From positions 89,400 through 153,399 of the forward strand of contig MU619290.1 in assembly GCA_025201805.1 (NCBI GenBank): a DNA stretch of 64,000 nucleotides. The letters run 5' to 3'. The stretch is from Parasitella parasitica NRRL 2501. Lineage: Eukaryota; Fungi; Mucoromycota. Both the position numbers and the translations under genes were made by a program. Positions within the stretch are counted from its first letter, which is position 1; every line of letters begins with the position of its first letter. The notes under the pieces were generated by a model. The model saw only the letters and a program-made list of their open reading frames with translations, was not told where the DNA came from and made no database searches. Positions 1 to 64,000 of this stretch are shown here, in pieces.

Positions 1-352
1 TTGTTCTCATACTCTTTGCACCGTGTAACAAGATTTCATACCTTTGTTATTATTGATCGAGATAGAGATATTTATGAAGGAGAGAAGATTTTAATCAAAG
101 CATCATATGCCTGCGAAAATGTATAATTAAAAAATCGATAGAAAGGGTTCACATTACTCCATTTGAACATATTAAGTAAACAAAAGCCCAAGTTTGACCA
201 AATAGAGGCGTAGTGAGAAAGTTGAGCAAGTATCACAATATGTGATCATACGTTGAAGATTTTTTTGGGCTTTGTTTTTATAATGGGCTTGACAAAATAC
301 GCATTCAAACATGGTTTAAGCATATAGTGCTTCCATCTTGGGCCCTGATTGA

Positions 353-1043
353 TCAGTTTTTAATTATGAGAACTGGACAATCACAGTTGTGCAAGCAATA
401 ATCACTGACAGAGCCAAGGATAAACCTAAGATAAACTTAACAGTTAGCATCAAACAATGCAAATGCAGACAGAGAGCTCACTTTTGTATGCCTTCTTTGT
501 TGGAGGAGCCCAAGACAAGCATATCGGGTGGATTCTCGTTGATGTAATCTTGAATGATATAGCCACAGTCTTTTGTGCTTGTTTTCACAATCACTGGCTT
601 CGATTTCTATAAATATGATTAGAGCATGTTACATCAGATATGGCTTGAAAAAAAAAAAAAAGATGCTTTACTGTTTCATCAAACTGAGCTAAATAACTGT
701 TCAAATTGGATACTGATTCCCTTGCGTCTTGCTCAATGTCGACATTATTCATTCTATCCAAGCCACTCCTATTTACTGAATGAGACAAGATATTTCTCGA
801 TTTGCTACGGTAATACTGACATGAATCCAAAGGCTGTGGTCCCTGCTGGATTTAACCCAATTGAATATAGAACCTCCAGTTTGTAGGGAACACGCAAATT
901 TGAGCATAATCGGATGGCATAATCGATGGCTTTTTTAGAAATTGGGGAATCATCTGCTGCTACAACGATGCGATAAAGTGGAGAACTAAAACACGCATGT
1001 GCTGGTATTAATGACCACTGCACGCATTTATGTACTGCTATAC
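353..1043 (-). CDS. Universal stress protein (USP) domain protein, 4 exons
   Basis: Spliced reading MSSPLYRIVVAADDSPISKKAIDYA...PPDMLVLGSS...FILGSVSDYCLHNCDCPVLIIKN* has the USP N-terminal motif and the GSVS...CPVLI end; GT-AG introns at about 1038-987, 671-647 and 481-426. Confidence 0.88.
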
Positions 1044-1440
1044 TTATATGAAATATACCTCATTCTTTGTAAAATTATGGTAAAAAGAGACGTAAAGAGA
1101 AACAACAGTGTGATCGTTTATATTTATTATGATTAAATGCATGAATCGTAACCCCATATCTTGGCCCAACATTTGTTGTATATCGAAAAGTTGAAAATTT
1201 CGATATGAACACACGAAATATTTTGTATGGAATAATGAGACTATGCCATATTATATTCCATGTCGACTAATCAACATATATATATTATAAGAGGAGAACA
1301 TTTCGAACAACAGGGAGAGTATCTTAACAAGACCATGCAACAAGCTGAGCTTTGATTTTTTCCGTTACGGTATTTCCATCACAATGGATATTTCCCTTGG
1401 GCTCTTTCCCTTTCCTTCCATCTACACTAATTATTCCGTC

Positions 1441-1942
1441 ATGTTTTTATACCTGGCCATTCTACTTTTTATAATAGCATGTAAGTTTTGTATATATCAG
1501 CCTCTCTCTACCTTGTTTTTCTTTCTTGCTGAATAATCCCATATAGTATGCTGGTACTTTCGCAAACACATTCGAGAAGGCGCTTCTGAATTAGCAAACA
1601 AAATGAACCGCCTATTAGGTTATCATTTATTACCGACTAATGCTGGCTCATTTGAAAGTGATATCGAAGATGGATTAACAAGCTCCCATTTCAACTTGAA
1701 TACAAACTTGGAGGAAGACGACAATAGGGCTGGATTAAAGGATAAAGAGGAAATCATGAGAATCATGAAAAAACAGAACGTCTCTTTTGATGAAGCTCGC
1801 TTAATTCGACAACAAAAACTCTTAAAAAAGAATGTAAGTGTGTATCTTTTATGAGTTAACTACTGTGTAATTTATCTGTTTGTTACAGAATATTGATCCT
1901 GCTACTGGTCTCCCTTTGGACCCTAAATTCGTCTCGTTTTAA
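1441..1942 (+). CDS. Small membrane protein, DUF2015/UPF0357 (YCL012C-like), 3 exons
   Basis: Hydrophobic N-terminus MFLYLAILLFIIA, core SFESDIEDGLTSSHFNL...DNRAGL...FDEARL, last exon NIDPATGLPLDPKFVSF*. Confidence 0.8.
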
Positions 1943-2187
1943 TACAAACCTAATTAAACTATCTCACCTTCAATTAGGCATTCATCTACCCCTTTAAACA
2001 TGCATATATTTATATACCTTAATAAAGCCCATGTGAATGGTTATATTTCATTATCATTTGCAGGCTGCTTTCAAAGAATTTTCTCTGGCATGCAATCGAA
2101 ATGATCATTGAGTCGGACTCTTTTATGGCAAACATGCTTTTTCGACATTGGCTACAAAAGTTCTATTAAGGGTACGTACTTGATTTA

Positions 2188-5100
2188 TTATTCGAAATTA
2201 GAGACAGCCAAAGGAACAGGTAAAGAAGGTATACTTCCAGAGGGCATTTCATTCTCATTCAGTAAATCAAGCATTTCATAAGCAACCAATCTTGGATCTG
2301 GGAACACAATTTCAACAGCCTTGACCTTTAGCTTTGATAATTCAGCCGTTTTCAATAAACTACCATTATCAGATATCCTGAATTTTCGAAGCTTGAACAT
2401 TTCAACCAGGTTATCGGTCGTGTCCAATTCTTCTTCGTCCCTCTGTCGTTTTCTATTTTGTTTGATTTCTGCTTGGGCATACAAGAAAAATTGGCCAGCT
2501 CTTTTCGCATTATTACAAAGATCTTCGAGCGTAAATCCATACAATGCATTACGTTGAATCTTCTCAGTATCAAGCTTTAGGCTTTCTTCATCATCATCCA
2601 TTGTAGTTACTTGGGCTACACCCCATCCACCGTATGACAGTTGACCATGATTCAGCACCAACTTCTTCAAGGCATCGATCTGATTTGGGCTCAACTGCAA
2701 CAAACGGAACACCAAACGTTCGCCATCAATAGCGGCATTTGCATTGGCAGTTCCGTCGCTGATCTGGACAAAGGATTGCGCAGAGAAATTGCGAGAAGCA
2801 CCTTCGCACATACCGTAACAGTCATTGTTGCGCACAATAGAGCCGCAGTCTTTACATTCCCATTTTAACGTAAGATTGATTATTGAATTGACATAGCAAT
2901 ACAGTTTGAATATCTGTTTGCTGGTTTGATCTTGTCTACCAAGCACAGGATCCAAAAATGACGAGATGAGACGGGTCCTGACGAGTGCTGGATTCATAAA
3001 AATAATGCTGGATGAAGGATTTGTGTCATTTACGCTTATAAACGTTGTTGAGTCAGCCAAGAAATAGAAATCTTCTATTGTTGATGCCTTCTTTTTACCA
3101 ATCAAGCTGTAAAAGGCTACTCTTGCACCTATAACCATACCAAGAGGATAATGCACATTTTGTACATCCATATAAATACTGATGGTATCTAGACTATCAG
3201 GCTGACGAAGTTGAACAAACAATTTTCGACTGGGTTTTCCTGTGCCAAATCCTTTCTGTTCAAAAAGTTTCTCGGCACGTCTGTTGCCATGGCTGTTCAC
3301 TGAATACCCTTCCATAAATCGCTTGATAATGACTATACCTTGCACACAGACAATGTCTTCAGAGAAATTAGAGGGTATCGTACGGCCGCTCAGTCCTGCT
3401 GACAAGGTTTGAACGTCTGTCAATTGAGGAACGTCGTGTACCAATGATAAAGCATTTGGCATTCTTTCTTTTCTGCTGTAAATTGGTTGTAATTGAATTG
3501 CATCCAAAATGTCGCTATTGAAGGATACTGGGTATATTGTGTGTTTATCCAGATCTAGCAAAAATGTCAAAATAGGACTACCCGCGAGGTTTTCAATCTG
3601 TGATCCTGGTTTATTTAAACCATAGATAACCCAGCATGAACCGACTTGAAAATCAAAGTGTAAGGGCAGAGTATTTTTGCGAGATGTTAGAAGCAAGTTG
3701 CACCCTTTTGGGCCTTTTGTTGAGATAAACCCTTCAGCAGCGCAGCCTAAACCTTCTATTCCGTAAACGTTGACTTTTACTCGGCATACAAATTGAATGA
3801 TACGCTTGGGTAAGGGTATATTTACAGGATCACGACCGACCACCTGCACAACTAAATACTGTTGTTGAGTTGGGATGTTCTTGATCTCTGGTGGTATTTT
3901 AAGTAATGATAACTTTTGTAGCTCTGTGCTGTGTATGTCTGTGTAATCGGGTATATTGAACGTAACACTGTTATCGTAATCACCATGCAAAAGCAACAAA
4001 TCTTTGTCTTGACATACAAAATAGGTGATATGCAAGTTTTTTCTTCGGATGAACTCTTCATTCTCATTTTCCACATACGACAAATCTTCTCTGAACATTT
4101 GCAAACGTCGAATCAGGTATATCTGGCCTGTTTTTCTGGGAACTGAGTTGGGAGCAGCTGCTAATACAAATAAAACCCGAGATTCGCTATCACTCAAGTA
4201 TAATCTACCATCTCTAGACATTTGAAGCATGCCCAGTATACAATATTCGGCTGTTCGATCATATTCCGCCCTTTGGGTCAAGACATTATCCTTCCCGAAC
4301 ATTGTATTGCCGCCTGCCAAGTCCAAATGATAATCTTCTAAATTGTCCTGCAACTTGCGTTGGATCTTGTCGAGAGAAGGGTATGAATCGATTACCACAT
4401 GAAAATTTTCTTTCCCTACTAGTAAACATTCTGTATCATGCAAAACGAAATCGTTGACTAAATTGCCAGCTTGCATTGGCCGAGTTCTTGTTGAAGCAAA
4501 TACTTGATCCCTAACTGTCTTGTAAGCACGCTGAAACACGTTGAAATCCTTTGCAATGTTTGTATCCACGAATTTTGCTGTCAAAGCCGCATATATTTCT
4601 AATTGACGCAGGAGCTGTGTGAATGTTGACTTACGGCTGATAATGTCTGTATATGTATACTCTTTAATCTTTGAGGCCATGTCTGTATGATGTGACATGA
4701 AGAATGGATTTGTGGTCTCCGTGAAATTGTCGCAATGCTTTGGAAATTCCAATATTTCCACATGGCTTTGTATGCAAGAAGCAAGGGCCATGTATCCTTC
4801 CTCTTTTTTGTTTGCCCGCCACATATTCTGTAAGAGATAACTAGTTTCACCATCTTCGAGATTAATGATAACAGAATGAAAATGATATAATCGTAGTCGA
4901 GTGTCGATTCGAAAAGGCATGTCTGCGGAATAACTGAAAAGATGAAACAAACTGACAATAATGGTGTTGTCAAGTTCATAAATACCAAACATGCTATCAA
5001 TGACACGGGTAATACGGCCACTGTAAGTTTTGTGCCTATGTACAGTGGCTAGTGTCAGTTTATTGTTCGATGTTGCGTTGATAGATGATTGCTGGTAAAC

Positions 5101-5844
5101 AGTTTCAAGTTGTGATAATTTGATTGCTTGACAGGTGGATCTTGAGTTAAACGATAGCATACAAACCGTGTTACGACGCTCACTGTTGATAATTTTGACA
5201 TCGAGATTATGAAATGCAAATGCACATCCAATCTGAAAGTAGTGGTAATACTTGATCATGTTATTTCCTGAAAAAATCAAGTTGACAGCTTTTGACCTTG
5301 TATGGGTATTCGTAGTATCGTTGCCGTTGTCGTTGCGTATTATTTGCAAGAAAAACATGGCTGGTGTATCTGGAGTTGCATACAAGGTAGAAATAGCGTA
5401 TACAATACCAGCCATATTTACTTTCGATACTGAATTAAGGGGGGCTCCAGGAGTGTAATATATCATTTTGCGTCTGAAATATTGCTGAAAAATGGCGCTA
5501 TCAGTGGCTAGTTGATCCAAAAAAAAGCATTCTGTAGAGTTTTCTGCTGAATATACATTTTCTAATTGAAATTCGACATAAGATGAATCCAGGCCTTCGT
5601 TTAACTTGATATAATTCCATTTTTTGATGTATACAGTTGTATCGAGAGCTTTTGGAAGCATGCGATCAACTAAACATGCTATTGGATCTTGAGTCACCAT
5701 ATCCAACAATAGGATTGTTCCTCGAGGATACTCGTCATCTTCGCTCGTAACAACAGTCAATACACCCATTAGTGTAGCTTTAACCGAATATGAAGTGGTT
5801 CCTTCTTCATAGTTTTTCAAGTCAATGACACTTACAGGCTCCAT
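2188..5844 (-). CDS. CTC1: CST complex subunit CTC1-like multi-OB-fold protein, intronless
   Basis: 1218-aa ORF of CTC1 size; YPLGMVIGARVAF motif; C-terminal OB fold with Zn ribbon WECKDCGS...CYGMC followed by ISDGTANA (RPA70C/CTC1 type). Confidence 0.7.
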   Translation of the reverse strand: MEPVSVIDLKNYEEGTTSYSVKATLMGVLTVVTSEDDEYPRGTILLLDMVTQDPIACLVDRMLPKALDTTVYIKKWNYIKLNEGLDSSYVEFQLENVYSAENSTECFFLDQLATDSAIFQQYFRRKMIYYTPGAPLNSVSKVNMAGIVYAISTLYATPDTPAMFFLQIIRNDNGNDTTNTHTRSKAVNLIFSGNNMIKYYHYFQIGCAFAFHNLDVKIINSERRNTVCMLSFNSRSTCQAIKLSQLETVYQQSSINATSNNKLTLATVHRHKTYSGRITRVIDSMFGIYELDNTIIVSLFHLFSYSADMPFRIDTRLRLYHFHSVIINLEDGETSYLLQNMWRANKKEEGYMALASCIQSHVEILEFPKHCDNFTETTNPFFMSHHTDMASKIKEYTYTDIISRKSTFTQLLRQLEIYAALTAKFVDTNIAKDFNVFQRAYKTVRDQVFASTRTRPMQAGNLVNDFVLHDTECLLVGKENFHVVIDSYPSLDKIQRKLQDNLEDYHLDLAGGNTMFGKDNVLTQRAEYDRTAEYCILGMLQMSRDGRLYLSDSESRVLFVLAAAPNSVPRKTGQIYLIRRLQMFREDLSYVENENEEFIRRKNLHITYFVCQDKDLLLLHGDYDNSVTFNIPDYTDIHSTELQKLSLLKIPPEIKNIPTQQQYLVVQVVGRDPVNIPLPKRIIQFVCRVKVNVYGIEGLGCAAEGFISTKGPKGCNLLLTSRKNTLPLHFDFQVGSCWVIYGLNKPGSQIENLAGSPILTFLLDLDKHTIYPVSFNSDILDAIQLQPIYSRKERMPNALSLVHDVPQLTDVQTLSAGLSGRTIPSNFSEDIVCVQGIVIIKRFMEGYSVNSHGNRRAEKLFEQKGFGTGKPSRKLFVQLRQPDSLDTISIYMDVQNVHYPLGMVIGARVAFYSLIGKKKASTIEDFYFLADSTTFISVNDTNPSSSIIFMNPALVRTRLISSFLDPVLGRQDQTSKQIFKLYCYVNSIINLTLKWECKDCGSIVRNNDCYGMCEGASRNFSAQSFVQISDGTANANAAIDGERLVFRLLQLSPNQIDALKKLVLNHGQLSYGGWGVAQVTTMDDDEESLKLDTEKIQRNALYGFTLEDLCNNAKRAGQFFLYAQAEIKQNRKRQRDEEELDTTDNLVEMFKLRKFRISDNGSLLKTAELSKLKVKAVEIVFPDPRLVAYEMLDLLNENEMPSGSIPSLPVPLAVSNFE

Positions 5845-7591
5845 AATAGAGTTGCTTTACAAAGGCTAGTTTGTTAAATAAGGAACAAGCTAAAATTTTG
5901 GCGTTATTTTTTGCTGTTTCAATGAAAGCTTCAAACTATACAATTACCAGAATGAACGGTTCGAATACCGTATAATTGTCAATTTACAAAAGTAAAAAAG
6001 AAAGAGACACCTCTTCAGCTAATTCCAGACTCACAAAAAGTAGTCAAAAATACATTGCTGTGCTATGTGGAACCAACTCGCAAATTAACGGCAGAGCATT
6101 GAACATAGACCACTTTCCACCTTTTTTATCATATGTATGCCATCAAAATCCCATGCCATGTAGTGTAAATATTACAATTTTTAGATCAATTAGTTACATT
6201 GATTAAGGTTTCAAGCACACTATGTCTAGGATCATTTAGGAAGAAAAATTCTAGCTATTTATATATTGTAAAATGGCGAAAAGAAAATCGAGCTCCAAAC
6301 AGAATTGAAAACCTCTGCAAAGAACTATTACAGAAATAAACGGCGCAGAATGTACGACCCTTGCAATTTATATAATAAGGGATAAATATCGTTGCTGCAA
6401 TTTCACATACAAAATGCTAATAACCCTAATGCCGTTTCTTCAAAATAACGGGGTAGTAATACTATTGTCATCACAGAAAAACACAATTTTCGTATAAAAA
6501 ATCTTAGTTGGTATCAATAAACTTTAACAATTCACACTTTAAAACCTTAGCATGTGTCATAAAACAATACTTATTCTACACTTACTGAAGTGTACTGTTC
6601 TACTCCCGATTATTATTAATAGGTTCAACTCTTACCAGATATTGGAACAGCAATGAAAATATCTGCCTAATTATAGTTCTTCTTATTCTGACATTAACTA
6701 TTGCTACAATTAAAAGTCTGACTAGTTTTACTATCACAATTGATCCGCTACTTCTGATCAACATCTAGCAATTCATCACCATAAACTTAGCTCCATACAT
6801 TGCTATCAATTACTACTTGTCCAGTAATATCGATGTATATTATACAATAAGTAATGGCACAGGTAGCAATGTCAGCAATTATAATATGCCAACTTAACAT
6901 TAACATAGTACATCAATCAACCTGATGTAGCAATTTTAAAACCGGATGTCAATATAATATAAACTCATACTGAAAAGTAAAACATCATCATAAAATAATA
7001 CGACAGGACATTTGAGATAGATACAATCTACCCTATTTCCCGGATCTCATCACTTAAAACCTTTATCCTCACATCGCTTCCCTCAGTTCATAGAAAGTAT
7101 ATAAACCCTCTATTTTTGAATGGAATGAACGGATTTTTACCTGATTAATTTCTATTGAACTTTTCTGGTAAATCAAACAGTATAGTGATATGCTAACTTG
7201 TCATTTTTCTTCCTTGTCAAATTTCGATAAGCAGGCGATTATATACATCATCAAATGCGAAGCATAACGAATTCATGCCATTTGAGCTGAACATAACAAT
7301 AATGTCATGTAAACAAAACACATTATGAGATGTATTATCTTAACGATAAATTTCGTTTCAAAGAAAATAGTTCTGATGAAAGTATGTCTTCCCCTTACCC
7401 AATAGACATTTAGAACGAGAATAAACAACAACAAAAATATAAAGTACGGCAATCCGTCAATAAGCGAGTTTCCAATTATTCTAGATAAACGTGTCTTTCA
7501 AATATTAACAAAAGCATGATGATAGCCATTTATATACGGCTAATAATTTAAATGCCAATTAGCACGATTTGCGTCTCAAAACCTAAACTAG

Positions 7592-7633
7592 ATCAAGTCC
7601 AGACTGCTTATTCTAGCATATTCACTTGGTGCG
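7592..7633 (+). repeat. Inverted partial copy of the LTR (U3 region)
   Basis: 7614-7633 is the reverse complement of 9778-9797 (19/20); 7592-7612 is the reverse complement of 9824-9844 (19/21). Confidence 0.8.
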
Positions 7634-9586
7634 TATTTCCCGCCTTGTCACTGTAGCCTGTGTATTCTGTTGCAGTTTACCAAGATGAGCAAAGATGTTG
7701 ATCAACTTCTCCGTATCTTCATCTTCAGGGACCTCGACTAATCGTTGAGAATTGTTTCGTTCATCAGACTTTCCGTTTGAGCAATCTCTTGACAGATGGC
7801 CACGCCTTCCACACTTGTAACATGTTCTTGACTCACGTTTCTGGAAGTCAAATCTTGAAGACCCACCGTTAGAGCCATAACCAGAACCACCCCTAGAACC
7901 GGAGCCAGAACCGCCACGAGAACCAGAGCCACCACCATGTCTATGCTTGCCTTTGAAGCTACAAGTGTGCCGAAAGTTCTGTTGTTCTGTTTTTGATGAA
8001 GCACTGCTGCCACTTGAGCTAGCGCCGTAATTGATCGATGGAATAGCAGGAATTGTCGCATTTTGACTAAGACGTTGTAAATTTTCTTCGACTTCCGTTG
8101 TAATGTTAATGGCCTCTATCAAGGTTTTAGGTTCTCGATAGATAACTGCACAGAGTAATTTACTATTAATGCGTTCCTTAAAGTATTCAATTTGCACACC
8201 AGGGCAATAGATTTGCACTCTATCTAATAAATCTGAGATCAATGGACCGAATTGCTTCATCGACATTTGACCTTGACGCAGCTTCTTCAATTCAGCTAAT
8301 GCCACCAACGCAGGATCACCACCACCAAATTTTAGTAAAAATGCCTTCTTCACCTCAGGCCAACCGGTTTTATCAATATTCAAGTACCAGTTCAATGCAT
8401 TATCTGTCAGGACTACAGATAATTCCGCCATCTTATCATCATCGTCGAAATTAATAAATTCGCAAAGGTGTTCATAATGCTTCATCCATTGTTGAGCTTC
8501 TGAGGCTGTTCCATGACTAAACCTTGGAAGTTTAACGCGTTTTCTTCTTTCTACATAATCGATCTTCTTTTCTGGAAACTTGACATCACTTAAAACTGTC
8601 GTAAATTTGTCGCCTCCCTTCTTTACAGGAATAATCTCGCCTTTGGACCCGATACTTAGCTTATATATAATAGCTTCTAATTTCTTGATGTGAGCAGCAG
8701 CAGTATCAGCAGCAGCTTGATCAATCGTTCCGTCAGGTAAAGCCGTTTTCTTGGGTAACCTGTAAGTGTCTCGATACATCAAAGCAAAATCTAGGGGTAA
8801 CTCGAGATCTTTGCAAACGTCTTGATTTGGCCATTGACATTCTTGAACAACTTGCAACAAAGATTCGGCAGGGATCATGTGCAGTGCATTAAGCAGCGTA
8901 CCACGTATCTGTATACGGGTGATCTCGATATTCCCATCAAAACCAATAATTCGCTCTTTCATTTCTTCGATTTTCGCAGCGTGATGACTAAGCATTAACG
9001 TTATATTTTGTCGTTCCATAGGAGAAAAGTGTAGGACCGAGTGTTCGACAGCAATATAGGACCTTTCAGCAGCAATAATCTCCTCCAGCATGGCTTGACG
9101 CCCACCATGCATATAAGCATACAAGTCATTATATTCTTGGATTAATAATTTGTACAACATCAATTGTTCTTCAACGACAAAAGAAACATCGGATACCGAA
9201 CCGTCTCCATGTTGACTTAAGCTTTGATGATGTTCATCCGGGTTGTTCATCACAAATTCGGCAAATCTTGCAGGGGCAGGGACCCAATCATCAGCGCCAG
9301 AACCGCCAGGTATTGCATTACCATAATTCATCACTTTAGGTATGCTCGTATGTGAGGTCTTCAAATATCTCGACGTAGTAGTACCAGCCACGGACGCATG
9401 AATGTTTGGACCACCGGAACCAAAAGGCCCTGAAGTCGATGTTGATTGAGTCGAACCAATAGCAGATGGACGATGAGAATTTGATGTAGACGAACAATGT
9501 GAGCCACTTTCTCCCTCCCCTCCTTCAGCAGAGGAACGGTAAGATTTAGTTGAACCAGGTTGATTTGCCATGCTAGACTTCTCCAT
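7622..9586 (-). CDS. gag: Ty3/gypsy-type Gag (capsid plus CCHC zinc knuckle) with no pol
   Basis: Capsid motif KLPRFSHG...QWMKHYE...NALNWY...WPEVKKAFLLKFG; knuckle CYKCGRRGHLSRDC; uninterrupted 654 aa; no protease, RT or integrase recognised downstream. Confidence 0.88.
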   Translation of the reverse strand: MEKSSMANQPGSTKSYRSSAEGGEGESGSHCSSTSNSHRPSAIGSTQSTSTSGPFGSGGPNIHASVAGTTTSRYLKTSHTSIPKVMNYGNAIPGGSGADDWVPAPARFAEFVMNNPDEHHQSLSQHGDGSVSDVSFVVEEQLMLYKLLIQEYNDLYAYMHGGRQAMLEEIIAAERSYIAVEHSVLHFSPMERQNITLMLSHHAAKIEEMKERIIGFDGNIEITRIQIRGTLLNALHMIPAESLLQVVQECQWPNQDVCKDLELPLDFALMYRDTYRLPKKTALPDGTIDQAAADTAAAHIKKLEAIIYKLSIGSKGEIIPVKKGGDKFTTVLSDVKFPEKKIDYVERRKRVKLPRFSHGTASEAQQWMKHYEHLCEFINFDDDDKMAELSVVLTDNALNWYLNIDKTGWPEVKKAFLLKFGGGDPALVALAELKKLRQGQMSMKQFGPLISDLLDRVQIYCPGVQIEYFKERINSKLLCAVIYREPKTLIEAINITTEVEENLQRLSQNATIPAIPSINYGASSSGSSASSKTEQQNFRHTCSFKGKHRHGGGSGSRGGSGSGSRGGSGYGSNGGSSRFDFQKRESRTCYKCGRRGHLSRDCSNGKSDERNNSQRLVEVPEDEDTEKLINIFAHLGKLQQNTQATVTRREIRTK

Positions 9587-9589
9587 CAG

Positions 9590-9854
9590 TGTAATATTTG
9601 TGGTTTACGAACAATATAAGAATAACTCAGATAAAAGATCGATTAATTGTTATTAGACAAGAACAATTATACAACAATAGTTTTATTCACAAAAAATAGA
9701 AAGGTATTTATTCTATGTCCACTTTGCTGCGACAGTTGCTATTTCTAATGATATTAATAATGATATTTATAATACATCGCAGCAAGTGAATATGCTAAAT
9801 TGCACTAGCACAATCCAACCAGTAATAAGCAGCCTGGACCTGATTCTTATTACA
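9590..9854 (-). mobile_element. Single 5' LTR (265 bp) of the gag-only retroelement
   Basis: Bounded by a 7-bp terminal inverted repeat TGTAATA...TATTACA; TATAAAT (9771-9765) and AATAAA on the - strand; ends 4 nt before the gag ATG and is followed by PBS-like TGATGGAGAA. Confidence 0.7.
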
Positions 9855-10037
9855 CCCAGATGTTCTGGGAAGTGACATCAAAAATCAAACATTTTTTATG
9901 AACTGTATATTCATCGCTTCTTTTGTCATAATAATGATTTTTTATGGCTGCATATCCAGACATATCTGAATAAATTTCATTTATTATAAGCAATTAAAAT
10001 CTGAACTTGATTAACTAAAAAGTGTTCTCGAAACCCG

Positions 10038-11430
10038 TTATTTTTCCTGTACTTGTTTATGCACTATTTTTTCGAATATTTTTCTTTTTGAGGGATATAA
10101 AGCAGCCTTATAGTTTGGGTAACAACTTAATGCCATGTTAAAATCTATTCATCATGTATTAGATTTGTAATGTGTAAGTATAGAAAGGGCTGGCCCATAA
10201 TATTTACCAAAGTTATTGTTGGGATCACAAGAACATTTTGTTCGGAATACATCGCCTACAGGACAATGCATATAAGACGTATGTCGGTAGCCAATGTCAT
10301 TAAAGAAATGAAACTCTCTTTTTTTCAATAATAACGCAGCAGCAATTGAATGAACTGGAGCATCCCCCCACCTATATATTTTTGGTTAATTGACTGATAT
10401 CGAGTAATTATCATGCAAACCTTTCATAATAAAATCCACCAGATTTATCCAGATAATCAAACAACTTTAAATATGCTTCCGATCGCCATAGAGAGAGATC
10501 ACCAACCTCAAAATTAGACCAGAAATGGCAGGTGTTATATGATTGACCTCCATCATTAGTGACAAAATCAATCAAAGACTCATTTCGGGATGGTAATTGT
10601 TTGGCAATGTCAGGATATTCGTTTAAAAAGTCCATTATTGTTTTCCACAAAGAAGGTACAGTTTCTATATGCTCTTTATATGCAATAGTAAAGCCTGGAA
10701 ATGTAGTTTTTGTTAGCAAATGAAGTTGCACCACCAACAAAAACCATTACCATATTTCTTTTTGTTGTCTTTCATAAATCTAAAAATGTCATAATCTATT
10801 TGGCAGTAATAGTCAACATATGGTTCCAATCTCCAATAATAATCAAATTCGTCTAGCAGTGGATGTCGAAAGAAGAACCCGCTTTGGAATCTAATTGATT
10901 TATACGAGTGTTAGAAAAATGGTTTGATATGCACTGGATTGTATTTAAAAAAGGAACCTGCACATGTGTCGGTACGATTCGCTTAATGCATACGGTATGC
11001 CTAATTCCGCCATAGATTTTCGACAGGTTGCGGCATAATCTTGGTCGATAAAATCAGGGTATCCCCACATTGTGGAGTTTAACAAACCAAACAAGACTTG
11101 GGCATTTGTCAAACTAGCAACTGTGGATTTGAAATCGTCTGCGAAGGGTTCATCGTTCAGAAATACGTAAGGATAATCAAACTTTGAATTAAATGTTTTT
11201 TCAATCTGTGACATTGTGGTTGTAATTCCATCTAATTCACTATTACGAATGAGGATAACATAGCAGCCTTTCACTGTATGAGCATGTCGGTGCAGCGATA
11301 ATGTAGCTGTCTTGCCTTGGATTGATCTGAGCTCTAGCTTGAACAAAGCTACTACAAGTAGAAGCGACAGTAATACACATGTTGTTGAAATGATGGATAG
11401 TTTTTGTTTTTTAATTGTTGACAGCATCAT
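10038..11430 (-). CDS. Alpha-1,2-mannosyltransferase, GT15 (KRE2/KTR family)
   Basis: Type II N-terminal TM; motifs [48 protein letters not shown]; several introns. Confidence 0.93.
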
Positions 11431-11919
11431 AGTGATACATTTATAAGAAGAAATGATTGAGGAAGCCGAAAATGTTGCAAGTCAAAGTCATTCTTTGGTT
11501 TCATAATTCCGTATTGTATATTACTACCTTATTTAGCACTTATATCCAATTATGCGGTTATCTTGAACTGAAAAAAGGACTCGAGCTGCATATGCCTTTT
11601 ATATCATACATGTTGGATGCCTGTTAAGTTAGCTGTTGATTGGTAAGTTGATAGATTAGCCATGAAATCAAATTTCTATAGTTTTTCATTATCGAAATGA
11701 AATTTTGTTCCGTTTGGATAATAAGGGGTTTATTATCTAAGTTTACAACTAGAGAGAGACACGTTTGTTGATAAATATCACTATACATCAGTTGAATTAT
11801 GGGACCGCGTACAAAAAATTTTTAACCGCATTGTGCTTTGGTGTGCAATTGCCATATTCAAACATTTTTTATATTCCTTTTTATTTTTGATTAATATATT
11901 CTTGCAGTAGATTAACGAA

Positions 11920-14001
<2,082 letters not shown>

Positions 14002-14149
14002 CAGATCAGCCAACACCTAAAAAAAGAAAAAGAAATATATATAGGGGAGCAGGCATCCTTCTTTCCGTGTTCTATAAATTCATACATTATATTTTCGCTG
14101 CACTTTTTAACGCTTTTAGAGCAGCTCATACTTTTAAAATCTACAAATA

Positions 14150-14151
<2 letters not shown>

Positions 14152-14221
<70 letters not shown>
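14152..14221. repeat. About 70-nt poly(T) tract with one C
   Basis: Read directly, about 150 nt after the PAP1 stop. Confidence 0.9.
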
Positions 14222-14224
<3 letters not shown>

Positions 14225-15348
14225 TACTACTTTTCATTCATAAGAATATGCACCTTAATTAAATATTTGAAAATTTATTTGCGAGGAGCTAATCATGAAA
14301 ATGTAATACAAACGCTTTGCAATTCATTGATTAAAGAAATCGGCCTATAAAAGTGTTGTCTTCTTTTATCGCTGCTTGACCCAACCACTTTTTGTATTTG
14401 TCTCTATCTATAAGTACGGCAGCTGTCGTTTGCCATAAATATCTTCATGTGCCTGTGGTTAAGGAGAAGTCTGCAGCAAAAGAGTACTTTGGCGGAGATT
14501 GAATCTTGAACGTTTTGGTTTTTCTCAGGAACCCAAAAATTGACGTCTAATTTTTGTTTTTCGACAATATCAATATAAAAAGGACCTCCAATCGAAAGGT
14601 AGTTCTAATCTGATTTGTTTAATTTTGAAGTATCTACTAGATGAAAAAAAAATTGTGTAAATTGACCTATTTTTTATAAAGATATTTTGAAAAAACTGGA
14701 AATCGGTTTATCTGTAAAAAGTCAAATATTTGCATAATGACTACCCAATTAAGCAATTTAGAAGTGTAACAGACCTCAAACTGCTCATTTTCCAATATGA
14801 AATAGCATATGAAAAAATGTCGATTTTGGCGTCAAAAATCTGATCAAATGATTTCTATGAATTTCGCCTTACCCTTACTCATGAAAGAATCAAGAAAATG
14901 GTTGATTTTGCATCGAAAAAAAAAGTTGCCCAAAAATAGCCGCAAATGCTTTCCTTGACGCTATGGTGGACATGGAATGCCATATTGCAAGTTAATTGAG
15001 CTTTTTTTAGGCGGCATTGACAAGATAAACGCTTCTCCTCGTCTAAATGAACCACATGAATTGACAAAAGAATAAATGTATCTCCTGGTTTTCTCCGAGA
15101 GGGAACAGACATTATAGTAAAACTATTTCAGTATGCAGTGTTTGTCAATTTGGATTATTTATAGTTGTACAAGACATGCCTTTTCACATTAAACTTGAGT
15201 ACAACCAGCTACAAAATCAGAGTTATTAGAGATTGATTGATTCCCAGTTTTTTAAATTGCCCTTTAGGATTTTTTCCTCTCTTTGTTTTCTTTCTTCTTT
15301 CTTCTTTACTTTGTTTTTCTCTTTCTTGCAAGTTTTCGTAGCACCCTA

Positions 15349-18300
15349 ATGACATTCAGCGCCCAGTTGTCAACTATTTTGGTGGAATGGACAACGGCGC
15401 TTGTTGATAACGACATCACTCTGGTTCAAAAGTTCCTGCTCAAGGAACCTGAGTTACTGTGGACTCCTATACCCCAATCACTAGATAATCTCGATCACCT
15501 TGAACAGCGGTTAGCTGAATCAAAGAAACTAGGATCGACATTTCAGCCAGTCAGTGCTATTCAGTTTACCTGCCTCTACATTAACCAAGATGATCAATTG
15601 AAACTAATAGCTTATTTAATTGAGGTAAGATGAACCGTTTTATTATACAGAGCATGGATGCACATGCATGTATAGCAGCAACTGAGAAAGGTCAAAAATA
15701 GCAATCTTCTCTACATGATCTTGATACTCGTTTCTGGGGTGAATGCAACAACTCGACGCTTCATTTAGCTTGCTTCCTGGAAAACAAGCCAATCATGCGG
15801 CTCTTGCTCGAAAAAGGAGTATCTGCCACTCCTGCCAATGACCTTGGCTACCTACCAAGCGATATTGCTGCTGCAGACATCATATTACACTACTTGGACC
15901 AACAAAAGCAGCAGCAATCATCTCGAAGCAAAGCTGTCAGACCTAATTATGGCACTCCCAATAAATTTAAGCTCTTGAAAGAGCTTGCAGAGGAGACAAC
16001 GAACTCGGGAGGAGACGATCACAAGACATTGGAAATTAGTCTTGATCGCCAAAAGTCGGATGGCCGGTTATTTCGTAAGGGTAGAGTCAAGGAGACACAG
16101 CAAAAAGTATTAGCTGAAGAAGCTGAATTGGAGAAGCAGAGATTAAAGAGACAGATGGAGGTGGCTCAGTTGGCTAAAAAGTCGGCAGTCAAGAACAACC
16201 CCTTATTTATGAAATTGGAGAAAAAGTTTGGTCCAGCCAATAAAGCGACTGGGGAGATAGCAAGTAAGCATATAAACGCACGGATGGAGCAAGCCATTGC
16301 CAAAAGAAATTCTAGCGTGATTTCGTCGCTCAAGGTCAAATCGTATGTGTCTTCAAGCATCTTTCTCCAAGCAGATGAAGATGCCACGATCGAACAAAAA
16401 CTACCTCCGCCTCCTATTCCTCCTGCTGCAACCATTACCACAACCGATTCCCACAAAACTGACGACCAACAAGACGAGAACTCCAACAACGAAGTTTGTG
16501 CCACGACGCCGCCATTGAATGTCAATAAAACACAAACTCTAATCGGGAGCACGGAACCTGATGAATTGTTGGTTGACGGGCAATTTGCCATTTCTGATAA
16601 TCCTGTGCTAAAGGATCATGAAACATTGACAGAAGAAGAGGATGAGGAATCCAGTGAGGATGAGGATGAATTCGATGAGCAACAGGACTTTGATTCGAGT
16701 ACAAACAATCTCAGTTCATCATCTTCGCTGACGGTTACATCCAAGATCAACTACTCACCAATAGAGAACAAGACTGTATACCCAGACATTCAAAGTTATT
16801 ACCAGTACAATAAAACCAGTGCAAATGCTTGTCACCAAAATCAGCATCGTGAATTGGATCATAGTATAGCAGAAACTGACGAGGAAGAAGAAGAGGAGCA
16901 AGAGAGCGGGGAGAGCGGGGAGAGCGAGGAGAACGAGGAGAGCGAGGAGCAAGAGGAGGATGAAGAGGAGGATGAGGAAATCGTGCCTGTACAGTTTGCT
17001 ACTCGATTGGCAACTCCTATTTACAAATCAGTAACGATCCTCAACGAAGACCAGAGAGTAGCACCAGTGACTACAACAATCTCTACCATCAATCCATCAA
17101 AGACAGACAATGGTTGTACAGCTGTGCCAAATGAGATTGACACTATACACGAAAATCAAGAGATGGTACTTGATGATCTCAAGATAGAGGAAGCTCAAAA
17201 TTTCACCAGTCATTCAGCGGCGGCAGTAGTAGATACACCATTTGTGGAACCGCCTGAATCATCCCCGCCAGTGCCACCCTTGCGATCTCGTGAAAGTGCA
17301 ATTGCCGTATTAAAAAAGCTGGAAAAACAAGACTCAAGAGAGATGAAACGAAGGAGCGGAAGTCAAAAGGCTTCTTGGACTATGAGCATGAGCTCGTGGG
17401 CTGCTATTTTGGATAGAGAATTCAATCTAGAAGAGCTGGATCAAGAGAAGAAGCTGAAAGAAATGCAAAGATTTCGTCAATCAGTGGCCGAATCAGAAGA
17501 AAAAGGGTCGTCAGCATCACCAGATCATTGCAAAGTTGATGGATTGGGGTTGGCAAATCGAAACATGGACATGGACCCTACTGAGGCTCAAGTCGGCAGG
17601 TCTAATCCAACAGAGATATCGTTGGATTTCTCGAATTTTGAAACGCCAGCTATACCCACCGTAAGTGTTCAAAAATCGATTTCAACCAACACATCAGCAC
17701 CGCAAATTGGAGAAATTCCACGATTAAATGCGTCCAAATCAGTGCGTCGAAAGCCCATTACATCTTCTCTGTCTGAACCCAATTTGCAGCAGCAGCAGCG
17801 GCCAGCAAGTAGTGTAAAACAATACAATATTACCCTCAGCCAAGCTACAGTCAAAAAGGCAGGCTACGGCAGACTCTATCTGCATGTCAATGGCATTCAG
17901 GACATACTGCTTCCCCTGCCAAAAGACCGCGCCTATGTGCGCTGTGTGGTCAGCGATGGTCGCTTTGAGTACATGTCCCGGTATGAAATCCTATCTCAAA
18001 ACATCAATTATGACTATGAATGCGTGATTGATACGCATCCAGATATGATCATCACTATATCGCTACATGTCCGCCCTGACTATATCATGAAATCTCGTAC
18101 ACCCTTTTCACGCTTATTTTCGAAAAAGAAAAAGAAGGAATGTCTGTCTGGCTATGTCAACAAGGAGGATGGTGCTATTGGGCAGGCTCGGTTTGCCTTG
18201 ACTCACATGTTGCCTGTATGTCAGCATAACTCATACTTGGCCGGCTTCCATTGCTTCAATGCTTGGTATTCACGATCATTCAAGGAACGCCATCGACAAA

Positions 18301-18553
18301 AGAAAAAGAAGCGAGACTCTGACCGAGATGTGTTAAAAGTGGTGGGAAACTTTGATATTGAGATGCTGTATTTACCGGCAGAAAACTACAGCCAAAAGGT
18401 ATACATAAAATAATGTGAAATGCTGTTTTACATGTGGAACTAATATTAACTATGGAATAGCCGTTCCCTCAAAGCTTACGTGAATGCGACCAAATCATCA
18501 AGCAGTTGCATGAATCAAAGTCATCCTCATCAACACGATACCAAACTATTTAA
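15349..18553 (+). CDS. Ankyrin-like N-terminus, long acidic low-complexity middle and Bud4/Mid2 anillin-like (DUF1709-type) C-terminal domain
   Basis: STLHLACFLENKPIMRLLLEKGVSATPANDLGYLPSD is ankyrin-like; GRLYLHVNGIQDILLPLP...VNKEDGAIGQARF...VVGNFDIEMLYLP and last exon PFPQSLREC are anillin/Bud4-like; 3 exons. Confidence 0.65.
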
Positions 18554-18648
18554 TAAATCAATCAACGCCTGTACTATTGTGTGTATATTCTCTCTTTAAT
18601 AGCTTTTTTTATTTTATTTTTTATTTCAATTTATACGTTAAAAGGATA

Positions 18649-19529
18649 TCAAAAATCGTCACCTTGATGGGCGAAAAAGTGTGTATATGCAATAACTATG
18701 AACGTAATAATCAATTCCACATCTCCACAATAAACCTACATTTATACATACTTGTTCCATATACTAATAAACCTCCTGTGATACTCATAACCATAGCTGG
18801 TACAGTAATCTATGAATTAAACATTCTTTAGTTTCAATGCATCGGCTTTCATCGTACCGAAATAGCTTACGACTTCAGCATGGGCCAAGACAAATGGCAA
18901 ACCTACACATTGGATGCATGTTAAATCAGCACATTGCTTTACTAATCCCAACTGTTTACACTTACAAAATCCTGTGACAATAAACATGCCGGTTATGAAA
19001 TGTCCTGCATCAATGACACCACTAATACGATGTTGGTAAGAAAAAAATAAAAAATGCATTTATTATAGCGATACGCTAATACATGCCTGTTATAATCTGA
19101 CATGAGGTCGTCTTCTCCTGAGCATCTCCCACACAGAGCATTAGGCAAAGGTGCTAATAAATATGTAGCAACTGTTTGAAAACATGAGTTTGTGTGTTAC
19201 ATTTCTCGTTCTTCTCTTTGTTGTTTTTTACCAACTAATAAAGGCCACCAATTACTAGGAAATAAAAGCATGTTTAGCAGCAATTAAATACTTTTACGTA
19301 CCGGGAAATACTTACTAGTAGAGAGCACAAGATAAAATCACCAGTAGAAAGCCAATAGCCAAAACAAAAGCCAAAGCAATGATACTAAATATTGGGGGAT
19401 AAAATTAGATGCTCTCCAAGTTGTTGAGAAGAAACTATCTCTTACGCTATTAAATTTCAATGCCTTTTTTTTTAGTTGCTAGCATAACCAAGTTTATTCA
19501 CATGCAAACTTACTTCTTAAACCTGCCAT
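18649..19529 (-). CDS. VPS55: Vacuolar protein sorting 55 (OB-RGRP family), many small exons including a 1-nt exon at 19446
   Basis: Assembled MAGLRTIIALAFVLAIGFLLVILSCALYYNWWPLLV...ATYLLAPLPNAL...IDAGHFITG...LPFVLAHAEV...HQGDDF*. Confidence 0.9.
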
Positions 19530-20028
19530 AATTTGTACAAAGAAGTGTATAAAGATTAAGAAAGAACAAAAAACGTTTGGAAAACATACACATTTGAAAT
19601 GTGCATTTAAACCACGCCGACGTCAGCTGCGTCAAGGTCTTTGACATACAAAATACTACGATTCTGGGATGTCTTTCATGACTCCATGCCAAAAATTGCC
19701 AGAGCATTAAAAGTAACTTCTTTTGATGCCGCTACAAATGATTCCATCACATTCTAACAAAAGTATCCAGGCTCGAATAGATATCTGGAATTATCCGTAT
19801 TTCAGTACTTTAGCGAGCCAAAATCATGTTACCATCAGTACCATGCTATAGAGCTTGCGTATTTTCTTTGCCAACAAATTTTTATCCGACTAGTTGATAC
19901 AACCTATACTTGATGATAGACATTAAAAAGCGAGGCCGACGTCATGATTGTACATTTAATACGATGTCTATAAATAAGGCGAACCACCATCTTTGGCTCG
20001 TTACTCTTTTCTCTTTGCTCGCCATCTA

Positions 20029-22057
20029 ATGAGCTCCAAAAAAAGCTGGAAATTTTATGCTACCGTGGTTGTTGCTACCGCACTTGTTGGCACAGGCGCA
20101 TTCATTCTTTCAAATCAACGGTCAAGTCTCAAGCGACGACAAACAAGTACGTACATATACATGCAATGGCTTTAATCTCTGCTTTATCAAGCATTCATTT
20201 ATATAGAGAAGACTGTGCCGGATTTAACAGATGAGATGTACGAATCCATGACAGATAATGATATCGCTCTCCTAAGTGCTCAGGTATGTATACGTAATCT
20301 GCTTGGCTTTTGACATATTGTCTCAGTAATTGTCATTTTACGCAGCAACGTTTAACAGCGTCGACATCGCTTAAAGTCAAAGGAAATCAAGCGTTTACCG
20401 AAAAGAGATATTATAATGCTATTAAGCTATACACTCAGGCGACTCGCTTCTCGGCAGAACCGATCTTTTACTCTAACCGCGCTGCTTGTTTCTCAAATCT
20501 GGGGCAGATGGATCGAGTGATAGCCGATTGCAGTGAAGCATTGCGGTTAAATCCTACCTATATCCGGGCATTACAGAGAAGGGCGCAAGCATATGAAGTT
20601 ATGGGCAATGAATCAAATGCATTATTTGGTATGCAGTATATACATAGGTCATTGCACAAAAGGGATGGCATCTCACTCGATTCCAACAGACTATACTGCA
20701 ATTTTAATTTTAGAAGGCGTTAAAAATGAGCAGGCGTCAGAAGCGACTGAAAGATTGCTTGGATATATCTCGGAGCAAAAGGCAAAAGAAATGATCAAGG
20801 TAAACCAACTTGTAATTTATCACTTGAAACCTATTTTTTCAACTGGGGAAAAAAAAAAAAAAAAATAGGGAAAACCACATAGACTTCCTTCTTCGATATT
20901 CATCAATGTCTATCTGAAATCGTTTGCTCCAGGTAATACGAATTTACATTCATATTGGCAATAAATTATCTCTAACACTCGAAAAATAGATAAACATGAT
21001 AGCGAACTGCCGTACGCCTTAAGCGAGGATGGAGGTGATGCCTATTTTGTTAAAGCCAGAGCCGCTTTGGCACAAAAGGACTACTACGAGTCTCTTGAAC
21101 ACATCAAGACGGCAGTAAAATTGGGATGTTCAAATCAAGCACTAGCACTTGACCTTAAAGGCACATTGAACTTCTTGGAAGGACAGTCTGATGCCGCTCT
21201 TGAGGCATTTGACCAAGCACTGATATTTGATCCTACTTGTATTCAAGTTTATATCAAGAAATCCGACGTCTATATGGAACAAGGAGATCTCAAAGCGGCA
21301 CTCGCACAATTGGATATTGCTACCAAATTGAATCCTCTCGATGCTTATGTCTACTATCATCGAGGCCAGATATTTTATGTTAGTGGACAATACAATTTAG
21401 CATTGGAAGATTATACCGAAAGTATGCGTTTGGACCCAACATTTGTGTACTCACAAATTCAATTGGCTGTCGTTGAGCATAAACTTGGCCACCATGTGAA
21501 AGCAGTAAACATATTCCAGCAGGTGTCAGCACAGTTCCCTACCTGTGCAGAAGTTCACAACTACTATGGGGAAGTATTAATAGATCAGGGCAAGACCCAA
21601 GGCGCAATCGACATGTTTAACAAGGCCATGGCATTGGATCCAAGTCATCCAATTCCGTACATCAACAAAGCCATGGTCTTGTACCAACATTTAGGAAACC
21701 CAGAGGAAGCGATTCAATTATGCAAAAATGCACTGGATGGTATAGGATGATTATGCTCTTATCAAATAACAAGCTGACAAGCACTTGTAACATTTATAGC
21801 TGATCCCGCTTGTGACGCTGCTGTTGCTTCGGTAGCACAAATGTTGATTGAGCAGGATCGACCATGGGAAGCATTAGTCTACTATGAAAAGGCAATGGAT
21901 CTTGCGAGAACTCAGGCTGAACTAGAGCATGCCATTAGTTACGTGGAAGCCACTAAAGCACAAATCAGGCAAGCTCGTGGCGGTACAAAGTCAAATGTTG
22001 TGCTAACAAATGTATTTTTTTTTTTTTTTTTTTAGATTTAGAGAGGAATACGTTTAA
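20029..22057 (+). CDS. TOM70: Mitochondrial import receptor Tom70 (TPR protein)
   Basis: N-terminal anchor WKFYATVVVATALVGTGAFIL; LKVKGNQAF...FYSNRAAC; YYHRGQ, YSQIQLAV, VHNYYGEVL, PYINKA; ARTQAELEHAISYVEATKAQI. Confidence 0.92.
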
Positions 22058-22216
22058 AGTATTCTCAATTTATAAAAAGAAAGTCTTTAATGAGCACCCT
22101 ATCCAATTGGATGAATAATTGCCCAGGACAGATCAAAGATTGTAATTAGAGTCTAATCGAAATGGAAGGTAAAAAGGAATGGCAGGTGCATATGGTGAGA
22201 TTATCACAAAGGGATA

Positions 22217-23497
22217 CAGTGCTTCCCACTCGCAAATTACCGAATGTTTGAAAAGACCGCCCACTATTTTGAGGCTAAATTGCCCATACAAAGCAGACTA
22301 GTTTGGCCGGATGTTTGAAGTTAATTTGACCAGTTTTTATTTAATTTATGGAATGCTGAATGAAATTCTGCAAATGTTCAACAGCAACATCTTTGTTTCC
22401 TTCAACAACCCTTGATGTGAGGATTTCTACATCGGTCAACTTACTTTCCTCTACCTCTATCCTTCAAAACTTTCCAAAACTGCTCGATAGGGTTGAGCTT
22501 TAGTGAGGGGGAGGGGGGGGGGGATAGGGTAAGAAATATACAGGTATTTTAACTTGTTTGATAATTATAGAAACAACGATATCATGGCTATGAATTGGGG
22601 GGGGGGCATTGTCCATAACAACATGAAAGTCTTTCATGTTGGGAAATCCATTCATGATGTCTAATGTGTCACTGATAAACTGGGCGAAATGGCCGGCTAT
22701 AGTTCCTCTTAGTATAGCGCCGGGTGCTTTTCTTTTGACGGCGCCTACAACCCTTCTTTTTTTGACGTATCGTGGCTCCCTTTTACTTACATTAAACACA
22801 CCAAATGCCTCCGAATTGCACTCGCAGACGGCGATTCTATGATTGCCCGAGTGCCACGCTTTGACCGACGCATGTTTATATCGGAGCCTAATTCATCAAG
22901 AAATGCACAATTTTGCATATACAACAGCATGACTTTCTTAACCCATTCCTCCACAAACTTAGCACGGCGATTTGTTTTTTGACAGGGGAGTTTTTTTTCC
23001 AGGATCTTTGTTATATGCTGTCTTCCATTTTCTTGCAGTTTCGTAATGGACATTGACTGCTTTAGCTGCTTGAGAAGGTGTCATAAGTTTATCGTCGTCG
23101 ATTTTCATCCGTATGACTATTGTAGACTGATTTTCGTTCTTTTTTTTTTTTGGGAGCTGCTTCTTCCATATCAGCGTCTTTGGGTTCTTTGTTCTTGACG
23201 TATTTGTGGGGATTCGTCAAATTTGTCAGTCGAAATGATGATTCTACAACAAAGTATGACGCTTCCTTGTCAGACTCGTCTACGATTCCACGCCTACCAT
23301 CTTTGTGGAAGCTATTCATTTCAGCGAGTTACGGTATAAAGAACGGGAACATCCAAAACAAAAAAGTTGGTTAAACTATTTGCAAAATGTGGTCCCAAAA
23401 CTGGTCTCCTTTGTTTGGGCAATTTAGTCCCGCACAAGAGCCAAAATAGTGGGCGGTCTTTTTCAAGCATTCGGTAAATTGAAAGTGGGAAGCATTG
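22217..23497 (-). mobile_element. Tc1/mariner (IS630-like, DDE_3) DNA transposon, full length but frameshifted
   Basis: TIRs CAGTGCTTCCCACTCGCAAATTACCGAATG... and ...CATTCGGTAAATTGAAAGTGGGAAGCATTG flanked by TA at 22215-16 and 23498-99; transposase pieces CAFLDE, VVMDNAP, FLPYP and LNPIEQFWKV in shifted frames. Confidence 0.93.
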
Positions 23498-23686
23498 TAT
23501 CCCCAATGCAGCTGCTAAACTACAGACGTTAAAATAGTCTGGGGGCGTCACAGCAAACCGATGGCTTGTGTGTGTCAAAAAAAAAAAAAAAAAAAAAAAA
23601 AAAAACGCATTTGAACTATATCAAGTCGGCATACTCGCGATTTTCTTTTCTCTCTTTTTTCTTTATCGTGTTTATATATTAATAAA

Positions 23687-24486
23687 ATGTCTGCTGAAGA
23701 TCTCTTGAACGATACATTCCTGGTGCTTGAGGAAGAAACCTTGAAGGCCAATGAGCAAGTGCAAGCTTTTCAACGCAAGCTTATGGATCCCATTTGGCAT
23801 AAACGTCGTGAATTGGTAAAGAAGATTCCAAACTTTTGGGGCACAGCCGTAAGTATATGTAGAGGCGGGGGGAGGGCGTCGTCAATTCAGCTGAATTAAG
23901 GTATCTGTGTAGATTGGTAACTCTCCCATGTTTGCTATCAACCCATCTGAAAACGACTTGGAGGCTTTGGATAATTTGACTGATTTCCACGTTGAGTATG
24001 ACCATGACAAGCCTGATTATCGTAAAATCGTTGCTGTAAGTAATACACACACCCAATGGCATATTCTGCATCTTTATTAAACTTTTGTGGTTTGAGCAGA
24101 CTTTCAAAAAGAACAGCGTCTTCAAGAATGAGACCTTGACCAAGGAAATCACTGTTGATCCTGAAAGCGATGGCACTACTGTCAGCAAGACCACCATTGA
24201 GTACCATGAGAATAAGGGCCCTAGCAATAAACGCAAGGCATCTGGTGATGATGAGGACGAGGACGACGACTTTAACGTTTCTTTTGTTGACTGGTTTGGC
24301 GATGACGATGTTCGTGCCGGTATCATCCTCTCTGAGGATATCTTCCCTAACGCTATTGAATATTACCAAGGTCCTGGTGAATCTGAGGATGAGGACGAAG
24401 ATGCTGAAATCGATCTTGACGATTCCGAAGGCGAGGATGAGGACGAAGAAGACGAGAAGCCCAAAACCAAGAAGGCCAAAAAGTAG
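23687..24486 (+). CDS. Nucleosome assembly protein family histone chaperone (SET/Vps75-like), 3 exons
   Basis: PIWHKRRELVKKIPNFWGTA, FKNETLTKE, SFVDWF, EDIFPNAIEYY, acidic tail and basic NLS-like end. Confidence 0.9.
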
Positions 24487-24902
24487 TTTTTTCAATTTTC
24501 AAGCGTAAATATGTAATAGTAAACTAATCAATAAAAGCGCATGAAATCCATGTATAGCCATTATTCATGTAAAAATGCTTATTGATTTAAATTAATTTTT
24601 TTTTCTTCTTCCTACATTTATAAACATTTGAGGTCTTCCTGCTCTAACCTCTGTGCGTGGACAGAGTCGTGTGCTGCAAACTCAACAAGCCTGTAAATTT
24701 TGTAGCTGGGAGAAACTGGGCTATTCCAACAATGATGAACCAAAGCCCTAAATCCAAGGAATCCGAAATACAAAGCCTTGTAGCAAGCATCAACAAGAAA
24801 CGCACATAAGCCATGTACAATCATCGTCATTCAATAACTAATTTATTTTTAATTGTGTTGACCCACATAATAAAAGGAAAAAAGCAGAGTGAAAAGACTA
24901 GT

Positions 24903-25792
24903 TTAAACCTTGAAACCACGAGAGGCACGCTTACCACGAGCACGCTCGAACTTGCGACCCTTGGAACGGACGAAAGGCTTCTTGTTCTTATGGGGACCCA
25001 TACCGAAATGTTTGACGGATTCGCGAGAGTTCTATATAGAAATTGTTAATTTACAGATATCCTAATTTGCCTTTTTTTTTAAAAAAAAAAATAACCACAT
25101 TACCTTGGCACCACGGACGAGAATGGTGTTGGCACCAGTAGGAGCACGGAGAGCCAATTGATCCAAGGTCAAAACCTCACCACCAGCCTTCAAGATGCGA
25201 GCCTTGGCAGTCTTGGTAAAGTGGAGAGCAGCGACAGAAAGCTTGGGGAGGTCCAAGAGACGAGAATCGTCGGTGACGGAACCAACAACGACAACAGTCT
25301 TACCTTCCTTGTTGTTCTTGACGATGCGAGAAACGGTAACAGGAGGACGGTTGACACGAGACATAAAGAGACGCTTCAATACAACCTTGTTAAAGTTGGC
25401 ATCGGTACGACGAGCAAGGAAACGGTAGAGCTACACACGAAGATCAGCATGATATCAAAAAGAAAGAAAAAATCCGCACAAAACCCCAATATTTACCTTA
25501 ACCAACAAGGCCAAGTAGACATTGTCAGACTTGGGAGCTGTACGGTTACTGTTTTTGACGTGATGTTTCTTTAAGTCAATACCCTAAATGCCATAGATTG
25601 AATCTGATTTTTAGTCGGCTGAACGCCAAGGAAGCAACTCGAAAAGCACAAACAGCAACAATCGATGCATTTTCGAAAATGGCAACTTGAACCCCATCCA
25701 TCAATCCATCCGTCTCAGATCATCCATTTCAGACATCGAGTTGTTGCTTTTCGAGTTGCCTATCCAAGAAAAAAAAAATCGATATTTACCAT
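24903..25792 (-). CDS. RPL18: 60S ribosomal protein L18 (eL18)
   Basis: M|[59 protein letters not shown]...[16 protein letters not shown]. Confidence 0.97.
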
Positions 25793-26050
25793 TGTAGTAG
25801 ATGTTTTGACAGCTGAAGTAAAGAAGGATCTATCGTCTCACTCCCCCATCTCTACTGTATAGGCTCTGTCTCCCTTTCCACACCTGCCCCCCCCTCCCCC
25901 CAGTTTGCCCTCCATTTACACAATTCCACTCCCGGCATCGCTACAAACACCTCTTCGATCCATCAACTTTTTGAAGATTACGGTACAGGAGTCACGATTG
26001 AAAAAGGCCCACGGCCAATACAGCTGAACCCCTCTTTCCATATCTTACAC

Positions 26051-26963
26051 ATGATTCATTCGACAATAGCGACGAATAAAAGCAAGGAATATGAAAAGCT
26101 CATGCTTGATCTTGAAGTCTATTCGAACAAGATGAAAACCACCTTGAAATTTGTGGAAACCACCATTCAAAGTGAAGAGTCTCTGCTGCATGCCATGAAT
26201 AAAACTTACCAAAGCAGGCTGGAGGAACTCAACGGTATGCCAAACACAACAATAAGACTAAAAACGGACACGTTGCTTATAAAGTCTAAACAGAAAGGAA
26301 AGAGAGTCTGCAGGACACCATAGCTCAGCAGAAGCGAAACATTGCCCAAGTGGAGCAGAGTAAGTTGAGTTCAGTTCATTGACATGTGCATCCACAGCCA
26401 CTGACAGCAACCAGAATTACCGCACACAAAAGACATTGCCTTGGCAAGCCGGGTGATCAAGGAGCAAGAAGAAACAAACAGACTAATGAAAACTAGACAG
26501 GCCTTGATAGCCAAACGCAACGAATTGAATCAGAGAATCGTGGAAAAAAAGCAACAAGAGGCCAACAAGACTTTGATTGAGAAGCGAAACGGACTACTGA
26601 ATGAGCTAGAATTGAACGCATATAGACATGCTCTGCAGCTGGAAATTATCAACAGATATGGTAAAAAAAAAAAAAAAAACTGTGGCTGTTTGGGGGAGGG
26701 CAACTACCATGTTGGGACTGACACGTTAGCGCATAGATGCAATCAAGTTTGAGTTCAAATGTATAGACAAGAAAGTACCTGAAAAGATATACTCCCTCTC
26801 CCTCACCATCAACGAATCGAACTCGTATACAGTGACTGAATGTCATCCCGATTCAGCATTGCCAGAAATTTCAAAACTGTTGGTTGCCTTGAACCAAGAT
26901 CGTGAGCTGTTTGTGTTCATAAAGGGTGTTAGAAGGGTGTTTCAAGAATTTGCGAGGTCCTAA
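26051..26963 (+). CDS. SPC25: Kinetochore Ndc80-complex subunit Spc25
   Basis: Coiled-coil exons, then YRHALQLEI and a last exon (about 26737-26963, not in the ORF track) AIKFEFKCIDKKVPEKIYSLSL...YTVTECHP...LNQDRELFVFIKGVRRVF, the Spc25 RWD signature. Confidence 0.8.
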
Positions 26964-27174
26964 AATCTGCTTATGATGTCTAATTTTCGCACTGTTATAA
27001 TACCACACACTCGAACAAACAGTTGAATATATAAATAAATAAATAAATAAATAAATGAAAAAGGATACGTGGCCATGCTCAAAGATCAGCACTCAAACAT
27101 GTTGTTATAATATCGTACAATCTGACGCTTGGAAAATCCAAAGGGCTAACGTCGAGAAGGCAGGCCCATGTTAT

Positions 27175-29722
27175 TTATTTATAAAGTCTATACATGGCGG
27201 GGAGATCCTTCTTGTTTGATGTCAAACGCCTGAAACTATGCAAATCGATAAACGGTTTTTGATCAATTGACAAATCAATCAAGGTGGGGTTGCTCTTTTG
27301 CTCTTTACTCTCAACCGCAATGGCTGAATTTGGCAGAGACGGAGTGGTATGGCTCGACAGGTTTGTAAATGAGCGGTTTTTCAGTCGTAGAGAGGAGAAT
27401 CTTCGTCTGTCCAAGGTAGACTTCTCGCTTGCTGACTTTTTCATAGTGGCCATCATTTGCTGCGTATGATCTGCCTCGCTGAGGAGGTGTTTCAGAGACC
27501 TTATCCACGCATAATGCGCCGCAAAATCTAGACACTGGACCTGTATGCCTCTTGAGGGCGATTTGATATATATGCCTGGCGGCTTTGATTGCTCGTGTGG
27601 TGCCAATACCATAAACGACTGGACCAAAACTACACAAATCAAATTTACACAGTTTGTATTAGATTTTTTTTTTTTGGCCGGTCTATGCTGCCCTATGTAA
27701 AATTTCGTATACCACTCTTTGTAGTGCATTCACTGCTGTAGATTCCAGGTTCCCGGCTACTCCAGTACAGTGTTTGGGTATACGGATGGATCCAGAAGAA
27801 TCGGCAATGTCTGTTTTCCGAAATACCACTACCCACTACCTTTCTGGTGTACTTCCACATCCAGTCGCCTATCATGGTACGGGTTACTGCATTTGCTGCT
27901 GATTCGCCGTCGTCGTCGTCGCCCTCTCCGTCCTGTCTACTGAAAGCAGCGTCTATATTGAAATCGTCGTCATCGAAATTCAGCTTGAAAGATGGCGATT
28001 TCTGCTTCTGCTTATCCGCAGTTCTCTTGTCCCGTGCGGATCTGTAAATGTAACTCCTGGGCTCTCTGATCAGAGATCCGTAGAGTTCATTGTTGGAAGC
28101 AATCTTTTGCAATTGCACTTGTTCATGGTTGCTGCTGTCGCTTGTAGTCGATGTCGATGTAAACGATGAAAACAGGTCGTGATTGGAGATTGATGGCAGC
28201 TCGACACATGTTAAAGCAACTGTCCTTTCCGGCGCTGCTTGGTACAAATGAAGGGATGCGGTGCTTAGGGCTTGCTGGCAACGTCTACCACTTTCATTAT
28301 GCACACTGGTTCCAGGCGATGATGGCATCAGGTTTCCCGTTGATCCAGCCAGAGACAGTTCGTCGCCGAGGGATTTGTCTCTTTGAGGATGATAGGGAGA
28401 TGAGGTTGCAATCGCCAAGCGCTTTCTGCTTTGACTAGGTTCTCTTGGCGATCGTAGAGATCTACGCAGCCTCCTGCTTGAACCAGAAGCGGGGGAGCTT
28501 GGTGATAGCAGAGTATTGGCAATGGGGGAGTACTGTCGAAGCTGTGGTGTTGATGGTGAATAATGATGACTGTTCATTTGCTCAATGGTTTCTTGGGCTT
28601 CCCTGAGTAGCTTGTCAATCTCAATGCGCTCTTCTCTTTCTCCCTCTATTTTTGCTTGCATCGTTTGGATAATGTCGTGCGCTTGATCCAAGGAAGTCTT
28701 TAGAGCCCTTACCTCTGCCTCGTGTCGCGCTGCTAGTGATTTTGAATGCGGAATCGTGCTCTGATGTGGCGCATTCACTGCAGGCGCTAATGCGGTTATT
28801 GCTGGGTCGTTTTCGTTATTTGGCGTCGAGCAGTTGACATGTCGCAGTGCGTTTTGCTGCTGTATAACATCTTGTTGTATAGCCAAGACTTGTTGCAGTT
28901 GCCTTGATATCTGGTCTTTCTCTAGACGCAACGTAAGCAGCGTCTTTTTCAGTGCTATTGTTTCCTGCTCATGCTGCTCCTGCGCCAATGCAAGGTCTGT
29001 TTCCCAAGTGTGTTGTATCATCTTGTAATGCTCAACCTCCTGGCAAAGTTTGGCCTCCTCGCTTGCCAGCCGGTTCTGCTCTGTTGTGGATCTGGAGAGA
29101 TTCTGTGACAGATCGTGTACCTTTTGCAGCAGCTCTTGCTTGTTGAGCTCAAGATTCCATATCTCGTCCTTGTATCTCTCTGTCAAAAAAAAAAAAAAAA
29201 AAAATCCGATCAGCAAGTGTAGCATGTGTGTGGAAATGGAAGTTTGCACTTGTGTACCTTCTGTTTGAGCCTTTCCTTTCAACAGCTTATCAAGCTTAAC
29301 AATCTCCTGCTGCTTGTCTGCCTTTTCGATCTCAAGTGCTGTGAGGGCATGCTGATACTCTTCCAGGAAGCCCTGCATCTTCAAAACCTCATTCAATAGC
29401 CCGTGTCCAACTACAACGCCAAGCTCATCTTGTGTTTGCGTATCCGTATTGACGGTGGATCGTTCCGCCTTGCTATTGCTGGATAAGACACCCACGGAAG
29501 AGAAATCTGCCGAAGAATAGCTTGTATATGAGCCAGGTGAGTCGTCAGAGTAATCGTTGCTAGGCGATATGGAATCGCGTCTGCTGTTGGCAATATTGGG
29601 AGAAACTGAATTCTGCTGAGGATTTCATGAGTCGCTCTCTCTCTCTCTAGGAATACATGTTCCATGTTTGCACTTACTATGGCCAAGTCAGCTGGACGTG
29701 GTTGTTGTTGCTGTCGTTGTAC
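27175..29722 (-). CDS. Num1/ApsA/Mcp5-like coiled-coil plus PH-domain cortical anchor; start codon unresolved
   Basis: Long coiled coil; AVTRTMIGDWMWKYTRK...RHCRFFWIHPYTQTLYWS is the Mcp5/Num1 PH signature. Confidence 0.8.
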
Positions 29723-29950
29723 CTGAAAGTTTTTGTTATTATTTTAGCATTAAAAGCAACGAGTTTTACATGTCTCAGCCGATTACCTTTTCAATCGAAA
29801 GGTTGGGGGACGATTTTGTCATGATGATTTTCCTCCTCTCGCAAACGACGAAAAGAAAATAGAAAGAGGGCAAATGGAGATATCTTTTATGTACTTGTAC
29901 ATCTCGGAAAAATAAACGCTACCAACTTTTTATTATAATAAAAATACAGG

Positions 29951-32900
29951 TTAACCTCTGATGAAAATCGCGCCTGTCTTGTCGACCTTTGAGCTTTTGT
30001 CAATATGATCCAACCCAATCATATCGCCTACATTGTATGGGTGAGTAGAGAACAAATGCTCATCTTGATCACTGATCTGCGTAGTGTTTTCTTCGTCATC
30101 AGATACAATGTTAATTTTGACTTTACTCCATTCATTGTCGTCTAAACCAGTGCGGGCCTGAAGCCTCTTTTTTGTGTCAGCCAAGGGCTCATGCTACGTG
30201 GATAGTTTTTTTTTTTTTTAGTAACCCACTCATGCCCGTGACGTATCTATGCAACATACCTCTTTGAGTAGAAATTTGAATGGCACTGAATGTGTGCGAC
30301 TTGGTATGCGTTGGAAATGAAAGACGTTGATGAGTGTGTCTGCTGCATCTACGTTGCTCTCGAGTTCGTCATCTGGAATATTCTCTGCATAGACTTTTAT
30401 GGCGGGTCGTGTGGCAACGTCCATTCTCCATGACCTGTCATTGTATTCTTTGTCAAACTTGCCGTCCATTTCATCGTAAATGCGAATACGATCCAAGTCT
30501 TGTGCAAGTTTGTCATCTTTTGCTACTAGGGCTGCCTTCAAATCGTGGATGCCACTGTCTTTGGGCATTAAAATCTCCACAATATGTGCATCTCTCAAGG
30601 TAGGGGCACAGACAGTTACCGTCACTGGGCACTTGGACTCCATCTCTTCCAAACTAACATCTAGTTTCTCGTACAAAAGAGTTGCTTTGTTGGCAGGCAC
30701 CGGGTTGCCTCCGGCAAAAGTATGCTGGAAGATTTTACCAAGTTTCAATCCAGAAAACCGTTTGTGCGGCAGTTTGCTCATGTTGCTAGGGTTGATTAGG
30801 CGAAGCTTGTCGCCATCTACACCTATCTCTTTGGCGACAATGGCGGTGATTTCTTCGTATAGCATTTCCTTGTGCAAGGACAATCGCAAGTCAGGCTGCT
30901 CCCCATCAGGATAAAGCGGTGAAAAGAGTACGGTAACTCTACCGTTCTTGTACTCCATGAACGAGGCCACTGTAGCTTTGCCCCCGTTTTGCTCAATGAT
31001 AGCTTCTTCTTGAGGCGACAGTTTTCTTTGGACGCAGAGAATATCACCGTCTTGTAGTTCAGCTTGGTTGAACGATAATTCGGTATCAACTAAATCAATC
31101 ATAGTAGACTTGATTTCTTCGTAAATACAAATGTCGTCGCTCTCCTCAAAGCCAGCCAATTGCTTCAGCGTGCCAACAATTGATTTCACCTTGGCGTCCT
31201 TTTGTGCATACAAATGGGTTAAACCTCTATCATTTGTAAAAAAAAAAAAAGTCAATCGTTGCTAGGTAAACTGTTAAAGTAGGACACTTACTGGATTTTT
31301 TGAAGTTCTGGGCTAAACAACTTTATGAAAATCAGTATGGCAGGAGACTGCTGTGGTTGAGGTGGGAATAACGCAACATTATTCTCATCAAACTTGGTTG
31401 CTCTTTCCAAATACAATCTTAGATTCACCTGATTTGTCGCATATCTCAGACGAATTTCATCAACAGTTGAATTGTGATCTTCAGGAGAGATTGGGACATC
31501 GATGCGAACAGTGCGGTTTTGTCGGTTCACCATGAGCCACAGTCTAAAGTCAGAAGGAGCTAAACCGAGACCAGCGGCAATGTCTTCCTTGAAATCGCTG
31601 AACAATTGATTCTTCAGAATTCTTGATACAATAATATGGTTGTCAGCAGCATCCTTTTCGTCGAAATTAGCAAAGTCGAATTCAGTATTGGCTCTAAAAG
31701 TGTCGTCATCAGCAATGAATGCCTTCATGTAGAGGTGTTGTTCTTCTTTATCTTTGCGTCTTTGCTCGCGGATACGAGCTTCTTCCTCGAGACGCTCGCC
31801 CAAATGTCTTGGAATGTCGTGCTCAGTGACAGGTGCTAGAACCTGATCCAGCATACACTCTCGAATATAAACCAACATGTACGCATTTGTGAAGCGGTTC
31901 ATGGGGCGTCCGTTGGGGCGCATGTTGACTCCTGGGATGCCTAGTTGCTCGCCGCCGTAGTTTTCTTCTAAAACCTCCTTGAGTGAAGATGGGATTACTC
32001 GGTCATCGTCAAATTTGAACCAATTTCCATCTTTCTCGGGCTTTACAAACGCAAAATAATGGCCACCGCTCAGATCACCGCTATGAACAAGGACGCCATG
32101 AAGGACATACTTGTGGCCCCGTGATTTATCTGCATTTTCACTGAGATAGGGCTCAAGGTCAATCTCTGTGGGGAATTCGTGTCGGTCGTTGATCTTTTTT
32201 GAGACTGTGTGTTAGTACAAGAAAACGAAGAGAGCTGCGTCTAAAACGGCTTGTTACCTTGACCATCATATCTCGCATCATGTCATACTCAAATCTCTTT
32301 AATTGCAAATGTAAAACTGGAGGGAATGATTCAAATATAACGCCCTTTTTGGCATCTTGTAGGCCATGTCCTTCAGCCATATATTTGTTATCACCTTCCA
32401 ACGTTTCTTCGATAATGTAATCCATAAAAGATTCTTCAAGATTTTTGCAGCCCTTGACATTTAATTGAATATCTAACCCAAGAGAAAAGACAATTTGGTA
32501 TATGAGAGCAGCTCATTTTCTCTATTTTTTTTTTTTTTCTTTTTTTTTTACCATAATAATCTTCAGCTCGAGACGATTCATATTTGACATTGATACATTT
32601 GATATAACTCTTCATTCTACCAACAAACAAGTTCTTGATAGCACCATCTGCAGGTGTATTTTTCATCTTAATCTCGAGATTATCCTGCAAAACTCGGTTG
32701 AATTCTTGCACATCATGCTGTCGGAAGGCTTCCAACGAATCCCAGCCAAACGACTTTGTCAATTCCGTTGTACCCGCTGCCTGGTTGGAGAATTGCAGAT
32801 TGTAGAAAACTCTCTGGAGCGCCAATGCAATGCTTTTGGTCGGCTCATCATGCTCTGTCGGTATCTGATACACAGCTTTTTTAAAGGAATTGGTAAAGAA

Positions 32901-33880
32901 AAGCGATTGAAACAACGAGTTCATATAGCAAGTAGCGCCTTGGTTCTGCAATCCAACATAGCCAGTGATTTTCTTGGAATCGTAGTTGATGAAATTGTGC
33001 CAAAGAATGCCGGTAGTGTCCTTAATCACGCGAATGATGCAAGTGACTCGGAGGGCATCGTCTTCCAAGATACCAGTAGCTTCATTGAACAAATCATTGA
33101 TGGATATAAAGCGGGTGAATCCCCAGTCTGACTCCTCGGCAGTGAATCTGTGCTGAGCACTGTGCGAAATATATCTTGTAGGGTCTGACATCTTGGAAAC
33201 GCAGACGACAAACTGAGCGCAGGCATATTCATCAATGTTGGTTTTTGCATTGGTAAGGTCCAAATAGAGCGACGCAAATTCTGATTGATTGTTTCCTTTG
33301 GGGAACAAGAGGATGTTCCAATCATGGCCACCAACCTTCATGATAGGCCCAGTGGTACGTGCCTGCAATTTACTCCAGTCTCTGATTTCCCAGTGCTCAC
33401 ATTTAGTTTCGACTACTGTATAGTCATTGTGATGAAGTTCCTTGCTGGCAATCATTTCAACTATGAAGACCAATATACGCGAGAAAAAAAAATTCCCCCC
33501 GAGAGTTAGTTACAAAAACAATCGAATCCGCTGTTGATCATTTTGACATGATAAGCACTTACAATCATCGACAACAGAATAAACTGGCTCAGGCTCTGCT
33601 TCAGCCATAGTCCTGTCTGGATCAACAGCAGGCAGCGCTTCAATAGGAGGTGACTGATCAAAAATAGCTTGTTGCAGCGGTTGTCGCTGTTGCGGCTGTG
33701 GTTGCTGCTGCTGATGCTGCTGCTGCTGCTGCTGCTGCTGTGGTTGCTGATTAGTGTACTCTTCCTCTTGAAATGCTGGAGGTGTGGGTGAAGATGCAAG
33801 TCCTGATGGCGGCTGTTGCTCTTGGCTCTACATGACAATGAGTATCCCCATTTTCGGGTACATCATCGTAAACTTACCAT
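29951..33880 (-). CDS. UBP15: Ubiquitin C-terminal hydrolase USP7/Ubp15 (MATH, UCH and UBL domains)
   Basis: MATH HRFTAEESDWGFTRF; Cys box GYVGLQNQGATCYMNSL; QHDVQEFNRVL; His box HGVLVHSGDLSGGHY; NAYMLVY; first coding exon is ATG only; poly-Q near the N-terminus. Confidence 0.95.
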
Positions 33881-34536
33881 TGTGATAGAAATAGTTGAAA
33901 AAGGGGTTCAATGAATAAAACTGCGAGTTCTCTAATGTTTATGGGGAAATACGCAAACACCCATTGCGTCCAAGACGTCACGATTTTTTTTCTTATAATT
34001 GGCTTCTCAATGGTGGAAGAACATGCCATTGAGTGAAATTATCACATGCCGGCATTGTGAATACCCTTTGGATTTGAGAAGAATAAGCCGCATACGCTAT
34101 TGTAGCAAGAGTCCTCTGTAGACTCTGTTGTCATGTCCTTTGTTTTAGTGGGTGTAAAGCAACTATCTTTGTTTCAAATGTAGTGCATGCAAACATTCGA
34201 AAAAACGACAAAAAACTGCATGCAATTGCCAGCAAAAACTGTGCAATGAAGCGATGCACTCGCTAAAAAAGTCAACAGCTATCCAAGCAGTGGTTGTGGT
34301 TCGAGGCAAACCCAGTTTCTGAGAGAGTATTGCCATTATCAGTTTTGTAGTAATAGTATACCGTAGAAGCCCTACTTTTTTGATCTCGGTCTTGGGCGCA
34401 TTGCAAGTTGTCAAATGTCTTTTTTCTTCTGTCCTTTTATTAGCCTGGGAGAAGCATTCTGCAATTGAGCAAGTCGGCGTTGATCACGGTTACATGTTAA
34501 GAATCGTTTCATCGGACAGAAATGATGCGCACCAAT

Positions 34537-34583
34537 TTTGATTATTTGATTATTTGATTATTTGATTATTTGATTATTTGATT
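34537..34583. repeat. Tandem repeat (TTTGATTA), about 6 copies
   Basis: Read directly. Confidence 0.9.
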
Positions 34584-34856
34584 GCTGCCGTCTCGAAATG
34601 TCAAATATTCATATTTCTACTGGTTTACAACAAGTTGCTTACATCAAGCTTACCCCGATAACTAAACGATGATAACTGCATGTGTTGACTCGCACGCAAA
34701 AGTCTTTTGATGTTCTAGTCAGGCAAGCTTATTCACAAGAAAAAAAGGCTTTGATTCTCCACAATTACCACTGCGCATAGTTCCAAGAGCATTATTATCA
34801 ACATTGGCATTTTGTTTGTATGTTTAAGTTTATTTGTATTGTGCGAGAAATAGTCG

Positions 34857-35646
34857 CTACTGAGTCAGCACATTATCATACTTAACACCTCCAAAAGAAC
34901 CGCCATCGAGTGACTTTGTGACATTATCGCCAAAGACATGTCTGTTATGTCTTAAAACCTCTGCAGCAGCTAAAGACGGTGTTGGTAAACAACTCGCATG
35001 CGTGCAAATATGAAAAGCTGCTTACCTTTGTTCAAGGGATCGTCGGCATTCGGCTCGAGGAACAAGTATTGTAATCCAACAAGAACCGCTTGCAACGACA
35101 ATACAGGCTTCCAATCTTCACGCAAAATATTCAGGCAAATATTACCCTCCAAATCGATATTAGGATGATAGATCTGCCCATGCCAACCTTGTTAATGATG
35201 CATAGTGCGTTTCCAGACCTGCAGCTACCTACCTTTTGAGAGCAACGTACCTTTGGTGGTTCGTGTGGGTAGTTGTTATTGATAGCAAATGTAAACTTGA
35301 AAAATCCGTTCTCATAAAAGCCTATGTAGGTTTCCCCACATGCAGCATTAGAAACTAATGTCAATATCAGATTTTAGCAGGCCAATACACTACCTTCATC
35401 CGGATGAATAGTGACATTAAAATTCAAAATGTCAGAGGGGTCAGGGAACTCTAATTTGATGGTATCTGGAATATCCAACTCGGCCAAATCTAGAGAATGA
35501 TACAGGGAAAATGAGATGCTAGAGAACTTTGACTTTCTGGGAGCCAACACTCAACCTTTTTGCACTCGGATCTGAGCAGCGCTTGTTTTAGGCTTTTCCT
35601 TTTCTGCCTTTGCTTCTCTGGACTTCCTTCCCCAAATAGAGTGCAT
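34857..35646 (-). CDS. UBC12: NEDD8-conjugating enzyme Ubc12
   Basis: [63 protein letters not shown]. Confidence 0.95.
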
Positions 35647-36077
35647 TATAAGCAAACTTGTTTCAAAACAAAAGAAAGAAACTGAATGTGTACTAGATGT
35701 TGGCTTTTCCACTACGCATGCTTGCTCTCATTTAAATGGCAGTCCCAGCTCCTTCAAGAGTGAGCAACTTGTAAGGTCTTTCGTACATGATAACATGGGC
35801 AAAAACTCCCCCCCCCCAAATCAAAAGGCCATTTATCGACTTGATAGATCAATACGTTCGTGGTTGGGCTACTTTTTCAAGAATTTTCACTGATATTTCT
35901 AGGTCGACTGGAGATGGCATACTTGTGATGCCTTTGACTCCCGATCAAATATCATTCAATGAGATTGCCGCACGCGAATATATATAACACACAAGATGAT
36001 ATTGCCGTTTTTGTCCCCTTTTCTTCCACACAAGCACTATACACAAAAAAAAAATAAAAAAAATAAAACCAAGAACC

Positions 36078-36968
36078 ATGCGATCTGCATTTAATATATT
36101 GCTCATACTCTCGAGTATTTTGGCCTTGGTGGGCGCCATCAAGTTCGACTTGCCTGCTGTAACCCACGATCGTATTTCACAAGGCGTCAAATGTCTTAAC
36201 CAATACGTTGCAAAAGATACCTTGGTTTTAGCAACCGTCAATGTTGGAGAAGGTTACAATCAACGCGTTGAACTCGAAGTAGGTAGAATGGGTATTTTTT
36301 TTTTTTTCTTTTCGGATAGCTTGTGGTGTATTGAACATGTTGCCCTTATAGATCCTCGAGGATGGGGAGACTCGTAATGTGTATACAAAAAAGACCAATG
36401 TGAATGGTGAGCTTCGCAACGCTTTCAACACCAACAACGATGGCGAGATCATGGTCTGCTTTACTAATGTTCTTGACGAAGGTATGCATACTATTGTTTT
36501 TTTTTGTTTTTTTTGTTTTTTTTTTTTGGTATTTTGAGAATGCTCTATTGAGACACACAAAACCGCAGGCTTCCAAGAAGGACCTCAGTATAAGCGTACA
36601 ATCGAACTGCAGTTCAGCGTTGGTGCTGAGGCAGCTGATTTCAAAAAGATCGCCAATGCTGAAAAACTTGACCCTCTTGAACTTGAGCTTCGTAAATTGG
36701 AGACCGTTGTCAAGGAGATTGTTGACGAGATGAACTACTTGAAGCGTCGTGAGGCAAAGCTGAGAGACACTAATGGTAACGATGGCACACACTTGCACCC
36801 ACACACGCTCAATGACACACTATTGACATTCCTCAATCTTTACTAGAATCAACCAACGAACGTGTTAAATGGTTTAGCGTCGTTTCATTATTCACCCTGT
36901 TTGGCCTTGGTACATGGCAAATCTTGTATTTACGTCGTTTCTTCAAGAGAAAGAGATTGATCGATTAA
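36078..36968 (+). CDS. ERV25: p24 family cargo receptor Erv25/TMED10
   Basis: Signal peptide; GOLD domain; [12 protein letters not shown]...[26 protein letters not shown]; [17 protein letters not shown]. Confidence 0.93.
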
Positions 36969-36992
36969 AATAAAAATATGTACATCATCATT

Positions 36993-38294
36993 TTATTGCT
37001 TGTTTAACTCTTCCAAAATCACCAGCAAGGCTTTACCAGCGTGTTCAAAATCATCTAAATCAATATACACTTGTCCGCAGAATCTAGTGTACCATTTGCC
37101 ATTGTTCTTGTAGGTCGCTGCCATAGTATGATGTTCATAGATGAGCTTCTTCATGATAAAAGCGCCAACTTCACTGTCTGGCAGTGTGGTAGTGAAAGGG
37201 GGCAGCTCAACGTTGACCATACTAGCAGTTAGCGTATTTGTGCTGTTCTCAAGCACCTGTGTACCCAACATCTTGGCAACGAAAGCGCCCCCCTCAACAG
37301 CTATATTGTGAGTGTATTCGCGGATTGTCTCTTCGCCGCCAAGTGAAGCTCGGTACTTGAGAGCCTCTTCTACACACATATAATTAGACGTATCGATGGT
37401 AGGTGGAATAAACTCGGATTTAAAGGTTGAGGTGTCCAAGCCATCGGCATGATGTTTGTAGGCAAACGTAATCGTAGTAGGGTGAACATACCCTTGATTG
37501 CGCTTTGCGACATATAGTACACAGCTCCCACGAGGCACCATGAGCCACTTGTGGCAGTTGGAAAAGAAAAAATCAGGGTCGAACGCCTTGATATCGACGT
37601 CAATCTGGCCAACCGTATGAGCACCATCAATCATAGCCAAGATGTCGTGTTCTTGGACTAATTTAGTCACGGCTTGGAAAGGGAAAAGAACAGCAGGAAC
37701 TGCTGAAATGCCGTCAATGACAGCCAATTTGATCTTGGGCTCGTCTAATTTGGCATGTTCTGCCTCAATAGCTTGCTTTGTCAATTCGACAATTTCCTGG
37801 TCCTCCAAGGGATAATTCAATTCGACTGTAATCAATTGCACACCATATTGATCTCTAATGAATTCCAAAGCTTTGTTCACATTGACATAAGCAGTTTGAT
37901 ACTGGGGGGGAAAGAAAAAAAAAAAGAAAAGTAGGTTACGTAAAAGCGTAGTATGATGTATGTGTCTGCTTACATGGAGCACTTTGTCACCTGCTTTGAA
38001 TGGATAGCTTCGTAAAATGACACTAGCTGCCTCAGAAGAGTTGGAGACAAAGCTGATATCTTGAGCATCACAGTTTATAAGCTTCGATAAATGAACAAGA
38101 TTAGACTCGATGACAGGAATCATTTCAAAGCGATTCCAACGATCAGGGTGTGCCTCGGATTTGTCCTGGTATTCTCGAAGTTTTTGCTTGACAACATTGG
38201 GAATAGCGCCAAAAGAGCCATGCCCAAGAGGGATATAACCAGGCTCAAATGAGAAATCTTTGCGGAGAGCTTTACCGAATACAGGGTTTGACAT
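36993..38294 (-). CDS. PLP-dependent class V aminotransferase/C-S lyase, Egt2 (hercynylcysteine sulfoxide lyase)-like
   Basis: LGHGSFGAIP, IDGAHTVGQ, FFSNCHKWLMVPRG (PLP lysine), RFCGQVYIDLDDF; in-frame intron at about 37903-37974; start MSNPVFG. Confidence 0.85.
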   Translation of the reverse strand: MSNPVFGKALRKDFSFEPGYIPLGHGSFGAIPNVVKQKLREYQDKSEAHPDRWNRFEMIPVIESNLVHLSKLINCDAQDISFVSNSSEAASVILRSYPFKAGDKVLHVSRHIHHTTLLRNLLFFFFFFPPQYQTAYVNVNKALEFIRDQYGVQLITVELNYPLEDQEIVELTKQAIEAEHAKLDEPKIKLAVIDGISAVPAVLFPFQAVTKLVQEHDILAMIDGAHTVGQIDVDIKAFDPDFFFSNCHKWLMVPRGSCVLYVAKRNQGYVHPTTITFAYKHHADGLDTSTFKSEFIPPTIDTSNYMCVEEALKYRASLGGEETIREYTHNIAVEGGAFVAKMLGTQVLENSTNTLTASMVNVELPPFTTTLPDSEVGAFIMKKLIYEHHTMAATYKNNGKWYTRFCGQVYIDLDDFEHAGKALLVILEELNKQ

Positions 38295-39993
38295 TTTCAG
38301 TTGTAAGCAAAGGGAGAAAAACGATTTGATATATTGCACCACCATCAGTTTGATATGTGCTTGGTTCGTTCGTTCAACATCCGCATTGGTTTCAACGACA
38401 GCATCAGACATATATTTCAGACATTGCTTCTACAATGAATTGATGCTGTACAAGAACTGGTTCATCTGGAATCAAAGCATAAACAGGATACACACTGATC
38501 TTTGTGAACTGTCCCAAACTGAAAGTGTAGTGCAGATGCAAATTCTCATCATCTATGCTTGAATGCTGTCATGACTTGATTTAATCTCATTAGTAATCCA
38601 GAAAAGAATCACGGTAACAGCCGACATGTTTAGCCTATTTGACTGTAGTCAGATAAAAAAAAAAGATAATCCAAGTTACTCATACCACTCAAGTATGTAG
38701 TGGAACAATTTGTATGTGGAAATTCAATTTGAGGTCGTTTTTGATCTAAACATTAGATCAGGAACGGTTTCAGAAAAGTCTTGTATCCATGAAATGTTTC
38801 TAAATGCGTGACACTTTTGGTTATCCCCGTATATTGAGGAACAAGAGGACGAAAGCTCAAAACACTAAAGAATGTATAATGCGATAAAGTCCATTAAAAA
38901 AAAAGTGTTTAAAGTCAAAATCCTAATGCCCCGCACACATACCATCAAAGTCGATTGCAGCGTTTGGGAAGTGGTTCTTTTACAGGATCAGATGGCCGGA
39001 ACCGAAATTAAGGATGTTGTACCTTATTTAAGACATGTCATTTTTAGCTATAATATAACTCGCCCTCTTTTCTCTTCTTAACCAACAATTCATACAACTA
39101 ACAAATTCTACTTTTCGAGCTAGGAAATAATCGTGAATCATTAATTTCTTACATTATCGCTAATTATAATAAATAGCTGATTTTTATTTTGAAACACATA
39201 AACCACATAAAGAGTCAAATACCAGAAATTACAGCCACAAATTTCTCCTGCGCAGGGCAGGATAAATGTGTACTTTACCATTGTATTTTTCATTTGTCCT
39301 ATTTTCGCTGTTAATCAATAGGAATTGCACGCCACGTAAAGACATTAGTTTGGGGGGGGGGGGTAATTTAAATTAAAATGGTTTATAAAAACTTTATTTC
39401 ATATCAAAATGGACATGAATCAGCTTGTTCCACTTGCCTAATTCACCACCTGTCAATCTTCAAGCTTAGGTTTTATTGAAGTATGCTAATGATTCAACAG
39501 TGCGCCTTCTTCTATACTCAATTTACAAGACTTATTAGAATCAATCCCAAGCCCAAAGAAGAAAGCTAGTTGAGGTCTATAAACTTGACAACGAAGTATC
39601 ATAAAGGCAACAAAAGAAATATATCACAGAAGGCTTTAAATCCATTGAAACTAGAAAAAAAAAAACTTTAATAAAGGAATTTTTACTTCTAATATTCGTC
39701 AAACTCCTTAAAAAGCTCATCCATCATGCTAAAAGGCGTGAAAAATATTAAGAATAATATATAGCTTTATCTTCGAATAAAGGTTTTACATTACCTTCTC
39801 TATGTATTGCGACAAGCAGGTGCTGGGCAAAATACAATAATAAAAATCGAAACAAGAAGTAATATGCTGTTCGCTCTCGTACTCAAGCTATTGTATGACA
39901 AGCCTCTAAGCCTACAATATACAAATAAACGAGATCTACGCTTTTTTCTTCCTTTTTTTCTTAAAAAAAAAAAAAAGTTTCAAGTGGTGTATA

Positions 39994-42900
39994 ATGTCTC
40001 CTCATCTTGATGGCACTGATGCGGATTCGTCTTTTGCAATCGCTGTGCATATGGAGACAGCACCGAAAGATGTACTACCAAAAAATATAATCGAAAAGGC
40101 GTCCTTAATAGATATATCAGCAAACAAGAGATGGATCGCATACATCACTGAGGACACTTGTCATGATAGCAAGTGTTTGACTATTCGCAAACTCGATATA
40201 CCAAACGCACTTGCTGATGTTGGCACCGCACCAGACGATTTCAGCTCAGGCCATTCAGGTACCACTTCCGAAGACCCCAAAAAGTTTAATGTCACCAATT
40301 ACATTAAAAGAGATGGGCAGAACCTCTGCTATTTTCTGTCTGTATCGCCTAATGGCGAGCGAGCTGCGCTGTCATTTTTGAAAATGAACAATCGGGGAAC
40401 TGTAGAGAAGAAAGAGAAAGTACACAACCCTGACACTATCATCTTCAAAGTGGGCTCTGACAAACCAAAGCGCATCAGATTCAAGGGCAGGGCTGTATTT
40501 CTAAAGAATGGAACCCTAGCTATGATAAACAAGGAAATACTAAAGATCTATGATTGCGACATAAGATACAAAAAGATTCACTGGTTTAATTTGTATCCTC
40601 TATGCTATACAGTAGGAAATACCAGCCATGAGCCTATAGTTGGTTTAGAATCGCTTGTCAAGACTTCCTACGTACATTTTGATCCTCGCAGAATCAACTC
40701 AATAGTCTCTGATGCCAAGGATATCATACGCTTATCGAAACATATCAGACACAATGTCCTTACAACAACTTACCATGACCAAGTGTCCCGTGTTTGGTCT
40801 ATTACGGAAGACGGAGTTCGTTTAACATCGTTCCACTCACTGTCAAGAGAGGAAATCATGGCATTCTCGTTAGACTACAAATATCTTGCTACGTTTGTGG
40901 AAAAGGACAAATCGATAAACATCTACAATGTAAAAAGTGGACTTGTCATTAGCAGATTGAAGCAGAAAGAGGGCGAGAGGCCAGAGCTTGTCGATGAGAG
41001 AATGCCCAATGATTTTCAGCTTTATGTGTGTTTCTGCCATAAATCTCAGTACTTGGCTATGGTGTCTATTGTGAGATTAAAGAAAACTGATACTGAGAGT
41101 ACAAGCAATGCGCTGATTACGTTTCAAGTCTGGAACATAGCGCCTGAAAAATCTGTTTACTACGATACCGAAGAAATTGTGGTTGACTGGGAGATGCAAA
41201 ACAAGTTTATTCAGCCATTTGTGTACGAAGAAGCCAAATCCCATGTGAATAACAGACCTGAATTCGTAGCAGTTTATTCGACAAGTGTCAACGGCGGCAT
41301 GTCCGAGATCAAGGCCAAGAATTTAGAAGTCTTGCGACCACAAATCTCTGACGAGCCCAGCAACTACCTTTGGAAAAGCGTCGATTCCTCATTCTCTAGG
41401 GGGATGATTGCGCGTAATAACTCAAATCATATACATGAGCTGGACAATAGCTTGACTGAGCATAATGGCTTGACATGTTTCCAACGAAACATCGAAGATA
41501 GATCCTATTTGCTTCGTTTTGGGAGAAATACTATACAGTTATGGAAAGTTGCATCATTTGAAAATGGCAGTACAATCACAAAAGATGACAAGCTGATCTA
41601 CATACGCGCATTCAAGGTACCTTTCTATAGCTTTAATGAGGCTTATAAAGAGACATGGGCTATCTGTGAGAGCAATGCGCTCAGGGAGTCTGTGAATCAT
41701 TTTCCGCAGCAAGGACGAATTATCGTTAGCATAAAGCGTGATGCAGGGCCTGGAGGCCAAAATTGCCCAAATGAGCACCATCATACTGAAGAAATATATC
41801 TGCCTGTAAACTGTATGAATAACCCACATGATGCATCATTTATACGCGAGTACCACTACGTTGAAAGCGCATGCCAGGCACTACATTATCTTTGGAAGAC
41901 TATTCAAAACAGAAACGAGACAAATCAAAGAGAATTACAGGTATATCAATGCACGCAGCCATAAAAAAGCAATGCAAGATTAACTTGTGTATTCTGTAGA
42001 AGGAAAACATGGACTATATTTACGAACAAACCAAGAATATCGTCAAGAGATCTATTCGAAGCATGAGGGCTCGCGAGTCAAAGTACTTCACCACCATTTC
42101 GGGGAGTAATACACTAGCAATGCTCGCGTCTTTTGAAGCTGGCAGAGAAGTCATATTTGATATTATTGAAACCGACGAACTTCCTTTTACTTTATTCAGC
42201 TATGTTAGCTCAAGTTTAAACAAGACAGGACAAGTCGTCAACACTAGAGAAAATGCACTGACCGTTCTGATTGAAGAATTTGACTATGATTTGTACCAGT
42301 TGATGTTTAATCGTCTCATTTATCATTCAAAACAACTAGGCACTGGTTGCTTTTCTGCTGTTACCGACGCATTGATTTTCTTACAAGAGCGTGGAAATAG
42401 AGGTATTTATCAGAGAGCACCGTAATAGGTGTGTTTTAACCAGTCTACATCATAGATCTCTTGCTTTTAAGTACTCAAAAATTGTCGTTCTTACAGATTG
42501 ACAGAAAATTTTTGACTATTCTAAAATCTGAAGTTGGAGAGGAGATGCACATGTCCACCTTACGCAAAGATCTGGTGCCTGATTTCAGAGATCTTGAGTC
42601 TCATTCGACTAAAGAGCAAATTACCAAGTATAGCAACAAATGGCTGTTGAGAGGCTGGATAGACCACATCTTTTACTGGTGGTCTTTTTACATTGTATAT
42701 TACTTCAAGCGTCGATTCAAGCAAATATGGATCAAGATAACCACTAGCAATTTCATCACTAATCTGTTTAAAAAAGACATGGCAAAGATTAACGGCAGTC
42801 TGATCAAGCTATGCGTTGTTCCACTCCCTCATTTCAACTCTTATAGCGATTTCCCGGAAGATAGAGATCACAAACACCTCATGGAAAACGCAACCGACAG

Positions 42901-44627
42901 TAATGGGAGTGCTAATATTACAGTAATACCCTATAAAGAAGAAAGTGCTTTTATAAGCCTAGCAACAAATCAGCATGAAAATGATATATTCCATCAAGGC
43001 GACACTGTTCTTGAGGTTCTGCTACAATACAAATGGAACAAGTTTGCGCGCACTAGGTTTCTCCTGGTGTATCTGATCTACCTTATCTACTATATAGCTT
43101 ATTCGGTTGGCGTTTCTTTTTCTCGAGAAGTATTTGGATATGTGCTAGCCACCTCCATATCCAATGCCGGTCATCTTGTGTGTATCATCATTATGTTTGT
43201 TGCGGGTGGCATACTTCTATTGCAAGAGGTTCATCAGTTTGCTAAATCGCACAGCAAACCCTCTTACTTTGTATCTCTGTACAACATTATTGATATTGCA
43301 GCTTTTGTTTTACCTGTTGTTACATTCTGGCAAATGTTAAATGATGTTTCTCATCTGGTAAGTCTTGTTGGTCAGCCTCAATTTCTATGCACACTGTTGA
43401 CATAGATTTTGCGCGATGTAATAGGATGAAGTGAGCAGTGTATCAACGCTCATCTTATGGCTGCACGGTATTCTACGTTTGAGAGTTATACCACTTTTTG
43501 TAAGTCTATACCCTCGATAGTAAAATAGCTTTGCTGATGTATATGTCGCATTGACAGGGCATCACTCTCGAAATAATCATCCAGTTGGTTCAGTCTGTAT
43601 ACAAGGTTCTTATAATCATGCTTTTGGTTATTGTTGGATTCACAAACTCGTTTGTTGTACTGCTGTCGCATAGAGATGATTCCTTCTTCCAGGAGCAGTT
43701 TGAAGGTTCAGCGAACCTCACTGATTCTGGTTTTGCTGAAGAAAATAGCGTTACTTACCACGATGCGAGCTCAAGCAACAACTTTAACAATCCATTTAAA
43801 TCGTTCTCGATGTTGTGGTTTTTCATCTTTGGCGTGTGGGATGCTATAAATGATGGTGACGCTGGAGATGATTATATGGTCATGATATTGGCAATCTCTT
43901 ATTCATTTCTTACGGCACTCATATTCTTCAATTTAGTCATGTAAGTTGAGCTCGCCTTTCTATATATGTAATCTTGTGTTATCTGATGTATAGTTCAAAC
44001 AAAATAGCGCTTTAATGTCGAGCAAAGTTGAAGAAGTGAGAATTCGTGGCAAAAAAGTCTGGTAAGATTGTTAGAATGATCTGATAGAATGATAGTATTA
44101 ATTTTCATTTTTCACCTATTCTCATGTCTATTAGGATCAGTCATTTTGCTGGTATGTGGGTGGCTCTTTTTCTGGACACATGGTTGTTAACCTGATTTTA
44201 TTCAACGCATATAGCTATCGTGGCCGAAATAGAACAATTGTGGTGTACAAAGTATGAGAACCGCTGTCGTAAAAACAATCCAACTTTGATCTACTACATT
44301 GCCAAAACCAGTTACATAAAAGAAAAGAACGATTGGCTAAAAGATCAGACAGATGAGCTTGTCAAGCAATTGAGAGAAGATCAAGCCGAAAAGAGCAGAA
44401 AGTCAAGACCCAACTACATCAAATCTGTTGATGACCTGAAAGATTTGATCAAAGAAGACACTGACAGACTAATTGAGCAGCTGAATACACAAGAAAGGAA
44501 TGCAACCTTTAGTCCTACAACAGATGTAATCAAAGATGTCAAGGAGCTTAGTAGGAAACTACAAGAGGATGTTGCCGATCTCAAAAAGAAGTTGGAGACA
44601 ATTAATAGCAATAATTTCTTTCTTTGA
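39994..44627 (+). CDS. TRP-like cation channel with large WD40-like N-terminus, multi-exon
   Basis: Beta-propeller-like segments (LSVSPNGERAAL, AFSLDYKYLAT...INIYNV); KLCVVPLPHF; LLQYKWNKFAR before S1; TM helices; pore NNFNNPFKSFSMLWFFIFGVWD; S6 LIFFNLVIALMS; TRP-box-like W...AIVAEIE; C-terminal coiled coil. Confidence 0.8.
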
Positions 44628-46272
44628 ATTAGAGATAATCCTTTCGAAAAAAAAATCATCTTTGATACCTTTCTTGTTGTTTTAAATTAAATATACTCTT
44701 ATTTGCGAGAATTTGATGTATTTAAGTATCTGCGTAGGTGTTAGTATGTAGATTTTGCATTTTTAGACGTATCTTTGTCATGCAGAGCATCAGAATCAAT
44801 TAGTAATGTTCTTGTATTACATAATTTTCAAAGTATTTCATCAAGGCAAAACTTGTATAAACCCTGCGTAGATCATTAACTCTTTTATGCACATAAAACT
44901 CAAAAAACGTCAAAAACACAAAATTTGAGAGCTGGATAATCAAAATGGGTATTTCTGGTAGGGACAGGAAGGTTATCTCTAACGCGCAAAAGATTGTGCT
45001 TGTTGAAAAATATTTCGTTATGGGAAAAGACGTGCTCAGTCTGTAATTTTAAAGAATGTGTCCTTGTCTAAAAGAAACGATTTTTTTATAAAGTTTAGGA
45101 TGTTTTCCTGTAGCTACTTGAATTTGAAGGTTTCCTTTTATAAAACATGTGTTTGATAGAGATTTGTAAGAGTCAATCCGTATTACAAAATTTCCTTTAG
45201 TTAGGACGTATTGCTTGAAGATTCAAGAAAAATTAAAATATTTAGTGTCTATATGTATTTCTTTGTTCTGGCAGAATGCTATGAAAGATCAGGGTACCAT
45301 ATTTTAATTAGAGGCTGAAATACTTGGAATTGAAGACACAAAATCAAGTCTCTTTCATACCAGAACACTATTGTCGGTCATGTCATGCATTTATGTCAAG
45401 GATTTTGTTAATTTGGTCGTCTACATGTCAGTTAGCATTAGGAAATGTATATGATAAAGTAGCTTGTCATGTAGTAGTCAATATAGTTACCGTAGAACTA
45501 TATCAATCAAATAAGGTGAGCAGCGGATATAAATGATGTTTTCGTAAACTCTTAATCATACAGTCTTCTTACTTCATACTATTTTATACATTGCTTTAAT
45601 CTTTAAAAAGCACAGCACATGCTCTACAGCGGCGTCGGTTAAAAGAGTTGCAACCAAGATAATTTTTATAATTTTATATAAAGTCTCTTTTTTATTGAAT
45701 TGAAATATTTATGAAAAATCAATTTTTCACTTTGATAATGTCATTTTACTATTATATTAAAATAGCTCCTATTTCCAATGGCCAATGCCCTGAAACTTGA
45801 CACTTTAGCAGTAATGCTATATTACTCTTTATGTTTCCCTATACAGTATTTCTATTCTATTTTAGTATGAATAGCCATTTATTTTCAGAGTAAAACACTA
45901 GCCTTATCTTTATGTAAAGCTTCAGATACTACATTGTCAGGTACACACTGATTTTGTGTGTAAAAATTTTAGTTATTATAAATATTAATTGAAATACAAA
46001 AGAATAAATATTATCCTTTATATACGCTTACCAAAATAAAATACATCTGTCGTGTGCAGAGATGTGTTAGTTTTGTGCTGCTTTATTAAGTGTATATAAA
46101 ATATGAGTAAGAGATGAAAGATAGATCTTTATTCTTTTGTATTCAATTGATATTTATAATAACTAAAAGTGTTACACACAAAGTCTGTGTGTACCTGACA
46201 CATCTTTGCATACGACAACATTTTTTCAAAAGTGTCTACACACACTATTATCTCAAATTAATTAAAAAATAT

Positions 46273-46354
46273 CGTCGCCTGCAGGATTTGAACCTGCGCA
46301 GGCAAAGCCTATGTGATTTCTAATCACACTCCTTAACCACTCGGACAAAGCGAC
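46273..46354 (-). tRNA. tRNA-Ser(AGA)
   Basis: GTCGCTT/AGGCGAC acceptor stem, D arm GTCCGAGTGGTTAAGGAG, anticodon stem TGTGA-TTAGAAA-TCACA, long variable arm, T arm GCAGG-TTCAAAT-CCTGC, T-run terminator downstream. Confidence 0.96.
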
Positions 46355-48360
46355 TTTTTGTAATTATTGCAAATGTAATATTTTTCTATTGTGCTAATAA
46401 TATATCCACACGTGATCAGAGTCTGAGCCAATGGAAACTACGTTCCTGAATCTGATGCTGAATTCTGGGAATGTCTCATTGTAGATATACATATGGAATT
46501 ATGCTTCATACTTGAAATAAATGAAACTTTCTTACGTCTAAAATTCTGTCATATATAATTATGCTGTATACTCAAAATAAATCATGCTTTTTTATGTTTG
46601 AATTCTATCTTATATACTAAATTGCTATTTTATCGCTGAGATATCAACCCATCTTAGTTCTGCAATATAATTTTCACTTAAAAAACAGCAAAACATTTGA
46701 GTTAGTCTCGGGATTGATCTGTTTACCGCAAGAAATTCCAAACAACACAAATCTATTCACAAAGCAGCACCGCAGAGCGTCATATTTGCTACAAGCGCAC
46801 ATCTTTTTGTTGTCTCAATTATTTATCAGTGGCGATCGAAGTTTGAGCCAATTAGAATTCAGATCGCGATTGGTGTTTAATGTAGCTATCGAATAAAGCA
46901 GATAAGTAGCGAACTTGCTTAGCAGCCGCATCAAGTACAGATTGGGTGATCTGCCATAATATGGATAAAAAATCATGGCAATGAAATTCAATTAAAGATT
47001 GAAGATTTTCCAATGATGTGATGTAATACGCTTGTGTAAACTGGAGAATAAGTCTCTGTTTCAAATCAACAAGGTTATTCCTGTAGAACACAGATCTGAG
47101 CACCAGGATAAAGGTCAAAGCACTGTCAGATAAAAAACGGGTAGCCCTTGTTATATAAACTTACATAATACTCTGTCAAGTAGATCATTATTGGGAATTA
47201 GTCTTGTCAATTAGTAATCTAAATAAGTCATCATAAATTTATGTAGTTGTAAAAGGTATAAATAGCAGCTGCAATTTTGATATTAAATCAAGTATCTTTA
47301 GGTTTTAGTATCTCGTAACCTTTGGTTTAATCTTTTTTTGTATCCAGCATGTATGAAAGAATAATATTAAATTATTATAAACCACAATCTCATGCTTTCA
47401 GAAGATTTACTAATTTAAATCCTGTGATCAGAATTATACACTGTGCGCAATGTATTTACGGATTATCAAAACAACGAAAGGGAAGAAAAATTCAAGCCGG
47501 AAATATCCTTTTGTATGGACAATCTTAACCTTTTCGCAGTTTATTTAAATCGTTGCCCTTCACTCTGGATATATTTATTCATATGCTCGTCAAAGAAAAT
47601 CAAAAGAGATATCGAACTATACAAAAGATCTGCTTAGCTTTTTCATACTTTTGAACACTGACATCGGATACATGGCTATGTACGACACCATATCAGCACC
47701 GCTACATCGACAGATTAAACCTTGGAAAGACACTCTCATAATTGATCATCCTTGATCTCTCTGAGATGACTTACAAGCATATACCGGTAACCGACTTTTG
47801 TAGAAGTTAGCAAGATAGTTTGCAGTCCTAGGGCTTACATTGATTGCAAACATTTAGGGCAAAAGTTTACTTTTGATCTTTAAAAACCATTTTTAAATTA
47901 TTACTAATAACTTATATCATGTTTTCCAAAACATGCTCCAGTCAAATAGCACAGAGTAGGATATTACATATTTATTGTGAACATTGATAGATTAAAATTA
48001 GATGAAGTAGCGTTTGGATGTTCATCTTGCGGAGGGAGGGTCATAGAAGAGGAACTCATAGTGATTGCCCAATGAACTCAAATAATGGGAATAATCCAGT
48101 TGAAGCGAATACGTTTATACCATAGGTTAGGGTATCTAATATGTTTAATATGCTTATTAAATTAGATTGAAAGTTTGTTAATAAAATTATTTGTAACAAT
48201 CGCTTGATATATAGAAGGAGATTTCATTTATTTAGTTTTGTTCATGGGACAGGCCGTAATTCGGGGTTGGTAGAGATAGCTCGTTATAATCAAACTATAT
48301 ATGATTTTATTTTTAAACAGATAATGAGAAAATGGATTAATGTAAGAAAATATAATGAAA

Positions 48361-51300
48361 TCAAAAATCATCATCTTGAGCTGAAACAGCAGTGTAGTCA
48401 CCTGCTCTTGAGTTTTTAGAAAAGACGCTTTTGATTCTATCTAAAATTGATTTGGTATCTCTCGGTGAGAGACCATTTCTCAGCATGCCATCCCGTTCAG
48501 TAGTGGGAGACCCGACCGGATGTAACGCCATTTCAATGTCTTCGTCGTCTCTCATTTCATGCACCAATAGCGATAATCTGACAGCAGCGTCATTAGCAGA
48601 AGTTTGATCAATATCGTCCAAACAATCCAGTGAAGGTCGTTTCCAAGTCCATCGAAGAGTCAAGCTACTCAATACAACACTTGTAGAGCTTGCAGCCATA
48701 GCAATACCGGCCATCATAGGATGCAAGCGATAGCCCCAAGGCAAGAAGATACCCATAGCAAGTGGAATACCAATCATATTATAAACACATGCCCAAAGCA
48801 AATTCACTCGGATTCTATGAAAGATAGCTTTTGATAAATCCAAAGCAACAACAATGTCAGTCAAATCATTGCGCATTAAAACGACATCGGCAGCCTCCAT
48901 AGCAATGTCTGTACCGCTGCATAACGCAATTCCCAAATTGGAAGCAACCAATGCGGGCGAATCATTGATACCATCACCAACCATAGCTACGATAGTCTTG
49001 CAACCTGTTTGAGCATTATTCTGATGAAGAGGCAAGTACTGATTCACACTGTTACTTTTTCGTAAACGAGACCACCAGGGAATGTGTTGACGAACAAAAG
49101 TCTGCTCTTGCATTTTCTTGATAATTTGAGTTTTGCCATTAGGAGATACACCAGCGTGGACTTCATTGATACCTAATTGGGTAGCAATGCAACCGGCAGC
49201 AAGCTCATTATCACCAGTAATCATAGCTGTTTGGATACCCATACCATGCAACGTAGCAATGACTTGTTTAGCTTCAGGCTTGACAACATCCGATAAAGAA
49301 ATGAAGCCTGCCGAAAGTCCATCGATACCAACGAGAACACAGGTTCTTCCCATCGAACCTTGTGTCTTATAAATGGATTCTTCTTCATCTGAAAGTCCAA
49401 TGCCATTTTGATCTTCTAGCCATGTCCTATTACCAATAACAATAGTGTGCGATGTATTCAATATAGGCTCTAAGCACGATCTCATATTTTGACTCAAGCC
49501 CTGAGGCAATTCAAGGTCCAATGTTATATCACAAGAGATGCCAAAACCAGTGGCATTAATAAAGTTGTCGACCGAAGCCAGAGGGTCCAATACATCCATG
49601 CCAGTCAATTGCTTGCCAGCAGCAACCACAGCGCGACCCAGTATATGCTCGCTATGAGATTCGGCAATGGCAGATAGCACCAGTAATTGTAAACGGCTCT
49701 GTTCAGTGCCGCTCCAACTCTTTGACTCAACCAAGTTTAGTTTACCACAGGTAAGAGTGCCAGTTTTATCAAACACAACCTTGTTAACGGCTTGACCATT
49801 CTCCAGAACAGCACCTCCTTTGAAAAGAACACCGTTCTCAGCACCTACTCCAGTACCAACCATAACAGCTGTAGGTGTAGCAAGACCCAAAGCGCAAGGG
49901 CAAGCAACAATAATAACGCTGATACAAAGCTTCAAGCAAACAAAGAACCATCCACCATCACCATCATTCATAATCTCCTTCTGTAGGATGACGGGCAAAC
50001 CGTTCACACCTAGAGTTTTGACAAGCATACTCCAAACAATTAATGTGCCTAAGCCCAATAAAACCACCATAGGCACAAAATAGCCAGCGACAGTGTCTGC
50101 GAAACCTTGAATTGGAGCTTTGCTGACCTGCGCATCTTCAACCAATTTCACAATTTGACTAAGAGCCGTATCAGCACCTACACGAGTAGCCTTCATGATA
50201 AATGTACCCAATCCATTAACGGTACCGCCAATGACAGCATCGCCCACGTTTTTGGGAACAGCATCTACTTCTCCAGTAATCATACTCTCGTCAATTGTAG
50301 TAGAACCCAAGAAAATTTCACCATCGGTAGGGATCTTGTCGCCAGGCATCAGTTTGAGCAAATCGTTCTCAGAAATCAAATCGGAAGGAATCTTGCGTTC
50401 TGTAAGAACCACATTGTTCTTATCAACAGTAACCATCAAAGCATGGGAGGGCGTCAAACACATTAGCTTTGAAAGAGCTGAAGATGATTTACCCTTGGCT
50501 TTGTTCTCCAGATAACGGCCCAACACGATAAAAGTAATGAGCATAGTAGATGTGTCAAAAAAAACAGTGGGAGCCATTTTAGCTTGAGTCACTAGAGCAT
50601 TCAGCATAGATAAGATGGAGAAACCAAAGGCGGCCAAAGTAGACACCGACACCAAAACATCCATAGTTGGAGCGCCATGCATAAGAGAGACAAAGGCAGA
50701 ACGCAAAAATCGCTTACCAACGCCAAATTGAACAGGTATAGTCAACAGTAATTGGGCGGCATCTACTAAAAAGACACCAGGAACGAAGAACGGGATCTCC
50801 ATGATCATCGGGCTCCAGCTAAACATAGGTAAAACCATAGCAATGAAAAAGACAGGAACAGCAAAAAACAAGCACTCTGTGAATGCTGTTTTCCACTCTT
50901 TGATTTCTCGCACCTTGGATAGACTCTCCAACTGAGCATTTTTGGTGGTGTCTGCGAGAATAGCGTTGAACCCAAGCGATTCAATCTCTTCTACAATGGC
51001 CCGAGGATTGGTCATCTGACAGTTGAACCTAACCTTGGCCGTTTCGGTCATTAGATTTACGGATACCTCCATTACACCAGGCAGAGCACCGAGGCCTCTT
51101 TCTATACCTGCAACACAACTAGCACATGTCATGCCGTAGATTTGCAACTGCAACAAGTCGTCTTCCTTGCGCTGAATCACCTTGGCATCAAAACCAGCGT
51201 CATTGACTAGTTGAGCGATCACTTCAGGCTGGATATACAACGGATCATAGTCAACAGTGGCTCTTTCCGCCAACAGCGCCACACTAATAAACAATATGCC

Positions 51301-51930
51301 TTTTTGTGATTTCAAAGCCTTTTCAATGCTAGCTACACAAGATGCGCAAGTCATTCCACGAATCTCCAATTGCACTGTATTATTCGTTATTGTATCATTA
51401 TCCACATTGCTTGGCTTTTCCTTTCTTTGAGTCGGATCAGTGTAATCCACTGTTTTTGCTATTGACGTTGGCAACTTGGCTTGCGATTTGTTCAGATCAG
51501 CATTGCTCATGATAACATCAAACCCGCAATCCTCGATAGATTCCACAATTTTTGGTGTTCCCATCAGTTTTGGGTCGTATGTTACTGCTACTTCTTCCTG
51601 CTGTAGATCAACGTGCACAGATACGATGCCTTCGTTGTCTGAAAGCACGTTTGTAATCGCATTTACGCAGGAGTGGCATGTCATTCCAAGGACAGATAAG
51701 GTAATCGTGGTGATTTCAACATCAAATCCACAGTCCTCAATACAGGTCTTCAGGTCGGTAAATGTAAGCAACAGAGAGTCGTGACTAATGGTTGCAGCAG
51801 CAGCTTGTAAGTCTACTTGCACAGAATCGACACCATCCAACTGGGAAACAGCATTGGTAATAGCTCGAACACATGACTGGCAAGTCATGCCTTGGACTGG
51901 TAGACGAGTAAGCTTTAAAAATTTACTCAT
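48361..51930 (-). CDS. CCC2: Copper-transporting P1B-type ATPase (Ccc2/ATP7-like), intronless
   Basis: Four GMTCxxC metal-binding domains, TGE, CPC, DKTGT, SEH, GDGIND, YN and MAASS motifs. Confidence 0.95.
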   Translation of the reverse strand: MSKFLKLTRLPVQGMTCQSCVRAITNAVSQLDGVDSVQVDLQAAAATISHDSLLLTFTDLKTCIEDCGFDVEITTITLSVLGMTCHSCVNAITNVLSDNEGIVSVHVDLQQEEVAVTYDPKLMGTPKIVESIEDCGFDVIMSNADLNKSQAKLPTSIAKTVDYTDPTQRKEKPSNVDNDTITNNTVQLEIRGMTCASCVASIEKALKSQKGILFISVALLAERATVDYDPLYIQPEVIAQLVNDAGFDAKVIQRKEDDLLQLQIYGMTCASCVAGIERGLGALPGVMEVSVNLMTETAKVRFNCQMTNPRAIVEEIESLGFNAILADTTKNAQLESLSKVREIKEWKTAFTECLFFAVPVFFIAMVLPMFSWSPMIMEIPFFVPGVFLVDAAQLLLTIPVQFGVGKRFLRSAFVSLMHGAPTMDVLVSVSTLAAFGFSILSMLNALVTQAKMAPTVFFDTSTMLITFIVLGRYLENKAKGKSSSALSKLMCLTPSHALMVTVDKNNVVLTERKIPSDLISENDLLKLMPGDKIPTDGEIFLGSTTIDESMITGEVDAVPKNVGDAVIGGTVNGLGTFIMKATRVGADTALSQIVKLVEDAQVSKAPIQGFADTVAGYFVPMVVLLGLGTLIVWSMLVKTLGVNGLPVILQKEIMNDGDGGWFFVCLKLCISVIIVACPCALGLATPTAVMVGTGVGAENGVLFKGGAVLENGQAVNKVVFDKTGTLTCGKLNLVESKSWSGTEQSRLQLLVLSAIAESHSEHILGRAVVAAGKQLTGMDVLDPLASVDNFINATGFGISCDITLDLELPQGLSQNMRSCLEPILNTSHTIVIGNRTWLEDQNGIGLSDEEESIYKTQGSMGRTCVLVGIDGLSAGFISLSDVVKPEAKQVIATLHGMGIQTAMITGDNELAAGCIATQLGINEVHAGVSPNGKTQIIKKMQEQTFVRQHIPWWSRLRKSNSVNQYLPLHQNNAQTGCKTIVAMVGDGINDSPALVASNLGIALCSGTDIAMEAADVVLMRNDLTDIVVALDLSKAIFHRIRVNLLWACVYNMIGIPLAMGIFLPWGYRLHPMMAGIAMAASSTSVVLSSLTLRWTWKRPSLDCLDDIDQTSANDAAVRLSLLVHEMRDDEDIEMALHPVGSPTTERDGMLRNGLSPRDTKSILDRIKSVFSKNSRAGDYTAVSAQDDDF

Positions 51931-52619
51931 TGTTGTGAAATTCCAAGGAGAAAGAAAGAAAGGAGTATAAACTGGTTGACAAGAAAAACGTAAATGAATA
52001 TGAATTATTTACGGGGGGCGGCAAACCAATGCCAAACAGACAACAGATGTTGTAAGGAGAGGAGATTATGATGATCCTTAACTCCGTTTTCTTACAATTA
52101 CACACACACAACATATAAAACGCCCTCACAAACTGGATTTATTGTAATTGTCTCCTTAAAAACTCAAACGTTACCAACTAATAAGTCTTAGCTTCTATAA
52201 ACCTTGATAATTAACACTAGCTCTTGTAAAAAAGTGCTTCTTTATTTTATTCATTTAATCAAAAGCTAAAAAGATCTGATAATTCGGCGTTACAACGGTT
52301 GTAAAATTTTTTATCATTTCTCTTATCTAAGATTCAATCAACAAGATGTTATCAGATCATTAGATACACAAGACAAGGCACCGAAAAGGGCGGGTAGTAC
52401 TCATCAAACAAATATTGGAATCTGCCGTAATTATCATTGATCACGGACAATGATAAATACAAATAATGCAATCTATATCTATCACTTGATTTTGCGATCA
52501 CTTTAATGGAAGAAGTTAATTTCAAAATCAAAACGATCTTAATCGGTTTAAGATATTCATATAATTACAAACGAGTTGACAATTATATTGCTTAATAGGT
52601 GTCTTTTCATCTTTAATGC

Positions 52620-53160
52620 CAAAAAATGCCGAACAATGATAAGAAATGAGTCTGTCATGCTACTATATTCTTTGTATAAATGAAGTTGGAGACATCTCTT
52701 TCGTTTACTCTTTGGTTTCATTGGTTTCCTATATCGATGCAGTATCCAGTCTTTCAAACCCGAATATATAGACGGCTTGAATACAAGTGCAATTCTTTTG
52801 GAGATTCAGTCAAATATTACAAAAATTTTGATGAAACAGTCAGTCAAATTTTTTTTGGAGATATTCTATCGCTTTGACGTTCAACCTTTGCTTGTTATTC
52901 TTTGTACTAATAAGATCTCCTCGTCTGTAAGATCACTGCTATCAACCACTTTGGAAAATTCTCATAGGCAGATGCTCGATAGTACTGAATGGGCGGAAAA
53001 GTGCTTAATCGTCCTCAAAGATGCAATTAACTTTAGTGAAGACGAAGTAAACAAACTTGACCCGTTAGTAGTATTTGAGATCCATTTCTCTGATAAATTG
53101 CAGAAACAAAAGCTGCGAGATGCTGGCGATCCCATTATGAGGGATATAAGTGATTGCTAG
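52620..53160 (+). pseudogene. Decayed PD-(D/E)xK 'EIQ' nuclease-like gene, copy 1
   Basis: LLEIQSNITKILMKQSVKFFLEIFYRFDVQPLLVILC...WAEKCLIV aligns by eye with the copy at 53607-54456; 5' part interrupted by stops. Confidence 0.55.
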
Positions 53161-53606
53161 TTGTACTTGTGGCATTCATAATGGGGTTTTCCTGTAATAG
53201 TCGTCAATAATCAAAAGTTAGTAAACAATAAATGAAGTTCACCCACAATTAAATGTAAACCTATCCCTTAAACTGTTTGCGTTTAAATATGAACGCAAGC
53301 TTATTAGTTTCTGAGCCTTTTATTATTATACAAGTATTTTCTTTATCAAAAAGGTCCTTCTTGAGTGCCACTCATCAGTTATAGACTATTACAACTATTT
53401 AAATGCTATGTTTTTAATAAGAATTCTAACGAGTTTTTCTCTTCTTTTAAACTAAAGATATATAGACATTTATGCACTTTATACAACATACTACATATTA
53501 AATTAGCGACTGATAAAGGGATCACGGATGGTTAGTTGATACCCAAAATGAAGAGAAAGGATTATTTAATTTGAACTATCAGGATTTGTTTTCCTTTTTT
53601 GAGGAA

Positions 53607-54456
53607 TTATTGGCGTGATGATTCAGAATTTTCGTATTTCAAGATATTTAAATTCTTCCCTTCTTCTTGACAAGCGATCCAATCCATTCTTCTCCCTTGC
53701 TCCATTGTCTTTTGTTTAAATCCAGCGACAAATTTCATGGCTTCTTCATACATGTTATTGTTTCTGTCAATTGCGGTGGCGGCTGTAGATGAAGAAAATT
53801 CTGCAGTAAATATTTCTTCATATTTCCTTTTCATCGTCAGAGCTCTTGACTTTGCATCGTTTATGGCTTCTCCCAACTGTGATCGATTAAGTGAAAACGT
53901 GAGTGTCAATAATTTATCATATTCCACAAGTTGAAAATCCACAGATGAAAGTGATATATCTTTGTTAATGTTGCTAATTTGATGTTGGAATATTGTTGAG
54001 GTGTATAAGTATTGATAGGTTGATAATTTATTTAGAAATAATGTAACCTTGTTCTGCCCATGGTTGTGAAAAGTATGTGAAGACACCTGGGAGCTTGCTT
54101 AGTTTCACATGTTTATGTGTATCTTGATGGAGCTTCTTTACACAAATAATCAATATTGTAGGATCATTATAGTATCTTGTAAACGCTTGCAAGCAATAGT
54201 TGACAGCTCTTTTCATGATTGAATTGTTGATTGTATGCTGAATCTCCACAATTAGAGGAGGGAGATCTGAGATGGCGTTCTATGGCTCAAGAGCTATGTT
54301 GGAGCATGTACCGTCTGTCCATTCGCAATTTCCAATAATATAATCGTCTGTTGTTTTTACCGGAGATTCAGTGATAAGATTTACAACTTTAGTATCTCTT
54401 AGGATTCCTTTGGCCATTAGATCTTTTCCAAGCTTTGAATTCGTAGGTAGACTCAT
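53607..54456 (-). pseudogene. Decayed PD-(D/E)xK 'EIQ' (Rpn/PDDEXK_2-like) nuclease gene, copy 2
   Basis: MSLPTNSKLGKDLMAKGILRD...WTDGTCSNIALEP*...PPLIVEIQHTINNSIMKRAVNYCLQAF; in-frame TAG at 54280-82, stop and frame change near 54030, C-terminal RMDWIACQEEG. Confidence 0.6.
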
Positions 54457-54904
54457 AAAAATTTAATAATTAAAGAAAAAAAAAGTACCCGTACCCGTAC
54501 TTGTAACTACACAAATAATCTAAATGCACGCATTTATGATTGACTCTTCATTAGGGTATCTATTGATGCAAGGTTCTAGAGTTTTGGAACTCTTCCAATG
54601 TAATAGTTAGTGATATGAATGGCTTATGCAATCACTCCAAGCGGCAAAAAATAAATTGTTATCACAAATTACATCTTAGCATTTTACTCTAATAAACTTC
54701 TATAATATAAGTGACATTCTGCCATAAAAATCGGTAGTTACTTTTAAGAAGACCTATCAATGTGTTTTTTTTTGAATTTGGTTTTTGACAATGGACAACA
54801 TGATTGTTCATCATTTTTCCCAAAACGACAATAAGATTAGATTTGAATAACTGCTATATGTTTTTGGCTTTGCGACATTTAATCCCTGAAGGAGAGAAAG
54901 TACT

Positions 54905-56206
54905 TCAATTGGTGCCAAGGACATTAGGTAGTTGATTTGAAGTTTGCGATACTCGATCAAGTTCCACAATGGCAGCACTAAGGAAAATATTAGAAATTGG
55001 ATTTATAAAGCTTTTGTTTTTGTTATTTACTCATCAATGTTATCAAATTCATCTTCGTTATTAACAATAAATTCATCTTCATTACCGTCTTCTTGGAACA
55101 TGGCATAGAACTCATCATCACCTTCGTAACTGAAGCTTTCTTCTGGTAAAAGGGCAGGTTGGGCAACGGGTGCAATGGTATCTAGTTCTTCTTTAATTTT
55201 ATTGTCATGCCTGTTATGGTTTTGTTTAGCCCGCTTTTGTTGCATCTCAATCTGTTCTTGATGTCGCTTCTGAGCAAAGGAAAGAGTCTTTTGTTGTGCT
55301 TGAGCCTGAGCCTGAGCTAGAGGCTGAACTTGACGAGCTTGATTCTCAGTCTTGGCTTGACGTTGTTGACCTTGTGGGGATGTATTGACGGTTGGTGCTG
55401 GGATATATTGTTTTTGTGCCCGTTGCGCAGGTTGCTGTGGAGCATTAAGTAACGGTTGTGGTGTAACTGGGGTATCTTTTGGTCTATATTGTTCATGTCG
55501 GTACAAGTTGGCAGGCGAGAATTTAACCTGTTGGAGTATTGGGTAAATAAATGATCCAGAATGTGCCGGACGGTTAAGAAAGCATTACCTGAGGATTACC
55601 CATCTTAAGTATGCCATCCAGATAACTCTTTTCGTACATACAGTTACCAAGAGCATTGCCAAAATTTCTCAAAGTTCTCTTTACAGCATCCGTCGTAGCA
55701 TGCTTTTTGGCCTTTTCGATACCTGTTCCTTTATTTCGAGCATTTTCTGAAGCACCATATCCAATATCCTAATATTATTGTTAAATGTGATCTGTAATTG
55801 AAAACTCGATTCATCATCATTACTGTTTGAAACATACTTCTCTGTAGGTTCCATCTTTCAAGGTGATTCTCATTGTAACAGAAACGCCAACATTTACCTT
55901 GTTACCTTCGCACACATCTACCTATTGAATATTTTACTGTTAGTTACTGTTATGAGCTGATAAGGTTGAAGTATCTACGTAGTCAATGGTTGTGTTTTTG
56001 ATTTCTGTTGACCAGCCATCAAAACCAAATATCTCATTAGCTAATTGCACAGCAGCGCCTCCCGTTATGTATGTTAGGCGTCCAAAGGAACCGTTTCTAT
56101 AAGACAGGTATTCAGGTCCCAATGGCCTGCTTAGAGTTTCGTTTAAATGTTGTCGCTCTGCGTCAGTATAAGGTCTCATGAGTGAACTAGAAGGGTTTTT
56201 GGTCAT
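54905..56206 (-). CDS. RAD52: Rad52/Rad22 family DNA annealing protein
   Basis: LGPEYLSYRNG...LANEIFGFDGWS, RITLKDGTYRE|DIGYG, EKAKKHATTDAVKRTLRNFGNALGNC; 5 exons; start at 56206 or 56179. Confidence 0.92.
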
Positions 56207-56326
56207 TGATTGGAGCCAAGAACCGTGTTTGAACGTGATGCTTCTCAGACGAGAGTGGTCACATCTTTGGTATGAACACACTCTCCACAATGCCGATTTG
56301 TATAATTACCGTTTTTCAAATTGAAC

Positions 56327-59300
56327 ATGTCTCATGTAAACAACACATTTTCGGATGATACTTTTCTGAAACGACGTAGATCCGACTCGAATCTATTGAG
56401 AAATAACCAGGATATCCCAGAAAAATTACAGCAGCTTCGAAAGAGAAATTCACAAATGTCCCATCAGTTGAACAAGTCCATTTCGATTACTATGGCTGAA
56501 CGACAGCTTGCGCGAGCCACTTTGAAAAAAGACGACAATCCACAGGAAGATACATTCTACCGAGCGCTAGAAATCAAGTTCCACCATTCAGTAGGAAGTA
56601 TGAGTATCAGCCCTGCTTGTCGAGATGTTGTTTTGGCTGGGTAAAATACAAATAAACTTGGATGTTGCGACGTATTAATTGCTATCATAAAGTCGACAAG
56701 GTTTAGTGGTGATTGATCTAGAAGATCCCTGGTTAATACCGAGAATCCTCCCTCACATGTCGAAATGGGAGGTTGCAGACGTTCAATGGAGTCCTCACAT
56801 TGCTCGAGAATCATGGGTTGCGTCAACTGTAAGGGTGGTGATATCTACAGTATATCTGCAAACGCACTAACTGCCTTGTGTACTATAGTCAAATCAAAAG
56901 CTACTAGTGTGGAATCTAAACCACTCTGGTTCGAGAGCGATCGAGCATGTGTTCCATGCTCATGCAAGAGCTATTTCAGATATAAACTGGTCGCCCCATC
57001 AGCCGGATGTGCTAGCGACATGTTCTGTAGATACCTATGTCCATTTATGGGATTTGCGAGAGCCTCAAATAAGGTCCAGAGACCAAGATGATGATAGAAA
57101 AATGAGGCCCAGCTGTTCGTTCACGCCATGGAATGGTAAGTCAATGCTATTAAATAATCGCCACCACACTCATTTTCATATACGACTACACCAGCTGCTG
57201 CTACACAGGTTAAATTCAACCGAAAGAGTGAATATCTGATAGCGTCTGCGCATGACAAAGATGTCAAGATCTGGGATTTAAGAGTATGCATTGCCAATAC
57301 GGCAAAAATGGTCGATCTAACTAGCTCATCTTTAGAAAGGTGCCGTGCCTGTTACCAGCATCACAGCACACTCGAAAAAAATCTATGGTATCGACTGGAG
57401 TCGCCAAAATGATCACGATATTGTTACATGTAGTTTAGATAAGCTGGTGAAGGTATGAAATTTCGCCAAGCCAGCAATGTATAATGAAGATTAACAGATT
57501 AATGCCTGTAGTTTTGGAACATCCATAGCCCTGAAGAGGAAGAGGAGGTGATTGTGACGGACACTCCCATTTGGCGTGCAAGAAACACCCCTTTTGGAAA
57601 CGGTGTATTGATCATGCCACAAAGAACAGATTCAAAGCTGACCCTTTACAACAGGGCATGTGCTGAAACACCGGTGCATGCATTCGATGGGCATCAAGAC
57701 ACGGTAAAGGAATTTGTATGGAGATGGAAAGGCGATAGTAATGGCTCGACTGGAGGTATGAAGTATCTATTGGAAGGGAAAAGACGTTGGATATTGAACT
57801 GTTTCGTCTAGATGACCGAGAGTTTCAGCTGGTAACATGGTCCAAGGATCAAAATTTGAGACTTTGGCCTGTATCGAAAGAGATCATGAAATCAGTTGGC
57901 AATGAATCCAGCACAACCAAGACAAAACTCTCTGCTCCATCCATTGCCGTAAATAAAAGCAATGCTGTAAATGCACATTCGTTCCAACAAGAGCCGATTG
58001 AGAAATATACTGGTGATATTCGATCTTCATTCTCTTCAGCAACGCCTATACGTCTAACGCCTAATAGCAATACCTCTACAATGACACCATATAGAACGGC
58101 CATTGTTAATAATGGAACAGGCTCTGGTTATGAGCAAACAAATGCCTATCGCGAGCAGAAATATTCTGCTATCAACCCGTTACTCTGGATGCAGAACGTC
58201 AAAACTTTAGGCCCCACTGGTGGGGAAATACGTCGAGATGCAACTGCAGAAAACACGTATCAATCAGTCGCTGAAGAAATGTCATCTGTATTAAACAAAT
58301 ACTTGTCTGTGGGTGTCAAAACTGAGAAAATCAATGCATCATCTCGCACATGTACAATATCACTGCATGGACCTTGGTCAGACACTGGAGATGCGTTACT
58401 GAGAATTACCATCAGATTCAGCCCGCAGTACCCTGATAATAGCCCACCTGAATTCGATATTCAGAAAAACAGCATGATTTCGATCTATTACCGTGCTCAT
58501 ATGACACAAGATTTGAATGGATTGGCGTCTAGTTACACATCCCAAAAGAAATGGTGCTTGGAGCCGTGTATTCGTTATTTGCTAGGCGAAAATATGCAAG
58601 AAGAGACAGAGTACGGGCTTGAGAATACAAATTCATCGCTTGATTCGGCCACAGGATTAGTAAATCAAAGTGGTGCAACCACAACAGGAAGTCCAGGCCA
58701 TTGGAAAGGCACGACAGCTGTTGATACAGGCGACTCTGATGACGAACTGGGTCAAGCTTGGGGAAATATAGGCGACGGATATCGCTTTGGTAAGCGTGAA
58801 AGTATGACGAGCGAAAGAGGCATCATGGTGGATATGTCTGCCAAACAGAGTACAGATGCCAAAGTGCCTTTCCCTCGTCTTTGTGGCGGTGTTTTTTCTG
58901 GTAGCGGACAGCTAGTTTGTTTCTTTTCTACATTGCGCGTAAGAGATAACAATAGATCAAAGAATAGCCAAATCAAAGCAGAGAGATCTCAGGAAAACAA
59001 GCCTCAAAACGATCGCAGCAATGGAGAATATTTCGAAAATACATACAGTGATTTCTATAGACATCCAAAGACGTATGAGCAGTTTGAAGAGTACAAAGAA
59101 ATTGCTGCCATGTCTCGACAGGGGAAAAATGCTACTGTGTTGGTGGGCGGCACTGGCGGTGCCTTTGGTGAATATGCTTATGATGACGAGCAGGATGATA
59201 TTGATGATGGCTTGAATACTGTGGGAACCCTTTATTACAAGCCTGATGTAGGAAAACATATGCTATTCCTGTAATTGTAATTGACATTATCCCATAGAAT

Positions 59301-61054
59301 ATTGCTCTCAATAGTACGATGGGGAGCGGAGAAAATCTTTTATATCATAGTGCCAAAGCAGATAGAATTACACATAACGTAGTGATAGCTGATTTCTCTG
59401 ACAAGATGCCGTATAGCCCCTGGCTTGCCAAAGAATACATGTAAGCATTGCATAGCCAGTGCACAAAAAAATCACTTTTTTCTAATTCATTGTAGTCTTT
59501 CCAGCAAAGATCCCGTGGCAGCCTGCATATACAATGCAAAGGTCTGTCGGAAACACGGAAGACTTGATCTGTATAAAGTTTGGTGCCTTGCTGTTGAAAT
59601 TCTTCGTGGATGTGTTCCAGCAAAACTCCCAGAGGTGGACCGTATCATTACAGATGGACATCACGTATTGATTGATAACCTTATACCGAACGTAGCTATT
59701 ATGGACGAAAGCTGGCAACGAGACCAGCAATTAGCACAAGTGCGAAATATGCTTTATAACGGCGGCAATGTTGCAGAGACCACAAAAAAGCAGCCGGAAC
59801 TCATTACTGCGAGACCAATGCAAAGGGTGCAATGGGGTATGCATCCGTTAGGACAAAAACTTGTGGACGCCTTGTGAGTAGATTCTGTAAATGGCACATA
59901 TACACAATTAACATGTTTTACATTCAGATTGCAACATTTCATAACCACAGGGGATATTCAAACAGCTGCAATGCTCTCATGTACTTTTCAGGTACGGCCA
60001 AACAAAGTGCCTTCCGCGTTATTTGGACAAAAGGTAGAACAAAACTATTTTGCATCTATCAACAAATTGTTGAATTGACAGTATTTTGTTTTAGCCTATC
60101 TCGGTTGATAAATCTCCAGAAACAGAGTTGGATTACTTTTCTCTGAAGTTGAATCATCGAAATTTAAATCAGAGTAACCAACACACTCTTCGAGCAAATT
60201 CCGGCCCTAATACAGATGCAACAGAGAGAATATCACTGGCGCCCATCAGTGCTTCTTACGGAGCTAAATCCAGTAATATGCTCTCATATCTATGGGACAG
60301 CAATGACAGCATAAAACGACTCTCCCCCACTGAAAAGTTAACTGATGTTCCCAACGAATCTTCCAATAAACGGAACTCTCGACTCAATAAGTCGTGGACA
60401 TACAGTCATCCCAAGTTAAGAATACCAAGCAACACGGCTCCCGGCATTCGACATATTGTTGGAAGTCTGGGCTCACATTCCTCCCCATTATCATCACCTG
60501 TCGTGCAAACTCCCACGACTCCACTATTTGACAAGGAAGGCAAGATCCTTCAAGACACTAGTGAAATGAAAATTGAATATACCAATATGGAGTACTTTGA
60601 CAGCGAACGCGTCTTTGCAAATAATCATATACCACTAATGGATACCAAAGGGATGGCACAAAGGGATTTGTTGCGTCTAAACTATGCGGATATGCTGTAC
60701 AGATGGAATTTGCTGGATCAAAGAGCAGAAGTGCTTCGTTTTCTCAATCATCAGCCATTTCCTGCAGATAAAGAAGTCGCTTCAACCAATATCCAAGTAT
60801 CTTGCTATGCTTGTGGTACTGAACTATCCAGTAATGATAAATATTGCATCCAATGCCGAAAAGTTCGAAAACTGATTAGGTGCTGCTTTTGCCATATCCT
60901 TGTGAAAGGCTTGGTCAACTTTTGTATTCATTGTGGACATGGCGGTCATAGCAATCACTTGGAAAATTGGTTTGTTACCAATCGTCAAGTCTACTGTATG
61001 ACAGGCTGTGGATGCAAGTGTGCCTTGGAGTCATTAGAGATCAACAATAACTGA
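56327..61054 (+). CDS. MTC5: GATOR2/SEA complex subunit WDR59/Mtc5/Sea3
   Basis: WD40 repeats (AHARAISDINW, TPIWRARNTPFG, FVWR, FQLVTWSKD), RWD domain, VPFPRLCGGVFS, WGMHPLG, C-terminal RING CCFCHILVKGL...CGHGGH...CMTGCGCKC. Confidence 0.93.
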
Positions 61055-61209
61055 ATTCCTGTTGTTATATGTTTGTAATAAAAAAGTAAAATGCGAATCC
61101 TTGAAGAAAATTATTTGCTGCGTTTGATCATCGAGGTATGATAACCAAATCTTGAACCTAAATCTATAACTTATGAGCAGGTACATGCTTTTTTATTTAT
61201 TTATTTATT

Positions 61210-61600
61210 ACTCCTTTAGTTGATAATATATTCCAGAATGCATATTCAACGCTTGTCTGTATTCGCCCCCGTAAAGTGACAATGTTTGTTGCTTTTACAA
61301 GAGCCCATAACTGCTCGATTGGGTCCAGCTCTAGCGTAAATACATTACTATATAGCCTCTGCTCTCACTTTTCTTATCATTGGATGGGACTTATGAATAG
61401 TACAGTTATCCATCACAAGATAATTACAAAATGGCCTCCATCTATGTCCATGATATCAACAAGCTCTTTCATGAGTATTACAAAATGAGCAATATGTACC
61501 CTTTGGTGCTCAATTGTTGTTTCCACTACTCTCCTTAATGTCATCGTACTCTGAAGACGTTTAACTGATAGTATTCTTAACATTGAAAGTAAAGCTTTCT
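61210..61600 (-). mobile_element. Degenerate Tc1/mariner DDE_3 transposase fragment
   Basis: AHFVILMKELVDIMD, YLVMDNCTIHKSHPMIRK and ELDPIEQLWALVK in shifted frames; no TIRs found. Confidence 0.75.
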
Positions 61601-63157
61601 AGCTTGCGTTGTTGAGATAACATAATAAAGCACAACTCAAATCATATCACTATCTAGGCAAAAACTTTAATTGTGCTTGCATGGATGGACTTCTGTTCTC
61701 GAGCCACATAAAACTTTTTGGTTTTGCCACTAGTAGATGTGTAGTCCTGGTGTCTTTCGAGTTGTTACGAGAAGAAGCCATGCAGTGAACTTTGAGATGT
61801 GCTCCAGTTGCAATGGCAGCGTGCTGCTGAGATTGAATTTACCACTGCGAATATAGACCTTTAGTAGCGAAGCACCTATTTCGATTGACGAGCAAAACAT
61901 GAACTTTATAAGCTATCTAGTTATGTCTTAATATGACTCAGTAGCCAAGATAATTTATAATACGGGCCCAAAAGCCATATTTGTATAGCTTCATTTTTGG
62001 ATGAAATAATTACCACCAAATCTGAAATATTACCTTTTTCCCCGCTTAAAGGCCTATAATGCAATCTCTGATATATATACAAACTATTAAGCAACAAAGA
62101 CACAACCTTCAGCCTAAATCTTCTTTTTTTAAACCATTTTACAGTATATCCGAGTCTCATTTATCTCTGACCATTTTTTAGATTCTGCTATGCTTGGACC
62201 CCAAACCTCATATTTGATTTTCAATTTTCAACTTTGGGTTGACCTTCAGGGTCATTTTTAGGTACGAATTTAGGATTCAAACTAAGGGTACAGACTGATA
62301 CTAGTATGATAGCTGTACCTCACTAGGTCTTTTGATTCTCGATATCTATCTTTGCTGTCAAGATATTGCCAAAACCAGATTTTGCGGATTTGCAGATTTT
62401 ACAGCATATGTTTCTATAACAAGTACCATATTTTGCAATTAAACCATGTCTCAGTTCTTAAGTAGAGTAATGAAGCAAGATTTGGTACACCTTCTGGTGT
62501 TAAAAATGTCGTAGTAAAGCTCGAATTGGACAAGCTTGAGGCAACTTTGTCTTTCTACGCTAAACTTTGTCCCCCTGTTTCTCAGCAAACCATTAAGACA
62601 CTTTGGTTTGAGGTATTATTAAAATCTTTTTGAAATACGATTCTCTACTAGATGTATAAGTTTTAGATAGGTGTGTAGAAAAAAATATTTTTTCATTTTT
62701 TTTCTAGCAGAGGCTTCATTTATTTTCACAACTTTCAGAGCAATAAATCGTACATAAAAATACATGATATAGCAATACAAAAATAGAGCTACAACATAGC
62801 TACCGAAAGGTTTTTGCTTGGTAAAGAAAACCAATTTTTGAGCGAGAAAATGTCGAAATACGGAATTGATTTCCACCCTTTTAAATGGCCCTTTAAACGA
62901 GCTTGTGGCTATATCTATGGTTAAGGGCATTTAATAAAAAAAAAATGGAAAAATGAAATGAAAAAGGGGGGCTAAATACCTATGAATTGATTTAAACAAT
63001 ATGAATAAACAACCTATTCCATAAATTCTAATTTTGAAGTGTTCGAAAGGCTCACTTCTTGATCTTTAAAACGACTTCAAGCTTTCTTTTTTCATAATTT
63101 TAAAGCGTGCACTTATTAATTTGAAGTTGTTTCTGTTTTATTGATTACTCAAGTATT

Positions 63158-64000
63158 TTAACAGTAGCCGCCACGAAAAGAGGGGCGACCAGGACACCAA
63201 ACGATACCACATCTTGTACATTTATTTTGGCAAGTGCCACGGGACTGACCACCAGGACAACCAACGATACTGCAGGTTTGACAACGTCGATGTCTAATGG
63301 TGCGGTTTTGAACACGCGAAGTCGTTTGGATTGTCTAATGAGGAATTGCAAATGTTGGAGGAAAAAAACGTCTAGGAGCGGGTGCGATTAAACGTGGAGA
63401 TTGATTACCTGAAGAAGAGACAGGGATTTTTTGCAATACAGGTTGCGTGATTCGAGTAAAAGAAAAATGTTGAGGCTCTTGAGCGTTGACACGAGAGTTT
63501 TCTGGTACAACGACACTTCTTGAGGGGTTATGAACAAGAACATTCATCCTGCGGATTGTCAGCCTATTTGATCGCTCAGCCTCAACAATTTTTTTTGCCT
63601 GTTGTCTTTTGTTGTAGTAATTTCTTAAGAGTTCAGGTGTTTTGTAGAAGATAGCCATGCCATTGCTGATGCGAGACCAATATTTGCATAGCTTCAAGAA
63701 GTCTGGAGAGGATCTTCTTCCAAAATCATTGAATTGATTGTTGATTTGCGTGAAAATTAGATCTCTAAATATTGCCTTTTCTTCAGAGGTATGTACATGA
63801 ACGACTGCATATTTGGTTCCTTGATGTTCAGCAAGGTAGTTATAGTTTGTTAGGTTAGTATCAACTTCTGCAGTAAATGCTGCAAGTGGTAGAGCTGATA
63901 ATGCCAAAAATGCCGTCAAAGTCGTGGGTGATGTAATTGTAGAGGTGGTGGTAGATCTCCGTTGAATGTTAGTTGACCGGCTCGAAATTCTTAGCGGAAT
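63158..64000 (-). mobile_element. 3' part of a transposon-associated ORF (DUF6729-associated type, tentative) with a Cys-rich tail; runs off the window
   Basis: QGTKYAVVHVHTSEEKAIF...DFLKLCKYW...IFYKTPELLRNYY, then after an in-frame TAG (63335-37) RRCQTCSIVGCPG...CQNKCTRCGIVWCPG...YC*. Confidence 0.5.

Follow-up and report, generated by a model that had tools for sequence, protein, structure and literature searches.

The window, i.e., the whole 64,000-nucleotide stretch of Parasitella parasitica NRRL 2501 contig MU619290.1 analyzed here, harbors on its minus strand a VPS55 gene whose spliced model comprises nine exons and encodes 128 amino acids (Table 1). The gene hosting the one-base exon is Vps55 (PF04133), a family assignment that was also confirmed by an Atlas search: exon 3 matched PF04133 above the cut-off (E 3.5e-6, 27.3 bits), Pfam Vps55 matches were found at exons 3, 5, and 6-7, and the model was 88-95% identical to Mucorales Vps55 proteins. 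A second PF04133 match in the genome (L002) was rejected as a chance hit, since it is antisense to another ORF, and VPS55 thus looks single-copy in this genome. The protein, a hydrophobic member of the Vps55/LEPROT family for which a structure search found no solved structure, shows nothing unusual; in yeast, Vps55 acts together with Vps68 in the endocytic pathway (PMC13133770). The introns of the gene measured 56-67 nt. The GC donor of intron 5 was shared with Mixia, and a GT donor was present at this intron in Benjaminiella, Umbelopsis, Glomus, Syncephalis, and Paraphysoderma. Intron 6 (63 nt; within window 18817-19059, minus strand) lacked an in-frame stop, such that its retention would add 21 residues; this retention was not seen in the transcript contig.

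Table 1. Coding exons and selected introns of the VPS55 gene, in window positions
Feature	Position	Strand	Length and remarks
Exon 1, coding part	19514..19529	-	16 nt; five codons and the first base of Thr6
Intron 1	19447..19513	-	67 nt; GT-AG; phase 1 in codon 6
One-nucleotide exon (C)	19446..19446	-	Middle base of Thr6; letter at the transcript-contig joint
Intron 2	19385..19445	-	61 nt; GT-AG; phase 2 in codon 6
Exon 3	19316..19384	-	69 nt; encodes the first hydrophobic helix; matches Pfam Vps55 positions 1-22
Exon 4	19232..19254	-	23 nt; NWWP motif
Exon 5	19087..19171	-	85 nt
Intron 5	19022..19086	-	65 nt; GC-AG; transcript contig
Exon 6	18966..19021	-	56 nt
Exon 7	18871..18902	-	32 nt
Exon 8	18752..18809	-	58 nt
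Exon 9, coding part and TGA stop	18649..18695	-	

Regarding the neighborhood of the gene, a 3665-nt RNA contig joined VPS55 to a convergent plus-strand gene (window 18000-18695), suggesting that the 3' ends of the two genes overlap around 18459-18648; a plus-strand intron at approximately 18397-18458 follows the 872-aa ORF. On the other side, a TPR-repeat gene lies head to head with VPS55, with approximately 125 nt between the RNA contigs (window 19565-19690), and this arrangement was syntenic in Phascolomyces (L003) and Umbelopsis (L007). Farther away, short broken ORFs on the minus strand (window 22500-23578) resembled, by eye, a decayed DDE-type transposase.

The initial annotation, made from the letters alone, had proposed that a single C separates two short introns near the start codon, and every boundary that it gave, from exon 1 to the start of exon 3, was recovered in the spliced model, including the assembly of codon 6 from three exons (A+C+T, Thr6) ahead of the remainder of the 128-aa ORF. 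Transcript evidence came from one assembled contig of one public run and thus describes the major form rather than isoform shares or rare forms. Contigs of this run (run type not on record) lacked twelve introns in three neighboring genes and therefore represent spliced RNA. In the VPS55 contig, the 5' end of which lay at 19565, upstream of the coding part of exon 1, all eight introns were removed at the modelled places. The joint from 19514 to 19384 skipped 129 positions and carried one letter in between, a G on the plus strand and hence a C on the transcript; since a single 128-nt intron would leave a G from either splice site, this C must be the base between AG and GT. No other letter difference or gap separated contig and genome over the gene, ruling out an indel error in the genome.

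The reading frame led to the same result, as had been predicted: skipping the C broke the frame, and splicing to any of the 11 AG acceptors downstream of the first donor, up to that of exon 3, produced a frameshift or a stop. The motif YAGNGTRAG, by comparison, occurred four times in the window against 4.9 expected, and AG-N-GT by itself proves nothing. The C at 19446 of the minus strand is nevertheless a real 1-nt coding exon, established not by the motif but by the transcript contig together with the frame and the comparison of orthologues: AG and GT flank it, the spliced mRNA contains it, the frame depends on it, and its presence is conserved. The donor following it, for which the plant VPS55 microexon would lead one to expect GTRAGT, was GTAAGA in the window and GTAAGT in one of the eight fungi with the exon, with other ordinary donors elsewhere. 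Branch motifs had been claimed for both introns; the CTAAT of intron 2 was found 24 nt before the intron end, but intron 1 contained just ACTAAA and no canonical CTRAY motif.

Genomic VPS55 loci from twelve fungi in addition to the window were modelled using a spliced aligner that allowed any exon size, with no size prior and one natural protein as the template. Results revealed that codon 6 is interrupted, in phases 1 and 2, around a 1-nt exon both in the window and in seven genomes, namely, Phascolomyces, Benjaminiella, Umbelopsis, Glomus cerebriforme, Podila humilis, Syncephalis fuscata (Zoopagomycota), and Paraphysoderma sedebokerense (Blastocladiomycota), and the AG-N-GT structure sought in Mucoromycota is thus carried by three phyla (Mucoromycota, Zoopagomycota, and Blastocladiomycota). 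The exon base was C in all eight fungi, the codon was Thr in each except Paraphysoderma (Ser), and the flanking introns ranged from 60 to 340 nt. That annotation easily misses such an exon, as initially supposed, was evident from the deposited proteins, which were wrong at codon 6 in five of the seven orthologues (Ser in place of Thr, residues left out, or translation into an intron). In the other fungi, the structure was incomplete or absent. The basidiomycetes Mixia and Melampsora kept the phase-1 (upstream) intron alone, Pneumocystis murina kept the phase-2 (downstream) intron alone, and the chytrids Rhizoclosmatium and Gorgonomyces had neither, with VPS55 wholly intronless in Gorgonomyces and the plant-shared codon-37 intron also missing in Rhizoclosmatium. 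By parsimony from the two single-intron states, the ancestor of Dikarya probably had both introns. A quick fungal protein tree was mostly unresolved, and no conclusion was drawn from it.

The 1-nt VPS55 microexon of plants, which the initial annotation had mentioned, is real: a phase-1 microexon within blocks of 19,1,52 was confirmed by RT-PCR in Arabidopsis (Yu et al. 2022, cluster 2, PMC8831610) and has been reported in Zygnema too (PMC11096116). For comparison with the fungi, metagenome contigs were scanned with a 27-base degenerate pattern, built from the published primer and two adjacent codons, yielding 36 plant VPS55 loci, of which L017 and L020 carried the published primer sites for AT3G11530 (Arabidopsis). 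In six VPS55-1 genomic loci (L017, L018, L015, L011, L040, and L042), a single T formed an exon of its own within plant codon 7, with introns in phases 1 and 2 on its two sides, and the next exon was 52 nt long, thereby reproducing the published blocks. Aligner output for the truncated or distant loci L028 and L024 and the terminal 1-2-nt exons in L011 and L040 were template artefacts and were ignored. The alignment that pairs plant codon 7 with fungal codon 6 was gap-free as far as the LAF and NWWP motifs; the +1 register, which rests on residues 7-47, the first seven residues being dissimilar between the kingdoms, scored 115, whereas eight other offsets (-3 to +5) scored -1 or less. Hence, the equivalence of position, which had been left for checking, holds for both codon and phases, and both introns flanking the one-base exon coincide between plants and fungi.

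The correspondence extended beyond codon 6. The intron after exon 4 (codon 37/38, phase 1) lay at exactly the same position in plants, and the next exon (exon 5) was 85 nt in both the window and plants, giving a fourth shared intron by equal length. For eight fungal and five plant introns, three exact matches had a probability of approximately 7e-5 over 360 sites, or approximately 0.01 if one site in six (60 sites) is usable; with the fourth match, these values became 5e-7 and 7e-4, respectively, and for the two codon-6 sites specifically 4e-4 and 0.016. These values speak for a shared intron ancestry of the gene as a whole. The exon of the window, with its size of 1, its phase of 1, and its rank as the second coding exon, shares with plant cluster 2 the gene family, size, phase, aligned codon, flanking intron positions, and the tendency to be missed by annotation. 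The two differ in the exon base (T, Val in plants; C, Thr or Ser in fungi), in the first coding exon (19 nt in plants vs. 16 nt here), and in the exon after the microexon (52 vs. 69 nt). Moreover, the fungus has a single VPS55 copy, with no sign of the retained-intron isoform or the VPS55-2 paralogue of plants, and the plant microexon has so far been described in streptophytes only. Among the plant loci, the VPS55-2-type L024, L026, and L030 read CAG-T-GGAAG immediately before the LALLAILVS codons, compared with CAG-T-GTAAG in VPS55-1. This resembles a relic of the microexon whose donor has been inactivated, consistent with the published account (PMC8831610).

One-base exons are already known as a kind. 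The 1-nt exon of Arabidopsis APC11 (cluster 1, PMC8831610) is likewise in phase 1 and near the start codon, though in a different gene, and it was absent here, APC11 being a single intronless ORF (L051, 1483-1755, minus strand). Fungal nuclear genes also carry obligatory one-base exons like that of VPS55, including 13 in Coprinopsis cinerea (PMC12230235) and one in Fusarium CYP621A (PMC12940212), the latter reported within one genus or close kin and with no claim of cross-kingdom conservation. In the literature searched, which covered few subscription journals, no report was found of the VPS55 one-base exon outside plants or of any 1-nt exon shared across kingdoms. What would be new here is the cross-kingdom position.

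Taken together, these observations point, with a probability of roughly 80%, to one inherited, constitutively spliced microexon that is older than the plant-fungus split and was followed by intron losses in many lineages. The plant and fungal microexons would thus trace back to a single ancestral exon, already present before the two groups parted, and other lineages would have lost it through loss of one or both flanking introns; the single-intron losses of each kind in Dikarya indicate that the structure decays both ways. As judged from a sample of plant and fungal loci, the one-base exon quite probably dates back to the last eukaryotic common ancestor or close to it and would have been spliced for more than one billion years.

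Mechanistically, the structure would be a constitutive one-base coding exon with an ordinary short U2-type intron on either side. Splicing takes out both introns but leaves the C in the mRNA, where it completes Thr6 and determines the frame in which the entire Vps55 membrane protein is read. As the AG of intron 1 and the GT of intron 2 are one base apart, their recognition sites would overlap, and such overlapping spliceosome footprints suggest that the introns are cut in turn, each being defined across its own short length. The Arabidopsis locus L020, in which intron 2 was removed and intron 1 kept, fits either downstream-first splicing or the known retained isoform in Arabidopsis, since plants make intron-1-retained VPS55 forms (PMC8831610).

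The initial annotation had further suggested that the exon acts as an on/off splicing switch. Under such regulation, skipping or retention would lead to nonsense-mediated decay or to a second N-terminus as in non-vascular plants, an explanation that could hold together with an inherited constitutive exon but that we consider unlikely. Skipping here would yield a 20-aa peptide and retention one of 6-11 aa, intron-1-retained forms do occur in plants (PMC8831610; L020), and the long maintenance of so awkward a structure hints at selection. However, the included form was the only one seen, in one contig, and neither the upstream-intron-retained isoform, which contigs could drop if rare, nor a conserved ORF for it was detected. 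In nearly all of the fungi compared, skipped or retained forms encoded short, unrelated, and unconserved peptides of 5-39 residues; the few open alternatives, whether a rescuing ATG or an open intron, were species-specific and in differing places, with no sign of a conserved second product across eight fungi. Furthermore, the exon has been lost from every sampled member of Dikarya and every sampled chytrid, and most plant coding microexons sit in the major isoform (PMC8831610). We therefore read the exon as constitutive rather than as a switch.

As to the age of the exon, a parallel origin, in which one codon-6 intron is ancient and its neighbor was gained separately in streptophytes and fungi (e.g., when a splice site next to the old intron was duplicated or slid), appears rather improbable. 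It agrees with the absence of the exon from the two sampled chytrids, one of which is intronless and the other of which lacks the codon-37 intron as well. To our knowledge, animal LEPROT has a 16-nt first coding exon and a phase-1 intron only, which also counts for this origin. The same is true of the 45 plant microexon clusters, none of which was predicted in Chlorophyta, albeit by a predictor trained on land plants (PMC11096116), and of the Coprinopsis and Fusarium exons, which indicate that one-base exons arise repeatedly. On the other hand, a second gain would have to hit the identical base, although any given site is just 1 of approximately 360, and in fungi the sequence around codon 6 does not form a proto-splice site. 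The single-intron states of both kinds in Dikarya demonstrate that either intron can be lost, and further VPS55 introns are common to plants and fungi, favoring inheritance of the exon from a common ancestor.

Horizontal transfer of VPS55 with its introns between plants and fungi is very improbable. The intimate association of Glomeromycotina and Mucoromycotina with plants would offer an opportunity, but plant and fungal proteins were 28-35% identical, compared with approximately 60% between Mucoromycota and Dikarya, and the exon is carried by Blastocladiomycota and Zoopagomycota too. Equally hard to credit is a gene without a microexon, in which a single 129-nt intron combines with an upstream start to give an N-extended Vps55 of 147-187 aa. 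Four upstream ATGs (19587, 19593, 19647, and 19707), overlooked in the initial annotation, are indeed in frame with the skipped form; nevertheless, the contig includes the C, its end at 19565 (a contig end, not a start site) lies downstream of all four, none of the seven orthologues has an in-frame upstream ATG of this kind, the MAG(L/V)(R/K) start is conserved, and an intron of 129 nt contrasts with the lengths of the other VPS55 introns here. An assembly error, a stwintron (nested spliceosomal twin intron), or insertion of the C by RNA editing has a negligible probability, for although YAGNGTRAG occurs at chance level, the contig matches the genome without further differences, in eight fungi (C) and six plant loci (T) the inserted base is the one that the genome itself has between AG and GT, and a stwintron would remove the whole nested sequence from the mRNA, in which the base here stays.

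With the exon present in three fungal phyla at the codon where plants have it, its likely origin shifts to before the plant-fungus split. If an inherited microexon is the correct reading, the smallest possible exon would be a direct witness of an early spliceosome handling introns one base apart. It would also be a counter-example to the rise of the VPS55 microexon with plant terrestrialization, the heading under which the evolution of plant microexons has been placed (PMC11096116). VPS55 thus offers a testable case for the age of 1-nt exon splicing and for its modes of loss (either intron, or both), as well as a small splicing unit of 145 nt with which the order of intron removal could be studied in a Mucor-like fungus. 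In addition, the N-termini of many deposited early-fungal Vps55 proteins are corrected. In Calcarisporiella thermophila, two divergent Vps55 entries (P0030 and P0036) were found, and the N-termini of both look mis-annotated. In Pneumocystis murina VPS55 (L049, 1001-1110), a 4-nt exon directly follows the phase-2 intron in codon 6; it results from an additional phase-0 intron ahead of codon 8, the two introns being 42 and 43 nt.
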